Part shown: positions 1 through 64,000 of the stretch, one piece after another
Numbering within the stretch: the stretch's first letter is position 1
Layout: each line of letters starts with the position of its first letter
DNA from: a virus
Lineage: Duplodnaviria > Caudoviricetes
Virus record (IMG/VR): IMGVR_UViG_2918843722_000002
Location: 4,720 to 68,719 of that record
Strand: one strand, 5' to 3'
DNA: 64,000 nucleotides
Made by a program: the position numbers and the translations under genes
Notes under the pieces: model-generated
What the model saw: only the letters and a program-made list of their open reading frames with translations
Database searches by the model: none
Told to the model about the DNA's origin: nothing

Positions 1-206
1 TGTATTTCGTCTTCATCGCATGTCACGTCGCATGGCTTTCCCGAAACAGCGTCCAGTAATAGCCATGCTGAAGCCTTTGGTAGTACGGCCATCGGAGCGG
101 CGGATTGCTCGGCGAGAGATTCCAGAGCAGAAAGGCGCCGGTCCAGATCATCCAGAATGTTTTGCGGGAACATGCGGCCGCCTCGGTAGTTCAATGGATT
201 TGTCAT
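1..206 (-). CDS. Hypothetical early protein, runs off the window start
   Basis: ATG at 206 overlaps the stop of the upstream HNH gene (ATGA); frame stays open to position 1 (MTNPLNYRGGRMFPQNILDD...). Confidence 0.5.
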   Translation of the reverse strand, partial: MTNPLNYRGGRMFPQNILDDLDRRLSALESLAEQSAAPMAVLPKASAWLLLDAVSGKPCDVTCDEDEI

Positions 207-700
207 GACTGATCCTTCAAGGGCGTCGATTTACCGAAGTTCGCAAACTCGCCGTACAGTTCCGTCGCTGCTCGGCAGTAAGCGGCATGTGCTTCCTCTG
301 CTGTATCGAAGTAGCCGAGGTGGATTCGTTTGCCGTGAACGACAATCTTCGATTGGTATCTGCCGCGCAACTTGTTCAGCACAACTCCTTTGAAGCCGCA
401 TTTGTTGCGCGATGAAATACCCATGTTTCGGCAGTTCTCAACGCGCGTACAGATTCGCAAATTCGCTTTACGGTTGTCGAGCGGGTTCCCGTTGATGTGA
501 TCCACTTCTCTCGGGTCGCCCTTCATGAGACCGAGGATGAATCTGTGCATGAGCGCGGTATAACCCCATCCTTCCGGCGTCTTATGAACATGACCATGTG
601 CGCGGCCACCCGGCGTCAGATGCCACTTGATCTTGCTGAGACGTTCATAGTCTTCAGCATCAACGATCGCCACTCCACCGCCGCCTAACTTAATCTCCAT
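203..700 (-). CDS. HNH endonuclease with C-terminal AP2 domain
   Basis: VDHINGNPLDNRKANLR HNH motif, then GFKGV...YQSKI...HLGYF.TAEEAHAAY AP2 pattern. Confidence 0.9.
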   Translation of the reverse strand: MEIKLGGGGVAIVDAEDYERLSKIKWHLTPGGRAHGHVHKTPEGWGYTALMHRFILGLMKGDPREVDHINGNPLDNRKANLRICTRVENCRNMGISSRNKCGFKGVVLNKLRGRYQSKIVVHGKRIHLGYFDTAEEAHAAYCRAATELYGEFANFGKSTPLKDQS

Positions 701-1736
701 CGCGCTCTCCAGCCGCAGCGAGTAGGGCGCGGGCGAATTTCTCCAGTCCGAAAATCTCGCCGTCGTCGCCTGCTACAAGATGCGTTCGCGCCAGTTCATT
801 TATCCGCTCATCCGTCAGCCCTTGCGGTGCTGCCGTGGCAGTGGATGCGGCGCTGGCTTGCATCCACTCGCATGCTGCAAGCCATGCCCTTTTCGTTATG
901 GCGTTATTCCAGATTCCTGCCGTGCTGAACCAGCCTTTGAACGCCGCCACTCTTTCTGCGTGCTCGTCCTGCTCGACCGAGGGCGCGGCAAGGGACGCGG
1001 CACATGGCCCTTCATGCCCCTTGGTGCGGGAGCACGTCCATCCCGCTGGCGGTTTGTCGCATGGCTCGATCGGTGAGAGGATTTCCCCAGCGCAAATCTT
1101 CACCCCGCTGCGGAACAGCGAATTCTTGCTTTGGGCGAGAACCCGGTCACGCGCATGCTCAATCTCCGCTCGCGTAGCGACCGGCTCTTGCGCTCCGCCA
1201 GCAGCTATCGCGGCGTCTTCGAGCGCAGCGCCAAGGCGAACGCACATTTCCTCGTTGAGCATTAAAAATTTGCCCTTGTGATTCACCACTACTTCGGCCT
1301 CGTTGGCGATGCAGCGCCACTGCCAGAGTGGGTCACGCTCCAGATCAGGACGCGGAATCAGTCCGTCATCGCGCGGCGCGGCGTCTGCCTGCTGGGCGGG
1401 AGTGGCTTCAGCGCGCTCCAAGCGCTCGATCAGAGCGAGCACGGTGGCGGGCTTTGCCGCACGGAAGTACGCCTCGGCCAAGGCATGCGCGTTGCCGATG
1501 CCGTAGAACTGAACACCCAGCGCCTCGCCGTCGTAATTGCAGAAGTCGGTGTTTAGTTCGACATACCCTTCGCCGCCGCAGGCGGGGCATAAGATTTGAC
1601 TTCCGTCTTCGTAACGATCGATGCGTTGCGCTCCATCGATGTCCTGCGGCGTCGCGGCCAGTGCGGCAGCTTTCAGTGCTTCGATCTGCTCATCGCTCAG
1701 ACTCGCTGCGCCTGTATTCATAGTGGTGTTTGTCAT
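690..1736 (-). CDS. Ead/Ea22-like early protein with zinc-finger-like motifs
   Basis: LKAAALAATP...AKPATVLALIERLE pattern; CPACGGEG and CSRTKGHEGPC motifs. Confidence 0.55.
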   Translation of the reverse strand: MTNTTMNTGAASLSDEQIEALKAAALAATPQDIDGAQRIDRYEDGSQILCPACGGEGYVELNTDFCNYDGEALGVQFYGIGNAHALAEAYFRAAKPATVLALIERLERAEATPAQQADAAPRDDGLIPRPDLERDPLWQWRCIANEAEVVVNHKGKFLMLNEEMCVRLGAALEDAAIAAGGAQEPVATRAEIEHARDRVLAQSKNSLFRSGVKICAGEILSPIEPCDKPPAGWTCSRTKGHEGPCAASLAAPSVEQDEHAERVAAFKGWFSTAGIWNNAITKRAWLAACEWMQASAASTATAAPQGLTDERINELARTHLVAGDDGEIFGLEKFARALLAAAGERDGD

Positions 1737-1746
1737 GATGGGCGTC

Positions 1747-2034
1747 CTAGATTCGCCGGCCGCGCGTGCCGCGTTCTTCGTTGATCGCCATCTTTCGCAA
1801 AATGGCCGCTTCCAGGTCGATTCCCTGCCACTTCGCCAGATCGAAAGTGCGCAGCAGAATGTCTGCTAATTCTTCGCCGAATGCGTCGGTGGGCTCTTCG
1901 CCGCGGCATTCGTTGACTGCTTCGCCGACTTCGGATGCGATCAGAGCAAGCGCTTCGAGCACGGTCTTGTTGTGCCAGCCCATGCGCTCTACCCAGTCGT
2001 ATTGGCGGTCGCAAAGTTCATTGATGGTGGTCAT
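1747..2034 (-). CDS. mazG: MazG-like nucleotide pyrophosphohydrolase
   Basis: LIASEVGEAVNE...EELADILLR helical EXXE/EXXD metal-binding motif. Confidence 0.85.
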   Translation of the reverse strand: MTTINELCDRQYDWVERMGWHNKTVLEALALIASEVGEAVNECRGEEPTDAFGEELADILLRTFDLAKWQGIDLEAAILRKMAINEERGTRGRRI

Positions 2035-2046
2035 AATTGGTCTCGG

Positions 2047-2310
2047 TTAGGGTTTGACGCTGCCGGTTTTCACCCAGCGCGCAATGCCAAGCTCGCATGC
2101 GGTTGTGAGCGCAACGCCGTTCGCCTTTCCTGCATGCGTCCGGGGATTGCCGCAGCCGCACCAACAGGTTTTGCGGCGTCCAGGGCGCTTCGGTAGAGGC
2201 TCGCTGTATCGAACATGGTCAGCAGACGATCCCCATTCTCCCCATCCTTCTGTACCCCCGCGCATGGCTGCGGATAGTGCTTGGCGGCTGAGTTTGTTCA
2301 GGTCGGTCAT
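2047..2310 (-). CDS. Hypothetical protein with Cys cluster
   Basis: 87 aa ORF in the operon, CWCGC...THAG...C motif. Confidence 0.65.
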   Translation of the reverse strand: MTDLNKLSRQALSAAMRGGTEGWGEWGSSADHVRYSEPLPKRPGRRKTCWCGCGNPRTHAGKANGVALTTACELGIARWVKTGSVKP

Positions 2311-2333
2311 GTCTATGCCGGTAACGTAGTGGG

Positions 2334-2975
2334 TCAGGCGGACTTCCTGAATCGGTAGATAGTCTTCGGATGAACGTCGTAGATCTCCGCCAGAGTTCTG
2401 TTGGATAGGTTGCTTGCCCTTACCTCATCAATCTGCTCAGTGGTGAGTGATGTTTTTGGCTTCCTGTTTCTGCAGACGATCTCAGTCACACCGCACACCG
2501 GATTCAAAACGGCAAACTCGCCAAATTGGGCAATGGCAGCCTTGTTGTACGCATGAGCCGCAGCCATCGGATCGGAGAACATGCCGATAGTTACGTCACG
2601 CCCATCAATCTTCATAGCAGCCGCCCAGCGATTATTTCTTTTCACAAAATACACGCCTTTCAATCCAGTTGTGCTTTGCCTATTCAGACGTTGGTTCCAC
2701 TGATTCTGCTGGCTATTGCATAAACGGAGATTCTCAAGTTTATTATTCAGCCTGTCGCCATCGATATGATCGACTTGCCGCCTATCTCCGAATTCAAGCC
2801 CCATAATTCGTCGATGAATTAACAAGAGGGTCCTTTTACCAGGCTTCAGGGGATGATCTACATTTGATGCCACGTAACCGGCGCTTGTCACGTGCCACAC
2901 ATAAGCACAAAGATCATCAACTTTGCTATCGTCTAGTTGGATCGCGTGGCCTTTCGCGGTATATATCGTTGTCAT
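2334..2975 (-). CDS. HNH-AP2 endonuclease with C-terminal HTH
   Basis: VDHIDGDRLNNKLENLR; GLKGVYF...WAAAM AP2; terminal SNRTLAEIYDVHPKTIYR HTH. Confidence 0.9.
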   Translation of the reverse strand: MTTIYTAKGHAIQLDDSKVDDLCAYVWHVTSAGYVASNVDHPLKPGKRTLLLIHRRIMGLEFGDRRQVDHIDGDRLNNKLENLRLCNSQQNQWNQRLNRQSTTGLKGVYFVKRNNRWAAAMKIDGRDVTIGMFSDPMAAAHAYNKAAIAQFGEFAVLNPVCGVTEIVCRNRKPKTSLTTEQIDEVRASNLSNRTLAEIYDVHPKTIYRFRKSA

Positions 2976-3125
2976 TTGGCACCTTCAAAAAGAGCGGCCG
3001 AGTTGCACCGCTAAGCACGCCCCACGGGGCGGGGACCGTTAGGCTCGTGGTTCTGGAGTTGGGTGCCGCTGCGTGGCTTACCGGGAATGCGCCGTAGCCA
3101 ATCCGTGCGCGCTGCGGCGGTAGAG

Positions 3126-3782
3126 TTAGGCGGCTTGCTGGCGAAGCATTTGTTCGTAAGCCGTTACGCGCTTTTCGAACTGCAACAGCTTGGCGACCAT
3201 GTCGTCGATGAACTCTTCGTTGCGCTCGATCCGCTTGATGTACAAGTCGCGCCCGACAGATTCGAGCGCCGGCACGTACTGGATAAAGTCGCAGTAAGCG
3301 CGGCCCGTCAGGAAGAGTCCAAACTGGATCTGATGGTCATATTCCGACGTGTCGCCGGTCATCAGCATATGCATGATCTTGACGGTATCGACAGGGCATT
3401 TTATTTCGATGATGCCGTGATCGTCGTTTAGAAATCCGTCGCTTGAATATCCGAATTTTCGGTCGTCGGACAGGACGATGCCAGACTCCATCGCGAGGTT
3501 GCCGGTCCGCTCCTCGTACAGCATCCGCGCGACAGGCTCCAGAGCATGCCCGCGCTCAAGCGTGTACGCCTTGATCGGCGCAGCGTACGGGACGCCGCTA
3601 ATGCGCTCGAATGCGACCTCGTAAGCGTACTTGTCGGATGCGTCGGTCGGATCACCTGGATTCCTCGATCCAGACTTGCGCTGGAGAACGGAAATCGCAT
3701 CCGAGACGCGCGACGCGGTAATCGCGCCACTTCGGGCTTGTAGCCATTCTTGACTGCCCTGCACTGCTTCGATGAGCAACAT
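3126..3782 (-). CDS. YqaJ/lambda-Exo-type recombination exonuclease
   Basis: QGSQEWLQARSGAITAS, RGHALEP, SSDG...EIKCP, QIQFGL motifs; next to RecT. Confidence 0.92.
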   Translation of the reverse strand: MLLIEAVQGSQEWLQARSGAITASRVSDAISVLQRKSGSRNPGDPTDASDKYAYEVAFERISGVPYAAPIKAYTLERGHALEPVARMLYEERTGNLAMESGIVLSDDRKFGYSSDGFLNDDHGIIEIKCPVDTVKIMHMLMTGDTSEYDHQIQFGLFLTGRAYCDFIQYVPALESVGRDLYIKRIERNEEFIDDMVAKLLQFEKRVTAYEQMLRQQAA

Positions 3783-3783
3783 T

Positions 3784-4422
3784 TCAATCTCCTGTTGCGT
3801 AAAGTGTTCCGTTGACTTTCTTCGGCTCCGAGATGGCGCGCTCGAATGTCCACCCTAAAGTCTTGATGCGGTCGCGGATTCGGTTGTAGTTCAGGCCTAG
3901 CTGCTTACATGCGACCGAAAGAGACATCTCTTTTCCACCCAGAACGACGCGAACAGTTCTTCGCTTGTTGTTGGCCTGATCGCTCAGTGGCATCCACTCG
4001 CAGTTGCCAGGCTCGTAGTCGCCGTCTACGTCACGGCGCTCGATACTCATGCCTTGGGGGCGCGCGCCCATATCTGCATAGAAATTCGCAAATTCGAGCC
4101 ACCGCTCACAAACCTTGATGCCACGACCGCCGTAATGCTTGTATGCGTCCGACCGTGGGTTTGTGCAGCGCTTTATCATGTCGCTCCAACTGAGCCACGC
4201 TCCCGTGCCATGCATTCCATGCTTGACGCCCGAAGTCGCCAATACTTTCCGCCTAAAACACCCGCATGAACGAGTTTGACCTTTGGTGAGCGCGGCAGAC
4301 GTCACAACCTTTTCGCTCCCGCAATCACAAATGCATTTCCACTTGATCGGGGCACGAGCAACCTGCTCCACAACAAGCAAATTCCCGAATCTGTGCCCGG
4401 CCAAGTCAATTCTGGCCGTCAT
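3784..4422 (-). CDS. HNH-type homing endonuclease-like protein
   Basis: DLAGHRFGNLLV...WKCICDCG...SCGC, WSDMIKRC..YGGRGIKVCERW, SIERRDVDGDYEPGNCEW. Confidence 0.85.
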   Translation of the reverse strand: MTARIDLAGHRFGNLLVVEQVARAPIKWKCICDCGSEKVVTSAALTKGQTRSCGCFRRKVLATSGVKHGMHGTGAWLSWSDMIKRCTNPRSDAYKHYGGRGIKVCERWLEFANFYADMGARPQGMSIERRDVDGDYEPGNCEWMPLSDQANNKRRTVRVVLGGKEMSLSVACKQLGLNYNRIRDRIKTLGWTFERAISEPKKVNGTLYATGD

Positions 4423-5432
4423 TGCGTCGCTCCTTCCTTCGCCATCTGGCGCTGAAAGTCTGCTTGCAGGTCCGCGTCATCAGAGCCAGGCTCGCGGCTC
4501 ACTTCCTTGGCCTGCACGTCGATCGTGTTGGCGTCCGCAGGCTTCTGCTTAAGCTCTGTGCCGCGCGCCGACACTGTTTCCTTGAACGTGTTGTAGGCGC
4601 GCATGTCCTTGGTCGGCTTGATGACTGCAAGACCATCCGTCCAGACCTTGCTGAGTGCGTCAGCGTTGGGCGCTGTCTTAGCCTTATCGCACCAGGCGGT
4701 GAGAAGGTCAGCAGGACATTCGTTGCGCTGCTGGATCGGCTCCACGCCCTCCCCGCCTTCGGTGTCCAGAAAGTGGATCGCCTTGTTTAGCCGGTCTGTC
4801 TTCGGCCAGTATTTGTACGCCTGCTTCACGCACGTTTTCTTGATCATTTCTCCGGGGTCGGTTTCCCATGGACCGCGCTTACCCGGCGCGTTGCGCTTCC
4901 ACGATTCCGACCTGTCGCGAATCGCGTAGGCTGCGTCGATGTCCATCGTGTGCGTCAGGTACTCGCCATCAGCCGTTTTAACGACCACATAGACGCCAAC
5001 GATCTCGCCGCGGTCCTTCGAGAACGGGTTGAACTGGTGCAGAGGCATCTTGTCCATGCCGTTCAGCGCAAACGTGTCATTCGCGTGGACGATTTGCGCC
5101 TGCGCCCATTTGATCCCGCCGTCCTGAATGGCGAGGTCGATCAGACCCATGTAGCTGATGTCTAGACAGATCTTCCCCTTGCGCGGGACAAGATAGGCCT
5201 GCTTCTTGGCGGGATTCAAGCTGATGCCGATCGCGGCCACATTGGTCACTGCGTCGATGACAGACTGCTTGTTGTTCATCGCCTGCGTGAGCGCGTAGTC
5301 GTTTCCAGAAATCATCTGGATCGCAAACCCGGCCTCGCGCTCGAAGTTGATCGAGCGGTCTACAGACACTGCTTCGAAACCGGCTCGAACGCCGTAGATT
5401 TCGTTTGTGATGACCTGAAGCGCGTTGCTCAT
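4419..5432 (-). CDS. recT: RecT-family single-strand annealing protein
   Basis: [37 protein letters not shown] motifs; start placed at the ATGA overlap (5432). Confidence 0.9.
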
Positions 5433-6604
5433 GCGGCCTTCTCCATCTGTGCCCACATGTGACGGCCAAGCCACGCGCGCGTCACGTCAGGACTTACTTC
5501 GTAGTGGTCGGCCAGTACCGCAACCATCTCGTCAGCATCTGGCCCGTTCTTTTCAAACTCAACGCGTTGGCGCCGTTGACGTTCTGCCTCGGCGGCTTCG
5601 GAGGCAATACGTTGCGCTTCCTGTTCCGCAAAGATCCGGTCAGCTTCCTCTTGGGCAATTCGCGCAGACTCCGCCTCGGCCGCCTCACGTTTAGCGCGCT
5701 CCTCGGCCTCAATCGCCGCCTGACGCTCGCGTTCGATCCGCTCCTGCTCTGCCCTTGCCGCGGCAATCTCCGCCTGCTGACGATCGATCTCGGCCTGTTG
5801 CGCCGCCATGCGTGCTTCGTGCTCAGCTTGCTGCTGGCGCATCGCTTCAGCAGCGCGCTCCTGTGCTGCCCGCTGCTCGGCCTCGACGCGTTCGCGTTCG
5901 GCCCTGTCCTTTGCTTCCTGCTCTGCTCGAGCGGCTGCCGCCTTACGCTCCTGCTCGGCGAGTTCGGCACGTTGCCGCTCAAGCGCCTCGCGCTCTGCTG
6001 CGAGTCGTGCCTGTTCCGCCTCGTGGGCTTGCTGTGCAGCTAGGGCGTCCTGCAACTTCGCCAGCGCCGCCACCTTTGCCATCTCAGCTTCGCCAGCCAG
6101 TTCCATGAACTCTTCGAGCGTGATCTGGTGGGCAGTCATTGTGTCGATGGCGGCTTGGATCTCTGCCGCAGAGCGTCCGACGCATTCAGCCGGGCAAGTT
6201 TTGATCTCGTCGATGAGATTGCGAATTCCGTCGACTCGCGCTTTCTCCGCCGCAGCCTTGGCCTGTTTCTCACGCTCGCGCTCGGCGTCGAACTCATCCC
6301 GCAGAACCTGCAGACGCGCTTCCTCGTCTGTCGTGATGGACGTCAGGCGCTTGACTTCTTCGATCACGGCTTTCTGGAACGCGTTTGCGTCCTCGCGAGC
6401 ATCCTTGCCGGCCTTCTCGATGGCGACGCGGGCATTCTTCAGTTCCATGTAGCCGGCGTGGACCTGATCACGTCCAGCGACGTTGGCGATCCTGGTGATG
6501 TCGCTGTACTTCTTCGCCAGCGTCATCAGGTGCTTTTCGTGCTCCGCGGCGCCGACTGCGATTGCGGCGCGCTCAGGCACGGTCAGTTGTTTGGACTCGC
6601 TCAT
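5429..6604 (-). CDS. Long coiled-coil early protein
   Basis: 391 aa, A/E/R/Q-rich heptad pattern, coupled to recT. Confidence 0.8.
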   Translation of the reverse strand: MSESKQLTVPERAAIAVGAAEHEKHLMTLAKKYSDITRIANVAGRDQVHAGYMELKNARVAIEKAGKDAREDANAFQKAVIEEVKRLTSITTDEEARLQVLRDEFDAEREREKQAKAAAEKARVDGIRNLIDEIKTCPAECVGRSAAEIQAAIDTMTAHQITLEEFMELAGEAEMAKVAALAKLQDALAAQQAHEAEQARLAAEREALERQRAELAEQERKAAAARAEQEAKDRAERERVEAEQRAAQERAAEAMRQQQAEHEARMAAQQAEIDRQQAEIAAARAEQERIERERQAAIEAEERAKREAAEAESARIAQEEADRIFAEQEAQRIASEAAEAERQRRQRVEFEKNGPDADEMVAVLADHYEVSPDVTRAWLGRHMWAQMEKAA

Positions 6605-6966
6605 GCGAACTCCTCTTCTTTGGGTGCGCCCTTGTATTGGGGCTTAGGGGGGTAAGCTGGCGGCTCAATCACATTCGCGAGCAGCAACTTCCAGTTAGCG
6701 GCAGTATTTAGAAACGCCGGGCCATCCGGCCCATCGAACTGATCGCGGGGAGTCGTCGTGACCGTCCGTGAATCAATGACTTCGCACGGGACGGCGATGC
6801 TGCACCCTGAGTTGTAGTACCCGAGATGCGCGCGAACGGTCTCTTCCGGATACCTCCCCGCATTTGGCGTCCTGAAGCAATAGCCCCTGTCGTTCGGTTT
6901 CCAGAGGGTGACGTACCGGTCAGTGCGCCGCGTGTGTTTCAGGCTGATCACGTAGTAGTCGCTCAT
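6601..6966 (-). CDS. Hypothetical protein
   Basis: MSDYYVISLKHT...YVTLWKPNDRGY; ATGA-coupled at both ends. Confidence 0.7.
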   Translation of the reverse strand: MSDYYVISLKHTRRTDRYVTLWKPNDRGYCFRTPNAGRYPEETVRAHLGYYNSGCSIAVPCEVIDSRTVTTTPRDQFDGPDGPAFLNTAANWKLLLANVIEPPAYPPKPQYKGAPKEEEFA

Positions 6967-7163
6967 GCCGCCTCCGCGAGTTTGCTGACGGGCCATTGCC
7001 TAACGGTCTGAACGGCGCCCGCCCACCGCGCGTCCTCATAACCACGTTCGAATGCCCGGATGGCCCACATCGGCACGTTGGAATCGATTCGGCAGCCATG
7101 GTGATTGACGAACATGCGCCACCCTAGTGAGTAGAACCAGCGCTTGCCAGCGAGCGGTTTCAT
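6963..7163 (-). CDS. Hypothetical protein
   Basis: Coupled small ORF ending in the typical ...EAA. Confidence 0.6.
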   Translation of the reverse strand: MKPLAGKRWFYSLGWRMFVNHHGCRIDSNVPMWAIRAFERGYEDARWAGAVQTVRQWPVSKLAEAA

Positions 7164-7477
7164 GCCAACTCCTTCAATTCGATCTCGAAGTCGTCAAACT
7201 CAAAGTCATCGAAGCTGATGATCGTGATTCCGGCGCTCCCGTCCATCTTTGGATAACCCTCCTCGGTCCCTTCACGCAGGCCTTTCAGGGCACTCCATGT
7301 CGCAATGCTGTCGTGCAGCGCCACCCGGTAAACCATCTTCAGCCACCCTTTGAGCGTGGGCTGATTCGACCAGAAGTCGCTGCATTCCTTGAAATGCGCC
7401 TCGGTGAAAACGGCGTGATCGATCTCGACGACCATGCGCGCATCGCCCGAGTACTCCAACTGGTAGCGCTTCTTCAT
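7160..7477 (-). CDS. Hypothetical protein, DUF2528-like
   Basis: VEIDH...FWS...EG.PKMDGS.GI.I pattern recalled for DUF2528. Confidence 0.55.
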   Translation of the reverse strand: MKKRYQLEYSGDARMVVEIDHAVFTEAHFKECSDFWSNQPTLKGWLKMVYRVALHDSIATWSALKGLREGTEEGYPKMDGSAGITIISFDDFEFDDFEIELKELA

Positions 7478-7665
7478 GCCGCCACCTTCGGACTCAGTTC
7501 CGGCCGATAGTGACCGTCGTAATCCTTCGCCAGCAGCCAGCGGCTACCGAGCGCGCGGATCGCCTGCAGGCGCTTCGATTCGTTGATCGCGGCGAGGCGT
7601 TCGTCAGGCGCAAGCGCGGTATGGATGTGGCGAAGGTCCGTCATCTTCTGTGGTGTGCGGAACAT
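7474..7665 (-). CDS. Hypothetical protein
   Basis: Coupled small ORF in the early operon. Confidence 0.6.
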   Translation of the reverse strand: MFRTPQKMTDLRHIHTALAPDERLAAINESKRLQAIRALGSRWLLAKDYDGHYRPELSPKVAA

Positions 7666-7667
7666 GT

Positions 7668-7889
7668 TCAGGCTCCAAGAATTTTCGTAACAACCAGCGC
7701 GCCGAAAGTCACTACAAGGCCGATTGAGGCACCAATAAGAATCGCCGTGTGTACGCCGACTACGCCGTCCATGCGTTGGTCAGCGGCGAGGCGGGCCCGG
7801 TCGTCGGCGTACGCCGCATGACCCTTGTCGCTGATATGGACGACAACACCTTCGCTGTCGTCTACGATTTCCCATGTGGTCATTTCCAC
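7668..7889 (-). CDS. Small membrane protein
   Basis: C-terminal hydrophobic helix VGVHTAILIGASIGLVVTFGALVV. Confidence 0.6.
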   Translation of the reverse strand: MEMTTWEIVDDSEGVVVHISDKGHAAYADDRARLAADQRMDGVVGVHTAILIGASIGLVVTFGALVVTKILGA

Positions 7890-8065
7890 TCTCCCACTCC
7901 CATCAACCTTGCCTCGGCATCAATGCGGTCCCAATATTGGCGATCCCATTCGGCGGCCCGTTCGGCTTCAGTCTGCGGCTGCTCGTCCTCGAACGATTGA
8001 TCTTGTCTTTGGCGGTCAAGGCGCTCGAACTCTGCCCAAGCGCGGGCGTTTGCGTGCTGTCCCAT
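7880..8065 (-). CDS. Hypothetical protein
   Basis: AGGAG RBS before ATG at 8065. Confidence 0.6.
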   Translation of the reverse strand: MGQHANARAWAEFERLDRQRQDQSFEDEQPQTEAERAAEWDRQYWDRIDAEARLMGVGEWK

Positions 8066-8213
8066 ATGGACTCCTACGTATATAAGAGGGTTACTTCGCT
8101 ACGTCAGACCGACACCCAAGTTGTTCCGCCTACGGCTAGCGGCGTAATAACGGCTTGGGATTGGGCTGCATCCGCTTTCACCCTGGCGAATCAAACGATT
8201 CACGCTGGATTCG

Positions 8214-8621
8214 TCAGGGCGCCGTCTCTCTGACTGAGTTGTTCGGGGGCATTGCACGTTGCCGACGCTTGCTATCGCGAACGCAAGTCCTGCAGTATCT
8301 GCCTCCACCGTTTCTTGTCCTGACGCCATCCAATGGATGGCCTTTGCTGCATGTCATGGCTTGGATGCGAGATTGATAGACCGGGCTCCGAAGCATGTTC
8401 TCCATATGTGTAACTGGTTCCATATGCTCCGGATTGACGCACGCCCTGTTTCTGCAAAGGTGATCTAGTTCCAGCCCCGCTGGAATCTCACCTTTGATGA
8501 GAATGAAAACGTATCGATGAGCGGCTTGACAGCTTCTACCGACGCGTTGCACGCCATATCCATTCTTTGCGATGCGACCATTCCAGTTCCAGCACTGCGT
8601 TTCCTGATCAACCGTGTACAT
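8214..8621 (-). CDS. HNH endonuclease
   Basis: CWNWNG...GYG...AHR...LDHLCRNRACVNPEH; C-terminal CSKGH..C..C; GAGG RBS before 8621. Confidence 0.9.
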   Translation of the reverse strand: MYTVDQETQCWNWNGRIAKNGYGVQRVGRSCQAAHRYVFILIKGEIPAGLELDHLCRNRACVNPEHMEPVTHMENMLRSPVYQSRIQAMTCSKGHPLDGVRTRNGGGRYCRTCVRDSKRRQRAMPPNNSVRETAP

Positions 8622-8774
8622 AGCATCCTCGTCAATAAGCTGGGTTCCTCTCCACCCATAAAGTCGCACCACTCCTTGCGCCCACTACAGGCCCGGCAGG
8701 TGTCGCGTTGAGTTCTTGCCCGCTTCTCACGGGCTGCGGCTTATAGAAGCTAAGAGCGGCCGTCGCTTGGGTAT

Positions 8775-8906
8775 TCAATCCAGCGGCCCAAGCAGCCTCT
8801 GCATGAACCGAGAAAACGCCGCCTCATCCCTCTCCCGCTGCTGCCGCATCTGCTCATCGACCCATGCGCGGGTGAATTCAACCCAGTCGTCGAGGGCGGT
8901 TTTCAT
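8775..8906 (-). CDS. Small hypothetical protein (43 aa)
   Basis: ATGA overlap with the ACP stop; [15 protein letters not shown]... Confidence 0.45.
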
Positions 8907-9148
8907 GACGCCACCTTAGCCGTCACGCATTCAATGATCTGCTGGACCGTAGCGATCTTCTCGCCTTCGTCGTTACTGATCTTGATGCCGAATTCATCTT
9001 CAATTGCCATCACCAGTTCAACCGCATCCAGAGAATCGGCGCCGAGGTCGCTATAGATGTTCGATTCCATCCGGATGTCTTCTACTGACAGGCACATTTG
9101 CTGTGCCACCTCTTTCTTGACTCTTTCTTCGATGTTCGCCTGGGTCAT
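8903..9148 (-). CDS. acpP: Acyl carrier protein
   Basis: [24 protein letters not shown]...IATVQQII: intact phosphopantetheine-attachment DSL motif, acidic 81 aa. Confidence 0.95.
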
Positions 9149-9273
9149 TGCTCACACTCCCTGTGTTGAATTTCGGTGCTTTCCGGACCGGTCGCGCCGC
9201 GGATGAACGCCACGGCGCACAGTGCTGTGATCAGCCAGACGAACAAGCCTGCGGCGATTTGCGTGGTTGTCAT
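9145..9273 (-). CDS. Small membrane peptide (42 aa)
   Basis: GAGG RBS, one hydrophobic helix, stop overlaps the ACP start. Confidence 0.5.
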
Positions 9274-9280
9274 GTGTCCC

Positions 9281-9487
9281 TCAGCAATAGGTCACGTTGA
9301 ATTCCGCCGCTGCCTCGCGTTTCGCTGACTCGAAGCAAGACAGACACGATTTCAGACTGATCTCGAACGTCGGCCAGTAGCTCTTGTGCTCGCGCTTTTC
9401 AACGCCCTCTTTCAGCGTGTTGCACCGCTCACAAAGCTCGAGCGTCCGCACGGTCATCGGCCGCGAGCGCCATGCGTCAATGTTCAC
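9281..9487 (-). CDS. Hypothetical zinc-ribbon protein
   Basis: CERC...CLSC motifs. Confidence 0.6.
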   Translation of the reverse strand: MNIDAWRSRPMTVRTLELCERCNTLKEGVEKREHKSYWPTFEISLKSCLSCFESAKREAAAEFNVTYC

Positions 9488-9610
9488 GATTCACTCCTTC
9501 TGCGATCAGGTCAGCCGCGATACACAGCAGCAGATGCGCTATCAGCGAGCCGCCAGCTACTTTGGATAGGCGCTGCAGCTCGAACAGGGAGACGGCTTCG
9601 GCGCTCATGG

Positions 9611-9808
9611 CTATGCCTCGTCAGCGTCAATCGCCGCCAGAAGATCAATGTCTGACTCAGCCAGCGCCGGCCCGAAGTAAGGCTGCATCGGGTTGCGCAT
9701 GATCTGGATTCCGCCGAGGGCCCGTTCATGGCTGCTGAAACTACCCAGCCAACGGTCTCCGGCGTAGAGTCTGCCGTCAATGACGGTCATATCTCGGTTC
9801 CAATTCAT
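9611..9808 (-). CDS. Hypothetical protein
   Basis: GGAG RBS, in operon. Confidence 0.65.
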   Translation of the reverse strand: MNWNRDMTVIDGRLYAGDRWLGSFSSHERALGGIQIMRNPMQPYFGPALAESDIDLLAAIDADEA

Positions 9809-9817
9809 GATTGGCTC

Positions 9818-10750
9818 CTAGTCTGCTTCGACGATTTCGCCGGCAGAATTCAGCGAGTAAAAGACCATCGGTTTCGTTCCCTCCTGACCTACGATCACCG
9901 CCTTGGCATGCACGATTCGGCCGTATTCGTCGCCGTCTGAATCGCTATCCCGATAAACCAGAAATAGCGCGGTACCTTCTACGCCGCGAGCCTTCCCGTA
10001 GAAACCAGATGCCATTGCGGCAGAGTGGCGACCCTCTGCCGTGGCTGCACCGCGGGTGCCGCTTGCCGTGGCTGCACCGCCGGTGCCGCTTGCCGTGGCT
10101 GCACCGCTGTAGCCGCTTGCCGTGGCTGCACCGCTGTAGCCGCTTGCCGTGGCTGCACCGCCGGTGCCGCTTGCCGTGGCTGCACCGCGGGTGCCGCTTG
10201 CCGTGGCTGCACCGCTGTAGCCGCTTGCCGTGGCTGCACCGCCGGTGCCGCTTGCCGTGGCTGCACCGCTGTAGCCGCTTGCCGTGGCTGCACCGCGGGT
10301 GCCGCTTGCCGTGGCTGCACCGCTGTCGCCGCTTGCCGTGGCTGCACCGCCGGTGCCGCTTGCCGTGGCTAGGCCATTTTCTTCAGTGGAGTACGCAGGA
10401 GACTCGGGGTCAATCGGCTTGCAACGAGACATCGTGTATTCGACGGCCGCCTTAATCAGGCCCGCAAGATTCAATTCGACGCCGATCTTGATCTTCGAAC
10501 TGGCAATTTTCGAATCATCGCCGTGACGGCTGATTTGGCCAGATTGTTCAACGGTGAAAAAGCGGCTGCTTGCTGGCGGGTAGTAGCGCAGCACGTCTAG
10601 TGGATATTCACACGCATGGAAACCGCCGGCGCAAGCCTCAACTTTTCCCTTATGCTCAAACGTCTCGCCGGGCGCATATTGAAACCCTCTGCATTGCAGG
10701 TTCGCATCGAAACCCTTGTACGACAGAACCGGTTTTTGATCGTCGCTCAC
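9818..10750 (-). CDS. Phage protein with ATASGxxGA tandem repeats
   Basis: N-terminal SYKGFD..LQCRGFQY...GFHACEYPLDVL domain followed by 12 nine-residue repeats; GTG start with AGGGG RBS. Confidence 0.85.
   Translation of the reverse strand: MSDDQKPVLSYKGFDANLQCRGFQYAPGETFEHKGKVEACAGGFHACEYPLDVLRYYPPASSRFFTVEQSGQISRHGDDSKIASSKIKIGVELNLAGLIKAAVEYTMSRCKPIDPESPAYSTEENGLATASGTGGAATASGDSGAATASGTRGAATASGYSGAATASGTGGAATASGYSGAATASGTRGAATASGTGGAATASGYSGAATASGYSGAATASGTGGAATASGTRGAATAEGRHSAAMASGFYGKARGVEGTALFLVYRDSDSDGDEYGRIVHAKAVIVGQEGTKPMVFYSLNSAGEIVEAD
10037..10370. repeat. 27-bp coding tandem repeat, 12 full units plus a partial unit
   Basis: TGCCGTGGCTGCACCG-N5-GCCGCT unit at an exact 27-bp period from 10037 to 10361. 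Confidence 0.97.
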
Positions 10751-11311
10751 TTTGATCCCCTTTCTTTCTTACGCCGTAGCGCATAGTTGTCCTAACAGGC
10801 TTCCGCACGACGCGGCACGCGGGTTGTTTGATCAGCCGCCTAGCGGGCGGCATCCCCTTTCGCTATGGCCAAACGGCCAGTGAAATGCCCCATATCCAGG
10901 GGCGGGAGTTCAGTGCTCAGAAGAACGCACTACGCTATGCATGGAAGCTCTCTACTGGTGTTTCCTGCCGTAAGAACCGGGGCTAAGATCCACCGGGCCA
11001 GCAGGCCTTACGCCGAGTTACTTTGCAGGGAATGCAATGCGCTCATCTGAAGACTGCTATCCACGCCGGCCGCTGCTACACCCTTGTTATCGGCTCAGGG
11101 TCCGGCGTGGTTTGATCCGTCTCGCAGCGTTCCTCAGATTTCTGTCCGGTAGCCATACTTCGGCCTAGCGCGGTTCGTCTGTGCTGCGTATCGCCCGACA
11201 TTCGATCGGGGCGCCGGAGCGGGTCCACAAGGGAGGCTCCGGTTCTTCGGTTGTTAATGAACAAACCGCGGTCCAACTCTGTTGGGGCGGGTACTTCTAC
11301 TGCTACTGCTT

Positions 11312-11422
11312 TGGTGGAATCGGGCCGGAGGTGAATAACCCGGCTTGTGGTCCGCGACCCGGAAGACACCACGCTCTCCGCATCTCTTCGTTGCGCAGTC
11401 ACCACCTGCGCATTCCGATTCC
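11312..11422 (-). ncRNA. tRNA-like cloverleaf RNA ending in ACCA, no canonical anticodon loop
   Basis: GGAATCGG/CCGATTCC 8-bp acceptor plus ACCA; GCGCAG/CTGCGC arm; GAAGA/TCTTC arm; GGTC/GACC arm; GCCGG/CCGGC T-position arm. Confidence 0.7.
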
Positions 11423-11423
11423 A

Positions 11424-11612
11424 TCAAAACAGTTCCAGAATCCTTTTTGCGTTAGCTATCGCTATCTCTATCGCCTCAAAATCTGCTTCTCTTACTGCGT
11501 CTTCTTTCGCCTTATCTGCCAGCCACTCAAGTGTGTGAATCGCTGTTCGGCGGTCATTGGGAAAGTGGTGCCGTACCTCGTGGCACCACCGCAAACAAAG
11601 CGTTGCGTTCAC
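11424..11612 (-). CDS. Hypothetical early protein
   Basis: Coupled to the upstream ORF by a GTGA/ATG overlap. Confidence 0.6.
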   Translation of the reverse strand: MNATLCLRWCHEVRHHFPNDRRTAIHTLEWLADKAKEDAVREADFEAIEIAIANAKRILELF

Positions 11613-11764
11613 GCCGCTGCTTTGGCGCGCAGAGCGTCATACAGCTCGCCAGCGATCTTCAGGTAGGCACCTTCGCCGAACACCGCGTCAATCGCTTGAT
11701 CGATGGTCTTGCCTTTTGCGACTTCGGCCAGGATGCGTGCGCTGATGATTTGGTTCTTGCTCAT
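11609..11764 (-). CDS. First gene of the leftward early operon (51 aa)
   Basis: AAGGGG RBS; MSKNQIISARILAEVAKGKTIDQAIDAVFGEGAY... Confidence 0.65.
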   Translation of the reverse strand: MSKNQIISARILAEVAKGKTIDQAIDAVFGEGAYLKIAGELYDALRAKAAA

Positions 11765-11825
11765 CTCGTCCCCCTTCGTCCGGTGGTGAGTGGTGGTGCG
11801 GTGGTGCTTGGTATGGAGAGAATCA

Positions 11826-11864
11826 TAGACCTTTTTGGTCTACGCTGCACACCTTTTTGATGTG
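11826..11864 (-). promoter_or_regulatory. OL/PL: two 17-bp operators overlapping the leftward promoter
   Basis: TAGACC-TTTTT-GGTCTA (11826-11842) and variant CACACC-TTTTT-GATGTG (11848-11864); -10 TATGAT on the minus strand. Confidence 0.8.
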
Positions 11865-11927
11865 TGACCAATGAAAAAGATATTTATCGAGGATGCGTGT
11901 TTGATAGCACGAATCGAAACGGACGAG

Positions 11928-11951
11928 AAAAAGCCCGCGCGCGGCGGGCTT
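11928..11951 (-). terminator. Rho-independent terminator of the cI transcript
   Basis: AAGCCCGC/GCGGGCTT hairpin followed by a T-run on the minus strand. Confidence 0.75.
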
Positions 11952-11973
11952 GGCATGGGACGGAAACGTTTGC

Positions 11974-12147
11974 TTATTTGTTCGAATAAGCAGCTATCGC
12001 TCTGCCTGCCATGAGTAGGTGGTACGAGATTGTATCGAGCAGATGGTCCGGGATCGGCTGCTGCACTGGTTTTGATTGCTTCTCGGCGGATCGAGTTCTG
12101 TACTTTGACATGTCGATGACCGCGCTACTTCCTGTTCTTTCGTTCAC
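11974..12147 (-). CDS. Small protein downstream of and overlapping cI
   Basis: GTG start inside the cI 3' end with GAGG RBS. Confidence 0.5.
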   Translation of the reverse strand: MNERTGSSAVIDMSKYRTRSAEKQSKPVQQPIPDHLLDTISYHLLMAGRAIAAYSNK

Positions 12148-12619
12148 TGTTGGCCCCCGAGGTATCGGAATGCGCGGGACCAAGATGTTGCTCTAGTTCT
12201 GCCAGCATTTGGGACCGCACGGAGCCAGTCTGCAACTCAGCGGCTGCGGAGGAAAGTAAGAGTAAACCCTGATGTAAGGCAAATGTCTTGCGGGCCAGAT
12301 CCCCAAGTCCGTCCAGGCGCTCGACACACAGAATCAAACTTTTTGCTTCATCGCTCAGAGGGGTGAAATCCTCTTTGATCGAAGATTTAACAATGTGCTC
12401 ATGATCGAGCCACCCCTCCTCTTTGCCATACGCCTGCTCTATTCGGCGAGCTATCTCATCCCCAATTCCTCGGACCGCGTTAGGTCCGATGATCGAGTTC
12501 ACCTGCTGGTTGGACATCGGTTTTTCCGACACCTCGCTGATTTTGCGAGCGAACTCAGCCGGCCCGTCGGACGCTAGCGCGCGGGCGTTTTCATATCGTA
12601 TTTGCCTGCACGTTTTCAT
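12125..12619 (-). CDS. cI: CI-like repressor (HTH, no S24 peptidase domain)
   Basis: IRYENARAL...AEFARKI...QQVNSII...IGDEIARRIE...GWLD XRE pattern; divergent from cro; probably leaderless (TTTATC-17-TAACTT ends 6 nt before ATG). Confidence 0.8.
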   Translation of the reverse strand: MKTCRQIRYENARALASDGPAEFARKISEVSEKPMSNQQVNSIIGPNAVRGIGDEIARRIEQAYGKEEGWLDHEHIVKSSIKEDFTPLSDEAKSLILCVERLDGLGDLARKTFALHQGLLLLSSAAAELQTGSVRSQMLAELEQHLGPAHSDTSGANSERKNRK

Positions 12620-12653
12620 GCCCCGAAGTTACCCGCATGGAACAAATTGATAA

Positions 12654-12696
12654 ACATCCAAAAAGGTTTGCTGCGTAGACCTTTTTGGTCTATCAT
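12654..12696 (+). promoter_or_regulatory. OR/PR: two operators and the rightward promoter
   Basis: TAGACCTTTTTGGTCTA at 12676-12692, identical to OL; variant at 12654-12670; TTGCTG-17-TATCAT. Confidence 0.8.
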
Positions 12697-12729
12697 GAAA
12701 CCACGATCAAAACACTTACCGGTAGCCAC

Positions 12730-13020
12730 ATGGACCTTCGCACCTACTTTTTGCAAACCAAGCCGGCTGAGCGCAAGGCGTTCGCCGAGAAGCTCGGTGT
12801 GCACATTGACTACCTGTATCACTGCTCGCGCGGCGAACGCAAGCCGGGAAACAAGCTCTGCAAATTGATCGTGGAACTGGATCCTCGCTTCACGCTTGCG
12901 GAACTCCGCCCTGACATCTGGGGAAACGGTATCGAGGCCGTCGCGGCACGAGATGACGCCCAGCCGAACCCGGGCGGCACTTCGAGCCGAAAGACGAAAC
13001 AAGCCAAAAGAAAGCTGTAA
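12730..13020 (+). CDS. cro: Cro/YdaS-like regulator
   Basis: MDLRTY...RKAFAEKLGVHIDYLY...GERKP...AELRPDIW. Confidence 0.85.
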   Translation: MDLRTYFLQTKPAERKAFAEKLGVHIDYLYHCSRGERKPGNKLCKLIVELDPRFTLAELRPDIWGNGIEAVAARDDAQPNPGGTSSRKTKQAKRKL

Positions 13021-13134
13021 GGGGTGCATAAATTTTTGCTGCAAAGGGATGAGCGAATCATCCCTTTTTTGGAGCCACAAGGGATAGTCAACCGATGGCA
13101 ACGAGCAGCAAACGTTCGCAAAAGGACCATTGCA

Positions 13135-13494
13135 ATGCAGCGAGAAATGCCGTTCCTGACACAGATAAAAGACATGGAAAACGCACCTGACGAGCTCATT
13201 AAGAAGTGTCGCCACGGACTAGATGCCATCCGGCTCTGTATCCAGCTATCCGGCCACACGCACGAATTCTTGTGCGACGAGTTGAACATAGACAAGGGTC
13301 ACTTCAGCCGAATCATGCAGGGCAAAGCATGGTTTCCGGACACGAAGCGGATCGAGCTTATGAATCTTTGCGGAAACCGTGCGCCCGCCCAGTTCGACGC
13401 GCTGATGACTGGCTGCGAGCTAGTCGAACTTTCCAAGGACGCAAAGATTCGTGAACTTGAGGCGCAATTGGCTGCGCTGAGGACGGCGGCATGA
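13135..13494 (+). CDS. CII-like/XRE transcriptional regulator
   Basis: LCDELNIDKGHFSRIMQG HTH; position after cro; AAAGGA upstream. Confidence 0.7.
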   Translation: MQREMPFLTQIKDMENAPDELIKKCRHGLDAIRLCIQLSGHTHEFLCDELNIDKGHFSRIMQGKAWFPDTKRIELMNLCGNRAPAQFDALMTGCELVELSKDAKIRELEAQLAALRTAA

Positions 13495-14285
13495 AACGAA
13501 TCGTCATGCAGCCAGGCGAGGTTTGGGGCCGACTGACTGTGATCCGTGAAGAAGGCAAGCGCGCGCTTTGCCGTTGCGTGTGCGGAGCGGAAGGCTGGTT
13601 CCAGCGCGTCCACTTGCGAAGTGGGCACACGCAAAGCTGCGGTTGTTATCACCGCGAGCGTATGCGCATCAGCAAAAACAAGAAACATGGCATGTCGGGA
13701 AGGCCCACCTATATATCGTGGAGCAGCGCGAAGGGGCGCTGTACCAATCCGTTCGATAAGTGCTATGCGGAATATGGCGGTCGCGGCATCGTCATGTGTG
13801 ACCGCTGGATCAATTCATTTGAGAACTTTCTCTCTGATATGGGAGAGAAGCCGGCCGGCATGACGCTCGAGCGACGGGATGTTAACGGCCCCTACTCGCC
13901 TGAGAACTGCGAATGGGCCACGCCGCTTGAGCAGACTCGGAATCGCCGAATCACGATCAGCGTTGAGTATCGGGGAGTCTCAAAGACGCTTGGCGAATGG
14001 TGTGATGAGCTTGGTCTGGTCTACATCAGTGCACATCAAATGCTCAGATTCGGCAAGTCAGTCGAATACGCGTTCGCCAATGCAAGACGCCGCGGCGAAA
14101 CGGGCAAGCGACCGAATTACAACGCGCTTATCACGGCGGAAACCGCGTATGCCATTTTTGCGGATACGCGCCGAAACTTCGAAATCGCTATCGCCTACGG
14201 CGTTTCTCAAGCGACGGTGTGGAACATAAAGGCTGGCCGGAGCTGGCGAAATTCAATTGAACGTTACATGCGAGAAGCAGCATGA
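13491..14285 (+). CDS. HNH-type endonuclease-like protein, paralogous to 3784-4422
   Basis: WGRLTV...CRCVCG...SCGC, RC.NP....Y..YGGRGI.MCDRW, TLERRDVNGPYSPENCEWAT. Confidence 0.85.
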   Translation: MKRIVMQPGEVWGRLTVIREEGKRALCRCVCGAEGWFQRVHLRSGHTQSCGCYHRERMRISKNKKHGMSGRPTYISWSSAKGRCTNPFDKCYAEYGGRGIVMCDRWINSFENFLSDMGEKPAGMTLERRDVNGPYSPENCEWATPLEQTRNRRITISVEYRGVSKTLGEWCDELGLVYISAHQMLRFGKSVEYAFANARRRGETGKRPNYNALITAETAYAIFADTRRNFEIAIAYGVSQATVWNIKAGRSWRNSIERYMREAA

Positions 14286-14452
14286 ACCTCCACCAACACG
14301 ACGAATACCAGCAAGCCCAATGGGACGCGTATCAGGCCCGCCAGAACGTTTCCCTGAAGGATCGTGTTGTGGCATCGCCCGTCACGTTCGGGATCTGTCT
14401 GGCGGTGCTGTGTGCGCTGCCGGTGGTGATTCTTTGGGTGAAGTTCGCATGA
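14282..14452 (+). CDS. Small membrane protein (56 aa)
   Basis: ATGA-coupled at both ends; C-terminal hydrophobic helix. Confidence 0.5.
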   Translation: MNLHQHDEYQQAQWDAYQARQNVSLKDRVVASPVTFGICLAVLCALPVVILWVKFA

Positions 14453-14670
14453 AGCGATTCTCCAAGGCAGAGATGAGTCTCTCGCGGGCGATTGCCGCGA
14501 TCAAGGTGCCCGCCGACGTATTTCCGATCGCCGATCGGGACCTCGCTGCGCTATCCGAGTTGCTGCACCGTATGACGCTGTGTCAGGAAGACACGCCGGC
14601 AACGCGCATGGCCGGCGAGGCTATTCGGAGACTCCGGGCTTATTTGCTGAAGGTTGGTGCTCAAAGATGA
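14449..14670 (+). CDS. Hypothetical protein
   Basis: ATGA-coupled. Confidence 0.55.
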   Translation: MKRFSKAEMSLSRAIAAIKVPADVFPIADRDLAALSELLHRMTLCQEDTPATRMAGEAIRRLRAYLLKVGAQR

Positions 14671-14774
14671 GAACGGCGCTCAAGCGATCACTGATGTGGC
14701 TTGTGTGCCGCGCTATATGGCTCAAGCCGGTGGTCGACTGGGCTTTTAAGTTGTTTGACCTGAAGGGGCTGTGA
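14667..14774 (+). CDS. Small hypothetical peptide
   Basis: ATGA-coupled; ends immediately before the initiator gene. Confidence 0.4.
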   Translation: MRTALKRSLMWLVCRAIWLKPVVDWAFKLFDLKGL

Positions 14775-15467
14775 GTGGCCGGGGATTGGATCAAGATGAG
14801 AATTGCTTTGGCGGATGACCCCGCAGTCATTTCTATTGCTGCGCGTCTGTCGGTTGACGAGTTCACCGTGGTGGGCATGTTGCATCACCTCTGGGGATGG
14901 GCTGATACGCAGTCACGCGATGGTCACGCCCCCGGCGTGACAAATGTCTGGATAGATCGGTACGTTCGTCACGTCGGATTCGCCGAAGCGATGGTTTCCG
15001 TTGGATGGCTGGAGATAGACGAGTCCGGCGTGACATTCCCGAACTTTGACAGACACAACGGCGAAAGCGCCAAGGCGCGGGGCTTAGCGGCGGAAAGAAA
15101 GAGAAACCAGAGAAGCAGAGTCACGGAAGATGATGGACAAATGTCACGGTCTGAGCGTGACAAAAGCGTGACCAGAGAAGAGAAGAGAAGAGAAGAAGAT
15201 AAAGAAAGCACTCCGAACGCTTCGCGTCCGAAATCTCGCAAGACTGCGATGCCCGAAGACTTTAGCGTCAGCGATCGCGTCGAGTCATGGGCAGTCGAGA
15301 ACGGCTACGAATTTCTTGACGAGCATCTGGCGTCATTCAGACGGAAGGTCGCAGCGAACGGTTACAAGTACGTCGATTGGGATTCTGCGTTCATGGAAGC
15401 GATACGCGGAGATTGGGCAAAAATCAACGGCAGGCCGAAAGGCAATACTCCGGGGTTGGTACTGTGA
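14775..15467 (+). CDS. Replication initiator (lambda O-like)
   Basis: MAGDWIKMR...VVGMLHHLWGWAD winged-helix N-terminus; internal iteron/A-rich tract; position before the helicase. Confidence 0.8.
   Translation: MAGDWIKMRIALADDPAVISIAARLSVDEFTVVGMLHHLWGWADTQSRDGHAPGVTNVWIDRYVRHVGFAEAMVSVGWLEIDESGVTFPNFDRHNGESAKARGLAAERKRNQRSRVTEDDGQMSRSERDKSVTREEKRREEDKESTPNASRPKSRKTAMPEDFSVSDRVESWAVENGYEFLDEHLASFRRKVAANGYKYVDWDSAFMEAIRGDWAKINGRPKGNTPGLVL
14911..15210. repeat. Putative origin: GTCACG/CGTGAC iterons and AGAAG purine tract inside the initiator gene
   Basis: At least 8 GTCACG or CGTGAC hexamers between 14911 and 15173, followed by an AGAAG-repeat tract. Confidence 0.6.
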
Positions 15468-17197
15468 AAACATTCATAGATTTCGGAATCGATTTGGGCA
15501 GCAAAAGCGGCGTCGAAGTTAAAACGACGTGCCCGCAATGCTCGTCAGGCCGGAAGAAAAAGAACTATCCATGCCTAAACGTCAACACGGAACAAGGCGT
15601 TTGGAACTGCTGGCATTGCGGCTGGAGCGGTACTCTGAAGGGCGGCGAATGGCAAAAACCAGAAGTGCGTAAGGTCTACACGAGACCTGCATTTGCTGCG
15701 CCAGCTCAAGTTCCTGACGGAACCGTCGCATGGTTCAAGACACGTGGCATCGATGCTGCGGCGCTTGAGCGGAACAAGATCGCTAAGGGTTTGACTTACT
15801 TTCCCCAAGTCGAGGAAGAGCGGGACTGCATCATGTTCCCGTACTACCGCGGCGAAGAAGTCGTCAACATAAAGTACCGCAGCAAAGACAAGATGTTCCG
15901 CATGGCATCCGGCGCCGAGCGCATCCTATACGGAATCAATGACATCGATCCCGAAGGACTGATCTGGGTCGAGGGCGAAATCGACAAGCTGTCGGTCGAG
16001 ATGGCCGGCCTGACGAGTTGCGTGTCTGTGCCAGATGGTGCCCCGGCCGCCGACTCGAAGTCGTACAGCAACAAATTCGACTTTCTCGCAGAGAAGGCTC
16101 TCGAGGATGTGAAGGTGCACATCATCGCTGTCGACAACGACGAGCCCGGTGTTCGCCTTCAGGAAGAATTGGTGCGCCGCCTCGGTCGCGAGAAATGCCT
16201 GATCGTCGTGTGGCCTGAACACTGCAAAGACGCCAACGAGGTTTTGCTGACGCATGGCCCAGACGTCCTGCTCGACTGCATCAAGAACGCCCGTGCGTTG
16301 CCGATTGAAGGCACATACAGCGTCAACGACATTATCGAATCGATCTTCAACGACTACGAATACGGCCCCGAATGCGGCGTGTCGACAAGCTGGGCAGAAA
16401 TGGACGACACGTATCGCGTCATGACCGGCGAATGGACGCTCGTAACGGGCATCCCTGGGCATGGCAAATCGGAGTGGTTGGACGCCCTAGCCCTGAATCT
16501 GGCGAACCACTACGGCTGGAATTTTGGGATTTTCTCGCCGGAAAATCAGCCGCTCAAGTACCACGTCGAGAAGATGGCGGAAAAGTTCGTCGGCAAGCCA
16601 TTCATGGAAGGGTTCACGGATCGTATGTCGTTCAAGGAGATGAGCGAAGCGCTGAAGTTCATCAACGATCACTTCCATTTCATGCTGCCCGACTATCCGA
16701 CCGTCGACGGCTTGCTCGAGATATCTCAACAACTGGTCTTTCGCCACGGTATCCGGGGTTTGATTATCGACCCATGGAACGAGATAAACCCGGCCCGCGA
16801 TGGCAACGTCACTGAGACGGACTACATCAGCCAGGCTCTGACGAAGATCCGTACATTCGCGCGCCGCAATCAGGTTCACGTATGGCTAGTCGCTCACCCA
16901 ACGAAGCTGCAGAAGGATAAGACGACCGGCGCCTATCCGGTTCCGACGCCGTATGACGTCAGCGGATCGGCTCACTGGCGAAACAAGGCGGACAACTGCA
17001 TCACCGTCTATCGAGATGTTGTGCAGGCTGGCTCGCCCGTGCAGGTTCATGTTCAGAAGGTCCGGAAAAAGACAAACGGCAAGGTCGGCATGGTCGAGTT
17101 CGACTACGACCATATCTGCGGCAGATATAAGCCATACAAGAAGAGCGTCCTACCGAACACGTATTCGATGCATCACCGTAAGAAGGAGGCCGCATGA
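15464..17197 (+). CDS. Bifunctional primase-helicase (T7 gp4/Twinkle-like)
   Basis: CPQC...C..CG zinc finger, TOPRIM WVEGEIDKLS and AVDNDEPG, Walker A GIPGHGKS, LIIDPWN, VAHPTK. Confidence 0.92.
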   Translation: MKTFIDFGIDLGSKSGVEVKTTCPQCSSGRKKKNYPCLNVNTEQGVWNCWHCGWSGTLKGGEWQKPEVRKVYTRPAFAAPAQVPDGTVAWFKTRGIDAAALERNKIAKGLTYFPQVEEERDCIMFPYYRGEEVVNIKYRSKDKMFRMASGAERILYGINDIDPEGLIWVEGEIDKLSVEMAGLTSCVSVPDGAPAADSKSYSNKFDFLAEKALEDVKVHIIAVDNDEPGVRLQEELVRRLGREKCLIVVWPEHCKDANEVLLTHGPDVLLDCIKNARALPIEGTYSVNDIIESIFNDYEYGPECGVSTSWAEMDDTYRVMTGEWTLVTGIPGHGKSEWLDALALNLANHYGWNFGIFSPENQPLKYHVEKMAEKFVGKPFMEGFTDRMSFKEMSEALKFINDHFHFMLPDYPTVDGLLEISQQLVFRHGIRGLIIDPWNEINPARDGNVTETDYISQALTKIRTFARRNQVHVWLVAHPTKLQKDKTTGAYPVPTPYDVSGSAHWRNKADNCITVYRDVVQAGSPVQVHVQKVRKKTNGKVGMVEFDYDHICGRYKPYKKSVLPNTYSMHHRKKEAA

Positions 17198-17565
17198 GCA
17201 TTGACGATCTGATCGCAGACATTCGAGCCACTTTTCCGGGGGTCAAGGCGATGAAGCGGGAATCATGTACTGGAGGCGAACGCTGGATGATTGGCGCTGA
17301 ACAGGCGACGTCATTTCCAGACGGTTTGTCGGTGTTCTGCGACTGCGCCGGATGCTTCGAATCCGGCACCCACGACGGCGGCGTTCACTTGGCTTTTGCT
17401 GCTTGGATTGAAAACCGCGGCTTCTATCTAGAGCGTGAGGACGAGTTCTGGTTTGTGCCGACGGGTATGCCTATCGCAGAAGAGATAGCTGAGTGGCACG
17501 CGGCATATGCAATCGCACACGTTAGGCAGGCGGCCGATCCCAACGATGACGGGTTGCCCTTCTGA
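17194..17565 (+). CDS. Hypothetical protein
   Basis: ATGA-coupled with AAGGAGG RBS. Confidence 0.7.
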   Translation: MSIDDLIADIRATFPGVKAMKRESCTGGERWMIGAEQATSFPDGLSVFCDCAGCFESGTHDGGVHLAFAAWIENRGFYLEREDEFWFVPTGMPIAEEIAEWHAAYAIAHVRQAADPNDDGLPF

Positions 17566-17743
17566 TGATCAACGATCCGCAGAGACTTCGAGAGGTTATC
17601 GAGGAGATTTCAGAGTGGCCGCTGGACAGACGAAGACGGTACATCGCCAGCATCGGGCAGGCATTCGGCGAAGCGGCAGCGCAGCAGATACGGGACGGGC
17701 TCACGCGATTGTGGGCTGAGAGAAACAAGTAAGGGGTGATGGG

Positions 17744-18169
17744 ATGAACCAGATAGCAAATAGCGCGCTTAGTAGTGCGAATGGCAGGCAGGAGGGCAAC
17801 ACCAGAGGCCCGGCGTCAAAAGCAAACGAACGCATCGAAGCCATTGCAGCGGCGATGCAACAACACGGGCCGCTGTCCGTTCCGCGCCTCGTCGCATTGA
17901 CCGGCTGGAGCCGTCAGACCATCGCCACGCAACTCGTCAAGTCGACCGACCGCTTCGAAAAGATCAGCGAGCACTGCTTCTCTGTAGGTGCATCTATCCC
18001 GGCGACATATTACCTGGCGGGAAAGCTTGCGGGCGAGGACGAGGAAGCACTTGACCGTATTGAAGACGAAAGATGTCGCAGTTTTGAGGGTTGGCCGAAA
18101 GCCGACGACCTGGTTATCTCAACCATTAACGCAATGATCAAATCAGGAGCACAAGCATGGCAGCGGTGA
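17744..18169 (+). CDS. Putative winged-HTH protein
   Basis: [25 protein letters not shown]-like segment. Confidence 0.55.
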
Positions 18170-18603
18170 ACAAAGTAATTCTTCTCGGCAACCTCGGCGC
18201 CGATCCCGAAGTCCGTTACCTGCCCAGTGGTGACGCAGTAGCGAATATTCGCCTCGCAACGACGGATCGCTACAAGGACAAGCAGAGCGGCGAAATGAAG
18301 GAAGCAACTGAATGGCATCGCGTGTCGTTCTTCGGCCGCCTCGCCGAGATTGTCTCCGAATACTTGAAGAAGGGCTCGACGGTCTACATCGAAGGAAAGA
18401 TCCGCACGCGCAAGTATCAGGCGCAGGACGGCACCGACCGGTATTCCACGGACATCGTCGCGGACCAGATGCAGATGCTTAGCGGCAAGTCGGAAGGCGG
18501 CGAACGCCCGCAACAACGCCGTCAGGAGTCCGCCAAGCCCGCTCAAAACAATGCGCCGTCTGGCGGCGGGTTCGATGAGATGGATTCCGATATTCCTTTT
18601 TGA
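18157..18603 (+). CDS. ssb: Single-stranded DNA-binding protein
   Basis: [18 protein letters not shown]...TEWHRV...MDSDIPF tail. Confidence 0.97.
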
Positions 18604-18616
18604 CGAGACCTAGCTC

Positions 18617-18919
18617 ATGCCATTTGCAGACTACGAATTTGGGTTGGCGCATCGACGCGCATACCAGCGAACCGAGGAAGGTAAAGCCAGACATGCCGAA
18701 GCCAACAAGGCATGGCGGCAGCGCAACAAAAAGAAGATAGCTGCTCACAACGCTATTTCGAAGGCGATTTTACGCGGGCACATAGAGGCGCAGCCGTGCT
18801 TTGTCTGCGGGGAGAAGGCTGAGGCACATCACCCTAACTACGACGCACCGCTTGACGTGGTTTGGCTTTGCCCGCCACACCACAAGCAGGCGCACGCGCT
18901 TGTGAAGAAAGCCGCTTAA
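18617..18919 (+). CDS. Small HNH-like protein
   Basis: PCFVCG..AEAHHPNYD.PLDVVWLCPPHHKQAH. Confidence 0.75.
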   Translation: MPFADYEFGLAHRRAYQRTEEGKARHAEANKAWRQRNKKKIAAHNAISKAILRGHIEAQPCFVCGEKAEAHHPNYDAPLDVVWLCPPHHKQAHALVKKAA

Positions 18920-18928
18920 GGAGACCCT

Positions 18929-19267
18929 ATGCCACGCGCACGCATGTTCACTGAGTTCTCGCCAGAAGGAATCCTGACCGTCATGGAACCTGGTCGAGAG
19001 TACAGAACCGGATTGATAGCGCAATCACTGCGCGCCAGCAATGTCGAGGTTCGATTGATGTTGGATCAGATGGTTGCTGACGGTCGTCTCAGCAAGCGCT
19101 TCGATGAACGGGGCAAAGAGTTTCGCTTCCATCTGACGCCCGGGCAGACGCCGCAGGTCGCTCAGCGTCGGTCGCTTGGAGATGTCTTGAGCCGCGTCAT
19201 GACCGGATATGAGGATGAAATGCGGCAGCGGGCTTCGCTTTGCATGGTTATGCGGAGGTACGCATGA
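18929..19267 (+). CDS. Hypothetical (winged-helix-like) protein
   Basis: AAGGAG RBS, 112 aa. Confidence 0.65.
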   Translation: MPRARMFTEFSPEGILTVMEPGREYRTGLIAQSLRASNVEVRLMLDQMVADGRLSKRFDERGKEFRFHLTPGQTPQVAQRRSLGDVLSRVMTGYEDEMRQRASLCMVMRRYA

Positions 19268-19443
19268 CCACCCTACCCGAACCCACGCAGCTAGTCGCCG
19301 GCATGAGCCACAAGGAAATGCTCGAGATTATGGCCGCGAACAACATTTTCTGCGGGCATGACCGCTTTGCCCGGATTCTGATGGACGCACAGCGCCGCGC
19401 TCTGGCGGCACAGAACGAAGTGAACAAGGAGAAATCAGCGTGA
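19264..19443 (+). CDS. Hypothetical protein
   Basis: GGAGG RBS, coupled. Confidence 0.55.
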   Translation: MTTLPEPTQLVAGMSHKEMLEIMAANNIFCGHDRFARILMDAQRRALAAQNEVNKEKSA

Positions 19444-19772
19444 CCATGCTCAAAGAAGTGAAGAGGCTTTACCTGTCGGGGAAGATGTCTGGCCTAAGCG
19501 ATCTCGGTTTTGGCCTGTTCAATCGCACTGCTGCTCAACTTCGCGCCATCGGTTACGAGGTTGTTAACCCTGCAGAAATAAACAGTGACCCCGCCGCTGA
19601 CTGGCTCGAATGTATCAAAGTCGATCTTGACTATCTCGCGACGTGCGACGGCATCGCCCTGCTCCCGAACTGGAGCGATTCGTTTGGCGCAAAGATCGAG
19701 CACCTTGCGGCACAGAAACTCGGGCTGGCTGTGCTGAACGTCGAAGACCTTGTGACGCTGGAGGCTGCATGA
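19440..19772 (+). CDS. DUF4406 (nucleoside deoxyribosyltransferase-like fold) protein
   Basis: LYLSGKMSG...F...A..LR..GYEVVNPA...CDGIALLPNWSDS.GA.IEH. Confidence 0.85.
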   Translation: MTMLKEVKRLYLSGKMSGLSDLGFGLFNRTAAQLRAIGYEVVNPAEINSDPAADWLECIKVDLDYLATCDGIALLPNWSDSFGAKIEHLAAQKLGLAVLNVEDLVTLEAA

Positions 19773-19963
19773 CCTACACATCCACAACCGCGTCCGAGTT
19801 GGTCGTCCGCGTTCGCCAGCTCGCGCAGCAGATCGAAGAGGCTTCGGCAAAGGGCTTCAAGGACGGTGCGGTAATCCGTTTGATCTACGAACTCGGCCAC
19901 AAGGTCGAGGAACTGGAAAACGAGGCTACGCGCGAATACATGGACAAGAAGGAGGCCGCGTGA
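19769..19963 (+). CDS. Hypothetical coiled-coil protein
   Basis: GGAGG RBS, coupled. Confidence 0.6.
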   Translation: MTYTSTTASELVVRVRQLAQQIEEASAKGFKDGAVIRLIYELGHKVEELENEATREYMDKKEAA

Positions 19964-20556
19964 GAGAGCATTGGCAAAAGGACGGTATCGGTGACGTGCA
20001 TTCGAACGCTCGCGGCTCCGGCGCTCGCTACAACACCGGCAAGGTGGCAATAGAGCTCATCCCACTGCGCCTGATCGCAGAACAATTCGAACTCGTCACG
20101 GCTGAAGACGATCCCGCTAACGCGATGATCGGCGCTCTATGGAATCTGGCACTGTTCCAGGAGGGTGGCGACGCGGCATATCTTCGCAAGGCGGTTGAAC
20201 TGGTCGGCGCTGCATGGAACGAATGTGCCGCCGTCTTCGACTACGGACGTCGCAAGTATGCCGAATGGAACTGGGCCAAGGGAATGGCGTGGAGCGTCCC
20301 CCTCGCCTGCGCTGCCCGTCACCTGATCTTCGGCATGATGGCCGGCGAGGAACTGGATCCGGAGTCGAAGCTGGCTCACCGCGGACACTTCCTTTGCAAC
20401 ATCGTCATGCTGCTGACGTTCATCCGGACATACCCGGAGGGCGACGATCGGCCGTCGCAGTGGCTGCGCGACGCCGCCATGACCGAGCACGCCGCACGCG
20501 AGGAAGACGCACGTTTGAGCAACGCTGAGTATCTGGCTAGTGAGGTGAAGGCGTGA
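19960..20556 (+). CDS. DUF5664 dATP/dGTP diphosphohydrolase-domain protein
   Basis: RYNTGK...LIP; V..YG.RKY..WNW.KG...AARH...DPESKL.H..H..CNI.ML. Confidence 0.8.
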   Translation: MREHWQKDGIGDVHSNARGSGARYNTGKVAIELIPLRLIAEQFELVTAEDDPANAMIGALWNLALFQEGGDAAYLRKAVELVGAAWNECAAVFDYGRRKYAEWNWAKGMAWSVPLACAARHLIFGMMAGEELDPESKLAHRGHFLCNIVMLLTFIRTYPEGDDRPSQWLRDAAMTEHAAREEDARLSNAEYLASEVKA

Positions 20557-20897
20557 GCGACGAAGGCGAAATCAACATCTTCCGCGCCTTGGACTTCATC
20601 AGAGATAACGCGCCGGCCTACGCCCAAGCAAAGGCCCAGCGCGTTTATCTGGAGAACTTCCGCAAGAGCAAGAAGGCATTGCTGATGCGCGCTGCGGAAA
20701 TCCGAGGGCACAAGACGGCGGCTATTCAGGAGCGCGAGGCGTACGCCGACGACGGCTATGTCGAGATACTGGCTGCGCTCCAAGCGGCAACCGAGGAAGA
20801 AGAGCGGCTGCGCTGGATGATCGTAGCCGCTGAGGCCAAGATCGAATGCTGGAGAACCATTGAGGCCAATCGTCGCGCCGAAGCGAGGGCTTTGTGA
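20553..20897 (+). CDS. Helical phage protein (UvsY-like size and pattern)
   Basis: YAQAKAQRVYLE...EREAYAD...IECWRT.EAN.R. Confidence 0.6.
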   Translation: MSDEGEINIFRALDFIRDNAPAYAQAKAQRVYLENFRKSKKALLMRAAEIRGHKTAAIQEREAYADDGYVEILAALQAATEEEERLRWMIVAAEAKIECWRTIEANRRAEARAL

Positions 20898-21025
20898 AAC
20901 AGAGCCAACTATACGCAATTCTGCTGGCGATCATGGTTTCGCCCCACATGTCCGCGCCATTTGCCTTGGGCAGCGCCGTCATCTATCTCGTCTGTATGTT
21001 TGCGGCGATGTGGAGGGAAGCTTGA
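20894..21025 (+). CDS. Small membrane peptide (43 aa)
   Basis: Coupled at both ends, hydrophobic. Confidence 0.45.
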   Translation: MKQSQLYAILLAIMVSPHMSAPFALGSAVIYLVCMFAAMWREA

Positions 21026-21633
21026 TCCGTACTTCCCTGCCCGTAAAGAAGGCATTGAAGCCGCGCCGTTGCCGGTCGTGCGGGAACCCCTATGTTCCGA
21101 TCAGCAGCATGGCCAAAGCGTGCTCGGTCCCCTGCGCCCTCGATCTGGTCCGTCAGGCCAACGCTCGCAAGGAAGCCAGAGCCAAGCGCGAGGAACGTGC
21201 GGCTACTCGGGTGGCGAAGGAGAAGCTGAAGAGTCGCGCCGATTACTTGAGGGAGGCGCAGACCGCGGTAAATGCCTACGTTCGACTCCGGGACGCCAAT
21301 GAACCGTGCATATCGTGCGATCGGCCGGCGACCTGGGGCGGCCAATGGCATGCGAGTCACTACCGCTCTGTTGGATCGAACCCTGGCTGGCGCTTCAACG
21401 TTCTGAATATTCACCGCGCCTGCAGTATCTGCAACGCGTGGAAAAGCGGGAATCTCACGGAATATCGGCCAAGGCTTATCACAAAGATCGGCTTGGAGCG
21501 AGTCGAGTTACTGGAGCAGGAAAGCCCGGTCAGGAAATACGACATTGAGTACCTGAAGCGGCTCAAGAAGGTGATGAACAAAAAGGCACGCCGGCTGGAG
21601 CGGCGGATTGAACAACGAAAGGAGGCGGCGTAA
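21022..21633 (+). CDS. ninG: NinG/Rap-family recombination nuclease
   Basis: RRCRSC...CSVPCA, YVRLRDANEPCISC, WHASHYRSVG, NIHRACSICN..KSGN..EYR; TTG start with GGAGG. Confidence 0.9.
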   Translation: MIRTSLPVKKALKPRRCRSCGNPYVPISSMAKACSVPCALDLVRQANARKEARAKREERAATRVAKEKLKSRADYLREAQTAVNAYVRLRDANEPCISCDRPATWGGQWHASHYRSVGSNPGWRFNVLNIHRACSICNAWKSGNLTEYRPRLITKIGLERVELLEQESPVRKYDIEYLKRLKKVMNKKARRLERRIEQRKEAA

Positions 21634-21860
21634 TGGTTAAGCGCTACGGCACAAGCAGCATGGAATGCGAGAACGGCATCTACGTCTTGCACGCGGAGTA
21701 TGAAAAGGTTCTCGCGGAGTGTGAGAGGTTGCGGGCCGATGCGGCTCGCTTCCGCTGGCTGAACAGCCAACGTGAGAATGTGTGGCATGAGTTCGCGTCG
21801 ATGCCGATGAATCGGACATGCGAAGTGATTGACCAGGAAATCGCGAAGGAGCAGTCATGA
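21633..21860 (+). CDS. Hypothetical protein
   Basis: TAATG coupling; DAARFRWL motif. Confidence 0.65.
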   Translation: MVKRYGTSSMECENGIYVLHAEYEKVLAECERLRADAARFRWLNSQRENVWHEFASMPMNRTCEVIDQEIAKEQS

Positions 21861-22171
21861 TCGACATCGACGAAATCGAGCGCATCGCCAAGGCGGGTGA
21901 TCCGTGGGGATATGCCGCTACTCCGGCCAATGTCCTCGCCCTTATCGCAGAGGTGCGAGCGTTGCGGGCGAAGCTGGAGACACCGGTTTTCACCGCCGGC
22001 CCATATGGCGAGGGCCTTCTCGGTTTAGAAGGGGCTAATCCCATCACTGCGACACAGGTCTTCATGCATACCCCATGGCCCGTCACAGTTTTCTATGGCG
22101 ACAAGAAAATTTACACGAGCATGGCGGCGTTCCTAGAAGCGCATCCGGAGAAACAACCATGGTCCGCATAA
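21857..22171 (+). CDS. Hypothetical (Ead-like N-terminus) protein
   Basis: ATPANVLALIAEVRALR. Confidence 0.55.
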   Translation: MIDIDEIERIAKAGDPWGYAATPANVLALIAEVRALRAKLETPVFTAGPYGEGLLGLEGANPITATQVFMHTPWPVTVFYGDKKIYTSMAAFLEAHPEKQPWSA

Positions 22172-22473
22172 GCACCCTATTGCAATGGGTATTCATGGCG
22201 GCTGCGAGTTGCGGCCTTCTCTACGGTTGCTTCTTTTCGGACTGGGCGAAACGTGACATGGAGAAGCGCGAGGCTCAGGAGCGCGCTGATGCAACGCCGC
22301 ACATCATCCGAGAGGCGGACGGCTGCAAGGTCTACGCGTTCAAGTCAGGAGACTGGCATTACTTCACACGCTGCGACGATGGCACTGTCACGACGGAGCG
22401 TAACTACACCGAGCGCCATGGCAAGACTACCGTCCATAAATCCGAAACCATCGTTACCCAAGGGAACAGCTGA
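22159..22473 (+). CDS. Membrane-anchored hypothetical protein
   Basis: N-terminal hydrophobic helix, then DGCKVYAF...YFTRC. Confidence 0.65.
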   Translation: MVRISTLLQWVFMAAASCGLLYGCFFSDWAKRDMEKREAQERADATPHIIREADGCKVYAFKSGDWHYFTRCDDGTVTTERNYTERHGKTTVHKSETIVTQGNS

Positions 22474-22474
22474 C

Positions 22475-22684
22475 ATGAGCGCATTCGTTCCAGGCTTGAT
22501 AGTCGGCTACGCCCTCGGTGTCGCCTCAATGTGCGGACTGGTTGGTCTCTACCTCCTCCACCGTCCGCGGTATGTGGCGCCGACGATGCATAACAGGAAG
22601 TGGAGGGGTGCGCCGGTTGTCGAGAAGGCGCAGGTTCCTGACGAGCCGATCTATATGTACGGCGTTACCGGAGAGGAGCGATGA
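22475..22684 (+). CDS. Small membrane protein
   Basis: N-terminal TM helix FVPGLIVGYALGVASMCGLVGLYLL. Confidence 0.55.
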   Translation: MSAFVPGLIVGYALGVASMCGLVGLYLLHRPRYVAPTMHNRKWRGAPVVEKAQVPDEPIYMYGVTGEER

Positions 22685-23028
22685 AAGTGATTGTCTGTGG
22701 TGGGCGTGATTATGCGAATGTGGAAATGCTCAACCTTGTGCTGGATGAACTTCATGCCAAGACCCCTATCAGCGTGCTTATCCAAGGTGGCGCGGCAGGC
22801 GCAGACGAACTTGCTTTCCGATGGTTCGCAACGAAGCCAGGCATGCATGGCATCACCCACTATGCGGACTGGAAAAAGCATGGGCGAGCCGCAGGTCCAA
22901 TTCGAAATGCGCGGATGTTAGAAGAGGCGCCGGACGTGGTCGTAGCATTTCCAGGTGGGCGCGGAACAGCAAACATGATCAAGCAGGCAAAAGCGGCCGG
23001 CGTCCCCGTAATTGAGGTCGAAGAATAA
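22681..23028 (+). CDS. YspA-like SLOG (DUF2493) protein
   Basis: VIVCGGRDY, QGGAAGAD, W.KHGRAAGPIRN..M, AFPGG.GT..M. Confidence 0.9.
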   Translation: MKVIVCGGRDYANVEMLNLVLDELHAKTPISVLIQGGAAGADELAFRWFATKPGMHGITHYADWKKHGRAAGPIRNARMLEEAPDVVVAFPGGRGTANMIKQAKAAGVPVIEVEE

Positions 23029-23043
23029 TCGCAAAACGGGTGA

Positions 23044-23113
23044 TTGACAGCGCTTCAAATAAGGACTACGAAGCGCTTTTCTGCTAAAATGTCGATCAGT
23101 AATTCAAGCGCTT
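23044..23113 (+). promoter_or_regulatory. Promoter region upstream of the Q-like gene
   Basis: TTGACA at 23044, TGC-TAAAAT at 23082-23090, three AGCGCTT boxes. Confidence 0.55.
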
Positions 23114-23150
23114 TTCAACTACATTTTGTGTCTCAAGTGCGGGGTTCCGA

Positions 23151-23660
23151 ATGTTCAAAGACAAGTACGCAAGCGACGTCAGAAGTTCGAATCTCGCATG
23201 GAACGAGCGGGAAGAGAAGTCGATTGATCGACTCACGGCAATGGGCCTTTCTGACCCGCTCGGCGCCGCCTTATTCCGGTTCAAGTTCGCATCGGATGCT
23301 GCATCGGGAAAGCGCGCGATTCATCTTCTGGCGCACAAGGCGAAGTGCAATCTCGGCGTCGAGCTCAGCTACGCAACGAAACTGGCGACGGCTTGCATCA
23401 GGGAATTCGTGCTGGACAACTGCGTGCCGTGCAACGGCGCCGGCCTGATTCTCAATGGCTCGCGTTACGACAAATGCACGAAGTGCGACGGCTCCGGCGT
23501 CAAGCGTCACTCGGATAGCGAGCGCGCATTGGCTGCGGGCCTGCCGGTCGAATCCTGGCCGAAGCATCAGAAGAACTTCGATCGCACGATGGTATGCCTG
23601 ACTGGTTCGGTGGCAGCGGCTGGTGGAAAGGTGCGCGAACTGCTCCGAGAGGCGGCATGA
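23151..23660 (+). CDS. Q-like late antiterminator
   Basis: CVPCNGAG...CTKCDGSG zinc finger; position upstream of a promoter-terminator pair. Confidence 0.7.
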   Translation: MFKDKYASDVRSSNLAWNEREEKSIDRLTAMGLSDPLGAALFRFKFASDAASGKRAIHLLAHKAKCNLGVELSYATKLATACIREFVLDNCVPCNGAGLILNGSRYDKCTKCDGSGVKRHSDSERALAAGLPVESWPKHQKNFDRTMVCLTGSVAAAGGKVRELLREAA

Positions 23661-24139
23661 GCGCACCGAGCAAAGTTCTGTTTCTGGATATTGACGGCGT
23701 TCTGAATAGCCGCCGCACCGTTACTGCGACCGGGACGTTTCCGCACGGCTTCGAAGACAAACAGAAACCCCACTTCGATTGGGTAGCTGTCGGGATGATT
23801 CGGAAGTTGTGCGAGGTAACGGGCGCTTCGATTGTCTTGTCCTCTTCGTGGCGCATCATTCATAGCGTCGACGACTGCGCCAACGGGCTTGATCTGCCGA
23901 TCTTTGATCGAACTCCAAGCCTGAATTGGAGTGGGCGAGTCCGTGGCGACGAGATCGCGGAATGGCTTAAAGTCCATCCCGAGGTGGCGCGTTATGCGAT
24001 CGTTGATGACGACTCGGACATGTTGGAAGCCCAAAAGCCTTACTTCGTCCAGACGGATTTTCAGGAGGGGTTGCGGTACCAGGACTATGACTCCTTGGCG
24101 GAAATCCTCGGTGTCGCAATTGAAAACAACAAAATCTAG
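23657..24139 (+). CDS. HAD-superfamily phosphatase (Swiss-Army-Knife RNA-repair-like type)
   Basis: VLFLDIDGVLNS, IVLSSSWR, RGDEI..WL, YAIVDD. Confidence 0.85.
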   Translation: MSAPSKVLFLDIDGVLNSRRTVTATGTFPHGFEDKQKPHFDWVAVGMIRKLCEVTGASIVLSSSWRIIHSVDDCANGLDLPIFDRTPSLNWSGRVRGDEIAEWLKVHPEVARYAIVDDDSDMLEAQKPYFVQTDFQEGLRYQDYDSLAEILGVAIENNKI

Positions 24140-24149
24140 AAAAAAGTTG

Positions 24150-24177
24150 TTGCACGCCACCATATCTGGTATATACT
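24150..24177 (+). promoter_or_regulatory. pR'-like late promoter
   Basis: TTGCAC-16-TATACT, followed by a -10-like TACTGT in the early transcript. Confidence 0.7.
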
Positions 24178-24293
24178 GTGCTCGTACTGTTCAGTAGTGG
24201 TTCTCTAGCCCTACAGGCTTTTGAATCGAACGGTAGGGCCGAAAGGCTCACCCAAAACCCCAGCGAGTGGGTAAACTCGTCCCAGAATTTCCT

Positions 24294-24330
24294 AAGCCCT
24301 GCCCAGTCGAAAGACGCGCGGGGCTTTTTC
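24294..24330 (+). terminator. tR'-like terminator
   Basis: AAGCCC...GGGCTTTTT with an inner GTC-GAAA-GAC hairpin. Confidence 0.7.
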
Positions 24331-24343
24331 ATTTGGCCGTCAA

Positions 24344-24541
24344 ATGCGCTTCCCTCTCCCTCTCGAATCCCGCATGTACGGGAACCCCGAGCGTGTGCTT
24401 GAGGAAAAGCAGGCGCAACAGGCCAACGAACAGAAGCGCGCCGAGAAGCGGAGAACGCTGACGGTTAAGCCCGGCTGGTCGGAGGCGCGCAAAGCCGCTG
24501 AAGCACTATTCACCCCGCCGCAGCCCGTTCGTGAGCTGTAA
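24344..24541 (+). CDS. Hypothetical protein
   Basis: 65 aa ORF after tR'. Confidence 0.55.
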   Translation: MRFPLPLESRMYGNPERVLEEKQAQQANEQKRAEKRRTLTVKPGWSEARKAAEALFTPPQPVREL

Positions 24542-24602
24542 CCCGCCCGCAGACATGCAACGTGTCTCTTGCCGGTTATCCGGCCAGAATTCTGGAGTCT
24601 GA

Positions 24603-24833
24603 ATGGTCACCTACTACCTCGCGCAGGCCGACGATGGCCGGGTCACGCTCGACCGCGAATGCCACGGCTCATTGCTGAAGGCGATCACGGTTAGCGATCC
24701 GGAAGTTATCCGCCGCGAAGTCGAAGGCGAGATGGTGGACGTGCCGCAATACTGGCAGAGCTACGCCAATGCGCGTGTACAGGTGGATGAAGGTGAGTTT
24801 CGGCATGTGCGCGGCGAAGGATATTTCGCATGA
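24603..24833 (+). CDS. Hypothetical protein
   Basis: GGAG RBS. Confidence 0.65.
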   Translation: MVTYYLAQADDGRVTLDRECHGSLLKAITVSDPEVIRREVEGEMVDVPQYWQSYANARVQVDEGEFRHVRGEGYFA

Positions 24834-24955
24834 ATCCGGTGACGGCATTCTGGATCCTCTGCGCAACCTGGAACATTGGGATGACGCAGATCATGATCGA
24901 CCTGGCGGAAGGCTGGGACGGCCGACTCGCTGCTGGTGGTGTGCTCGAGAGTTGA
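24830..24955 (+). CDS. Small hypothetical peptide (41 aa)
   Basis: ATGA-coupled MNPVTAFWILCATW... Confidence 0.4.
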   Translation: MNPVTAFWILCATWNIGMTQIMIDLAEGWDGRLAAGGVLES

Positions 24956-25070
24956 TTGACGGCCGGCAGTGTTGCAGGCCGGAAGACAGATTGGATTGAT
25001 CCCCTGCTCCGCCGCCAGCCGGTAGGCCCGGCAGCTTGATACGGGCGGTGGGGCGCCAATTATCGTTTAT

Positions 25071-25183
25071 GGGGCGCCGAATCTGGCCCGCACGCGATGC
25101 TAGCGATAGCGGCGTGGCTGGTGAGTAGGACAGCAGGAAAGCGCTTTGGCGTGAGCAGGGTTCGAATCCCTGCCGCCCCTCCA
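25071..25183 (+). ncRNA. tRNA-like element with canonical T-loop and encoded CCA but no anticodon loop
   Basis: GGGGCG/CGCCCC-T-CCA; GCAGGG-TTCGAAT-CCCTGC; GCTG/CAGC arm; CACGC..GCGA..GCGTG arm. Confidence 0.65.
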
Positions 25184-25574
25184 GAGTACCCGTCATGGGC
25201 TTGAGTCTGGGTCCGCGAAAACGTTGACTCAGCGAAATCGACCGGAAGATAGGCCGGATGCACGAACCCGTAACGTGCGACAGACAATCCGTTGCCGTGG
25301 CGGCCCATCATTGGGATAGCGCGGACAGCGCCAGCGGGCGGTGTGCTGAACATGAAAACACCCGCAGCACAGCACGCCCTGCCTCGACCGGCGAAACCGG
25401 TCCAAAAGTTCAGGGCGGGGCTGTACGCGATTCGCGCGAGACCGGTGCAGATGAGGTCGCGTGACTGGCATCCCCCAAGCGTTCCAGCGCTTTGCCGGCC
25501 ACATGCCTTGACGCTCGACGGTGCCGGCGCGCGATGATCGTTAGCCGCCTGACCGGCGCAACCGGTCCTTTCAC

Positions 25575-25652
25575 GCATGGCGTAGCTCAGAGACTGAGAG
25601 AGCATGGGGCTAAAACCCCAGCGGGATGGAGATAGCAGCCCCATCCGCCAGC
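25575..25652 (+). ncRNA. Degenerate tRNA-like cloverleaf
   Basis: TGGCG/CGCCA acceptor; TA-GCTC...GAGC D-arm; TGGGG-CTAAAA-CCCCA (6-nt loop); GATGG/CCATC with an 11-nt loop. Confidence 0.6.
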
Positions 25653-25770
25653 CGTGAAGGCGAATATCGTCGGTCGCGCGAGTCGATAGACTGCCAAGGC
25701 GCCATGTGGGCCGCGACTAGTAGCTTTCACCCAGTCTCCTCTTTCAGGCGCACTCCCCTGAGCGTCTGAA

Positions 25771-25796
25771 TTGCCGCTTTCGGGCGGCTTTTTCAT
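25771..25796 (+). terminator. Rho-independent terminator ending the structured RNA region
   Basis: GCCGC/GCGGC hairpin plus TTTTT. Confidence 0.7.
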
Positions 25797-25809
25797 TTCT
25801 GGATCTCCG

Positions 25810-26025
25810 ATGGCAGCTCGCAAGACAGTAAAAGTCGTCGCTGAGCGCACGGAGATCTGTAAGAACTGTCGCCACGCATCAGTAAAGCGCGGCGAAGAAA
25901 TCCAGTGCCGCAGATTCCCGCCTCAGTTCGTGTACGACTCGTCAAGTGGTTGCACAGGCGTAACGCATCCCCCGGTCGATGCCGACCATTGGTGCGGGGA
26001 ATTCGGCGCATATCTAAATTCGTAA
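25810..26025 (+). CDS. Small Cys-rich phage protein
   Basis: CKNCRH...CRRFPP...V..DHWCGEF. Confidence 0.75.
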   Translation: MAARKTVKVVAERTEICKNCRHASVKRGEEIQCRRFPPQFVYDSSSGCTGVTHPPVDADHWCGEFGAYLNS

Positions 26026-26035
26026 AGGGGAAACC

Positions 26036-27220
26036 GTGGCACGACAATACGACCCGCGATTGCGAGAATTTGCCGATGCCCGGGAAATTTCCTTCCTCGA
26101 AGCGATCGAGAAGCACGGCAAGCCCACGCACGCAGCAAAGGCGCTAGGTCTGCATCACAGCGTCGTAATCCGCGCTCTGGACAACCTGGAGCGGCGGGCG
26201 GCGAAGATGGGGTACTCGCCGGCGCACGATATGACGCATACCGTGCCGGATGGGTTTCGGGTCAAGGGTACGTCGACGCTGTATGACGAGGATGGTAAGC
26301 CTCGCATGCAGTGGGTGAAATCCACGGTCGATCACGATCGCATGGAAGTCATCATGCGCGAGGCCGCGGCTGCGATGGCGGAAAGCCTGCCGCGCGTGCG
26401 CCCTGTTGCCGTCCCGGCAAAGACCGACGCTGCCCTGTGCAACGTCTACACGCTGACCGACAGCCACGTCGGAATGCTCGCGTCCGCGAAAGAAACTCTC
26501 GACGCGGATTGGGATCTGAAAATTGCCGAGCGCACGCTGACGGCTGCGTTTTGCCATATGGTGAATGCGGCGCCGAAGGCGTCCGTTGGTATGGTCGCGC
26601 AACTCGGAGACTGGCTGCATTCCGATGGTTCCGGCGGCCTTTTGCCAATTACGCCCCAACATGGTCACGTTTTGGACCAGGATGGGCGGTTCTCGAAGAT
26701 CGTCTCCACGTCGATCCGCATCCTTCGCCGCATCGTGGATTTCGCGCTTGAGCGGCACGACAAGGTTGTAGTCCTGTTGGCGGAAGGCAATCACGATATG
26801 GCGTCGAGCATCTGGCTTCGCGCCATGTTCGCCGCACTGTATGAGAATGAGCCGCGGGTTCAGGTGATCGATTCGGCGCTTCCCTATTACGTCTATCAGC
26901 ACGGCAAGACGATGCTCGCGTTCCATCACGGGCATATGAAGAAGAATTCGGATCTACCGCTTTTGTTCGCCAGCCAGTTTCCGAAGGTCTGGGGCGACAC
27001 GACGAAGCGGTATTGCTCGACGGGACACAGGCATCACGTCGAAGAGAAAGAACACTCCGGAATGACGGTGATCCAGCACCCGACGCTTGCCGCTCGCGAC
27101 GCTTACGCCGCACGCGGAGGGTGGCTCTCCGAGCGGTCGGCTACGGCAATCACATACCACTCGCAATACGGCCAAGTGGCGCGCAATACGGTGGTGCCTG
27201 AGATGTTCGAAGCCGCCTAA
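26036..27220 (+). CDS. HTH plus calcineurin-like metallophosphoesterase
   Basis: TDSHVG, GDWLH, EGNHD, FHHGH, TGHRHH motifs; N-terminal AAKALGLHHSVV HTH. Confidence 0.88.
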   Translation: MARQYDPRLREFADAREISFLEAIEKHGKPTHAAKALGLHHSVVIRALDNLERRAAKMGYSPAHDMTHTVPDGFRVKGTSTLYDEDGKPRMQWVKSTVDHDRMEVIMREAAAAMAESLPRVRPVAVPAKTDAALCNVYTLTDSHVGMLASAKETLDADWDLKIAERTLTAAFCHMVNAAPKASVGMVAQLGDWLHSDGSGGLLPITPQHGHVLDQDGRFSKIVSTSIRILRRIVDFALERHDKVVVLLAEGNHDMASSIWLRAMFAALYENEPRVQVIDSALPYYVYQHGKTMLAFHHGHMKKNSDLPLLFASQFPKVWGDTTKRYCSTGHRHHVEEKEHSGMTVIQHPTLAARDAYAARGGWLSERSATAITYHSQYGQVARNTVVPEMFEAA

Positions 27221-27284
27221 TTTATACCTCACCACGACATCGCGGGGTATAGCCGAGAGATCGGCATCAACTTCTGAGTAGACG

Positions 27285-27638
27285 ATGACCTACCCGAATG
27301 ACCAAGGAAATCCCGCCGGGGCAATTCCCGTCTACATCACTTCTGGCTCTGGAAGTAGTGGCGGCGTAGCAGGCCCATCGAAAGCCGGTGTCAGCGCATC
27401 AAATAGCGTAGGCACGACCTCGGCACCGCTCATTGCGGCCGGCACGTATAAAGGTTGGGTAACGGTGCAAAACACCCACGCAAGCCAGATCCTGTATGTG
27501 TCCTTTGCCGCGACCGCCACGACCTCGGATTTTGCCATCGCTCCAGGTGCTGCTCTGTCGCTGCCGTTCGGGCCAACGAACGCCCTGAATGGAGTCGGAT
27601 CGGGTGCGGGAACGACTTTCGCCGTTGTGGGGTATTGA
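27285..27638 (+). CDS. Small beta-sandwich virion/decoration-like protein
   Basis: G/S/T/A-rich; KGWVTVQNT motif shared with 59766-60083. Confidence 0.65.
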   Translation: MTYPNDQGNPAGAIPVYITSGSGSSGGVAGPSKAGVSASNSVGTTSAPLIAAGTYKGWVTVQNTHASQILYVSFAATATTSDFAIAPGAALSLPFGPTNALNGVGSGAGTTFAVVGY

Positions 27639-28355
27639 ATGCGCAAGTTCGCACTCGTTCTTTTGTTGCTGCCTGCGTTGGCACACGCGCAGTACTTCGG
27701 CGGTTATCTGCCCAAGTCGGGCGGCACAATAGCCGGTACTCTGGGCGTGACAGGCAACGTCAACGTTCAGGGAAGCCTTAACTCCACAAACAACACCCAG
27801 GCTGCGGGCCCGACCAACTCTGGCGTCGCTCTGGGCGGCGGACCTAACTTCGCTAGCGCGACCTTCTTCGACCAGACGCTGACGGCGAACAATCGCACGT
27901 CCGACGCAGTATTTATCACCGGCTGTATGCGGTTCCGGTTCAAGAATGACGCCGGAGATACTGCTCTTCCCTGGCTGTCGGCATGCGGAGGGCAAGCTGG
28001 CGGCATCGCGGCTATCACGTCCAACAGCGGCACGGGAAGCTGGACTCATACCGGCAACATGGCTGTATCGGGCGCGCTGATAGCAGGTAGCGGCACGCTG
28101 AACGTTTATTCAGCCAACGGCACTGCGGTTACAACGCCACACATAGTGACCGGCACCGTGACTCTCGCGTCCGGAACGGGAACAGCGACCTTTACCGGTA
28201 GCGCTGTATTTAGCAACACGACTTCCTACGTGTGCACGGCGACGAATACATCCACGAATAGCGCGGTGCGTGCCACAAATGCTTCGGCATCGTCCGTGAC
28301 GTTCAACTCCGGCGCCACTACTGACGTGATCGCGTATCAGTGTGTAGGAAATTGA
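27639..28355 (+). CDS. Fibre-like protein with an N-terminal signal peptide
   Basis: MRKFALVLLLLPALAHA signal; YLPKSGGTIAGTL fibre motif; beta-rich C-terminal domain. Confidence 0.7.
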   Translation: MRKFALVLLLLPALAHAQYFGGYLPKSGGTIAGTLGVTGNVNVQGSLNSTNNTQAAGPTNSGVALGGGPNFASATFFDQTLTANNRTSDAVFITGCMRFRFKNDAGDTALPWLSACGGQAGGIAAITSNSGTGSWTHTGNMAVSGALIAGSGTLNVYSANGTAVTTPHIVTGTVTLASGTGTATFTGSAVFSNTTSYVCTATNTSTNSAVRATNASASSVTFNSGATTDVIAYQCVGN

Positions 28356-28419
28356 TCCGAACCACGAAGCGCTCTGAACGAGTGGATTCTTCGAGAGCGC
28401 CACGAGCGGATAAAAACGA

Positions 28420-29076
28420 ATGGCACGCAAGAAGGCGGATCCCGAGATAAAAGCTTTCGCTGAGCGCCCTCGGCCTCCCGCATCGCTGTTCGATGCCGGC
28501 AACTGGTTCAGGCGCTTCATGCCCGCCGAGGGTGTGGCCGAATGGGTATCCAGGGCGCTGCACAGCGAGCATTCTCCGCTCTACAACGCCGATCATCAGC
28601 ACCTCAGAGATGCGGACGTCGAGTTTCTTTGGGCGGCGCAAGAGAACACCAGGCAGATGCGCCGGGTAGTTGGCCAGTGCGAGGAAGTGACGTTTCGCTG
28701 TGGCGCCTGGCAGAAGGGCAGGCAAGAGCAACAGATGCATGAGTGGTTCGGGCGAGTCCCGACCTACCTCATTACGCTCGACGCCATGTACGCCAACGAG
28801 TGCTCCGACATCGAGTGGTGCGCGCTGATAGAACACGAGCTCTATCACATAGCGCAGAAATCCGATGAGTTCGGTGCGCCAGCATTCACGAAAGACGGCT
28901 TGCCGAAGCTGGGCATCCGATCGCACGACGTGGAAGAGTTCGTCGGAATTGTCCGGCGCTACGGTATCGGTGCAGGCGAAACGGCGAAGCTGATCGAGGC
29001 TTCCAGGCGGGCTCCCGAAGTCGGCCACATCAACATCGCTCAGGCTTGTGGCACATGCATGCTGCGGGCGGCGTAA
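28420..29076 (+). CDS. Putative phage metallopeptidase
   Basis: LIEHELYH HExxH motif and HDVEEF third-ligand motif. Confidence 0.85.
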   Translation: MARKKADPEIKAFAERPRPPASLFDAGNWFRRFMPAEGVAEWVSRALHSEHSPLYNADHQHLRDADVEFLWAAQENTRQMRRVVGQCEEVTFRCGAWQKGRQEQQMHEWFGRVPTYLITLDAMYANECSDIEWCALIEHELYHIAQKSDEFGAPAFTKDGLPKLGIRSHDVEEFVGIVRRYGIGAGETAKLIEASRRAPEVGHINIAQACGTCMLRAA

Positions 29077-29107
29077 ATATTACCCGCGCATTACAGAGAA
29101 TTGAAAA

Positions 29108-29605
29108 ATGGCAGCGCTCACAGATGACGTGAAAGCGTTCGTCGTGCAAGCGCTGGCGTGCTTTGACACTCCCACGCAGGTAGCGAACGCTGTAAAGGAA
29201 GAGTTCGGGTTAGAAATTACCCGGATGCAGGTGTCGACTTACGACCCGACGAAGTTCATGGGGCGCAACCTCAGCAAGAAGTGGCGCGAGATTTTCGAGG
29301 CGACGCGGAAGGCGTTTCTTGAGGATCAGGCTTCTATCCCGATTGCTAATCAGAACTTCCGGCTGCGTGCGCTCAACAATCTTTACCAGAACGCCGCAAC
29401 TCGCGGCAATGCTGCCCTCGCCGCTCAATTGCTCGAGCAGGCCGCCAAGGAATCTGGAGGCGTCTTCACTAACCGTCGAGAGATGACTGGCAAGGATGGC
29501 GCTCCACTGATCCAAACAAAGAGCGCCCAGGAAATGACGGATGACGAACTCGCCGCCTACATTGGAGCAAGCGGCGCAAGAACTTTGGATACGCCGCAGG
29601 GCTAG
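29108..29605 (+). CDS. terS: Terminase small subunit (DUF2280-like)
   Basis: VKAFVVQALACFDTPTQVA..VKEEFG...IPIAN..FRLRAL; directly upstream of TerL. Confidence 0.8.
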   Translation: MAALTDDVKAFVVQALACFDTPTQVANAVKEEFGLEITRMQVSTYDPTKFMGRNLSKKWREIFEATRKAFLEDQASIPIANQNFRLRALNNLYQNAATRGNAALAAQLLEQAAKESGGVFTNRREMTGKDGAPLIQTKSAQEMTDDELAAYIGASGARTLDTPQG

Positions 29606-31085
29606 AGAGGACGTCCTATCCTACGCCCAAGCTATTGAGATACCGGGCAAACCTGCCGGCGAAGATCCAGACACTGAGTTCTTCGAGCCCATCGAAACGA
29701 CGATGGCGCAGCACCACCGCCTCATTCTCGAGACGATGGAGCGGGTTAGCAAGACGCCGCACGGCCGGGCCATGTTCTTCATGCCGCCGGGTAGTGCGAA
29801 GTCGACCTACGCGTCGGTTGTGTTTCCCTCGCGGTATCTTGGCGCGGAAAAGAATCGCAAGGTCATTCTCGCCAGCTACGGCGACGACCTCGCCCGCAAG
29901 ATGGGACGCCGTACCCGCTCGATCATCAAGCAGAAGCGGTTCAAGGGGATTTACGGCTGCGAACTGACGACTGAATCGTCCGCAGCACAAGAGTTTTCGC
30001 TGACGAACGGCAGCGAATACATCGCGACTGGGATTCTGGGTGGCGTAACGGGTAACCGCGCCAACGGCATCATCATTGATGACCCGGTTAAGGGCCGCGA
30101 GCAGGCTGACTCTCCAACGATCCGTGACAAGACGTGGGATGCCTATAACGACGACCTGAAAACTCGTCTCATCCCTGGCGGCTGGGTTGTAATTATCCAG
30201 ACGCGGTGGCACGAAGACGACCTCGCCGGCCGCATCCTTCCTGAAGACTGGAAGGGCGAAAGCGGCCCGATCATGTGCCGCGACGGCAACGTCTGGGAAG
30301 TCGTCTGTCTGCAGGCGCGCTGCGAAGTCCAGAACGACCCGCTCGGTCGAAAGATCGGCGAGTACCTCTGGCCGCAATGGTTCACCGAAAAGCACTGGGC
30401 GCAGTTTCAGAACAACGTCCGCACGTGGGCGTCGCTTTATCAGCAGTTGCCCCGCCCGCTTGAGGGCACGCTGTTCAAGGTCGAGAACATGTTGGTCGAT
30501 GGCCAGCCGGTCCCGATGCCGAGACAGTGCGATTACGTGTTTGCTGTTCTGGATTCGGCACTCAAAGCTGGCGACAAGAACGACGGGACGGCGGTCACCT
30601 ACTTCGCCCGCAACAAGTACCACGGCCATCCGCTGATTATTCTCGACTGGGATATCACGCAGATCGAATCTGACCTGATAGCTGAGTGGTTTCCGTCCGT
30701 CATGTCGAGGATTGGCGAACTGGCGAGTATGACCGGCGCGAGGTTCGGTGGTATCGGCAGCTTTGTTGAAGATAAGGGGAGCGGCATCACTCTTCTGCAA
30801 CGAGCCGCGCGCAATGGCTGGCCAGCGCATGCGATTGATTCAAAGTTGACGTCTATGAGCAAGGACGCCCGAGGGACCGGCGTGTCCGACTTTGTGCATC
30901 ACGGACAGGTCAAGATCAGCGAGCACGCCTACAACAAGATCGTTGAATACAAGGGCCGTTCGCAAAACCACTTCCTCAGCCAGTTCTTCGGTTACCGGCT
31001 GGGCGTTCCTAATCAGGCAGATGACCTCTACGACACGGGGGTCTATGGCATTGCAATTGGCCTTGGAGATTCCAAGGGCATTTAA
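29541..31085 (+). CDS. terL: Terminase large subunit
   Basis: MPPGSAKS Walker A, IIIDDPVK Walker B, IQTRWHEDDL.G, LYQQ.P, DSA.K...D nuclease motifs. Confidence 0.95.
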   Translation: MTNSPPTLEQAAQELWIRRRAREDVLSYAQAIEIPGKPAGEDPDTEFFEPIETTMAQHHRLILETMERVSKTPHGRAMFFMPPGSAKSTYASVVFPSRYLGAEKNRKVILASYGDDLARKMGRRTRSIIKQKRFKGIYGCELTTESSAAQEFSLTNGSEYIATGILGGVTGNRANGIIIDDPVKGREQADSPTIRDKTWDAYNDDLKTRLIPGGWVVIIQTRWHEDDLAGRILPEDWKGESGPIMCRDGNVWEVVCLQARCEVQNDPLGRKIGEYLWPQWFTEKHWAQFQNNVRTWASLYQQLPRPLEGTLFKVENMLVDGQPVPMPRQCDYVFAVLDSALKAGDKNDGTAVTYFARNKYHGHPLIILDWDITQIESDLIAEWFPSVMSRIGELASMTGARFGGIGSFVEDKGSGITLLQRAARNGWPAHAIDSKLTSMSKDARGTGVSDFVHHGQVKISEHAYNKIVEYKGRSQNHFLSQFFGYRLGVPNQADDLYDTGVYGIAIGLGDSKGI

Positions 31086-31099
31086 CTCCGAGCATCTAA

Positions 31100-32515
31100 A
31101 TGGCCGAAATCACAATCCAGGGCTCCAAGCTGTCCTCGAGCCTGAAAGATCTGTTGATGGCTGACGATATCGTGCCCGGCGCCGCGCCATCGTATCAATT
31201 GTGCAAGACCATCTACAGTTTTCACCCGCTCGGGTCGAAGATTGTCGACCAGCCTATCAAGCTGGCGATGAGCCAGAAGCGCAAGATTTCGATTCCTGAT
31301 AGCCCCGAAGAAAGGGTGCGCGAGGCTTTTGAGCGCAAGTGGGAAGAAATCGGCGCAGACAAGTACATCGCCAACACGTGGCGGCTTGCCAAAATCTATG
31401 GTGCCGCGGCGTTGGTCTACGGCGCGAGAGGCGAAGATACCAAGCAACCCATAGCGCCAGAAGAACTGGCGAAGAAGGACCTATACTTCAATGCTCTGGA
31501 CCCGCTGAACACCGCGGGCTCGCTGGTACTTAATCAGGACCCCAACGCGCCGGACTTTCAAAAGCCGACGATCGTCACCGCAGCCGGCCAGACTTACCAT
31601 CCCTCGCGGGCGCTGGTCTTTTTCAACGAAGATCCACTGTACATCGAGTACACCAACTCGTCGTTCGGCTATACGGGCCGTTCGGTATATCAGCGTGCGT
31701 TGTATCCGCTCAAATCCTTCGTGCAGACGATGGTGGCGGACGACATGGTCAGCCGCAAGGTTGGCGTCATCGTGGCCAAGATGACGCAGGCGGGGTCAAT
31801 CGCCGACAAGGCGATGGCTGTGTTTCAGGGCCTGAAGCGGAGCGTCGTAAAGGAAGCAGAGAACGACAACGTCATCAACATCACGCCTGAAGAGTCGATA
31901 GAAACACTCAATCTTCTCAATGCTGACGGCGCGCTGACGACGGCTCGAAAGAACATTCTCGAAAATATTGCTGCCGCGGTCCCGCAGCCGGCCAAGTTGC
32001 TCAACTCCGAGTCGTACGCAGAAGGTTTCGGCGAAGGCACCGAAGACGCCAAGGACATCGTGCGTTATGTCGAGCACGAGCAGCAGATGTCGAAGCCGCT
32101 GTTTACATTCTTCGACCGGATCGTGATGCGACTGGCTTGGACGGAAGAGTTTTACGCGACTATTCAGGCAGAGGTGCCCGAATACAAGAAAGTGCCTTAC
32201 GTCAAGGCGTTCTACGACTGGGCGAATGCGTTCGAGGCTGAGTGGCCGTCATTGCTGGTCGAGCCGGAATCGAAACTCGTCGAAGTCGAGGACGTCAAGC
32301 TAAAAAGCATCATTGCGGCGCTTGAGGAACTGTTGCCAAACCTTGATCCGGATAACAAGACACTCTTGATCCGGTGGGCGGCCAGCAACATCAACGAGTC
32401 GAAGCATCTGTTTTCCAATCCTCTGGTTCTCGACTACGAGGCGCTGAAGAATTACGAGCCGCCGGCACCTCCTGAGTCTCCCGAAGCTCCGCCGCCCTTC
32501 TCCGGTCGCTCCTGA
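31100..32515 (+). CDS. Portal protein (DUF1073/anti-CBASS Acb1-annotated portal family)
   Basis: 471 aa after TerL; R.A.IYG.A, GRSV.Q, P...L motifs. Confidence 0.8.
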   Translation: MAEITIQGSKLSSSLKDLLMADDIVPGAAPSYQLCKTIYSFHPLGSKIVDQPIKLAMSQKRKISIPDSPEERVREAFERKWEEIGADKYIANTWRLAKIYGAAALVYGARGEDTKQPIAPEELAKKDLYFNALDPLNTAGSLVLNQDPNAPDFQKPTIVTAAGQTYHPSRALVFFNEDPLYIEYTNSSFGYTGRSVYQRALYPLKSFVQTMVADDMVSRKVGVIVAKMTQAGSIADKAMAVFQGLKRSVVKEAENDNVINITPEESIETLNLLNADGALTTARKNILENIAAAVPQPAKLLNSESYAEGFGEGTEDAKDIVRYVEHEQQMSKPLFTFFDRIVMRLAWTEEFYATIQAEVPEYKKVPYVKAFYDWANAFEAEWPSLLVEPESKLVEVEDVKLKSIIAALEELLPNLDPDNKTLLIRWAASNINESKHLFSNPLVLDYEALKNYEPPAPPESPEAPPPFSGRS

Positions 32516-33345
32516 TGGCAACATTTTTCGAAACCGTCACTGCTGCGATCCGGGATTTTGAGGAAAACGGTTTCGATAGCGTCGAGAGGTTGCAGTACTG
32601 GACTGACCGGATACGGCGTGCAGCCATTGAGAGCCTAACGCCGGAGCGCGTGCTGAACGAAGAGTTGACGCGCGCTCTCGGCGGCATCTACAAGCAGATG
32701 ATCGAGGATGGTCAGATCATCAAGAAACATCCGGGCGTGCCGCGCTTCACGATCGATCGTCTGAAGCCGAAGCTTCGTGGCGAACTGGATCGCCGATTGA
32801 TGGTATCGCGCAGCCTCATCAAGTTGAATCGCGAGGCGATGGTCGAAAAGACGACTCAACGGTTCGCGGGCTGGGCGTCTTCCATCCCTGCCGGCGGGAG
32901 CCGCGCGGTCGAGAAGAAGGAGGTCAAGGAAAACATCCGCAAGGCGCTCACGTCCCTGCCATTCGAGGAGCGACGGTGCGTTATCGACCAGTCCCACAAG
33001 TTCACCGCAGCGCTGAACGAAATCGTCGCGGTGGATGGCGGTGCGATCGCGGTGCGATGGAATTCTCAATGGCGACGCCCAGGCTATCAATACCGCAAGG
33101 ACCACAAGGAGCGCGACCAGAAGGTCTATCTGCTGCGCGCGAGTTGGGCCAAAGACAAAGGTCTCGTTAAGCCCGGTCCTGACGGGTATTACGACGACAT
33201 CACCAAGGTCGGCGAAGAAGTGTCCTGCTCGTGTTTTGCTACATGGCTGTACAACCTTCGAGACTTGGATGATTCGATGTTGACCCAGAAAGGCAAAGAC
33301 GAACTGGCAGCGGTCCGCGCAAAAATCGCCGCAATGAGAGCATGA
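32515..33345 (+). CDS. Head morphogenesis protein (MuF/SPP1 gp7-like)
   Basis: DQSHK...W.S......R.DH..RD.K.Y...GEE.SC.C. Confidence 0.8.
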
Positions 33346-33346
33346 G

Positions 33347-35254
33347 ATGCCATTAGAAAAAGGATCGAGCAACAAGGTCGTCGGGCAAAACATAGCCGAA
33401 TTGCGCGCGGCCGGTCACCCGGAGGGCCAGTCGATCGCTATAGCCATGAAAGAGGCCGGTCGAAGCAAGGCCGACTCAGAGACTGTCCGCGCTGCTGGCA
33501 CGCTGATCATTGCGGACGGCATGGTGCTGTTCCAGCGCCGCGGGCCTGACGCAGATCATCCGGGCGAATGGTGCATTGCTGGCGGCAAGATCGAAGACGG
33601 CGAAACTCCCGAGGAAGCCGCCCGGCGCGAAACGCTTGAGGAAGTCGGCTATGAACCCGATAAGCTGATCAAGCTCGGCACCACGAGCGATGGCGATGTC
33701 GAATTCACGACGTTCTATCACGAGTGCAAGCCATTCGATGTCGTACTGAGCGACGAGAGCACCGACTATACGTGGACTCCCTTGGGAACATGGCCAGAGC
33801 CTTTGCATCCGGGTTGCCGGTTCGTGCTTGAGTCGGACGCTTTCAAGGCAGTCCGCAAGGCGCACATGACGGAGACCGAGGTCGCCCAAGCCATGATGCT
33901 GGGCGAAATGACCTCGCCGCAGTACTGTCGCAACATGTGGCTGTTTGATATCCGCATCACTGGAACCGGCACATCGTACCGCTCCAAGGACGACGAGTAT
34001 GTCTACCGGCCGCCCGAGCATTATCTCAACGATGAATTTCTGGCGCGCTGCAATGGTCTGCCGGTCATCGTCGACCATCCCGAGAAAGCCACTCTCGACT
34101 CGAAAGAGTTCAATGATCGTATCGTGGGATCTGTCCTGCTTCCCTACATCAAGGGAGACGAGGTATGGGCGATCGCGCGGATCTATGACGAAGCGACGGC
34201 AACACTGATGTCGAAGGAACAGTTGTCGACATCTCCGTCTGTCGTATTTCGCAACCCTGCAGTAGAGAATTCCACCGCCACTCTTGACGGTGGGCAGACC
34301 CTCTTGATTGAGGGAAAACCGATCCTGCTCGATCACATCGCTATTTGCGAGGTGGGCGTGTGGGACAAAGGCGGCCCGCCAACCGGCGTATCCACCAACC
34401 ACGTTCAGGAACCTGAGATGACTGAAGAAGAGCGTAAGGCCAAGGCGGACGCCGAGGCGAAAGAAGAACTCGAAGCGCGTGCCAAGGCCGACGCTGAGGC
34501 AAAGGCAAAAGCCGATGCCGAAGAAGAGAAAGCCAAGGTGGATGCCGAGAAGTACGACAAGCTGATCAGCATGTGTGACTCGCTGATGAAGCGCATGGAC
34601 TCGTACGAAGGCAAGAAGGCCGACGCCATGCCGGCGGGAGAACTGCCGGTCGGCGACAAGAAGGCTGACTCCGAGAAGGAAGAAAAGGACGCCAAGGAGA
34701 AGGAAGCTGAGGCGGCCAAGCTCAAGGCAGAGGCCAAGGAAGAAGAAGCCAAGGCTGATGCGGCCAAGCGTGAAAACGCTCTGCTCGCTCGCGTTGGCGA
34801 ACTAGAAAAGATGCTGGCAATGACGGCATCGCTCACGCCGAAGCCCCTTACGGATGCTGATCACGCAGCGATGGCCGACGCGCAGGCGAAAGCCGACAGC
34901 GTCTATTCGGCTCACGGCAAGTCCGCCCCCCGCGCTCTGAATGGCGAAGATTTGCTTGCATACCGCAAGCGTCTTGCCGCACCGATGAAGACCCACAGCA
35001 AGGAATGGCAAAGCATCGACCTCGCCAAGCTTGATGCGGCGACGTTCAGCGTGATCGAGCCCAAGATCTACGCTGACGCGATGGAAGCAGCATTGCACCC
35101 GACTGATCTGGAAGACGGCAGCCTGCGCGCTGTGCCGAAGAACACCGGCACGGGCCACGTGATCACCAACTTCTATGGCAGCTCGCCGCGTGCATGGATG
35201 GGAGACTTCCGCATCCCCAGCAAGAAGAGCCGCATCCATCAACCCAAGCATTAA
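33347..35254 (+). CDS. Nudix hydrolase fused to DUF2213 head maturation protease and scaffold
   Basis: Nudix box [23 protein letters not shown]; [18 protein letters not shown] protease motifs; charged C-terminal coiled coil. Confidence 0.88.
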
Positions 35255-35304
35255 GCATCGAGGTCGACTCCGACACTGTTCGTAGTCGCTCACCACCTTT
35301 GAAG

Positions 35305-35328
35305 AACCCCGCTCCGGCGGGGTTTTTT
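35305..35328 (+). terminator. Rho-independent terminator
   Basis: AACCCCGC-TCCG-GCGGGGTT plus T-run. Confidence 0.8.
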
Positions 35329-35347
35329 ATTTTCTGGATAGGAAATC

Positions 35348-36229
35348 ATGGCATTGAATACGCCTTTCTACCCGTACGCGACTACGAATGCGGCGGGTTC
35401 GTTCTCGGCTCAGTCTGCTGGACTGATCCAGGGTACGGCTTACAACGATCCTGCAGCCCGCTTCGCACTGTCGATCGGCACGCTTTCGGCATCGGCCACT
35501 GGCCCGATCTGGGGCGGCGTCGCAATCTCGGAAAGCATTGCGGCAGCCACTTCGGACAGCTCCGAAGGTGGTTCGATCGTCCAGGCCACGTCGGTCTCCA
35601 ACATCACCGGTTTCTCGGTGTTCGATCAGGCATATAGTTGGGTGTCGTCCCCGCAAAGCCGCGCTCCGAGCGCAGGCTCGGCTGGCGCAACGGTTCCGTT
35701 CTACCGCCTCGGCTCGGGTGCTCGCATCGCTGTGGCAATGGACCCGTCGCTTGCCTCGCTCGACGGCGGCCTGATCACGCAGCAAGTCTCATACGACTTC
35801 AACAACAACATCCTCGTTCCATACAACGCGTCGACTGGCTCGATCAGCGTGACATCGATTACCTCGTCGTTCGCCAACGGCGTCTACACCTTCGCGGTTG
35901 TGACTGCAGCCGCTGCGAACGTTGCAGCGGTGGGTGACGAAATCTTCGTTGCTGGCGTTACCGGCACGGGTGCTTCGCTTGTCAATGGCACGCAGACCAT
36001 CACGTCGTTCACCGACAACCAGCACTTCAGCTTCCAGGTGACGGCGGCTTCGGGCGCCATTGCTACGGGTGCGCTGGCCGGCACGATCACGCTCGTTCAG
36101 GGCACTGGCGCATTGCCGGTCAAGGTTCTCCAGACGAACGTCGGTAACTCGATGACCGTTTCCTACAACCCCAACACTGGCGCAGTCAACTGGAATCGTA
36201 ACGGTTCGGCGGCCATCATTCTTCTCTAA
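35348..36229 (+). CDS. Capsid decoration/cement protein
   Basis: Between the protease and the major capsid gene; GF.VF.QA, V.FYR.GSGARI.V; contains a beta-domain insertion. Confidence 0.7.
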   Translation: MALNTPFYPYATTNAAGSFSAQSAGLIQGTAYNDPAARFALSIGTLSASATGPIWGGVAISESIAAATSDSSEGGSIVQATSVSNITGFSVFDQAYSWVSSPQSRAPSAGSAGATVPFYRLGSGARIAVAMDPSLASLDGGLITQQVSYDFNNNILVPYNASTGSISVTSITSSFANGVYTFAVVTAAAANVAAVGDEIFVAGVTGTGASLVNGTQTITSFTDNQHFSFQVTAASGAIATGALAGTITLVQGTGALPVKVLQTNVGNSMTVSYNPNTGAVNWNRNGSAAIILL

Positions 36230-36238
36230 GGATAAAAC

Positions 36239-37261
36239 ATGGCTAACGTTATTCCAGCAGTCATCCGGGTGAATCCGAGCTATTTCATGCCGGAAAAGAT
36301 CCTGCAGTACCAGCAGGCATCCGGCGCATTTGACACGCTCGCAACCGGTGATCCGCTTGTGCGTCTTGGCGAGGGTGATCTGGCTGTGTATATCGGTCGT
36401 CTCGATGTGCGCACCCAGGTTCAGACCGGCCAGTTCGCCGCGAACCAGTTGCCGAGCTGCGGCATCGAGTACGAAGAAATCAGCACGCCGACTTACCTTC
36501 TGCGTACGCGCGCTGAGTACGATCACCACGATACGGCTGCTTTCGGTCGCACCGGCTCGTCGATCGTTGAGGCGCAACGTCTGGCGATGCGCCAGGGCAT
36601 CTTCCAGCAGATGCGCAACCTACTGCTCTACGGCGCAAACCCGCTGAACGGCGAAGGTCTGCTCAATACCAACGGCGCTACCTCTGTCAACCTGCCGGCA
36701 GACCCGAACGGCAACACGACGATCCAGACGTACGACAACGGCGCACTCGCCTTTTTCCTGCTGCAGCAGATCGGCGCCATCAAGGTCCGCATGATGCAGA
36801 TCGGCATGGGTGCCCGCGTGACCGTGCTGACGACTCAGCGCGTTCTTGAGGCTCTCAGCTATCAGGGCATTGTGCAACTGACGCAGTTCCAGCGCGAAGG
36901 TGCCGGTTCGAAGTCGGTCCGCGGCCTCGTCGACGACGTGCTGGCATGGAACGACGATGAAGTCGTGTGGGCGTGCGACGACACGCTGCTCGGCAAGGGT
37001 GCTGGCGGCACGGACCCGATCATCATCACCATCCCGGAGATCAAGAAGCCGGAAGGCGGCAAGATCAACACGAACGAGTTTGCCCGCCTCACCCCGGGCC
37101 TTGACGCAACCACGCTGCAGCTCATCGACATGGTCGCCCCGCGCGAAATCACGTCGCCGCTCGCCGGCGGTGCTGTTGATGTCGTGTCGGAGTTGCGTTC
37201 GACGTCGGGCTGGGCTGTTCGTCCGGAAGCCCTCTGCGTCATCTCCGCGCAGTACCAGTAA
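36239..37261 (+). CDS. Major capsid protein
   Basis: 340 aa; YG...G.GLLN pattern typical of HK97-fold capsids; synteny. Confidence 0.8.
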   Translation: MANVIPAVIRVNPSYFMPEKILQYQQASGAFDTLATGDPLVRLGEGDLAVYIGRLDVRTQVQTGQFAANQLPSCGIEYEEISTPTYLLRTRAEYDHHDTAAFGRTGSSIVEAQRLAMRQGIFQQMRNLLLYGANPLNGEGLLNTNGATSVNLPADPNGNTTIQTYDNGALAFFLLQQIGAIKVRMMQIGMGARVTVLTTQRVLEALSYQGIVQLTQFQREGAGSKSVRGLVDDVLAWNDDEVVWACDDTLLGKGAGGTDPIIITIPEIKKPEGGKINTNEFARLTPGLDATTLQLIDMVAPREITSPLAGGAVDVVSELRSTSGWAVRPEALCVISAQYQ

Positions 37262-37270
37262 GACCGCTTA

Positions 37271-37327
37271 GCCCGCGCCTAGGATGGCGCATCCGAAAAT
37301 CCGTTCCCTGTACGGATCGGCGCGGGC
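37271..37327 (+). ncRNA. C4-like cis-acting RNA element 1
   Basis: GCCCGCGCC/GGCGCGGGC closing stem, TAGG-hairpin-CC-GAAA, ATCCGT/ACGGAT hairpin. Confidence 0.55.
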
Positions 37328-37358
37328 ACCTTAACAGGGGATCTATACAGGAAAGATC

Positions 37359-37859
37359 ATGCCACTCTACATCTCGAATACCAGCAAGAACCACCAGGAA
37401 ATCAACTTCCGCATCCCCGGTAACAACCGCCACTTCACGGCGAAAATTGCTCCGGGACGTCAGGAGTTGATCTACAAGGAAGGAACCCGCGACGATCATG
37501 TCTCCATCGTTGAGCAGTTGAAGCCGTATGGCTTGCGCTCCGTGGACGAGATTGATCGCTCCAAGGAGTTCGTCGGGCTCTGCTATCAGTTCGATAAGCC
37601 CATCCCTGCTGAAAAGCTGCTTCCGGTCTTCAGTCACAACGACGCTGTGATCATGAAAGAGGCGCAGGAGCGCCGTCAGGAGGCAGCCATTGCGATGGAT
37701 GATGCCTTGAGCCGAAATGCTCAGGAGACTGGCGCAAAGTTCAACGGCCTCGAGGTCGGGATCGAAGAACAGGAACAGAAAGGCGTTGACACAAAAATCA
37801 ACGAGGCGATCGAGGTCGAGAATCCGGCCCGCGGTCGCGGTCGTCGGCGCCGCCCCTAA
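37359..37859 (+). CDS. Head-associated hypothetical protein
   Basis: 166 aa after the major capsid gene, RBS AGGAAAG. Confidence 0.75.
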   Translation: MPLYISNTSKNHQEINFRIPGNNRHFTAKIAPGRQELIYKEGTRDDHVSIVEQLKPYGLRSVDEIDRSKEFVGLCYQFDKPIPAEKLLPVFSHNDAVIMKEAQERRQEAAIAMDDALSRNAQETGAKFNGLEVGIEEQEQKGVDTKINEAIEVENPARGRGRRRRP

Positions 37860-37868
37860 AGAGGAAAT

Positions 37869-38372
37869 ATGTGCACGCCCTGCTTTCCGCCGCCGCCTGG
37901 TATGGGCGTGCTCGCCCCGTGGCAAACACAGGCGGCTCCTAATGCCGCAGACCTGTACACATTCTTGACGACCGTCGCCGGCATCCCGGCTACTGATCTG
38001 CCGTCAAATAGCCCGTATGTCACGTGGGCGCTCAGCTACGCTGAAGAGAAAACGCTGATGGTGTTGTATGCCATCGGTCAGGACTATTACTGCTTCGCCG
38101 TCTACTGTCTCGCCACATCGTTCCTGCTGAACTGGTGCCCCGATCAGTCAGGTCAGACGTTCTTCGCCCAGACCCGTGCAGACATGAAGTTGACCAGCTT
38201 TACGCCGGGCGTGGTGAACTCGGCGGCAGATCAAGGCACGTCCGATTCCCTCCTTTCTCCGGACTTCCTGAAGGGATTGACGCTGGGGCAGTTGCAGGCC
38301 TTGCGCGATCCTTACGGAAGGCAATGGCTATCCATGCAGCAGGACGTCGGAAATGTGTGGGGCTTGTCTTGA
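37869..38372 (+). CDS. Head-tail adaptor (DUF4054-like)
   Basis: GVVNSAADQGTS...L..PYGRQWL motif; synteny. Confidence 0.7.
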   Translation: MCTPCFPPPPGMGVLAPWQTQAAPNAADLYTFLTTVAGIPATDLPSNSPYVTWALSYAEEKTLMVLYAIGQDYYCFAVYCLATSFLLNWCPDQSGQTFFAQTRADMKLTSFTPGVVNSAADQGTSDSLLSPDFLKGLTLGQLQALRDPYGRQWLSMQQDVGNVWGLS

Positions 38373-38380
38373 GGTGAATC

Positions 38381-38932
38381 ATGGCGGCAAAAGACTTCGG
38401 CGTGCCGATGGCGGAAGGCGGCGGAAGCTATTCCCCCGTCCACGTCGGCACCACGACTGCGCCGCCGGGCCGCATCACATTGCATCTCGGCGTGATCGAT
38501 GTTCCGTATGTAGATGGCGGATCGAAGGGAAAGAAAGGCAAGAAAAGCGCGGCCACGAAGACAACTGGCGAGGTCGCCGAAATCCTCGAAGAAAAATACG
38601 GTGTGCTCGATACGTTCGCTTTCGCGCGTCTCCCCGACATCGCCAAGGCGCTTGAGGAATCTATCGCCGGACAACTCGAAAACATGTTGATGGGCGGTCG
38701 TCCTTCAGGCAATCCGTTCGCTAGCGCCGAATCGTCCATCACGACGATGATGAAGAACTTCATCTCGTCTCAGCAGATTGAGCACATGGGCATTGAAGGC
38801 GTCCCGACTCAGGCTGCTTTGAACGGCGTCAATCATCGCCTGAAGCATCCATATGCGAAGGGAAACCCTCGCCGTCCATCGTTCATTGACACATCGCTTT
38901 ACTGGTCTACGCTAACCGCATGGGTTGATTAA
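38381..38932 (+). CDS. Neck/tail completion protein
   Basis: P.RPSFIDT..Y C-terminal motif; synteny. Confidence 0.65.
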   Translation: MAAKDFGVPMAEGGGSYSPVHVGTTTAPPGRITLHLGVIDVPYVDGGSKGKKGKKSAATKTTGEVAEILEEKYGVLDTFAFARLPDIAKALEESIAGQLENMLMGGRPSGNPFASAESSITTMMKNFISSQQIEHMGIEGVPTQAALNGVNHRLKHPYAKGNPRRPSFIDTSLYWSTLTAWVD

Positions 38933-39879
38933 TGCCATCTATCGCTGAATCGCTAGGCACGCAAAGCCAACTGGCAAGCACGCTTGCGGCCGGCGTTGAT
39001 CAGATCTCGCAAAGCCAGGAAATCACTTTCACGAGGTATAGTCAGTCGGTCTTAGCTGCTGACGGGTATGTATTTTGGGTGAATACCGGGCAAACGCAAA
39101 CGGTCAAAGGCTCGTTACACCAGGTAACCGATCAACAGCAGAACGAAGACGAGACGATCGACGTCAACCGCATCGTTTTTACGGCTCTGAGCCAGATCGA
39201 TGTTTTTAACGCCGCGTCTCCTACCGATCTTTTTATCGGCGTGATCGACGGCGTCCGGTTCTCGTTCAATGCTCGAGGCGCGCTCTACCGGCAAGCCAAC
39301 CTGTATCACTACGTTGGGAATGCGGTCTATCCGGCACTTGCCTCGCAACTGATCGACAGTGAAGCCGATCTTCCAACCGGGCCGATAGTCTCTAACAGTC
39401 TGCCTATATGGCTGGCACAAAGCACGCCGCAGTTGCCTGTTTATCCGTCGTATCTGGTCCCCGCTAACGTCGTGCCGCCCTATATCGTGGCCCACGTCGA
39501 ACCGGATGCAACAGAGGCACCATCCTTCCCGATCTATGTCTGGCCGGGAACTGTCGTGCCAAATTCTGGTGCTTCGCCGTTGCATAACTTGCCTAGCTCG
39601 CAGCTCGCCAAAGACAAGGTCCGGTTGACCATGTACGGCCTGACCAACCAGCAGGCCACACAGTTCTACGCGAGCCTGATCGACTATTCGCTGAACACGG
39701 ACAACTTCGGATTTGGCAATTCTCCGGCGATCAAAGACGCCAAGCGCACGCAATCTGAACTCAATGTGATTGCCATGAAAAAGACGCTTGACATCGAGGC
39801 TTGGTATTTCCAGACGACCTCAGACGCGATTGCCCGACGATTAATTCTCTCCGCTGGTTTTTCTTCCATCAACACCTGA
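38932..39879 (+). CDS. Head closure/tail terminator-type structural protein
   Basis: TAATG coupling; DGYVFWV motif; synteny. Confidence 0.6.
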   Translation: MPSIAESLGTQSQLASTLAAGVDQISQSQEITFTRYSQSVLAADGYVFWVNTGQTQTVKGSLHQVTDQQQNEDETIDVNRIVFTALSQIDVFNAASPTDLFIGVIDGVRFSFNARGALYRQANLYHYVGNAVYPALASQLIDSEADLPTGPIVSNSLPIWLAQSTPQLPVYPSYLVPANVVPPYIVAHVEPDATEAPSFPIYVWPGTVVPNSGASPLHNLPSSQLAKDKVRLTMYGLTNQQATQFYASLIDYSLNTDNFGFGNSPAIKDAKRTQSELNVIAMKKTLDIEAWYFQTTSDAIARRLILSAGFSSINT

Positions 39880-39902
39880 CAGACGTTAGGTGATCCACAC
39901 AG

Positions 39903-39930
39903 ACCCCGCCTCGGCGGGGTTTTTCTTTTT
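39903..39930 (+). terminator. Rho-independent terminator
   Basis: ACCCCGCC-TC-GGCGGGGT plus T-run. Confidence 0.8.
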
Positions 39931-39942
39931 CAGGAGCGTGAC

Positions 39943-40308
39943 ATGCCCCAAGCACCTTTGAATGCAGCAACCGCCGTCAATCCGTCCGGCAAATTTGTGA
40001 TGAACCAGGTCGATGCTCAAGGCAATGAGTTCATCGCCTCGGGCAAGACTGGCGTCTACAACATCACCGCAGCTACTGCTGTTAAAGCCAGCGCTGGCCG
40101 TCTTGTGCGGATCGTCGTCACCAGCACGATCACCGGGAGTCTGACTGCGAACGACGCCGCTACAACCGGCGCAGCCGCAGCAGCAAACCTCATCTTCTCG
40201 GCAGCGACTCCGGCGGCCGGCACCGTCTACACCCTTGACTGGCCTTGCGCGAACGGCATCGTCGTGACTCCCGGAACGGCTGGCTCCGTCGCAGTTTCGT
40301 ACATCTAA
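39943..40308 (+). CDS. Small beta-sandwich virion protein
   Basis: AGGAG RBS; A/T/G-rich, GIVVTPG..V.VSY. Confidence 0.7.
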   Translation: MPQAPLNAATAVNPSGKFVMNQVDAQGNEFIASGKTGVYNITAATAVKASAGRLVRIVVTSTITGSLTANDAATTGAAAAANLIFSAATPAAGTVYTLDWPCANGIVVTPGTAGSVAVSYI

Positions 40309-40326
40309 TAGCTGGAGACCGCCCAC

Positions 40327-41652
40327 ATGGCGACCACAATCACACCGACGATCGTAACGGTCAATACGACCGTCACGCGCGCGCCGACCGTCTCGCAGCT
40401 TCAGCAAAGCGGCGCGATTGTGTCTGCGGGCGGTACGACGCTTACTGCTGGTACCTACCAGTATTGCGGAACGCTCTCCGCAGTTCAGGCGCTTCTAGCG
40501 ACGCCTTTGGCTTTGACTGGCATGGTCTGGTCGACCGGCACTGTCACGGCAACTACTGCCGCGGCCATCGGGCTTTCGACGGGGCAGACGTTCACCACGA
40601 CCATTGCTGGCGCGACGCCGGCTGGCTATAACGGCACGTACGTCGCAACGGTTACGGGCGCCAACACCTTCACGTTCGCGCTTGCGACGAACCCCGGCAC
40701 CGAAACTGTCCCAGGCACGTACCTGCCGTCGAACGCTGGCTTTATCAGCAATTCGGCAACTACGTTCTTCGCACAGGGTAATTCTGTCGGCGTCTACGTG
40801 CTCGAGTTGGGCGCACAGACCACGGCGGCCTCGGCAATCACTGCCTTGCAAACGTGGATCACTGCGAACAGTAATCCGCAAGTGTTCTATGCCTATCTGT
40901 TGCCGACGTCGTGGGATACGGCCTCGTCTGCCGCATTGAACACGATGACGGCGAACTACGACAGCCCGAGCGGCCAGACGTACTTCTTCGTTACGACCAC
41001 CGTCGCGAACCTCCCGAACTATGCCAATAACAAGGCTGTTTATGCGCAGGTTCCCAGCCCGACGAAGGCGTCAACCGAACATCAGTTGGCGGTTGACTTT
41101 TATAACTGGCTCGTGAACAAGCCGGGATCGTCGAACCCGTTGGCGCCGATGTCGTATCGCTATGCATATGGCGTCACGCCCTGGTCGCAAAACGGCAACC
41201 AGACCAATATCAACACGGTTCTGACCAACTACGGCAACCTGATTTTGACTGGTGCCGAGGGCGGCATTTCCACCGCGTGCGTTTTCAAGGGCACGACGAT
41301 GGATGGCGAACAGGCCGCCTGGTGGTATGGCATCGACTGGTTCCGCATTCAGGTCAAGCAGGCGCTCGCCGCGGCAATCATCAACGGCTCGAACAGCAAT
41401 CCGCCGCTGCTCTATGACCAGAACGGAATCAACACGCTGCTCGCCGTTGCGCAAAACGTGGCTAACTCCGCGGTCAAGTTCGGTTGCGCGTTGAGCGCAG
41501 TCGTCACTGCCGTGCCGTTTTCGACGTATACGACGGAAAACCCGAACGACTACAACGCAGGCATCTACAACGGCTTCGCGGCGACAGTGGTTGGTCAGAA
41601 TGCGTTTTTGACCCTGACTTTCAATCTTGACGCTACGCAGTTCGTTGCTTAA
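40327..41652 (+). CDS. Tail sheath protein
   Basis: 441 aa; WYGIDWF...L...IING.N....L.YDQ.GI sheath C-terminal pattern. Confidence 0.8.
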   Translation: MATTITPTIVTVNTTVTRAPTVSQLQQSGAIVSAGGTTLTAGTYQYCGTLSAVQALLATPLALTGMVWSTGTVTATTAAAIGLSTGQTFTTTIAGATPAGYNGTYVATVTGANTFTFALATNPGTETVPGTYLPSNAGFISNSATTFFAQGNSVGVYVLELGAQTTAASAITALQTWITANSNPQVFYAYLLPTSWDTASSAALNTMTANYDSPSGQTYFFVTTTVANLPNYANNKAVYAQVPSPTKASTEHQLAVDFYNWLVNKPGSSNPLAPMSYRYAYGVTPWSQNGNQTNINTVLTNYGNLILTGAEGGISTACVFKGTTMDGEQAAWWYGIDWFRIQVKQALAAAIINGSNSNPPLLYDQNGINTLLAVAQNVANSAVKFGCALSAVVTAVPFSTYTTENPNDYNAGIYNGFAATVVGQNAFLTLTFNLDATQFVA

Positions 41653-41661
41653 GGACGCACC

Positions 41662-42105
41662 ATGGCAAATCCCTATCTCAATGCGGGTCCGCTAAACCGC
41701 GTCCGATGCTCCGTCGTAGTGGCGGCCTTCCCCACGCTGAACATCACGGCCCAGTATATGGGCAAGAGTTTTGCGAGAATCGAACTGGAGGGAGACTTCG
41801 TCCAACAGATCGAAACAGCAACCGGCGTCGTGAATTCTCCGGAGCCGTATGTCATGGCCTCAATCACCATTGGGCTGCTTCGCTCACAAGCCCTTGCCGC
41901 GAATTGGCTTGCCCAGGCCCAAGACACTGGCATACTTGGTGATGTGACCATTCACAGCGACACTTCGGCCTTCCCGGCCATCACATTGTCAGACACGGCG
42001 ATTCGGAGCTTGGACCCGGGCGCTTACGATGGAACTGATCCTGTCGTCAGACTTGTGCTGCGCGGGACGACGAATATCAATTCGTCAATGTGGTCGTTCA
42101 CCTGA
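41662..42105 (+). CDS. Tail tube protein
   Basis: 147 aa after the sheath; V.SPEPY motif. Confidence 0.75.
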   Translation: MANPYLNAGPLNRVRCSVVVAAFPTLNITAQYMGKSFARIELEGDFVQQIETATGVVNSPEPYVMASITIGLLRSQALAANWLAQAQDTGILGDVTIHSDTSAFPAITLSDTAIRSLDPGAYDGTDPVVRLVLRGTTNINSSMWSFT

Positions 42106-42119
42106 CATATAATGTCAGA

Positions 42120-42172
42120 GCGCGGATAGGGTAGCTCCCGACACGGTTGGTTTGACCGCCAATCTTCCGCGC
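42120..42172 (+). ncRNA. C4-like cis-acting RNA element 2
   Basis: GCGCGGA/TCCGCGC closing stem, TAGGG-TAGCT-CCC-GACA, GGTTGG/CCAATC hairpin. Confidence 0.55.
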
Positions 42173-42204
42173 CTTCCAATGGTCTCCTCTAGTCAAGGAA
42201 CAGC

Positions 42205-43170
42205 ATGAATTTCGATTGCGGAATTTATAGCATCGTCGGGCCCGGCGGGAAAATGTACATTGGGCAAACTCAAAGCTTCAAGACCAGGTGGCTGACACAT
42301 CGAACTAGGCTTCGCAGCGGATTGCATCATTGCAAACCTCTGCAGAACGCATGGAACAAATATGGCGAGAGTTCATTCATTTTCGCCAAGATCGCCATTG
42401 TTCCGAAAGATGAGCTTACTCTCAGAGAGCAAGAGCAGATTGATTCCTACATAAATGCGGGCGAGCGGCGAAAGTTATACAACACATCTCTGTATGTAGC
42501 GAAGCCCATGCGCGGCATTAAAGGCATCGACCATCCTGCATCACTCCCGGTTTTGTGCATCACAACCCAAAAGGTGTTTATAAACGGATTGGCTGCTGCT
42601 CAATGGCTACGGGAAAATGGGCATCCGAAAGCGGATAATTCGACCATTAGTGCGGCCTGTTCCGGACGTCGCCTGAGAACGGCATACGGATTCCGGTGGG
42701 GGCGCCCCGGAGACGAGGATAAGCCGCAAGCAATAACTATCAAAAATGTGCGCCGCGGTGCCACCCATTATGCTGCACGATCTGTTGTATGCATTCAAAC
42801 CGGAATGCAGTTCGGTACGGTTAGCGAAGCCGCCCAGTGGCTAAGAAATCATGGATTCCCAACGGCGTCGCACAGACATATCTCGGCGCTGTGCAATGGC
42901 CGCCGCGGACAGACTGCGTATGGTTATCAATGGAAGTACGCAGGCGATCCCGACCCGGGCCCAGTAAAAGGGAGGCCGCGAGGAGCGGATAATCACAAGT
43001 CGCGGTCCATTCTTTGCATCGAGGAAGGAATCCGATTTGATCTCATGAGTGATGCCGCAGAATGGCTCAAAAATAAAGGCTTCGCCAAGGCCGCGCTTTC
43101 TTCGCTAAGCCTAGCCTGCTCGGGAAAACTGAAATCCGCCTACGGTTTCCACTGGAAGTACGCAGACTAA
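42205..43170 (+). CDS. GIY-YIG homing endonuclease with three NUMOD1-like repeats
   Basis: GIYSI...MYIGQT...RW..H; three V.CI.TG..F....AA.WL...IS..C.G....AYG..W repeats. Confidence 0.92.
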   Translation: MNFDCGIYSIVGPGGKMYIGQTQSFKTRWLTHRTRLRSGLHHCKPLQNAWNKYGESSFIFAKIAIVPKDELTLREQEQIDSYINAGERRKLYNTSLYVAKPMRGIKGIDHPASLPVLCITTQKVFINGLAAAQWLRENGHPKADNSTISAACSGRRLRTAYGFRWGRPGDEDKPQAITIKNVRRGATHYAARSVVCIQTGMQFGTVSEAAQWLRNHGFPTASHRHISALCNGRRGQTAYGYQWKYAGDPDPGPVKGRPRGADNHKSRSILCIEEGIRFDLMSDAAEWLKNKGFAKAALSSLSLACSGKLKSAYGFHWKYAD

Positions 43171-43190
43171 ACGAATCATCAAACATCACT

Positions 43191-43216
43191 AAGCCGCCCA
43201 TTGAGGCGGCTTTTTG
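43191..43216 (+). terminator. Rho-independent terminator
   Basis: AAGCCGCC/GGCGGCTT plus T-run. Confidence 0.75.
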
Positions 43217-43220
43217 CTTT

Positions 43221-43272
43221 GCCACGGCTAGGGACGCGACCTGAACGCCGGCACCTTACTGGTTGCCGTGGC
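43221..43272 (+). ncRNA. C4-like cis-acting RNA element 3
   Basis: GCCACGGC/GCCGTGGC closing stem, TAGGG-ACGCGA-CCT-GAAC, GCCGG/CTGGT hairpin. Confidence 0.55.
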
Positions 43273-43302
43273 ACCTCATAAGGCTCAGTTAAAGGGATTG
43301 AG

Positions 43303-43965
43303 ATGAAGATCGACGAACGGCGGAATCTGGTTCTGCCCGTCGTGACAGATAAGGTCACGAAGAAAGTCATAAAGCAGATCGACGGAAAAGACGTGCCGGC
43401 TGAAATCACCGAAGATGTGGTGCGGATCTATGCTTTTCACACTCCGGTCTCTCGCGCCATCTTCGAGCAGCACTACCGCGTTCTGGCCGCCACCAAGGCT
43501 TCCCTGTCGAGCAAGGGCGCCCACTACTTGATGGGCGCTGGCCCGCGAATCGCAGCGTTGACTCTGAAAGACGAAGGTCGGAAAGAGGCTGCTAGTTTAG
43601 GCATGGTTGACGAGCTCGGCAATATTCACGATGAGGCGACTGACGCACTCTTCGCCGAGTTCAAACGTCTCACGACCATCCTTTGCCCGGGCCCGAACGG
43701 CTGGGACATGCTACCCGTAGAGACCGCCATCTCGAGCGGAAAGATCGACGCTGAGGATTGGGAGGAAACGGTCGCCGCCGTCACTTTTTTTACCTGTCAC
43801 TATGCGATGGCGAAAAAGGCGGATCGCGAGACGGCGGCGAAGGGAACTGCATCCTTTCTGGGTGCGTCGATCACATCATCCACGCCTATGGAATTCATCG
43901 CCTCTTTGCCGACATTGACGCAGGACGCGCCTACGACAAAGACACCATCGTCGATTCCATCCTGA
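43303..43965 (+). CDS. Tail assembly chaperone
   Basis: Between tube and tape measure; slippery T-TTT-TTT at 43785-43791. Confidence 0.75.
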   Translation: MKIDERRNLVLPVVTDKVTKKVIKQIDGKDVPAEITEDVVRIYAFHTPVSRAIFEQHYRVLAATKASLSSKGAHYLMGAGPRIAALTLKDEGRKEAASLGMVDELGNIHDEATDALFAEFKRLTTILCPGPNGWDMLPVETAISSGKIDAEDWEETVAAVTFFTCHYAMAKKADRETAAKGTASFLGASITSSTPMEFIASLPTLTQDAPTTKTPSSIPS

Positions 43966-44081
43966 ACTACATCGCCACCGAGGGATTCGGCGAGGTGTTT
44001 GAGCGGTACGACAGCCCGTATCGAACAGCGCAGCAGTTCCGTCATCGGTATCTGATCGAGGCGCTTAAGAGGCCAGCATGA
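43791..44081 (+). CDS. -1 frameshift extension of the tail assembly chaperone (GT-like)
   Basis: -1 frame open from the slippery site to TGA at 44081, which overlaps the tape-measure ATG; no good independent start. Confidence 0.65.
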   Translation, partial: YLSLCDGEKGGSRDGGEGNCILSGCVDHIIHAYGIHRLFADIDAGRAYDKDTIVDSILNYIATEGFGEVFERYDSPYRTAQQFRHRYLIEALKRPA

Positions 44082-45697
44082 CGCAAAAAGCAATCGTCGA
44101 TATTGAGCTTAATGACTCGCAGTTTCGCGAGTTTCACGCCCTCTTTACCGACTACCAGAAGAAGCTGGAATCGATGCCCGAGGACTGGGCAAAGGTCACC
44201 GGCTCGATCGACGATGCCGGCGCGGGGATGGCGGACTTCTCCAAGTCGTCGAAGCTCTCGAAAGAATTCCTGATGATTGCAGCCATTCAGGCGAACGCAA
44301 TCACTCAAGGCCTACAAAAGGCAACCGGCGCGCAGGACAAGTTCAACACCAAGACGAAAGACGGCGCCCTCCAGATGGGCCGCATGGCCAAGTTCTCGAA
44401 AGAAGTCCATAAAGACATCTCCAAGATGAGCGGCGTCCTCCTGAAACTGGGGGCTATCGGCGGGTCGCTGCTGTCATTTCCGGCCGCCGTCTTTGCGTCG
44501 ACCAATGCGCTCGCGGGGCAAAACCTTCAGGCCCGTGGGCTTGGCCTGAGAATCGGCCAGACACAGGCGTTTGGCGCGAATTTTGAAAAGTTTGGCCTCG
44601 GCTCGTCAGACCTCGGGAATGTTTCGAATGCCCAAGGCGACGTCAGCAAATGGCGCGCTTTCATGGCTGCCGGCCTGACACCGGATCAGATTCAGAACGA
44701 GGATGCGGAGCAACTCACCTATGACTTCGCCCGGGCGGCCAGCGGAAAATTTCGTGAGTGGCAAAAATCTGGCATGCCGGCCGCATCCATGGCTCAGGCA
44801 TACGGCTTCACCGACCTGCTCTCGCTTCAGCAACTTCGTACCGGCGCCAGTTACAGCGACTCAGACTGGATGAAGGCGCAGCAGAAGGAAATTGCCGATG
44901 CGAAGCGCAACGAGATCGACCAGGGCACCGCAGATCAGGCATCTGACGTAAAGGCCGCGCTGAAGTCGGATTGGGCTCAGGTAATGAATGAGTTCAACGG
45001 ACAGTTAGCTCAGATGGCGCCTGAATTGAAGACAATGGGCGACGCTGCCGCTGCAGCAGCCGTCAACCTTCTGAAGGTCGCCGGTCCGGAGGCGAAAGCG
45101 GTTATTGATGCTCTGCAGGGGCCGCCGGTATCTCGCGACGCTGCCGCGAAGGGCGGCGTTGTGGGAGGACTCGCGACGGCAGGTTATTGGTTGCGCGACA
45201 AGATTCCCGGGCTGCGGAATGCCTTCTCAGGTTCGGGATCGGACTCTTTCGGGACGTTAGGCGCACCGACGATGGCGGGCATCATCGATGCCCAGTACAC
45301 GGTTGAGTCTGCGCGCGGCAAGAAATTGCTGTCGCCCAAAGGTGCAATGGGGCCGATGCAGTTCATGCCCGACACCTGGAAGCAATGGGGCCATGGCGAC
45401 GTCAACAATCTCAAGGATTCCCAGGACGCCGCGCAACGATATGATGCATTCCTCCTGAAACGCTACGGCGGAGATGTGAGGAAAGCGCTCGCTGCCTATA
45501 ACTGGGGGATGGGTAACCTGGACAAGGATGTCGCGAAGAACGGAGAAAACTGGGAATCGCATGCGCCGCGCGAGACTCGCGACTATATCGCCAAAATCAC
45601 GCAACTGATGCTTCGACAAGGCCAGAACGTCAACATCAACATCACCAACTCGACGCCCGCCCGTGTCGCGACATCAATGAACGCAGCGCAGCACTGA
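44078..45697 (+). CDS. Tape measure protein with C-terminal lytic transglycosylase (SLT) domain
   Basis: Helical N-terminus; VES, SPKGAMGPMQFMPDT, ALAAYNWG, ETRDY. Confidence 0.9.
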   Translation: MTQKAIVDIELNDSQFREFHALFTDYQKKLESMPEDWAKVTGSIDDAGAGMADFSKSSKLSKEFLMIAAIQANAITQGLQKATGAQDKFNTKTKDGALQMGRMAKFSKEVHKDISKMSGVLLKLGAIGGSLLSFPAAVFASTNALAGQNLQARGLGLRIGQTQAFGANFEKFGLGSSDLGNVSNAQGDVSKWRAFMAAGLTPDQIQNEDAEQLTYDFARAASGKFREWQKSGMPAASMAQAYGFTDLLSLQQLRTGASYSDSDWMKAQQKEIADAKRNEIDQGTADQASDVKAALKSDWAQVMNEFNGQLAQMAPELKTMGDAAAAAAVNLLKVAGPEAKAVIDALQGPPVSRDAAAKGGVVGGLATAGYWLRDKIPGLRNAFSGSGSDSFGTLGAPTMAGIIDAQYTVESARGKKLLSPKGAMGPMQFMPDTWKQWGHGDVNNLKDSQDAAQRYDAFLLKRYGGDVRKALAAYNWGMGNLDKDVAKNGENWESHAPRETRDYIAKITQLMLRQGQNVNINITNSTPARVATSMNAAQH

Positions 45698-45698
45698 T

Positions 45699-46442
45699 AT
45701 GAGCACACTAACCGACGCGTTCCGGTCCACGTACGATCTCGCCTTTCAGAAAAGCCCCATCATTCTGGTTGGCGGGATCGCGTCGAATACTCTCGGCGGC
45801 ATGCTACCGATCATTGCGTTGGGCGGCCAGGCTCTAGGCGCGGTGCAGGGCGCGTTGACAAGTGGCAGCCTCTCTACAGACGACTTTTTCGCAACCTATG
45901 TGCCGATTCCTGGCTCGACGCTGATCAGCCAGCAGATTGCGACGTATCCATTTGCCAATCAGGCGGTGGCGGCGAATTCAACGATCCAGCAGCCGTTGAC
46001 AATCTCGCTAAGAATGATCGCACCGGTGAAGGACACCGCGGGCTACCTGACGAAACTTGCGATCTGGACGTCGCTGCAGAGTTCGCTGGTAGCGCACAAC
46101 GCAGCCGGCGGCCGGTATCACGTCGCAACGCCATGGCGCATCTACACCGATTGTCTGTTGCAAAGCATTGCGGACACGACAGGTGGAGATGGAAAGCAGC
46201 AGCAGATCATGGCTCAGTGGGATTTTGTGCAGCCGCTCGTCACGCAGATGCAGGCCGGAAGCGCGTACAACTCGCTGATGAGCAAACTGTCTTCAGGAGC
46301 GCAAATTACGCCGCCTACCACTGCCGGGTCGTCGATCTGGTCTAGCGCGGCGACAGCGGTAGGCACTGCCGCACAAAACGCAGTGTCCAACGTCACCAAT
46401 CTGACGGGCGTAGTCAATCAATATCTCTCGGCGCCGCTATGA
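45699..46442 (+). CDS. Tail tube initiator/baseplate protein
   Basis: YPFANQ.VAAN..I.QPL motif; synteny. Confidence 0.65.
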   Translation: MSTLTDAFRSTYDLAFQKSPIILVGGIASNTLGGMLPIIALGGQALGAVQGALTSGSLSTDDFFATYVPIPGSTLISQQIATYPFANQAVAANSTIQQPLTISLRMIAPVKDTAGYLTKLAIWTSLQSSLVAHNAAGGRYHVATPWRIYTDCLLQSIADTTGGDGKQQQIMAQWDFVQPLVTQMQAGSAYNSLMSKLSSGAQITPPTTAGSSIWSSAATAVGTAAQNAVSNVTNLTGVVNQYLSAPL

Positions 46443-46720
46443 GCACTACGCTGATCGCATTCTCGCCGAACAACTCGGCGTCGCCGCCCTTCTCTAGCAC
46501 TGTCACGCTCGACAACGTCAGCTATCAGCTCGTCGTAACCTGGAACATTGCCGGCCAGCGTTGGTTTGCTTCATTGCTGGATCAATCCGGGGCTGCGATA
46601 TGGTCGGGCGCATTGGTAGGTTCGCCGCTCGGCTTCGACATCCTGTTGGCGCCGGGTATCTTCACGTCAAGCACGCTGCTATACCGGGCGGACACCGGGA
46701 ACTTCGAGGTTAGTTCGTGA
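46439..46720 (+). CDS. Small baseplate protein
   Basis: TLD...Y.L..TWN..GQRW; synteny. Confidence 0.7.
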   Translation: MSTTLIAFSPNNSASPPFSSTVTLDNVSYQLVVTWNIAGQRWFASLLDQSGAAIWSGALVGSPLGFDILLAPGIFTSSTLLYRADTGNFEVSS

Positions 46721-47676
46721 GTCGATACTATTCCCTGACGATCACTCCGACAGGCAGCACGACGCCGTTCAGGACGTACACCTCACATCCCAACAATATT
46801 TACGATCCCGCATCACTGAACATAGAGTACGACGCACTGGTAGGTCCGTATGGAACTCCGAGCGGCGCGTCAACCGTTACGGTCTACGGCATCCCTCTGC
46901 AGGATCTGACGCAGGCTCAGCAATTCGCTGGCATGACACTCGAGCTTAAGGCGGGCATGCGCGCTGGTCTGCCGCTGGTCAACCCTGCTCAGGCCGGCAC
47001 GATTCTCAAGGGATCGATCTTCCAGTCATTCGGTAACTGGGAGGGGGTGGACCAGACGCTCGACTTCGTCGTGATACCCGGCACCTACACGGTCGACAAT
47101 CCCGGAAATATCCTGCTTGACTGGACTGCCGGCATGTCGCTCGCCGATGCTCTGAGGCAGACGTTTTCGGTTGCCTATCCGGGATTCAATGTCTCGATCA
47201 ACATCAGCGACGACCTCGTCCAGAACCACGACGAGCCGCACATATGCGGTACGCTGGATCAGCTCGCTCAGGTTGTGGGCGACATTACAGAGGGCGTATT
47301 TGATAACCGGGTGACGATCGGCATTCAGGCCGGGAAAATTGTTGTCTACGACAGCACATATAAGCCCAGCCCGATCCAGTTGAATTTCAACGATTTCGTC
47401 GGGCAGCCGACATGGATTGGCATCAACACGATCCAGACGAAAATGGTCGCGCGAGCCGATCTGCAAATGGGCGCCATCGTCAAGATGCCACAGGGACTGC
47501 AGAATGCCCCCGGGTACATCAAGACTAGCACCAGCGCCTATCCGTCGAGCATCAAGTATCAGACGACGTTCCAGAACGATTTCATCATCAATGAGTTGCG
47601 TCAGATCGGTAATTTCCGGTCACCAGATGCGGCGCAATGGTCCACGATAGCAAACTGCGTGATCGTACCCGGCTAA
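46717..47676 (+). CDS. Baseplate hub protein
   Basis: 319 aa; D..GQPTWI motif; synteny. Confidence 0.7.
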   Translation: MSRYYSLTITPTGSTTPFRTYTSHPNNIYDPASLNIEYDALVGPYGTPSGASTVTVYGIPLQDLTQAQQFAGMTLELKAGMRAGLPLVNPAQAGTILKGSIFQSFGNWEGVDQTLDFVVIPGTYTVDNPGNILLDWTAGMSLADALRQTFSVAYPGFNVSINISDDLVQNHDEPHICGTLDQLAQVVGDITEGVFDNRVTIGIQAGKIVVYDSTYKPSPIQLNFNDFVGQPTWIGINTIQTKMVARADLQMGAIVKMPQGLQNAPGYIKTSTSAYPSSIKYQTTFQNDFIINELRQIGNFRSPDAAQWSTIANCVIVPG

Positions 47677-47679
47677 GCG

Positions 47680-48357
47680 ATGTCAGAAAACTACGCAAAA
47701 CTCTGGGTCCAGCGCAGCGCTAACCAGACGGCTATCAACCGTGCGCAGCAGGCAATCGAAAACCTCGGTCGCGCGCTTCCCTGTCGCGTCGTGAAGGTCT
47801 CTGGCGCCATCGTAACGGTAGCGTTTGAGGTAAATGCGGCGCCGTACACGCTACCGAACATCACGATACCGAAGGCTGAAAGCCCGTGGATCAGGATGCC
47901 TACGCAGGTTGGCGACAAGGGCGTCACGATGCCGGCGGATGCCTATCTCGGTGGAGTGTCGGGCTTGGGCGGTGGCGTGGCAACACTGACGCGGCCGGGC
48001 AATTTGAGCGCCCTCGTTTTCGTGCCGGTTAGCAACTCTGGTTCCGGTCCCGACGACCCGAACGCTGCCCAGGTTTGCGGACCGAATGGCGCGATCATCC
48101 GAACGACGACCGGAACGGCGTCTTCAATTGTGACGAACGACGAAGGTACAACGATCACATTTGGCGCGACGACGCTGGTAATTAACGCCGCAGGAATAAC
48201 GATGACCGCCAACGGTGAGACGTTCACATGGGGAGGCACACAGGCAGTATCGACGATGCCGATTCAGGCTCCCGATGTAATACTGCCGAATGGCGCAGTC
48301 AATCCACACGTCCACAGCGATCCGCAGGGCGGAACGACTGGGCCCATGACCGGTTAA
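47680..48357 (+). CDS. Baseplate central spike
   Basis: LPCRVVKV OB-fold start, P.QVGDKG, C-terminal H.HSDPQGG.TGP metal-binding apex. Confidence 0.8.
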   Translation: MSENYAKLWVQRSANQTAINRAQQAIENLGRALPCRVVKVSGAIVTVAFEVNAAPYTLPNITIPKAESPWIRMPTQVGDKGVTMPADAYLGGVSGLGGGVATLTRPGNLSALVFVPVSNSGSGPDDPNAAQVCGPNGAIIRTTTGTASSIVTNDEGTTITFGATTLVINAAGITMTANGETFTWGGTQAVSTMPIQAPDVILPNGAVNPHVHSDPQGGTTGPMTG

Positions 48358-48689
48358 TGCGGCGAGTAGCTGCCTTGAAGACTGCCATACCGGTCCTGCC
48401 ACAGGCTGAACTTGTGCATGTAATCGACCGTGCCGTTGCTCCAATGCACCGTGACATAGCAGTCGATCCGGTAGAGGCCTGGATAGTACTCATAAGCCGG
48501 AGTGCCGGCGGCCGTCTCAATAGACTTGATTCGGGCAGCATTCGGGCCGAGATCCAGAAGATAAGGGATATTCGTCATCTCCATGTCGTGCGCAAGCGGA
48601 GCCTGGCAGTTCTGCGGAATTCCAGACAGATCGACAGCATGCGCCGTGGTCGCCGCAAGAAATACCATTAGGACGATAGATCGATTCAT
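48354..48689 (-). CDS. Moron: secreted/periplasmic protein
   Basis: MNRSIVLMVFLAATTAHA signal peptide; antisense to the late operon. Confidence 0.7.
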   Translation of the reverse strand: MNRSIVLMVFLAATTAHAVDLSGIPQNCQAPLAHDMEMTNIPYLLDLGPNAARIKSIETAAGTPAYEYYPGLYRIDCYVTVHWSNGTVDYMHKFSLWQDRYGSLQGSYSPH

Positions 48690-49342
48690 TTCTTTTCCTT
48701 GTTATGCATGGATGTGAAGCCAAAATCGTTCGGTTCAAACCGTGGACAGAGGTCGCAATAGCGCTGCACGCCTTCTGCCTGTATCTGATCGGCAACGCTT
48801 GCCGGATGATTCTTCTGAGCCCTGAACCATTGCAGCATGTGCCTGCATGGGAAGACGTATGCGGCGCCCTCTGACGCTATCTGGTGGACGCGGAAATATA
48901 GCGCAATGTGATCCAGGTTTCGATACGTACTCGAATAGCTAAACGGGTCATCGATGAGCCTCCAGCAATGGGCTCGATAGTCCCTTGCTGCACAGGAATC
49001 AGCAAAGCATTTTAGGACCGCTTCGATCTGGAAAGCGGGCTCTGTGTCTCCAATCACCATGCGCCCTCGCGCATAAAAATGCGTGCCTCGCCATCCGCGA
49101 ACGTAGTGAATCAGGCGCATCGCAGCATTAGCTCCGTCAAACGTGGCCGCAAAGCCGGCAATGTGGACTTTCAGTGATTCGAGGTTGCGCTCAGCAAATA
49201 GCGGAGCGTGCCTCGCTACATCGTCGGCCAGCGCAAACGCCTCCGATCGGCTTTTCAGGAAAACGACGATCAGCAAATGATCGTGTGATAGCCGTAGCAG
49301 ATTTTCATGAGTGAAGAAGCCGGGCTGATACGTCTCGGGCAT
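48686..49342 (-). CDS. Moron: Cys/His-rich protein of unknown function
   Basis: 218 aa; C..SC, HC, FPC, CDLCP motifs; ATGA-coupled to the next gene. Confidence 0.7.
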   Translation of the reverse strand: MPETYQPGFFTHENLLRLSHDHLLIVVFLKSRSEAFALADDVARHAPLFAERNLESLKVHIAGFAATFDGANAAMRLIHYVRGWRGTHFYARGRMVIGDTEPAFQIEAVLKCFADSCAARDYRAHCWRLIDDPFSYSSTYRNLDHIALYFRVHQIASEGAAYVFPCRHMLQWFRAQKNHPASVADQIQAEGVQRYCDLCPRFEPNDFGFTSMHNKEKK

Positions 49343-49364
49343 TTCGGAAATTCCAGGATAAACG

Positions 49365-49712
49365 ATGAGGACTTACGGGCGCATCACGAACGAAGACGGT
49401 TCGAAAACTTGGGTCGTCGTTGAAACGGATGCCAACGGTTATTCAGACAATGTTTATCTCACCACGCTTGTCCAGTGCCTCAAGTTGAATCTGGGCGAGT
49501 CGCCGATCTACGCGAACTACGGCATTCCTCAGTACCAGACAATCGTGACTCAGGTCTTGCCGGACTACTACGTCATGCAGATTCAGACGCAGTTTTCACA
49601 GTATTTCGCCTCTCTCACCATTAGCCGGGTACAGGGATCATTCCCTCCCGTCTACCAGGTCAATGCTACGTGCCATAACGGCGCCATCATCAATTCAACC
49701 ATCGCGACATGA
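49365..49712 (+). CDS. Baseplate wedge protein (gp25-like)
   Basis: MRTYGR...LKLNLGESP.YANYGIP; synteny. Confidence 0.7.
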   Translation: MRTYGRITNEDGSKTWVVVETDANGYSDNVYLTTLVQCLKLNLGESPIYANYGIPQYQTIVTQVLPDYYVMQIQTQFSQYFASLTISRVQGSFPPVYQVNATCHNGAIINSTIAT

Positions 49713-51130
49713 CCACCTCCTCCACGTCTATTCCGGTGGTAATGACCGCGTCCGGTCCTCAGACCACGCCTGTCGCCACGCTGTACGAGGCGCTGATTAC
49801 CTATGTTGCAAATCAGGTCCCAGGATACACCGCGAACCTTCCGGGAGCACTGATTGATGATGTGGCAGGCACCGATACTGGAGCGCTGGTTGCGATCGAT
49901 CAGGCGCGGGTAGACGCCATCAATAGCGTAACGCCATACGGAGCGAATGCCTTCATTCTCGCCCAGTTGGGTGAGCAATTTGGCGTCCCGCAGGGCACCG
50001 CCGCAAATGGCAGCGTCTACGTTCAGTTTTCCGGTCCCGCTGGATACGTTCTTCCGAAAGGCTTCGTCGTTGGCGACGGAAGCAACCAGTATGCGCTTCA
50101 GGATGGCGGCGTCATCGAAACGGGAGGCACGAGTCCGCAACTGTACGCCGTTGCCACGACAAGCGGAACGTTCGCCATTCCGGCCGACACCGTCAACCAA
50201 CTCGTGACGTCGGTTCCTAGCGCCTATGCCGTCACCGTCACCAATCCCGAGGCAGGCATTCCGGCAACGTCGGCGGAAAGCGTGCAGGATTATCGGGCTC
50301 GGGTGCTGCAGGCGGGAATCGTTGCCTCTACCGGAACACCGGCATATGTGAAGACTCTACTCGAGAAAATCACTGGCGTTCAGGCTCGGCTCGTTTCGAT
50401 CAATCAACTATCCGGTGGATGGCAAATTGTGTGTGGCGGCGGCGACGTCTATTCCGTAGCCACTGCAATTCTTCAGGGCGTTCCTGACATCGCGGTTCTG
50501 CAAGGCTCGCAACTCGCCATCACGGGTATGACGGCCGCCAATCCGGTCGTCATCACGACGAACCTCAATCATGGCTTTCAGGTTGGCCAAACCGTAACTG
50601 TCACTGGCGCTACGCCGAGCGGGTATAACCGGTCCTACACCGTAGCGTCCGTGACAGCGACGACTATCACGACGACCACGAACGGAAGCGGGTTCGGTGC
50701 CTATACAAGCGGCGCGACTCTGAATCCCAATCCGCGGAATGTCTCGGTTTCGCTGTTCCAGAATCCCAACACGTACTCCATCAAGTTCGTCAATCCGCCT
50801 CAGCAGGTCGTTGCGATCGCGGTGACATGGAATACGACGCTGCCGAGCTTTACGGCTGGAATGTCTGTGGCGCAGCTCGCGGCACCTGCTCTTCAGTCGT
50901 ACATCAACTCAGTCCCGGTCGGACAGCCGATCAACGAACTGGAGATGACTGCGGTTTTCCAGAATGCTGTTTCATCGGTTATTGCGCCTCAGAACGTGAC
51001 TACGTTGCAGTTCGCTGTGACGATCAACGGCGTGTCAGCTTCGCCATCGGCTGGGACCAGCATCATCGCCAGCGACCCAGAATCGTATTTCTTCGCTTCA
51101 GCATCGGCGATCACCATCACACAGGGCTAA
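49709..51130 (+). CDS. Baseplate J-like protein with inserted beta-domain
   Basis: LAQLG...GV...A.G.V.FSG..GYV.P.G..V, ES..DYR.RV motifs. Confidence 0.85.
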   Translation: MTTSSTSIPVVMTASGPQTTPVATLYEALITYVANQVPGYTANLPGALIDDVAGTDTGALVAIDQARVDAINSVTPYGANAFILAQLGEQFGVPQGTAANGSVYVQFSGPAGYVLPKGFVVGDGSNQYALQDGGVIETGGTSPQLYAVATTSGTFAIPADTVNQLVTSVPSAYAVTVTNPEAGIPATSAESVQDYRARVLQAGIVASTGTPAYVKTLLEKITGVQARLVSINQLSGGWQIVCGGGDVYSVATAILQGVPDIAVLQGSQLAITGMTAANPVVITTNLNHGFQVGQTVTVTGATPSGYNRSYTVASVTATTITTTTNGSGFGAYTSGATLNPNPRNVSVSLFQNPNTYSIKFVNPPQQVVAIAVTWNTTLPSFTAGMSVAQLAAPALQSYINSVPVGQPINELEMTAVFQNAVSSVIAPQNVTTLQFAVTINGVSASPSAGTSIIASDPESYFFASASAITITQG

Positions 51131-51133
51131 AGC

Positions 51134-52033
51134 ATGCAGATCGAAAGCTTTTCGACTGTGCCCCTGCAGCAGAACATTCCGAGCTACCTGTATGCCGAGT
51201 ACAGCGACGATGAGGATCTGCAAGCTTTCGTTGACGCCTTCAATTCGTTGGCGCAGGGCTATCTGGACTGGTTCAATCAGTCGCCGCTCGGTCTTTACAC
51301 ATCGCCATTCATAAACGGCCCGCTACTCGACTGGATCGGACAGGGAGTCTACGGCATTAGCCGACCCGTGCTCGCGACAACGTCAACGACGCGCCGAGCC
51401 GGGTACAACGCCAACGCGTACGACACGATTCCCTACAACGGGCAGTTTTACTCGTCGACGCAGACCGCTTCTATAGCTACCGATGACATCTACAAGCGGG
51501 TGATGACGTGGCACCTGTACCGAGGCGATGGCCAGCAGTTCAGCATGCAGTGGCTCAAGAACCGGATCAGCCGTTTCGTCAACGGTGCGAACGGAAGTGA
51601 CTGGCCGGTGCTTAATCAGCCTCCGTCTATCACTGTGTCGGGCACTGTTTTCACGGTGACCGAATACGACAGCGCAGCATTCGAAGCTCTCCGGGAGTGC
51701 TATGCAAACTCGGTCCTTCAGTTCCCCTTTCAATACACCCTCAGTTTCATCGCCAACAGCTTTGCAAGCGATGGCGGAGTTTTGACGCTTCCCTATGCGT
51801 TGACATACCCGCAAAGTCCGCTCGGTCTCTCTGCGGGAGCGGTCTGGTGGAATGGCGGCGTGATATGCGTTGTTCCCGGTCACACGCCAGACCCATCTGC
51901 TCCACCGATGTACTTTCAATACACCTTCCCCGCCCAGCTACTCGCATCGGGCGGCGGAAATCTTCCGCTTTCCAATCCCGGCGTCGGCTCGGGGCAACTC
52001 TGGAATAACGGCGGCGTAGTCTGCATCGCCTAA
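51134..52033 (+). CDS. Baseplate wedge/tail-fibre attachment protein
   Basis: G.LLDWIG..VYG..R, DD.YKR motifs typical of gp48/DUF2612-like proteins. Confidence 0.7.
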   Translation: MQIESFSTVPLQQNIPSYLYAEYSDDEDLQAFVDAFNSLAQGYLDWFNQSPLGLYTSPFINGPLLDWIGQGVYGISRPVLATTSTTRRAGYNANAYDTIPYNGQFYSSTQTASIATDDIYKRVMTWHLYRGDGQQFSMQWLKNRISRFVNGANGSDWPVLNQPPSITVSGTVFTVTEYDSAAFEALRECYANSVLQFPFQYTLSFIANSFASDGGVLTLPYALTYPQSPLGLSAGAVWWNGGVICVVPGHTPDPSAPPMYFQYTFPAQLLASGGGNLPLSNPGVGSGQLWNNGGVVCIA

Positions 52034-52039
52034 AAGCCT

Positions 52040-52987
52040 ATGACTATTTTTGTCTTTGCGAACAACGTCGACACGACGTTGGCGGGGAATATTTCGCCTT
52101 CCTCAACCTCGCTGACGCTGTCCAGTTCCGCGAACCTGCCCACATCAATCCCCACTGGATATGTGTTCGTCATCACATTGAATGATGTGGCCACGCGCCA
52201 GAACTTCGAAGTGATCTACGCGACCAGTGTGTCAGGGTCGACCTTGAGCGGCCTACTCCGAGGCCAGGAAGGAACGGCCGCCCTGTCATGGTCGACAGGA
52301 GATTTTGCCTATAGCGCACCGACTGCGGGACAAATGCAGAATGTGCAAACAGGGCATCTTCTGAATATCCAAAAGTTCAGCACGCCGGGCACGTTCACTT
52401 ACACGCCGACTCCCGGCATGAACACAGTCATCGCATACGTGCAGGCCGCGGGAGGCGGTAGCGACGGATTGCCCGCAACGTCTTCCACGCAATTCGCGCT
52501 GAGTGTCGCTGGATATTCGGGAGCACTTGCTGTTGGCAAATTCACAGCAGCCCAGATCGGTAGCGGCCAGACGGGGGTCGTCGGGGCCGGCGGTTCGCCG
52601 GGCGCGTCTGGCGGCGGAGTGGCTACGGCTGGAGGCAACAGTTCTTTGGGTGCCCTTGCTGTTGCTAACGGTGGTCCCGCAGGTAATGGCCATTATGGCC
52701 CTACCACATCATCGATTCTGATCGTTGGCAATGTCGCGCCCGCTCCGGCCGCGACAGGCGGAAATTTATTCAACTCTCCGGGATTGGCTGGAAGCCCAAG
52801 CATGGGGGGCTCCAACGCATCCGCCTCTGGAAGTCTTGCGGCAGTCGGAGGTGTTGGGGGTGCTTCACCATTGTCCGCGGGCGGCCCAGGAACTGGTGGC
52901 GCGGGAGCAGCCTTGGTGGGCGCGCAATCCGGGACGCCGGGTAATGCCGGCCTTGACGGCATCGTTCTAATCTACGAGTACTCCTGA
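52040..52987 (+). CDS. Tail fibre protein, Gly-rich C-terminus
   Basis: FANN..TTLAG.I...RGQEGT.A..W..GD; F.TPGTFTYTP; glycine-rich domain. Confidence 0.8.
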   Translation: MTIFVFANNVDTTLAGNISPSSTSLTLSSSANLPTSIPTGYVFVITLNDVATRQNFEVIYATSVSGSTLSGLLRGQEGTAALSWSTGDFAYSAPTAGQMQNVQTGHLLNIQKFSTPGTFTYTPTPGMNTVIAYVQAAGGGSDGLPATSSTQFALSVAGYSGALAVGKFTAAQIGSGQTGVVGAGGSPGASGGGVATAGGNSSLGALAVANGGPAGNGHYGPTTSSILIVGNVAPAPAATGGNLFNSPGLAGSPSMGGSNASASGSLAAVGGVGGASPLSAGGPGTGGAGAALVGAQSGTPGNAGLDGIVLIYEYS

Positions 52988-53211
52988 TGACGCAAATTCA
53001 CGGACTTCCCCAACCCCTCACCGGCAATGAACTGGTGACCGTCATCCAGGAGCAGAACGGTAATCAGGCCGTCTGCTCCATGCCCCTCTCAATGTTGGCT
53101 TCGATTCTGTCCACATCCTCGCCCATCTCTTGGGCAACAAGCCTCCCGACCACTGAACCCGCCACGCCAGGCGTCGTCTGGAACAACGGCGGCGTCGTCT
53201 CCATCTCGTAA
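52987..53211 (+). CDS. Small tail-associated protein
   Basis: LPT.EP..PGVVWNNGGVVSIS, motif shared with 51134-52033. Confidence 0.7.
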   Translation: MTQIHGLPQPLTGNELVTVIQEQNGNQAVCSMPLSMLASILSTSSPISWATSLPTTEPATPGVVWNNGGVVSIS

Positions 53212-53217
53212 AAATCA

Positions 53218-55200
53218 ATGAAAAAACTCCTCATTGCGGCACTTCTTGTGCCGATGGCGGCGCTCGCCCAAACGTATCCGTCGCCGACCTTCAACACGCT
53301 CACATTGCAAACCCCGCTCACTGCGGCTAACGGCGGTACGGGAGCGACTACGTCGACCGGAACCGGCTCGGTGGTCTTGTCGAACTCGCCGACTCTCACC
53401 ACGCCGAATCTCGGCACTCCGTCCGCCGCTACACTCACCAATGCAACCGGGTTGCCTATCGCTACTGGCGTCAGCGGTCTTGGAGCGGGCGTTGCATCGG
53501 GTCTTGCAAACTCTGCTACAGGTTCCGGAAGCCCTGTTCTAGCAACGTCTCCGTCGATCTCCAGTCCGTCAATTAGCGGTGGCACGATCAACAATACGTC
53601 TGTGGGAGCGACAACTGCTTCGACCGGAGCTTTTACAACGCTTTCGTCAACGGCGGCAACTGGTCTCGGCACTCCGACCAGCATCGGCACGTCGGTCTAC
53701 CCGACCATCGTTGCGCCGGTTCTCACTACCGCAACGACGACGAACGGCTCCGCAAACATCACGGTTACGAGCGCGACAGGGGTTACAGTCGGGATGGGGG
53801 TGTATGGCAGCTTCTCGCCGAACCAGTGCAGCGGCAACGAGACCGGCTTCATGGGTGTGTATGTCACGGCGGTTTCTGGCACTACGGTGACCATGAGTTG
53901 CCCGGCGAATGCGACGAATGCGACGCCTGTAGCGGTGCAGTTTGGGCAACAGCGGTATAGCCCGACCTCAACTCTGATCGCAAGCGACATCGGCGCCGAA
54001 ACCTTGAAGGTCGGCAGCGCTTCACAAGGTAATTCGGCATCTTGGCTGAATCAGATTTCGACCGGTCAAGACTATCGGCTCACGAGTGCCGCTCAAATCG
54101 TCTCGCCACCCGGTGGGGGCTACGGTATTACGGTGGCCTCTAGAACTTCCGACGCAACCGGTGGGGCCGTCGCGTTTCCGCTTCAGGCATTGTTTTTCGC
54201 TGATAGCGGCAACCCTAACGGCAGCGAAGTTGCATACTTCCAAAGCAATCTGAACCCGGCGACCGCAGGACATGGGCCGCATATTCAATTCGAGCAGACA
54301 ATCGAAAGCGGATGGGCTCCTGGACCCGAAGATCCGTACACGATCAACGCTGTCAACGCGACCATTGCGCATCGTATCGATTGCGGTTCTGGCGGCCCGG
54401 GCGGAGTCGGTCCTGCCGATCAGAGTTGTACCACTGCGATAGACATCGTTCCAAACAACCAGCCGTTCCTGAATGGCATCGTGTTTGCGAATGGATCACT
54501 CGATTCGTCTGGTGGTCTGAACGCGATGGCGATGCCTCTGAATTATGCCGCGACGTGGTTTTCTGCGGCAAACACGTATTCTGCCTTCGTGACATCGAAT
54601 GTCGCCGGAAGAATGCTGTTTGGAACACCGTCTGGAGGGCAGTACAACTTCCAAGTGAATGGCATCACAGCTGCCAATATCACGAGCACGGGATTGAACA
54701 ATACGGCTGTCGGGCAGACGACGGCGGCTGCCGGAAACTTCACCACCCTCGGCGCGTCAGGGCTGGCCACGCTCTCCGGAGGCATCGCAGGCAACACGAC
54801 CGGAACGGCCGCGTCTGCTGGCACGATCGGGGAGGTGCCGAGCGCGACGTTCTCGAGCGTCAATATGACAACGAGCGGCACTGTGCAGAACCTGACGAGC
54901 ATCAACCTGACGGCTGGTGTTTATCTGGTATGGGGATCGGCGACTTACACGGTGGGAACGGGCGCTACGATGAACATTTGGCTGGCCGGCGTAAGCCAGA
55001 CATCGGCAACCTTGCCGGCTGCGGGTACGTACTTCCAAAGCAACGGGTCAATTACCGCGACGGGCGCCGCGACGGCCAATGCTCCAATGTACCTGTTGAC
55101 TCTGTCGTCAGCGAAGACCATTTATCTGACGGGTGATGCGATCTTCAGCGGAGGCGCAGTTACTGCGACAGGGTTCCTCGCGGCACTGCGGATTCATTAA
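53218..55200 (+). CDS. Large fibre/adhesin-like protein with an N-terminal signal peptide
   Basis: MKKLLIAALLVPMAALA signal; T/S/G/A-rich beta repeats; repeated INNTSVG.TT...G.FTTL. Confidence 0.75.
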   Translation: MKKLLIAALLVPMAALAQTYPSPTFNTLTLQTPLTAANGGTGATTSTGTGSVVLSNSPTLTTPNLGTPSAATLTNATGLPIATGVSGLGAGVASGLANSATGSGSPVLATSPSISSPSISGGTINNTSVGATTASTGAFTTLSSTAATGLGTPTSIGTSVYPTIVAPVLTTATTTNGSANITVTSATGVTVGMGVYGSFSPNQCSGNETGFMGVYVTAVSGTTVTMSCPANATNATPVAVQFGQQRYSPTSTLIASDIGAETLKVGSASQGNSASWLNQISTGQDYRLTSAAQIVSPPGGGYGITVASRTSDATGGAVAFPLQALFFADSGNPNGSEVAYFQSNLNPATAGHGPHIQFEQTIESGWAPGPEDPYTINAVNATIAHRIDCGSGGPGGVGPADQSCTTAIDIVPNNQPFLNGIVFANGSLDSSGGLNAMAMPLNYAATWFSAANTYSAFVTSNVAGRMLFGTPSGGQYNFQVNGITAANITSTGLNNTAVGQTTAAAGNFTTLGASGLATLSGGIAGNTTGTAASAGTIGEVPSATFSSVNMTTSGTVQNLTSINLTAGVYLVWGSATYTVGTGATMNIWLAGVSQTSATLPAAGTYFQSNGSITATGAATANAPMYLLTLSSAKTIYLTGDAIFSGGAVTATGFLAALRIH

Positions 55201-56266
55201 CGAGTAGCTCTCGCGGACGGCGGTGCATGAACGGTTGCTCGATGAGCCGGTGCGCTGCCTCTGCCAATACCAACGTCGCGGTCGCGAAAATCAAGAACGA
55301 GACGACCGGGCGTTCGGCGAACCATCCATGCCTGAGCATGGTCCGTACGACGCTGCCATGGCACAGATACAGGGAATAACTTCTGCTGCTGAACCAGACA
55401 ATAACCCTCGATTCCCCGCCGACCTCAAGGTGTTTCCATGACTGGAAATACGCCCACACGACAATAGCCGCGAAGGATGCAGACGCGAGCGAGAAAGAGA
55501 AAGTGCGCAGGAAGAAAACCCCGACGTCAATCCTGCCCATCAGTATCTCGATGGTTACGAACACGCCAGCCGCGCCCGCAAGGCCGATCACGTTCTTCCA
55601 GTAGCGCATGCCGGTCGGAAACGTCCTGACGGCCCATATAGCCAGAATCCCGAAGGCTATCGCGTCCAGCCGCAGCGCGACAATGCGGCGCACATACAGA
55701 TCAAAGTCCGTGGTCGGATCGTAGAACCATACGCGCAGCGCGAGCGGAACGACGATGAGCGTCAAGGCGATAACCAGAATGCGCGCCCGCGCCGGCACCC
55801 CGACGAGCACCTCGAACATGGCCGGGAAGATCAGATAGAACCATTCTTCGATGGCCAGTGACCAGCTCTCGTGATACCACTGAGCCAGCATTGGCCACGC
55901 GAGGTTTTGCAGGAACAGCAGGTAAGCGAGACACTTCGCAGACCAGACCTTATCCAGCGTGAGACCGTAGATGGTGACGAACGCCGAAGCCACGAAAAAG
56001 ACGTAGTAGAGCGGCAGGGTGCGCATCCACCGGCGCACATAGAAATTGAGGCTGACGCGCCACGAAAAGCCACGCTCGAAGTCCCGCAGGATAATGCCGC
56101 CGATCAGGAACCCGCTCAGCGCGAAGAAGATCTCGACGCCCAGATCGCCGGTAACGTAGATTAGCTGCGGCGCATCCTTGAGCGCGAACGCGGAGTAGTG
56201 CACGGCGAGCACCGGCAGAATGGCGAACATGCGCACCACGTCCAGCCCGAAGTTTCGGTTTTTCAT
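55160..56266 (-). CDS. Acyltransferase-3 (OafA-like) O-acyltransferase
   Basis: GLDVVRMFAILPVLAVH, GVEIFFALSGFLI, FYVRR..R..P.Y, SWSLAIEEWFY, SYSLYL.H; about 10 TM helices. Confidence 0.93.
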   Translation of the reverse strand: MKNRNFGLDVVRMFAILPVLAVHYSAFALKDAPQLIYVTGDLGVEIFFALSGFLIGGIILRDFERGFSWRVSLNFYVRRWMRTLPLYYVFFVASAFVTIYGLTLDKVWSAKCLAYLLFLQNLAWPMLAQWYHESWSLAIEEWFYLIFPAMFEVLVGVPARARILVIALTLIVVPLALRVWFYDPTTDFDLYVRRIVALRLDAIAFGILAIWAVRTFPTGMRYWKNVIGLAGAAGVFVTIEILMGRIDVGVFFLRTFSFSLASASFAAIVVWAYFQSWKHLEVGGESRVIVWFSSRSYSLYLCHGSVVRTMLRHGWFAERPVVSFLIFATATLVLAEAAHRLIEQPFMHRRPRELLVNESAVPRGTLSQ

Positions 56267-56442
56267 TTTCGATTCCACCAGTCCCATTCGCTCGACGCCC
56301 ATATGGCAAGACCAGCCAAGTTCAGGAACAAGGTTCCTTCAGCGAACCGCATTCCTGCCAGCATCGCAATTATTGAGGCGATTGAAACTGCGCCCGCGGA
56401 CCGGACGACAATTTTGATGTAAAGGGGTGGCTGATCGTTCAT
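56263..56442 (-). CDS. Small two-TM membrane protein
   Basis: Stop overlaps the acyltransferase ATG; two hydrophobic segments. Confidence 0.6.
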   Translation of the reverse strand: MNDQPPLYIKIVVRSAGAVSIASIIAMLAGMRFAEGTLFLNLAGLAIWASSEWDWWNRK

Positions 56443-56536
56443 CGTCTGAGCTTTTTGGTATCGCGCGCAGTGTACAGGATTGGGACGGTCTTCTCGCTCC
56501 CGCCACAGGCAGCCAGGCAAACGCTCAGGGCTGCGA

Positions 56537-56818
56537 CTAATCCTGCTCGCCAGCGGGAACCTGCTTCACGTGTGCGCCGAATGTCTCCATCATTTGGAGC
56601 ACGCGTTCGAACTCTTCTTGAGTCAGCGCCATCCTTGCTGCACCGAGAAACGCCATGTGCGGACTCATTTTCCGCGGCTCCTGGCCGCCGGTGTACTTGC
56701 GCCATTGATGATCGCCGCCCAACCAGAACAGCTCGGCCATCTCCTTCCCGGTCGCATTGCGACGGCGCTTTAGCTCCGCCAGGTCTTCTGTCGATGGTTC
56801 GCTGAATTGGATTGGCAT
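56537..56818 (-). CDS. XRE/KorC-like HTH regulator
   Basis: TGKEMAELFWL....QWRKYTGG..PR.M. Confidence 0.75.
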   Translation of the reverse strand: MPIQFSEPSTEDLAELKRRRNATGKEMAELFWLGGDHQWRKYTGGQEPRKMSPHMAFLGAARMALTQEEFERVLQMMETFGAHVKQVPAGEQD

Positions 56819-56918
56819 GTCTTCTGGGTGCGCGGTCGAGGCGCGTGCTGTCGCTGATCTTCATTGGATACGTCCTTTCGGGTTGGTGGCCTGCGCGATT
56901 GCGCTAGCTCTGGGATGG

Positions 56919-56948
56919 ATATTAGACCCAATAGGTCTGAATCGTCAA
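56919..56948 (-). promoter_or_regulatory. Leftward promoter with a 17-bp palindromic operator in the spacer
   Basis: TTGACG-18-TAATAT (minus strand); TAGACC-CAATA-GGTCTG at 56923-56939. Confidence 0.65.
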
Positions 56949-56983
56949 GCGTTTTTGTGGGGACGCAACAACAAATATTGCAC

Positions 56984-57012
56984 TTGCACACCATACGCAG
57001 CTAGCGTATAGT
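56984..57012 (+). promoter_or_regulatory. higBA promoter with palindromic operator
   Basis: TTGCAC-17-TATAGT; ATACGC/GCGTAT inverted repeat at 56993-57009; ATG 7 nt after the -10. Confidence 0.75.
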
Positions 57013-57019
57013 TTTTCCT

Positions 57020-57385
57020 ATGCAAGCAACCTTCGTCGAACTCCCAACGTTCCAGAAACATCGTTCCGACTATCTATCGGATGACGAGTATCGGGCGTTG
57101 CAGGATGTGATGCTCGAAAAGCCTGATGCCGGCGACGTCATCAAAGGTACGGGCGGCTTGAGAAAGTTGCGCTTTGGCGACAAGCGGCGCGGCAAGGGAA
57201 AGCGAGGCGGATTGCGAGTCATCTACTACTATTGGGTCGAGGGGACTCAGTTCTGGTTGTTCACCATCTATGACAAGGATGAGATGGATGACCTTACCAA
57301 CGATGAGCGCAAGGCATTCGCCGGGTTGCTGGCATCTGAAATGCGAGTTAGGCACAAAGAAGCCAAAGTAAGGAGCGAATCATGA
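57020..57385 (+). CDS. higB: RelE/HigB-family toxin
   Basis: P.AGDVI.GTGGLRKLR...GKGKRGG.RVIYY...L.TIY.K.E. Confidence 0.92.
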   Translation: MQATFVELPTFQKHRSDYLSDDEYRALQDVMLEKPDAGDVIKGTGGLRKLRFGDKRRGKGKRGGLRVIYYYWVEGTQFWLFTIYDKDEMDDLTNDERKAFAGLLASEMRVRHKEAKVRSES

Positions 57386-57699
57386 AGAAGCGCCGCAGTC
57401 TGTTTGCCGAGTTGAAGGAAGGGATGGATGCCCTTGCTGCAGAGCGCGAGGGCAAAGTAACGCTGCATAAATTCACCGCGGCATCCCCTGAAGTCGTCCA
57501 GGTATCGCCAGAAGAGATCAAGGCCGTGCGCGAAGCCACGCATTCGTCGCAAGCCGTTATGGCGGCTCGTTTGCGCATCAACAAGCGAACATATGAGAAT
57601 TGGGAGCAAGGCAAAGCCAAACCCAACGCTCAAGCAGCCGTGCTTATCAAGCTCGTCGAAAAGCATCCAGAAACGCTAACGATGCTCGAAGCCCTGTAA
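57382..57699 (+). CDS. higA: HigA-family HTH antitoxin
   Basis: EEIKAVRE...SQA.MA..L.I..RTYENWEQG..KP. Confidence 0.92.
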   Translation: MKKRRSLFAELKEGMDALAAEREGKVTLHKFTAASPEVVQVSPEEIKAVREATHSSQAVMAARLRINKRTYENWEQGKAKPNAQAAVLIKLVEKHPETLTMLEAL

Positions 57700-57720
57700 C
57701 GATACAGCCAATTTCCACAC

Positions 57721-57749
57721 AAGCCGCCCACAGAGGCGGCTTTTTCTTT
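57721..57749 (+). terminator. Terminator after higBA
   Basis: AAGCCGCC/GGCGGCTT plus T-run. Confidence 0.75.
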
Positions 57750-57788
57750 TCTGCTCCCGCGCAGAATTTGCCCAACCAATCACACGAC

Positions 57789-57819
57789 CAAGCCCGCACC
57801 CGCGGGCTTTTTCTTTTTC
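57789..57819 (+). terminator. Second terminator-like hairpin
   Basis: AAGCCCGC/GCGGGCTT plus T-run. Confidence 0.65.
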
Positions 57820-57834
57820 TGAATCGGGGCCTCA

Positions 57835-58128
57835 ATGGATCTCATGTCCGCTGGCATCGGTGGCGCTGCCGCTACCGCTATTTGTTCCGTCTTCGGATGG
57901 ATGTTGAAACGCTCCATCGGACAGTTGGACAGGAAGTTAGAGGCACACGACGAAGCGCTTCAGAAGCGATCTGACGACCTGGCGGCGTTCAAGCTGCACT
58001 GTGCAGAGACTTACGCGACGCACTCCTCTGTCGAGAAGGCGATCGATGCGTTCAATCGATCAATCGATGCAGTTTTTGCGAAGCTAGATCGGATTGAGGA
58101 AAAGCTGGACAAAAAAGCTGACAAGTAA
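57835..58128 (+). CDS. Putative holin/antiholin (one TM plus coiled coil)
   Basis: N-terminal TM helix, C-terminal coiled coil, directly before the endolysin. Confidence 0.55.
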   Translation: MDLMSAGIGGAAATAICSVFGWMLKRSIGQLDRKLEAHDEALQKRSDDLAAFKLHCAETYATHSSVEKAIDAFNRSIDAVFAKLDRIEEKLDKKADK

Positions 58129-58129
58129 C

Positions 58130-58151
58130 AACCCGCTTCGGCGGGTTTTTT
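58130..58151 (+). terminator. Terminator-like hairpin before the endolysin
   Basis: AACCCGC-TTCG-GCGGGTT plus T-run. Confidence 0.7.
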
Positions 58152-58165
58152 ATTGGGCGCTCGCT

Positions 58166-58729
58166 ATGCAACTGAATGCCTCAATCATCGCCGCCGGCTG
58201 CGGCGCAACCGTGCTGCGCGCGGCCCAATGGCTGCAGCCGATTCAAGCTGCATGCGACAAATACTTGATCACCGCGCCGCTCGACGTAGCAGCATTCCTT
58301 GCGACGGTCGGCGTTGAATCGGCGCGCCTAACGCTTCTGCGCGAGTTGTGGGGGCCGACTGAAGAACAGAAGCGCTATGAGCCTCCGTCAGACAAGGCCA
58401 AGGCGCTTGGCAATACCGATCCGGGCGACGGTTTTAAGTACCGCGGCCGGGGATGCATCCAGATCACTGGCAAAGCGAACTATGCACTCTGCGGGCTCGC
58501 GCTTGACCTTGATCTCATCAACCATCCGGAATTGCTCGAGCAAACCGCCGATGCGGCGCTCTCTGCCGCCTGGTTCTGGCACAACAACAAGCTCAGCGCC
58601 CTAGCCGGTGATTTTCTCGCCGTATCCCGCGCCGTGAACCTGGGCAATCCGCACTCGAAGGCGATGCCAAACGGCTACTCGGAGCGCCTAGCCCTCTACG
58701 CCGCGGCCAAGAAAGCGCTGGGCCTCTAA
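58166..58729 (+). CDS. Endolysin, glycoside hydrolase family 19
   Basis: AAFLA..GVES, LGN..PGDG.KYRGRG.IQITGK.NY, SAAWFW, R.VN.G. Confidence 0.93.
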   Translation: MQLNASIIAAGCGATVLRAAQWLQPIQAACDKYLITAPLDVAAFLATVGVESARLTLLRELWGPTEEQKRYEPPSDKAKALGNTDPGDGFKYRGRGCIQITGKANYALCGLALDLDLINHPELLEQTADAALSAAWFWHNNKLSALAGDFLAVSRAVNLGNPHSKAMPNGYSERLALYAAAKKALGL

Positions 58730-58812
58730 ATATCCGCCCCACAGCTATTCCGCATTTATCCGCATACCGGCTAAACGCCAAATACAGCCAGTAGGCTGTT
58801 CACAGGATTCTC

Positions 58813-59232
58813 ATGGCCATCACGACAAACTCGGGCGTTGGCTCTTTCAGCTTCACGATCAAACAGGGAGGCGATTTCTCGCTGTCGCTAACCTGGCTTG
58901 ACGACAATGGCGCGCCGATGAACCTGACGGGCTATTCAATGGCCATGTCGATTGCGCGCGGTGTCGGACTCACTCCGATGCTGACCGTGTCGAGCGCGGC
59001 ATCAACGGGTAGCAGGATTGTTCTGGGCGGAACTGCGGGAACTATCGACGTCATTATCGCTGATGCTGATACCTCTTCACTCACATCGACCGGCCTGCCC
59101 TCCCTTCCAACGTTGACGAATTACCCTGTCTTCAGGCTCGGGCTCTACGACCTGAAATACACGGACCCGAGCGGGAATGTCGGCTATCTGCTTGAGGGCA
59201 TCGTTTCGCTAGACCCGAGGACCACCGCATGA
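58813..59232 (+). CDS. Tail-associated beta-sandwich (BppU-like) protein
   Basis: IKQGGDF...W.DDNG.P.NLTGY...YDL. Confidence 0.65.
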   Translation: MAITTNSGVGSFSFTIKQGGDFSLSLTWLDDNGAPMNLTGYSMAMSIARGVGLTPMLTVSSAASTGSRIVLGGTAGTIDVIIADADTSSLTSTGLPSLPTLTNYPVFRLGLYDLKYTDPSGNVGYLLEGIVSLDPRTTA

Positions 59233-59462
59233 GTTCGCTAACCATCAGCGTGAATGGCGGGTCGACGCAGGTTGTGCAGCTCGGCACGCTCAGCGCTGCT
59301 GTCAATCAGCAGATTACTCAGGCTGTCTCGGCTTCGGCCGCTAGTGCCGCTGCTGCCCAAGCCGCCGCCGCGCAAATCAATCTTTTCACGAGCGGCATCA
59401 CCGACCTCGGCTCAATCACGACCACTGTCGCGCAGACGTTCGACATGGGTTCACTTTCCTGA
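59229..59462 (+). CDS. Small tail-associated protein
   Basis: ATGA-coupled; DLGSI...DMGSL motif. Confidence 0.65.
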   Translation: MSSLTISVNGGSTQVVQLGTLSAAVNQQITQAVSASAASAAAAQAAAAQINLFTSGITDLGSITTTVAQTFDMGSLS

Positions 59463-59469
59463 CGGACAC

Positions 59470-59766
59470 ATGAGCAATCAACTTCAACTCAGGCGCGGGA
59501 CGGCTGCGCAGACGGCTTCATTCGTCGGCGCAGTTGGCGAGGTCACGGTTAGCACGGATGACCATGTCCTCCACTTACACGACGCGACGACGCCAGGCGG
59601 TTTCCCGATCGCGTTAGGCGGCGTGGTAGCCACTTTCGCCGCCCTCCCGGCAAATCCGCTGGGCTTGTACCTGGTAGTCGCCGATGAAACGAAAAGCGGC
59701 AATCCCTCGATCTACTTCTTCAATGGCGGCCATCGGTACTGGGTCGCAATGGTTCAGGACGCGTAA
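59470..59766 (+). CDS. Mtd/hyaluronidase-N-like fibre domain protein
   Basis: QLQLRRGTAAQ..F.GA.GEVTV.TD...L.LHD..T.GG. Confidence 0.75.
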   Translation: MSNQLQLRRGTAAQTASFVGAVGEVTVSTDDHVLHLHDATTPGGFPIALGGVVATFAALPANPLGLYLVVADETKSGNPSIYFFNGGHRYWVAMVQDA

Positions 59767-60083
59767 TGACGACACTCTTTCCGGTTCAGACCACGCCATC
59801 GCCCGCCACGCTGACTGACCGTAGCGGCACCATTGCGACTGGCGGAACAGCCCAGCAACTCGCCGCAGCTAATGCTTCCCGCAAGGGTTGGCGGCTGCAA
59901 AACACCTCCAACGGCGATCTCTGGTTCAACGATACGGGCGGCACCGCAAGCGCGGCTGGCGCTGGCTCTTTCAAACTTGCGTCCGGTGGTTACTACGAGA
60001 CTCCGGTTGGTGGGTCGTCGCAAACGGCTATCAGCATCTTCGGAGCCACCACGGCCCAAACCTTCAGTGCGTCGGAGTGGTAA
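59766..60083 (+). CDS. Small beta-sandwich virion protein
   Basis: RKGWRLQNTS..DLW motif, paralogous to 27285-27638. Confidence 0.7.
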   Translation: MTTLFPVQTTPSPATLTDRSGTIATGGTAQQLAAANASRKGWRLQNTSNGDLWFNDTGGTASAAGAGSFKLASGGYYETPVGGSSQTAISIFGATTAQTFSASEW

Positions 60084-60086
60084 AGC

Positions 60087-61379
60087 ATGCTCAGCAATCC
60101 GACCATAATTGCGCGCACGCATGAAAACGCGATTGCGCTGCTTGGCGATAGCCGCACCGACATGGTGTCGGACAACACATCGTCCATCACACAGTTTGCC
60201 TCGAATGGCTATTTCACATGGACCCGGTTCCTCTCGGGTCAACGCGTCTATTTCGATGACACGCTCAACTTCGGCGTATCAGGCGACACGATTGCCATGG
60301 CGTCGGCCCGCGTGCCGAACGTTATCGCATCTGGCGTAAGCCGTTGCATTGTGCTGATCGGCACTAACGATCTGGCTATCACGCCGATTGCTACGATGAT
60401 CAGCCAGTGGACGAACAACATCATCCTGCCTTTGCAACGTGGCGGGGTGCAGCCTATCGTCGTTCTGGAATATCCGCGCGTCGGTATCAGTTCGTTGGCA
60501 CTGGGCGTCAAGAACCAGTTCAACGATTACATCCGCCGTTTTGCGCAATCTCAGCACTCCGTTCCGCAGGCCGTCCGGGCAATCCTCGTAGATCCGCAGG
60601 ACTACATGGAGGACTATGCTGGAGCCGCAGGAAGTGCGCTCTCGGGTCGCCTCTATGACGGTACTCACCCGAGCATGATCGGCGCATACTGGCTCGGCAA
60701 GGCACTCGCGGATGTGATCAACCAGCTATATCCGCCTGTCCGTTGGTCGTGCAGCCCGGCTGATCTGTACGATGCGACGCTCAATCCGCGCGGCGCCCTG
60801 AACGCCAACCCGGCCTTGCTGGGAACCGCTGGCTTATTGGTGGCGAATACGGGTGTCACGCCTACTGGGCAAGTCGCAACCGGATTCAAGTTGTACCGCG
60901 GCGCAGGAACCTCAACGTCGCTCACGTTCTCTGGCGCGAAGGAAAACCCGCGAACCGATGGGCCTACTTCCGGCGAGCGCCAGCGCGTGACCGTCAGCAT
61001 TACCGGCACAGGATCAAGCACAGAAACATACATCCTGCAGCCGACCACGAACCCATCTTCGTACATCGCTGCTGGGACCACGGTCGAACTGTCCTGCCAG
61101 GTCGAATTTGCATCCGCGCCGGTCAACCTGATCGGTCTGGAGCTGCAAATGGCAGAGATCGGCCCGGCGTCACCGCGGCAGGCCGTCGATATGGTGCGGC
61201 AGACCGGTTTCCAGATGCCCTCGATTGCTGTGTCGGGAATGCTCCGGACGCCGCCATTCACCCTGCAAGCGGGCGTTACGTCGATCAGCAGCTATATCCG
61301 CATGGTGTTTGACGCCAGCAGCGGGACCGCCAGCGGCGATATCAAGGTCGGCAACTTCCAGATGCGGCCGGTTCTTTAA
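60087..61379 (+). CDS. SGNH/GDSL esterase
   Basis: LLGDSRT (block I), GVSGDT (II), LIGTND (III), DGTHP (V); C-terminal beta domain. Confidence 0.92.
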   Translation: MLSNPTIIARTHENAIALLGDSRTDMVSDNTSSITQFASNGYFTWTRFLSGQRVYFDDTLNFGVSGDTIAMASARVPNVIASGVSRCIVLIGTNDLAITPIATMISQWTNNIILPLQRGGVQPIVVLEYPRVGISSLALGVKNQFNDYIRRFAQSQHSVPQAVRAILVDPQDYMEDYAGAAGSALSGRLYDGTHPSMIGAYWLGKALADVINQLYPPVRWSCSPADLYDATLNPRGALNANPALLGTAGLLVANTGVTPTGQVATGFKLYRGAGTSTSLTFSGAKENPRTDGPTSGERQRVTVSITGTGSSTETYILQPTTNPSSYIAAGTTVELSCQVEFASAPVNLIGLELQMAEIGPASPRQAVDMVRQTGFQMPSIAVSGMLRTPPFTLQAGVTSISSYIRMVFDASSGTASGDIKVGNFQMRPVL

Positions 61380-61397
61380 GCCTCAGCACTTCCATGC

Positions 61398-61420
61398 AGC
61401 CGCCTTCGGGCGGCTTTTTT
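61398..61420 (+). terminator. Rho-independent terminator
   Basis: AGCCGCC-TTCG-GGCGGCT plus T-run. Confidence 0.75.
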
Positions 61421-61786
61421 ATGTCTATGCCAATCATCAAACACCTGGTCGATGCTGCAAAAGGAAAGCATCCGGTGACTGCCAAACGCTCGTCGCATTG
61501 GCCCACAGTACGAAAGCAGCATCTAGCGCTGCACCCGACATGCGCAGTCTGTGGCGGCACCGAAAACCTCGAAGTGCATCATCGGCGTCCTTTCCATCTG
61601 CATCCCGATCTCGAGCTAGATCCTGCCAATCTGGTGACGCTCTGCGAATCGAAAAAGAGCGGCGTGAACTGCCACCTTTGGTTCGGCCACCTCGGAAATT
61701 TCCGTAGTTTCAATGTTGACGTGTTGCTCGATGCTGCCACCTGGCTCGGCAAGCTTAAGAGCCGCCCGCTATCTGATAAGGAATGA
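61421..61786 (+). CDS. HNH endonuclease
   Basis: CAVCGG...LEVHH..PFH...NLVTLC...CH. Confidence 0.88.
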   Translation: MSMPIIKHLVDAAKGKHPVTAKRSSHWPTVRKQHLALHPTCAVCGGTENLEVHHRRPFHLHPDLELDPANLVTLCESKKSGVNCHLWFGHLGNFRSFNVDVLLDAATWLGKLKSRPLSDKE

Positions 61787-62004
61787 ACATGAATCAAACT
61801 TCAGCCGTAGTTACCGGCGGTATCGCTATCAGCACCGCTACCCTCATGCCCGCAGTCGAGTGGGCTCTTGGGCTCGCGTTCCATGTCCCGGTCCCGCCCA
61901 GCGTTTCATCGCTTGTCGCTGGCGTCCTGGTCGCTGGCGTGCATGCCGGCATCGATTTCATCAAGACCCGCGCAGCAGCCAAGGCAGCAACCCCGGCAGC
62001 CTGA
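61783..62004 (+). CDS. Putative holin (two TM helices)
   Basis: Two hydrophobic segments, basic C-tail, dual-start-like M-N-M. Confidence 0.5.
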   Translation: MNMNQTSAVVTGGIAISTATLMPAVEWALGLAFHVPVPPSVSSLVAGVLVAGVHAGIDFIKTRAAAKAATPAA

Positions 62005-62051
62005 TCCCCGCAGTTTTCAGCAGTTCTCCGTTTTCTACTGAAGGACACTCC

Positions 62052-62477
62052 ATGAAACGCCTTTCCATGCTGCTCGCGGCAGCCCTTGTCGCGCTCGTTT
62101 CCGGCTGTGCATCGACCGGCACCGTTAAGACGCCGGCTCAAATCGCCGCTCAGGTATGCCCCCCGACTCAAACCGCTATCACGTCGCTGCAAGCTGTTGT
62201 TGGCCTAAGCGACGATGCAAAGGCAAGGCTGGCTGAAGCCGCGCCGGTTGTCGCTGCGGTCTGCTCGGCAGGTTCGAGCGTAAGCGTTGTCGATCTGAAG
62301 TCGCTTGGCGCGAATGCTCTGCCGGCCGTTATGGCTGTCGTGAATGCATCGCCACTTTCCGATCAGGACAAGACGAAGATCGGCATTGACCTGACCGTTG
62401 CGCAGATTGTGCTGTCGAGCGTCCTTGCATCGTTGCCGGCCACTGCTGATCCAGCATCGGCGGCGAGCGGTGTATGA
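62052..62477 (+). CDS. Lipoprotein (possible unimolecular spanin-like)
   Basis: MKRLSMLLAAALVALVSG-C lipobox; AAGGA RBS; hydrophobic C-terminal stretch. Confidence 0.7.
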   Translation: MKRLSMLLAAALVALVSGCASTGTVKTPAQIAAQVCPPTQTAITSLQAVVGLSDDAKARLAEAAPVVAAVCSAGSSVSVVDLKSLGANALPAVMAVVNASPLSDQDKTKIGIDLTVAQIVLSSVLASLPATADPASAASGV

Positions 62478-62860
62478 GCGCGTTCGTCAAGCCCTATGAC
62501 ACGTTGGATGCGGATCTGATAAAGGACGAGCCAGCGACGTGGCGCTTAAACGAGCCGCTCGTCTATCAGTCCGACGTCGCGAAGATCACCATCACGGTTC
62601 CGGCCGGCTTCGTCACTGACCTTGCCAGCACGCCTAGAATCCCGTTTGTCTACGAGTTTGCGGGCGGCGTTGCCAACATGGCAAGCGTCATTCATGACTA
62701 CGCGTACTCAACGCATATCGTGGACCGGAAGACGGCTGACGCGATTCTGCGTGAGGCGTCGGCTGTTACCGGTGTCTCGTGGCTAACCCGCCAAGCGATG
62801 TATATCGGCGTTCGCGCCTTCGGCTGGTCGCATTGGGGCAACGGCCCCGCTGCCGCCTGA
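62474..62860 (+). CDS. DUF1353 protein
   Basis: ITVPAGFVTDLASTPR, A.VIHDY.Y, R..AD.I.REA. Confidence 0.85.
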   Translation: MSAFVKPYDTLDADLIKDEPATWRLNEPLVYQSDVAKITITVPAGFVTDLASTPRIPFVYEFAGGVANMASVIHDYAYSTHIVDRKTADAILREASAVTGVSWLTRQAMYIGVRAFGWSHWGNGPAAA

Positions 62861-62861
62861 G

Positions 62862-62890
62862 TTGTAAACCCGCCTCATTGGCGGTATGCT
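62862..62890 (+). promoter_or_regulatory. Sigma70 promoter driving a non-coding RNA
   Basis: TTGTAA-17-TATGCT, 6 nt before the RNA 5' stem. Confidence 0.75.
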
Positions 62891-62896
62891 GTATGT

Positions 62897-63061
62897 GGAG
62901 TGAATGCGCAGGTGCTGACTGCGCTAATCAGCGGAGCGAGAGCCCTGTTTGTCAGAAATCCGCGGCAGAACCTGTGACGCCCAGGCGGAGCAGGGGTGTA
63001 AAACGAGGCGTCGGGATGAACGCCTATTGCCCGCAAGCCGGAGATCAGCACCGGCCACTCC
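62897..63061 (+). ncRNA. tRNA-like RNA with an expanded central domain, paralogue of 11312-11422
   Basis: GGAGTG/CACTCC acceptor; AAT-GCGCAG-GTGCTGA-CTGCGC arm; GCCGG-AGATCAGCA-CCGGC arm; internal CCCTG/CAGGG and AGGCGT/ACGCCT stems. Confidence 0.7.
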
Positions 63062-63108
63062 CCCTTACCTCTTCCAGCGCTCTTTGAAGCGTGCTGGAAC
63101 ACCCCTCC

Positions 63109-63399
63109 CTAGCCCGCTTGCGGCGCACTGTTTCTCATCACATCAACAATGCAGTATGCCCATTTTGCACCGTAGTCGGCCGATCCCATTGCATATCGTT
63201 CAGCGCGCGCTACATCGTCCATAGTAGGAGCGCGCAAACCAAGAAAAACGGCCTGTTGAGCGGCTTCTCGGAACACCGCTTCACGCTCGCATTTTATCCA
63301 TTCATCGACGCTGCGCTCCTTGCGCCTGCCCGCTTCCTGCTGGAACGCGCGATAAATACTGCGCGCCGGTTCGTGCCTTGGTTCAAAAACATCCCTCAT
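63109..63399 (-). CDS. Hypothetical early-type protein
   Basis: GGAAGG RBS, 96 aa. Confidence 0.65.
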   Translation of the reverse strand: MRDVFEPRHEPARSIYRAFQQEAGRRKERSVDEWIKCEREAVFREAAQQAVFLGLRAPTMDDVARAERYAMGSADYGAKWAYCIVDVMRNSAPQAG

Positions 63400-63425
63400 C
63401 CCTTCCTCCCGCGCCTAAGCGCACA

Positions 63426-63746
63426 TCAACCTTCAGTTTTCATCCGGGACGGTACGTTACCAGTTGGCATCACAATAGGCGGCATAGGCGCCAGCTTTAG
63501 AAATTCGACGGCCTGATCGTGCAGCGCCATGGCGCGCTTCGTCTGGCACAGGGCCAGCGCGAGAGCGGCGTCTTGCACGGTCATCCGCCCATAGCGCACC
63601 GCATCAACCGCTTGACGGCATGCGGGATCGACCTTGGCTAGCTCCTGAATTTCGCCCCACACGTCAATGCGTTGCTCTCCTGTCCTCGACGTGTCAACAG
63701 CGCTGCCTAGCATTTCGGACGGCAATGCGTTCCATTGTTCGTTCAC
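63426..63746 (-). CDS. Hypothetical early-type protein
   Basis: GTG start overlapping the upstream stop, GGAGG RBS. Confidence 0.6.
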   Translation of the reverse strand: MNEQWNALPSEMLGSAVDTSRTGEQRIDVWGEIQELAKVDPACRQAVDAVRYGRMTVQDAALALALCQTKRAMALHDQAVEFLKLAPMPPIVMPTGNVPSRMKTEG

Positions 63747-64000
63747 ACTCCCTCCTTCCCTGCATCGCGCGGCGCGTCATCTTTCCCGCCAGCCTCCCAC
63801 AACTCCCGCCCATCCTTGGTCTCACCAGACTTCCATGCCCACGCCAGAGCCAGCTTTGCCCATGGTTCGTCTTTCGGGCAACCTGTTACGTCGCAGAAAT
63901 GGCGATAGTCATCGTCAAGCGTATGCCCCTGCTTGTTCTTCACAGACGGGTCAGGATGCACGACGGTCATAATCGCGTCAGGGTTTCGGTATTCGAACAT
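63743..64000 (-). CDS. Hypothetical protein, may extend beyond the window
   Basis: Open frame up to the window edge. Confidence 0.5.
   Translation of the reverse strand: MFEYRNPDAIMTVVHPDPSVKNKQGHTLDDDYRHFCDVTGCPKDEPWAKLALAWAWKSGETKDGRELWEAGGKDDAPRDAGKEGV

Follow-up and report, generated by a model that had tools for sequence, protein, structure and literature searches.

At the end of a tail operon, in a stretch of viral DNA of 64,000 nucleotides (the window, by which we mean the whole stretch that was analysed), lies an element that has a partner elsewhere on the same DNA, and the question is what kind of element would occur twice with similar flanks and a different centre. A reading of the sequence alone had proposed that a conserved tRNA-like scaffold carries variable payloads here, starting from a match of 22 of 23 nt between the two places. 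We found this match at 62902-62924 (+) and 11415-11393 (-), with one mismatch; two such 23-mer matches were seen in 0 of 100 dinucleotide shuffles. They belong to two elements, copy B (62897-63061, +) and copy A (11422-11316, -), which are about 51 kb apart.

The two copies are made up of the same parts in the same order: a closing stem (P1), the linker AAU, a D-like hairpin (P2), a variable centre and a T-like hairpin (P4) that abuts the 3' strand of P1 in both. In the case of copy B, the P1 strand GGAGTG (62897-62902) pairs with CACTCC (63056-63061), which comes directly after P4 and is followed by CCCTT; the AAU linker is at 62903-62905, P2 (GCGCAG/CUGCGC, loop GUGCUGA) at 62906-62924 and P4 (GCCGG, loop AGAUCAGCA, CCGGC) at 63037-63055. 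In copy A, on the minus strand, P1 is formed by GGAATCGG (11422-11415) and CCGATTCC (11323-11316), the latter again directly after P4; P2, preceded by AAU, has the same stem as in copy B and the loop GUGGUGA (11411-11393), and P4 consists of GCCGG, the loop GUUAUUCACCU and CCGGC (11344-11324). P4 is the GCCGG/CCGGC arm that the sequence-only reading had placed just before the 3' acceptor strand. The same reading suggested that the acceptor strands differ through compensatory change, and the P1 sequences of the two copies are indeed unrelated yet complementary, and covary in homologues. Its statement that no CCA is encoded is right for copy B but not for copy A, whose 8-bp stem is directly followed by ACCA (11315-11312, -).

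The loops of the two hairpins are complementary as well, GCUGA of P2 (62914-62918) with UCAGC of P4 (63045-63049) in copy B, and GGUGA (11403-11399) with UCACC (11334-11330) in copy A. The sole mismatch between the 23-mers falls in the P2 loop (C62915 in copy B, G11402 in copy A) and is exactly compensated in the P4 loop (G63048 in copy B, C11331 in copy A), so the P2 and P4 loops pair. The central domains are unrelated to each other: that of copy A has 48 nt (11392-11345) and that of copy B, which had been put at about 110 nt in the position of the anticodon arm, measures 112 nt (62925-63036). Copy A alone folds into a cloverleaf-like minimum free energy structure (-55.4 kcal/mol, z = -3.5). 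A covariance model built from multiple homologues (R1) scored 67.3 bits for copy B (E 1e-16) and 46.9 bits for copy A (E 6e-11) in the window, scores that are no independent test as both copies are in its seed alignment, and it matched nothing else in the window.

A covarying RNA family with unrelated inserts

A scan of IMG/VR with a pattern of the 5' arm returned at least 120 stretches of DNA. These yielded at least 99 clean elements, whose centres form 84 clusters among the matches listed; the 84 insert clusters have no common 8-mers and range in length from 26 to 262 nt. Covariation was assessed in an alignment of 64 sequences (A2), including copies A and B, for the structure consisting of P1, P2, P4 and the loop-loop helix. 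Of the cells of this alignment, 98.6% pair, compared with 28-47% when the partners are slid by 1-3 columns, and changes on both sides are present in 13 of the 23 pairs (6/7 in P1, 5/5 in P4 and 2/5 in the loop-loop helix); these pairing and covariation values were reached by 0 of 500 shuffles. The loop-loop helix, with its two covarying pairs, is paired in 98.4% across the 64 sequences. The AAU linker and P2 are invariant in A2, and it should be noted that both were specified by the collecting pattern. Compensatory changes in P2 were nevertheless found in CUS-3, in a P1-like plasmid and in two loci of Burkholderiaceae, L137 and L142 (GCGCGA/UCGCGC in L142). Wobble pairs are biased in the alignment, GU/UG (25) exceeding AC/CA (8), and the sense strand is therefore the strand that folds.

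These results establish a real, structured, sense-strand RNA family in which the helices come in a tRNA-like order, the loop-loop kiss covaries and the cargo is hypervariable. P1 stacks on the 5-bp P4, P2 follows AAU, the loops pair over 5-7 bp in the position of the tRNA elbow, and in place of the anticodon arm of a tRNA every member has an insert of its own, of 26 to about 260 nt. With approximately 100 homologues, covarying stems and 84 unrelated inserts, the idea of a conserved tRNA-like scaffold with variable payloads is strongly supported. In line with a check that the sequence-only reading had suggested, a covariance model (R1) matches members in further genomes, and the outcome that it had named as speaking for another kind of element, homologues that keep the 23-mer without the flanking stems, is not what we observed, given that P1 and P4 covary.

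The family is found in phages and prophages of Gamma- and Betaproteobacteria. The fold is present in P1-like plasmids, in CUS-3 and in phages of Pseudomonas, Aeromonas, Hafnia and Burkholderiaceae, and among 120 sampled species genomes of Burkholderiaceae R1 identified clear members in 8, with 13 at E <= 0.001. The length of the closing stem varies from 5 to 14 bp. As for the inserts, one is itself a tRNA (L117:7101-7176, +; 40.3 bits; tRNA-Ser gct according to ARAGORN), and another contains a hammerhead-like core (L010:3701-3779, -; HH9 model, 28.2 bits, E 3e-5, which is below gathering).

The cargo of copy B is kept from Enterobacteria to Burkholderiaceae, with homologues in CUS-3, IME10, Huey, Hafnia phage Meifeng, Aeromonas phage 62AhydR11PP, L113 and the Burkholderiaceae locus L142, and it has a covarying stem of its own. 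This stem, P3, is formed by 62931-62939 and 63027-63034 (+); according to RNAalifold on six B-type members it has 8 pairs, 3 of which are changed on both sides. Between its strands lies a variable inner branch, and a hairpin, AGGCGU...ACGCCU (63006-63025, +), with GUAAAACG just before it, is kept in 6/6 B-type members. Copy B has two GCGGA segments and one TCCGC, which had been read as a possible switch in which the two compete for one partner. Such a switch is not supported, as the two GCGGA segments have separate partners: in P3, which is kept in five relatives through compensatory changes, CCGC (63031-63034) takes up the first GCGG, and this leaves TCCGC (62959-62963) to the second GCGGA (62983-62987).

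An exact-motif scan of IMG/VR for close relatives of copy A found none, and that for close relatives of copy B found two distant relatives of its cargo, in the contigs L148 and L149, whose frame is not recognised by R1. Both (L148:11911-12100 and L149:4800-5002) have the B-type cargo motif UAAUCAGCGGAGCGAGAG, and L148 also has the B-type motifs UAAAACGAGGCG...CGCCUAUCGCC. By eye, their frame has the part order of the family with other stem and loop sequences, and the superfamily may be wider than R1 detects.

Genomic settings

Copy B starts 37 nt past the stop codon (62858-62860) of a tail-accessory gene whose product has a DUF1353 domain (PHROG 'tail assembly chaperone'), at the end of the tail operon and convergent with minus-strand ORFs. 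A putative sigma-70-like promoter precedes it (62862-62890, +), with TTGTAA at 62862-62867, a 17-nt spacer and TATGCT at 62885-62890, and would set the start near G62897. The hexamers, the spacer and the start at the base of the stem are as the sequence-only reading had described them, but the match is weak (8/12 consensus positions) and such a promoter is not a feature of the family. A scan for sigma-70 promoters around copy B did not call it; its 8/12 is the joint-best among 82 family members, none of which reaches 9/12. Copy B could also be transcribed by read-through of the late operon; no terminator was called in a scan around it. The DUF1353 protein shares 70% amino acid identity with one of Burkholderia sp. 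8Y, and, going by this similarity, the host likely belongs to the Burkholderiaceae. At the equivalent site, the related prophage of Burkholderia sp. 8Y has no scaffold element and only a terminator, and copy B therefore looks like an added module.

Copy A is located approximately 700 nt downstream of, and on the same strand as, a repressor-like gene (12125-12619; PHROG 'transcriptional repressor'). The promoter scan around copy A made no call, and the terminator scan found none after it, the sole terminator-like site being upstream. This site belongs to two hairpins at 11560-11615 (-), located after a small ORF of the minus strand and about 140 nt ahead of copy A; one of the hairpins is terminator-like and followed by TTGTTTG. 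If these hairpins terminate transcription, copy A would need its own start or read-through.

Across the family, members occupy the late leaders of phages (from Q to the lysis genes), sites downstream of repressor genes and sites ahead of tRNA arrays. Among the homologues identified by blastn in phage records, those of CUS-3, IME10 and Huey lie in the interval from Q to holin, and that of Aeromonas phage 62AhydR11PP precedes the terminase genes. In Hafnia phage Meifeng the element is directly followed by tRNA-Arg and tRNA-Thr, and in Pseudomonas phage Marin tRNA-Gly, tRNA-Asn and tRNA-Thr lie about 110 nt downstream of it. The genes most often found next to members are Q on the upstream side and those for holin, endolysin and spanin on the downstream side. 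No neighbouring protein is conserved, the largest protein cluster being present in 11 of 82 loci, so the scaffold RNA must act alone or with host factors. A tRNA gene on the same strand lies within 500 nt of 11 of the 84 non-redundant members, downstream in 10 of these 11, against a background density in the loci of about 0.03 tRNA per kb. In 25 of the 84 members (30%), CCA occurs 0-2 nt past the stem, whereas random positions give 5.5% (p = 2e-12). How far CCA lies from the T-like hairpin varies across the family. A terminator-like hairpin is present within 130 nt in 18% of the 84 members (control, 5.6%), mostly 10-14 nt downstream. Sigma-70-like promoters that set the start at the base of the stem (at least 8/12) were found in 6% of the members versus 0.5% in the control, and because only 6% have such a promoter, most members are parts of longer transcripts.

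Some loci deserve separate mention. In the record of Pseudomonas phage Marin (L005, OR683406.1), the annotated tRNAs are displaced by about 345 nt from those that ARAGORN finds (1292-1528 versus 1637-1879), and the annotated 'tRNA-Thr' consequently overlies the scaffold RNA; this phage has a second scaffold copy on the opposite strand. In the P1-like plasmid NZ_CP010173.1 of E. coli (L129), tRNA-Asn and tRNA-Thr are lined up with two scaffold RNAs, which differ in cargo, and one STnc100-like element (811-941, 1240-1337 and 1501-1616 of this locus). All of these are unannotated and lie upstream of a TerB-family gene. In L138 and L142 of Burkholderiaceae, a start that resembles a class II tRNA (GCGGGCTTGGCCGAG...) follows about 10 nt after the element, and it seems, from these sequences, that the link between element and following tRNA holds in Betaproteobacteria too.

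Catalogued and published relatives

Rfam 15 had no match to copies A and B, either at the gathering score or at E <= 10, and none to the elements in 20 other loci, save the tRNA inside one cargo. Several known classes were considered and rejected for the two copies. They are not recognised as tRNAs (ARAGORN finds no tRNA gene in the window and RF00005 has no match at E <= 10), nor as a tmRNA (none is reported by ARAGORN in the window), nor as STnc100 (RF02076, gathering 47 bits, has no match in the provirus, nor on the elements at E <= 10). Nor do they appear to be Hfq-dependent base-pairing sRNAs: no terminator-like site follows either copy, and no significant complementarity was found within the window. 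The search for antisense targets that the sequence-only reading had suggested, in which both cargos were compared with the 64-kb window, gave no significant target, only matches of 12-13 nt at about chance level. One of these is a 13-nt perfect complementarity between 62984-62996 in the cargo of copy B and 25001-25013 (+) in the leader of the late operon; chance alone would give about 0.3 matches of this kind, and in copy B the segment is within a predicted stem.

One member of the family has already been studied as an RNA. sRNA-17 of E. coli K1 RS218, which Sun et al. (2020, Front Microbiol 11:574833, PMC7719688) described as a virulence-linked sRNA regulated by ArcA, has 193 nt, was detected by Northern blotting and RACE, and is present as a discrete RNA in the lysogen; those authors state that Rfam contains no homologue of it. 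The published primer sequences identify it as a family member: the 'full length' primer reads CGTTGTGGTGAATGCGCAGGCTGATGCGCGAAA, this and the knock-out primers include the 5' arm of the scaffold together with the first part of the L016-type cargo, and the forward primer corresponds to the terminator after the L016-type element. The RNA extends from the base of the closing stem to this terminator, and its 5' end keeps the 9-bp stem. That paper did not recognise its tRNA-like fold, the pairing between its loops or the larger family to which it belongs. sRNA-17 lies behind a repressor gene, as does copy A and unlike copy B; it differs from both in having an unrelated cargo and a downstream terminator. 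Deletion of sRNA-17 raised the expression of yfdP and yfdR, which are immediately downstream (PMC7719688), and its phenotypes could be polar effects. The L016-type cargo was found in 1587 of the 5426 complete genomes of E. coli, where it coincides with no annotated feature; in one of these genomes, the element has an XRE repressor gene upstream and yfdP downstream.

STnc100 (RF02076) and PasD, Hfq-associated prophage sRNAs (bioRxiv 10.64898/2026.05.13.724894), are similar in layout. In a 132-bit copy of STnc100, the closing stem is followed by AAU and a hairpin, the centre is variable, and a GC hairpin directly precedes the 3' strand of the stem; STnc100 also shares the niche between Q and the lysis genes. 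However, R1 does not match a bona fide copy of STnc100, nor RF02076 the two copies in the window; in addition, the T-like loop of STnc100 has 5 nt (AGGCA), and no loop-loop complementarity was seen there. The element L129:1501-1616 and another in L130 are weakly matched by both RF02076 and R1. We read STnc100 and PasD as structural cousins that are separate from the scaffold family.

More distant likenesses concern tRNA and RNAs of similar design. Like tRNA and the tRNA-like stable RNAs of phages (T4 rnaC and rnaD, species 1 and 2), the scaffold RNAs have an acceptor-like stem, a D-like arm of 4-6 bp after a short linker, a T-like 5-bp arm directly before the 3' strand, an elbow of D and T loops, CCA in some members and a position adjoining phage tRNA genes. 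They differ in that they have no anticodon arm, no UUCRANY T-loop and a variable stem length, and their elbow is a Watson-Crick kiss of 5-7 bp. R1 had no match to rnaC or rnaD of T4, even with filters off, and none to phage P22. In the tRNA-like domain of tmRNA and in engineered 'tRNA scaffold' RNAs, a tRNA-like top half closes a large insert, the same idea having been used in the latter to stabilise recombinant RNA. Copies A and B lack the tag reading frame of tmRNA and a canonical T-arm, and ARAGORN calls neither of them a tmRNA; the likeness would be one of design only. We found no paper on the fold or on the family; the 10,006 unnamed candidates of Fremin 2023 (PMC10690425) are outside this comparison. 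sRNA-17, STnc100 and PasD have been published as ordinary prophage sRNAs.

What the frame may do for its insert

Based on our current knowledge, we favour the view, to which we assign a probability of about 0.5, that copies A and B are paralogous genes of a widespread, uncatalogued family of noncoding RNAs of phages and prophages in which a tRNA-like frame serves as a chassis for RNA cargo. The mechanism that we infer is that the frame stabilises, delimits and presents the cargo. The frame would give the insert a compact, nuclease-resistant fold, and also defined ends, either as a separate small transcript or by excision from long phage transcripts beside tRNAs, possibly by tRNA-processing enzymes. 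The presented insert would then be the part that acts on RNA or protein partners, and the two copies in the window would be distinct effectors that share a chassis. Strict measuring by RNase P, as for tRNA, is unlikely because P1 varies from 5 to 14 bp, the distance to CCA is variable and sRNA-17 keeps its 9-bp stem. The near-invariant sequences of the hairpins, which in the case of the D-like but not of the T-like hairpin are partly due to ascertainment, suggest a specific partner, for which a mere chassis would have no need. Counting against the chassis are the absence of a terminator and the weak promoter of copy B, and the lack of a significant antisense target in the window.

An alternative that we consider rather unlikely is that the elements act in cis as punctuation or insulators, the frame being a processing or protection point in long phage transcripts (the late leader, the early-left leader, the head of a tRNA array) that sets the ends of mRNAs and tRNAs or blocks 5'-end-dependent decay, and the insert a tolerated filler. 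Consistent with it, most members have no promoter at the base of the stem, members lie inside operon leaders (from Q to holin, before terminase, behind a repressor) and upstream of the tRNA in 10 of the 11 cases with one nearby, and it was the genes just downstream that rose upon deletion of sRNA-17. However, at the operon end occupied by copy B, convergent with minus-strand ORFs, there is nothing downstream to process; 18% of the members have their own terminator 10-14 nt downstream; and a cargo kept from Enterobacteria to Burkholderiaceae with a covarying stem does not behave like filler. The tRNA-like geometry, the enrichment of CCA, the co-location with phage tRNA genes and the fact that the sequences of both hairpins are strongly conserved from Gamma- to Betaproteobacteria would also fit a decoy, in which the acceptor/T-like stack and the elbow (with CCA in some) titrate a host factor that binds tRNA, such as an enzyme that processes or modifies tRNAs or a defence nuclease that targets them. 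This seems improbable to us, as the T-like loop of 9-11 nt does not have the UUCRANY consensus, neither ARAGORN nor the Rfam tRNA model matches either copy, the acceptor length varies, and the anticodon loop, which is what known defence nucleases read, is replaced in these RNAs.

The loops might instead kiss between molecules, forming RNA dimers or rings as in the phi29 pRNA, with the loop codes of copies A and B keeping the two species apart. The two codes are orthogonal (GGUGA:UCACC in copy A, GCUGA:UCAGC in copy B) and the phage contig L083 likewise carries one copy per code; but L007 and the P1-like plasmid each carry two copies of the same code, the geometry fits an intramolecular elbow and there is no packaging context, so that we give this possibility very little credence. 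Equally little can be said for an element that works as DNA, be it a site of recombination or a mosaic boundary or a protein-binding site, or for decayed tRNA genes. Sequence-conserved arms do flank variable DNA, and 'boundary sequences' are annotated beside the copy of CUS-3. Yet compensatory changes occur in a stem whose strands are 100-300 bp apart as well as in the loop-loop pairs, the wobble bias marks the sense strand, one member is a verified RNA, and no tRNA model matches; long-range covariation, wobble bias and the verified transcript largely exclude both readings.

The chassis view can be extended, although with more doubt than confidence, to a natural, modular 'display chassis' of the phages of Proteobacteria, whose conserved arms would allow cargos (regulatory RNA modules, ribozymes, even tRNAs) to be exchanged by recombination and matured by host tRNA processing. 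The loop codes would then prevent cross-pairing, allowing copies A and B to fold side by side in the same cell. If the chassis idea is true, the family would be a natural counterpart of the engineered tRNA scaffold and a route for the diversification of phage small RNAs. The family is very common yet absent from Rfam 15. Its recognition would account for many 'empty' intergenic regions of phages, would fix mis-annotations such as hypothetical ORFs overlying scaffold RNA and displaced tRNA calls, and would join the reports on sRNA-17, STnc100 and PasD into one structural superfamily.

Two other RNAs were matched by Rfam in the window, both above gathering: a Proteo-phage-1 RNA at 25289-25369 (+; 48.1 bits), in an ORF-poor late leader, and an int-alpA RNA at 37272-37340 (+; 52.8 bits), among structural genes.
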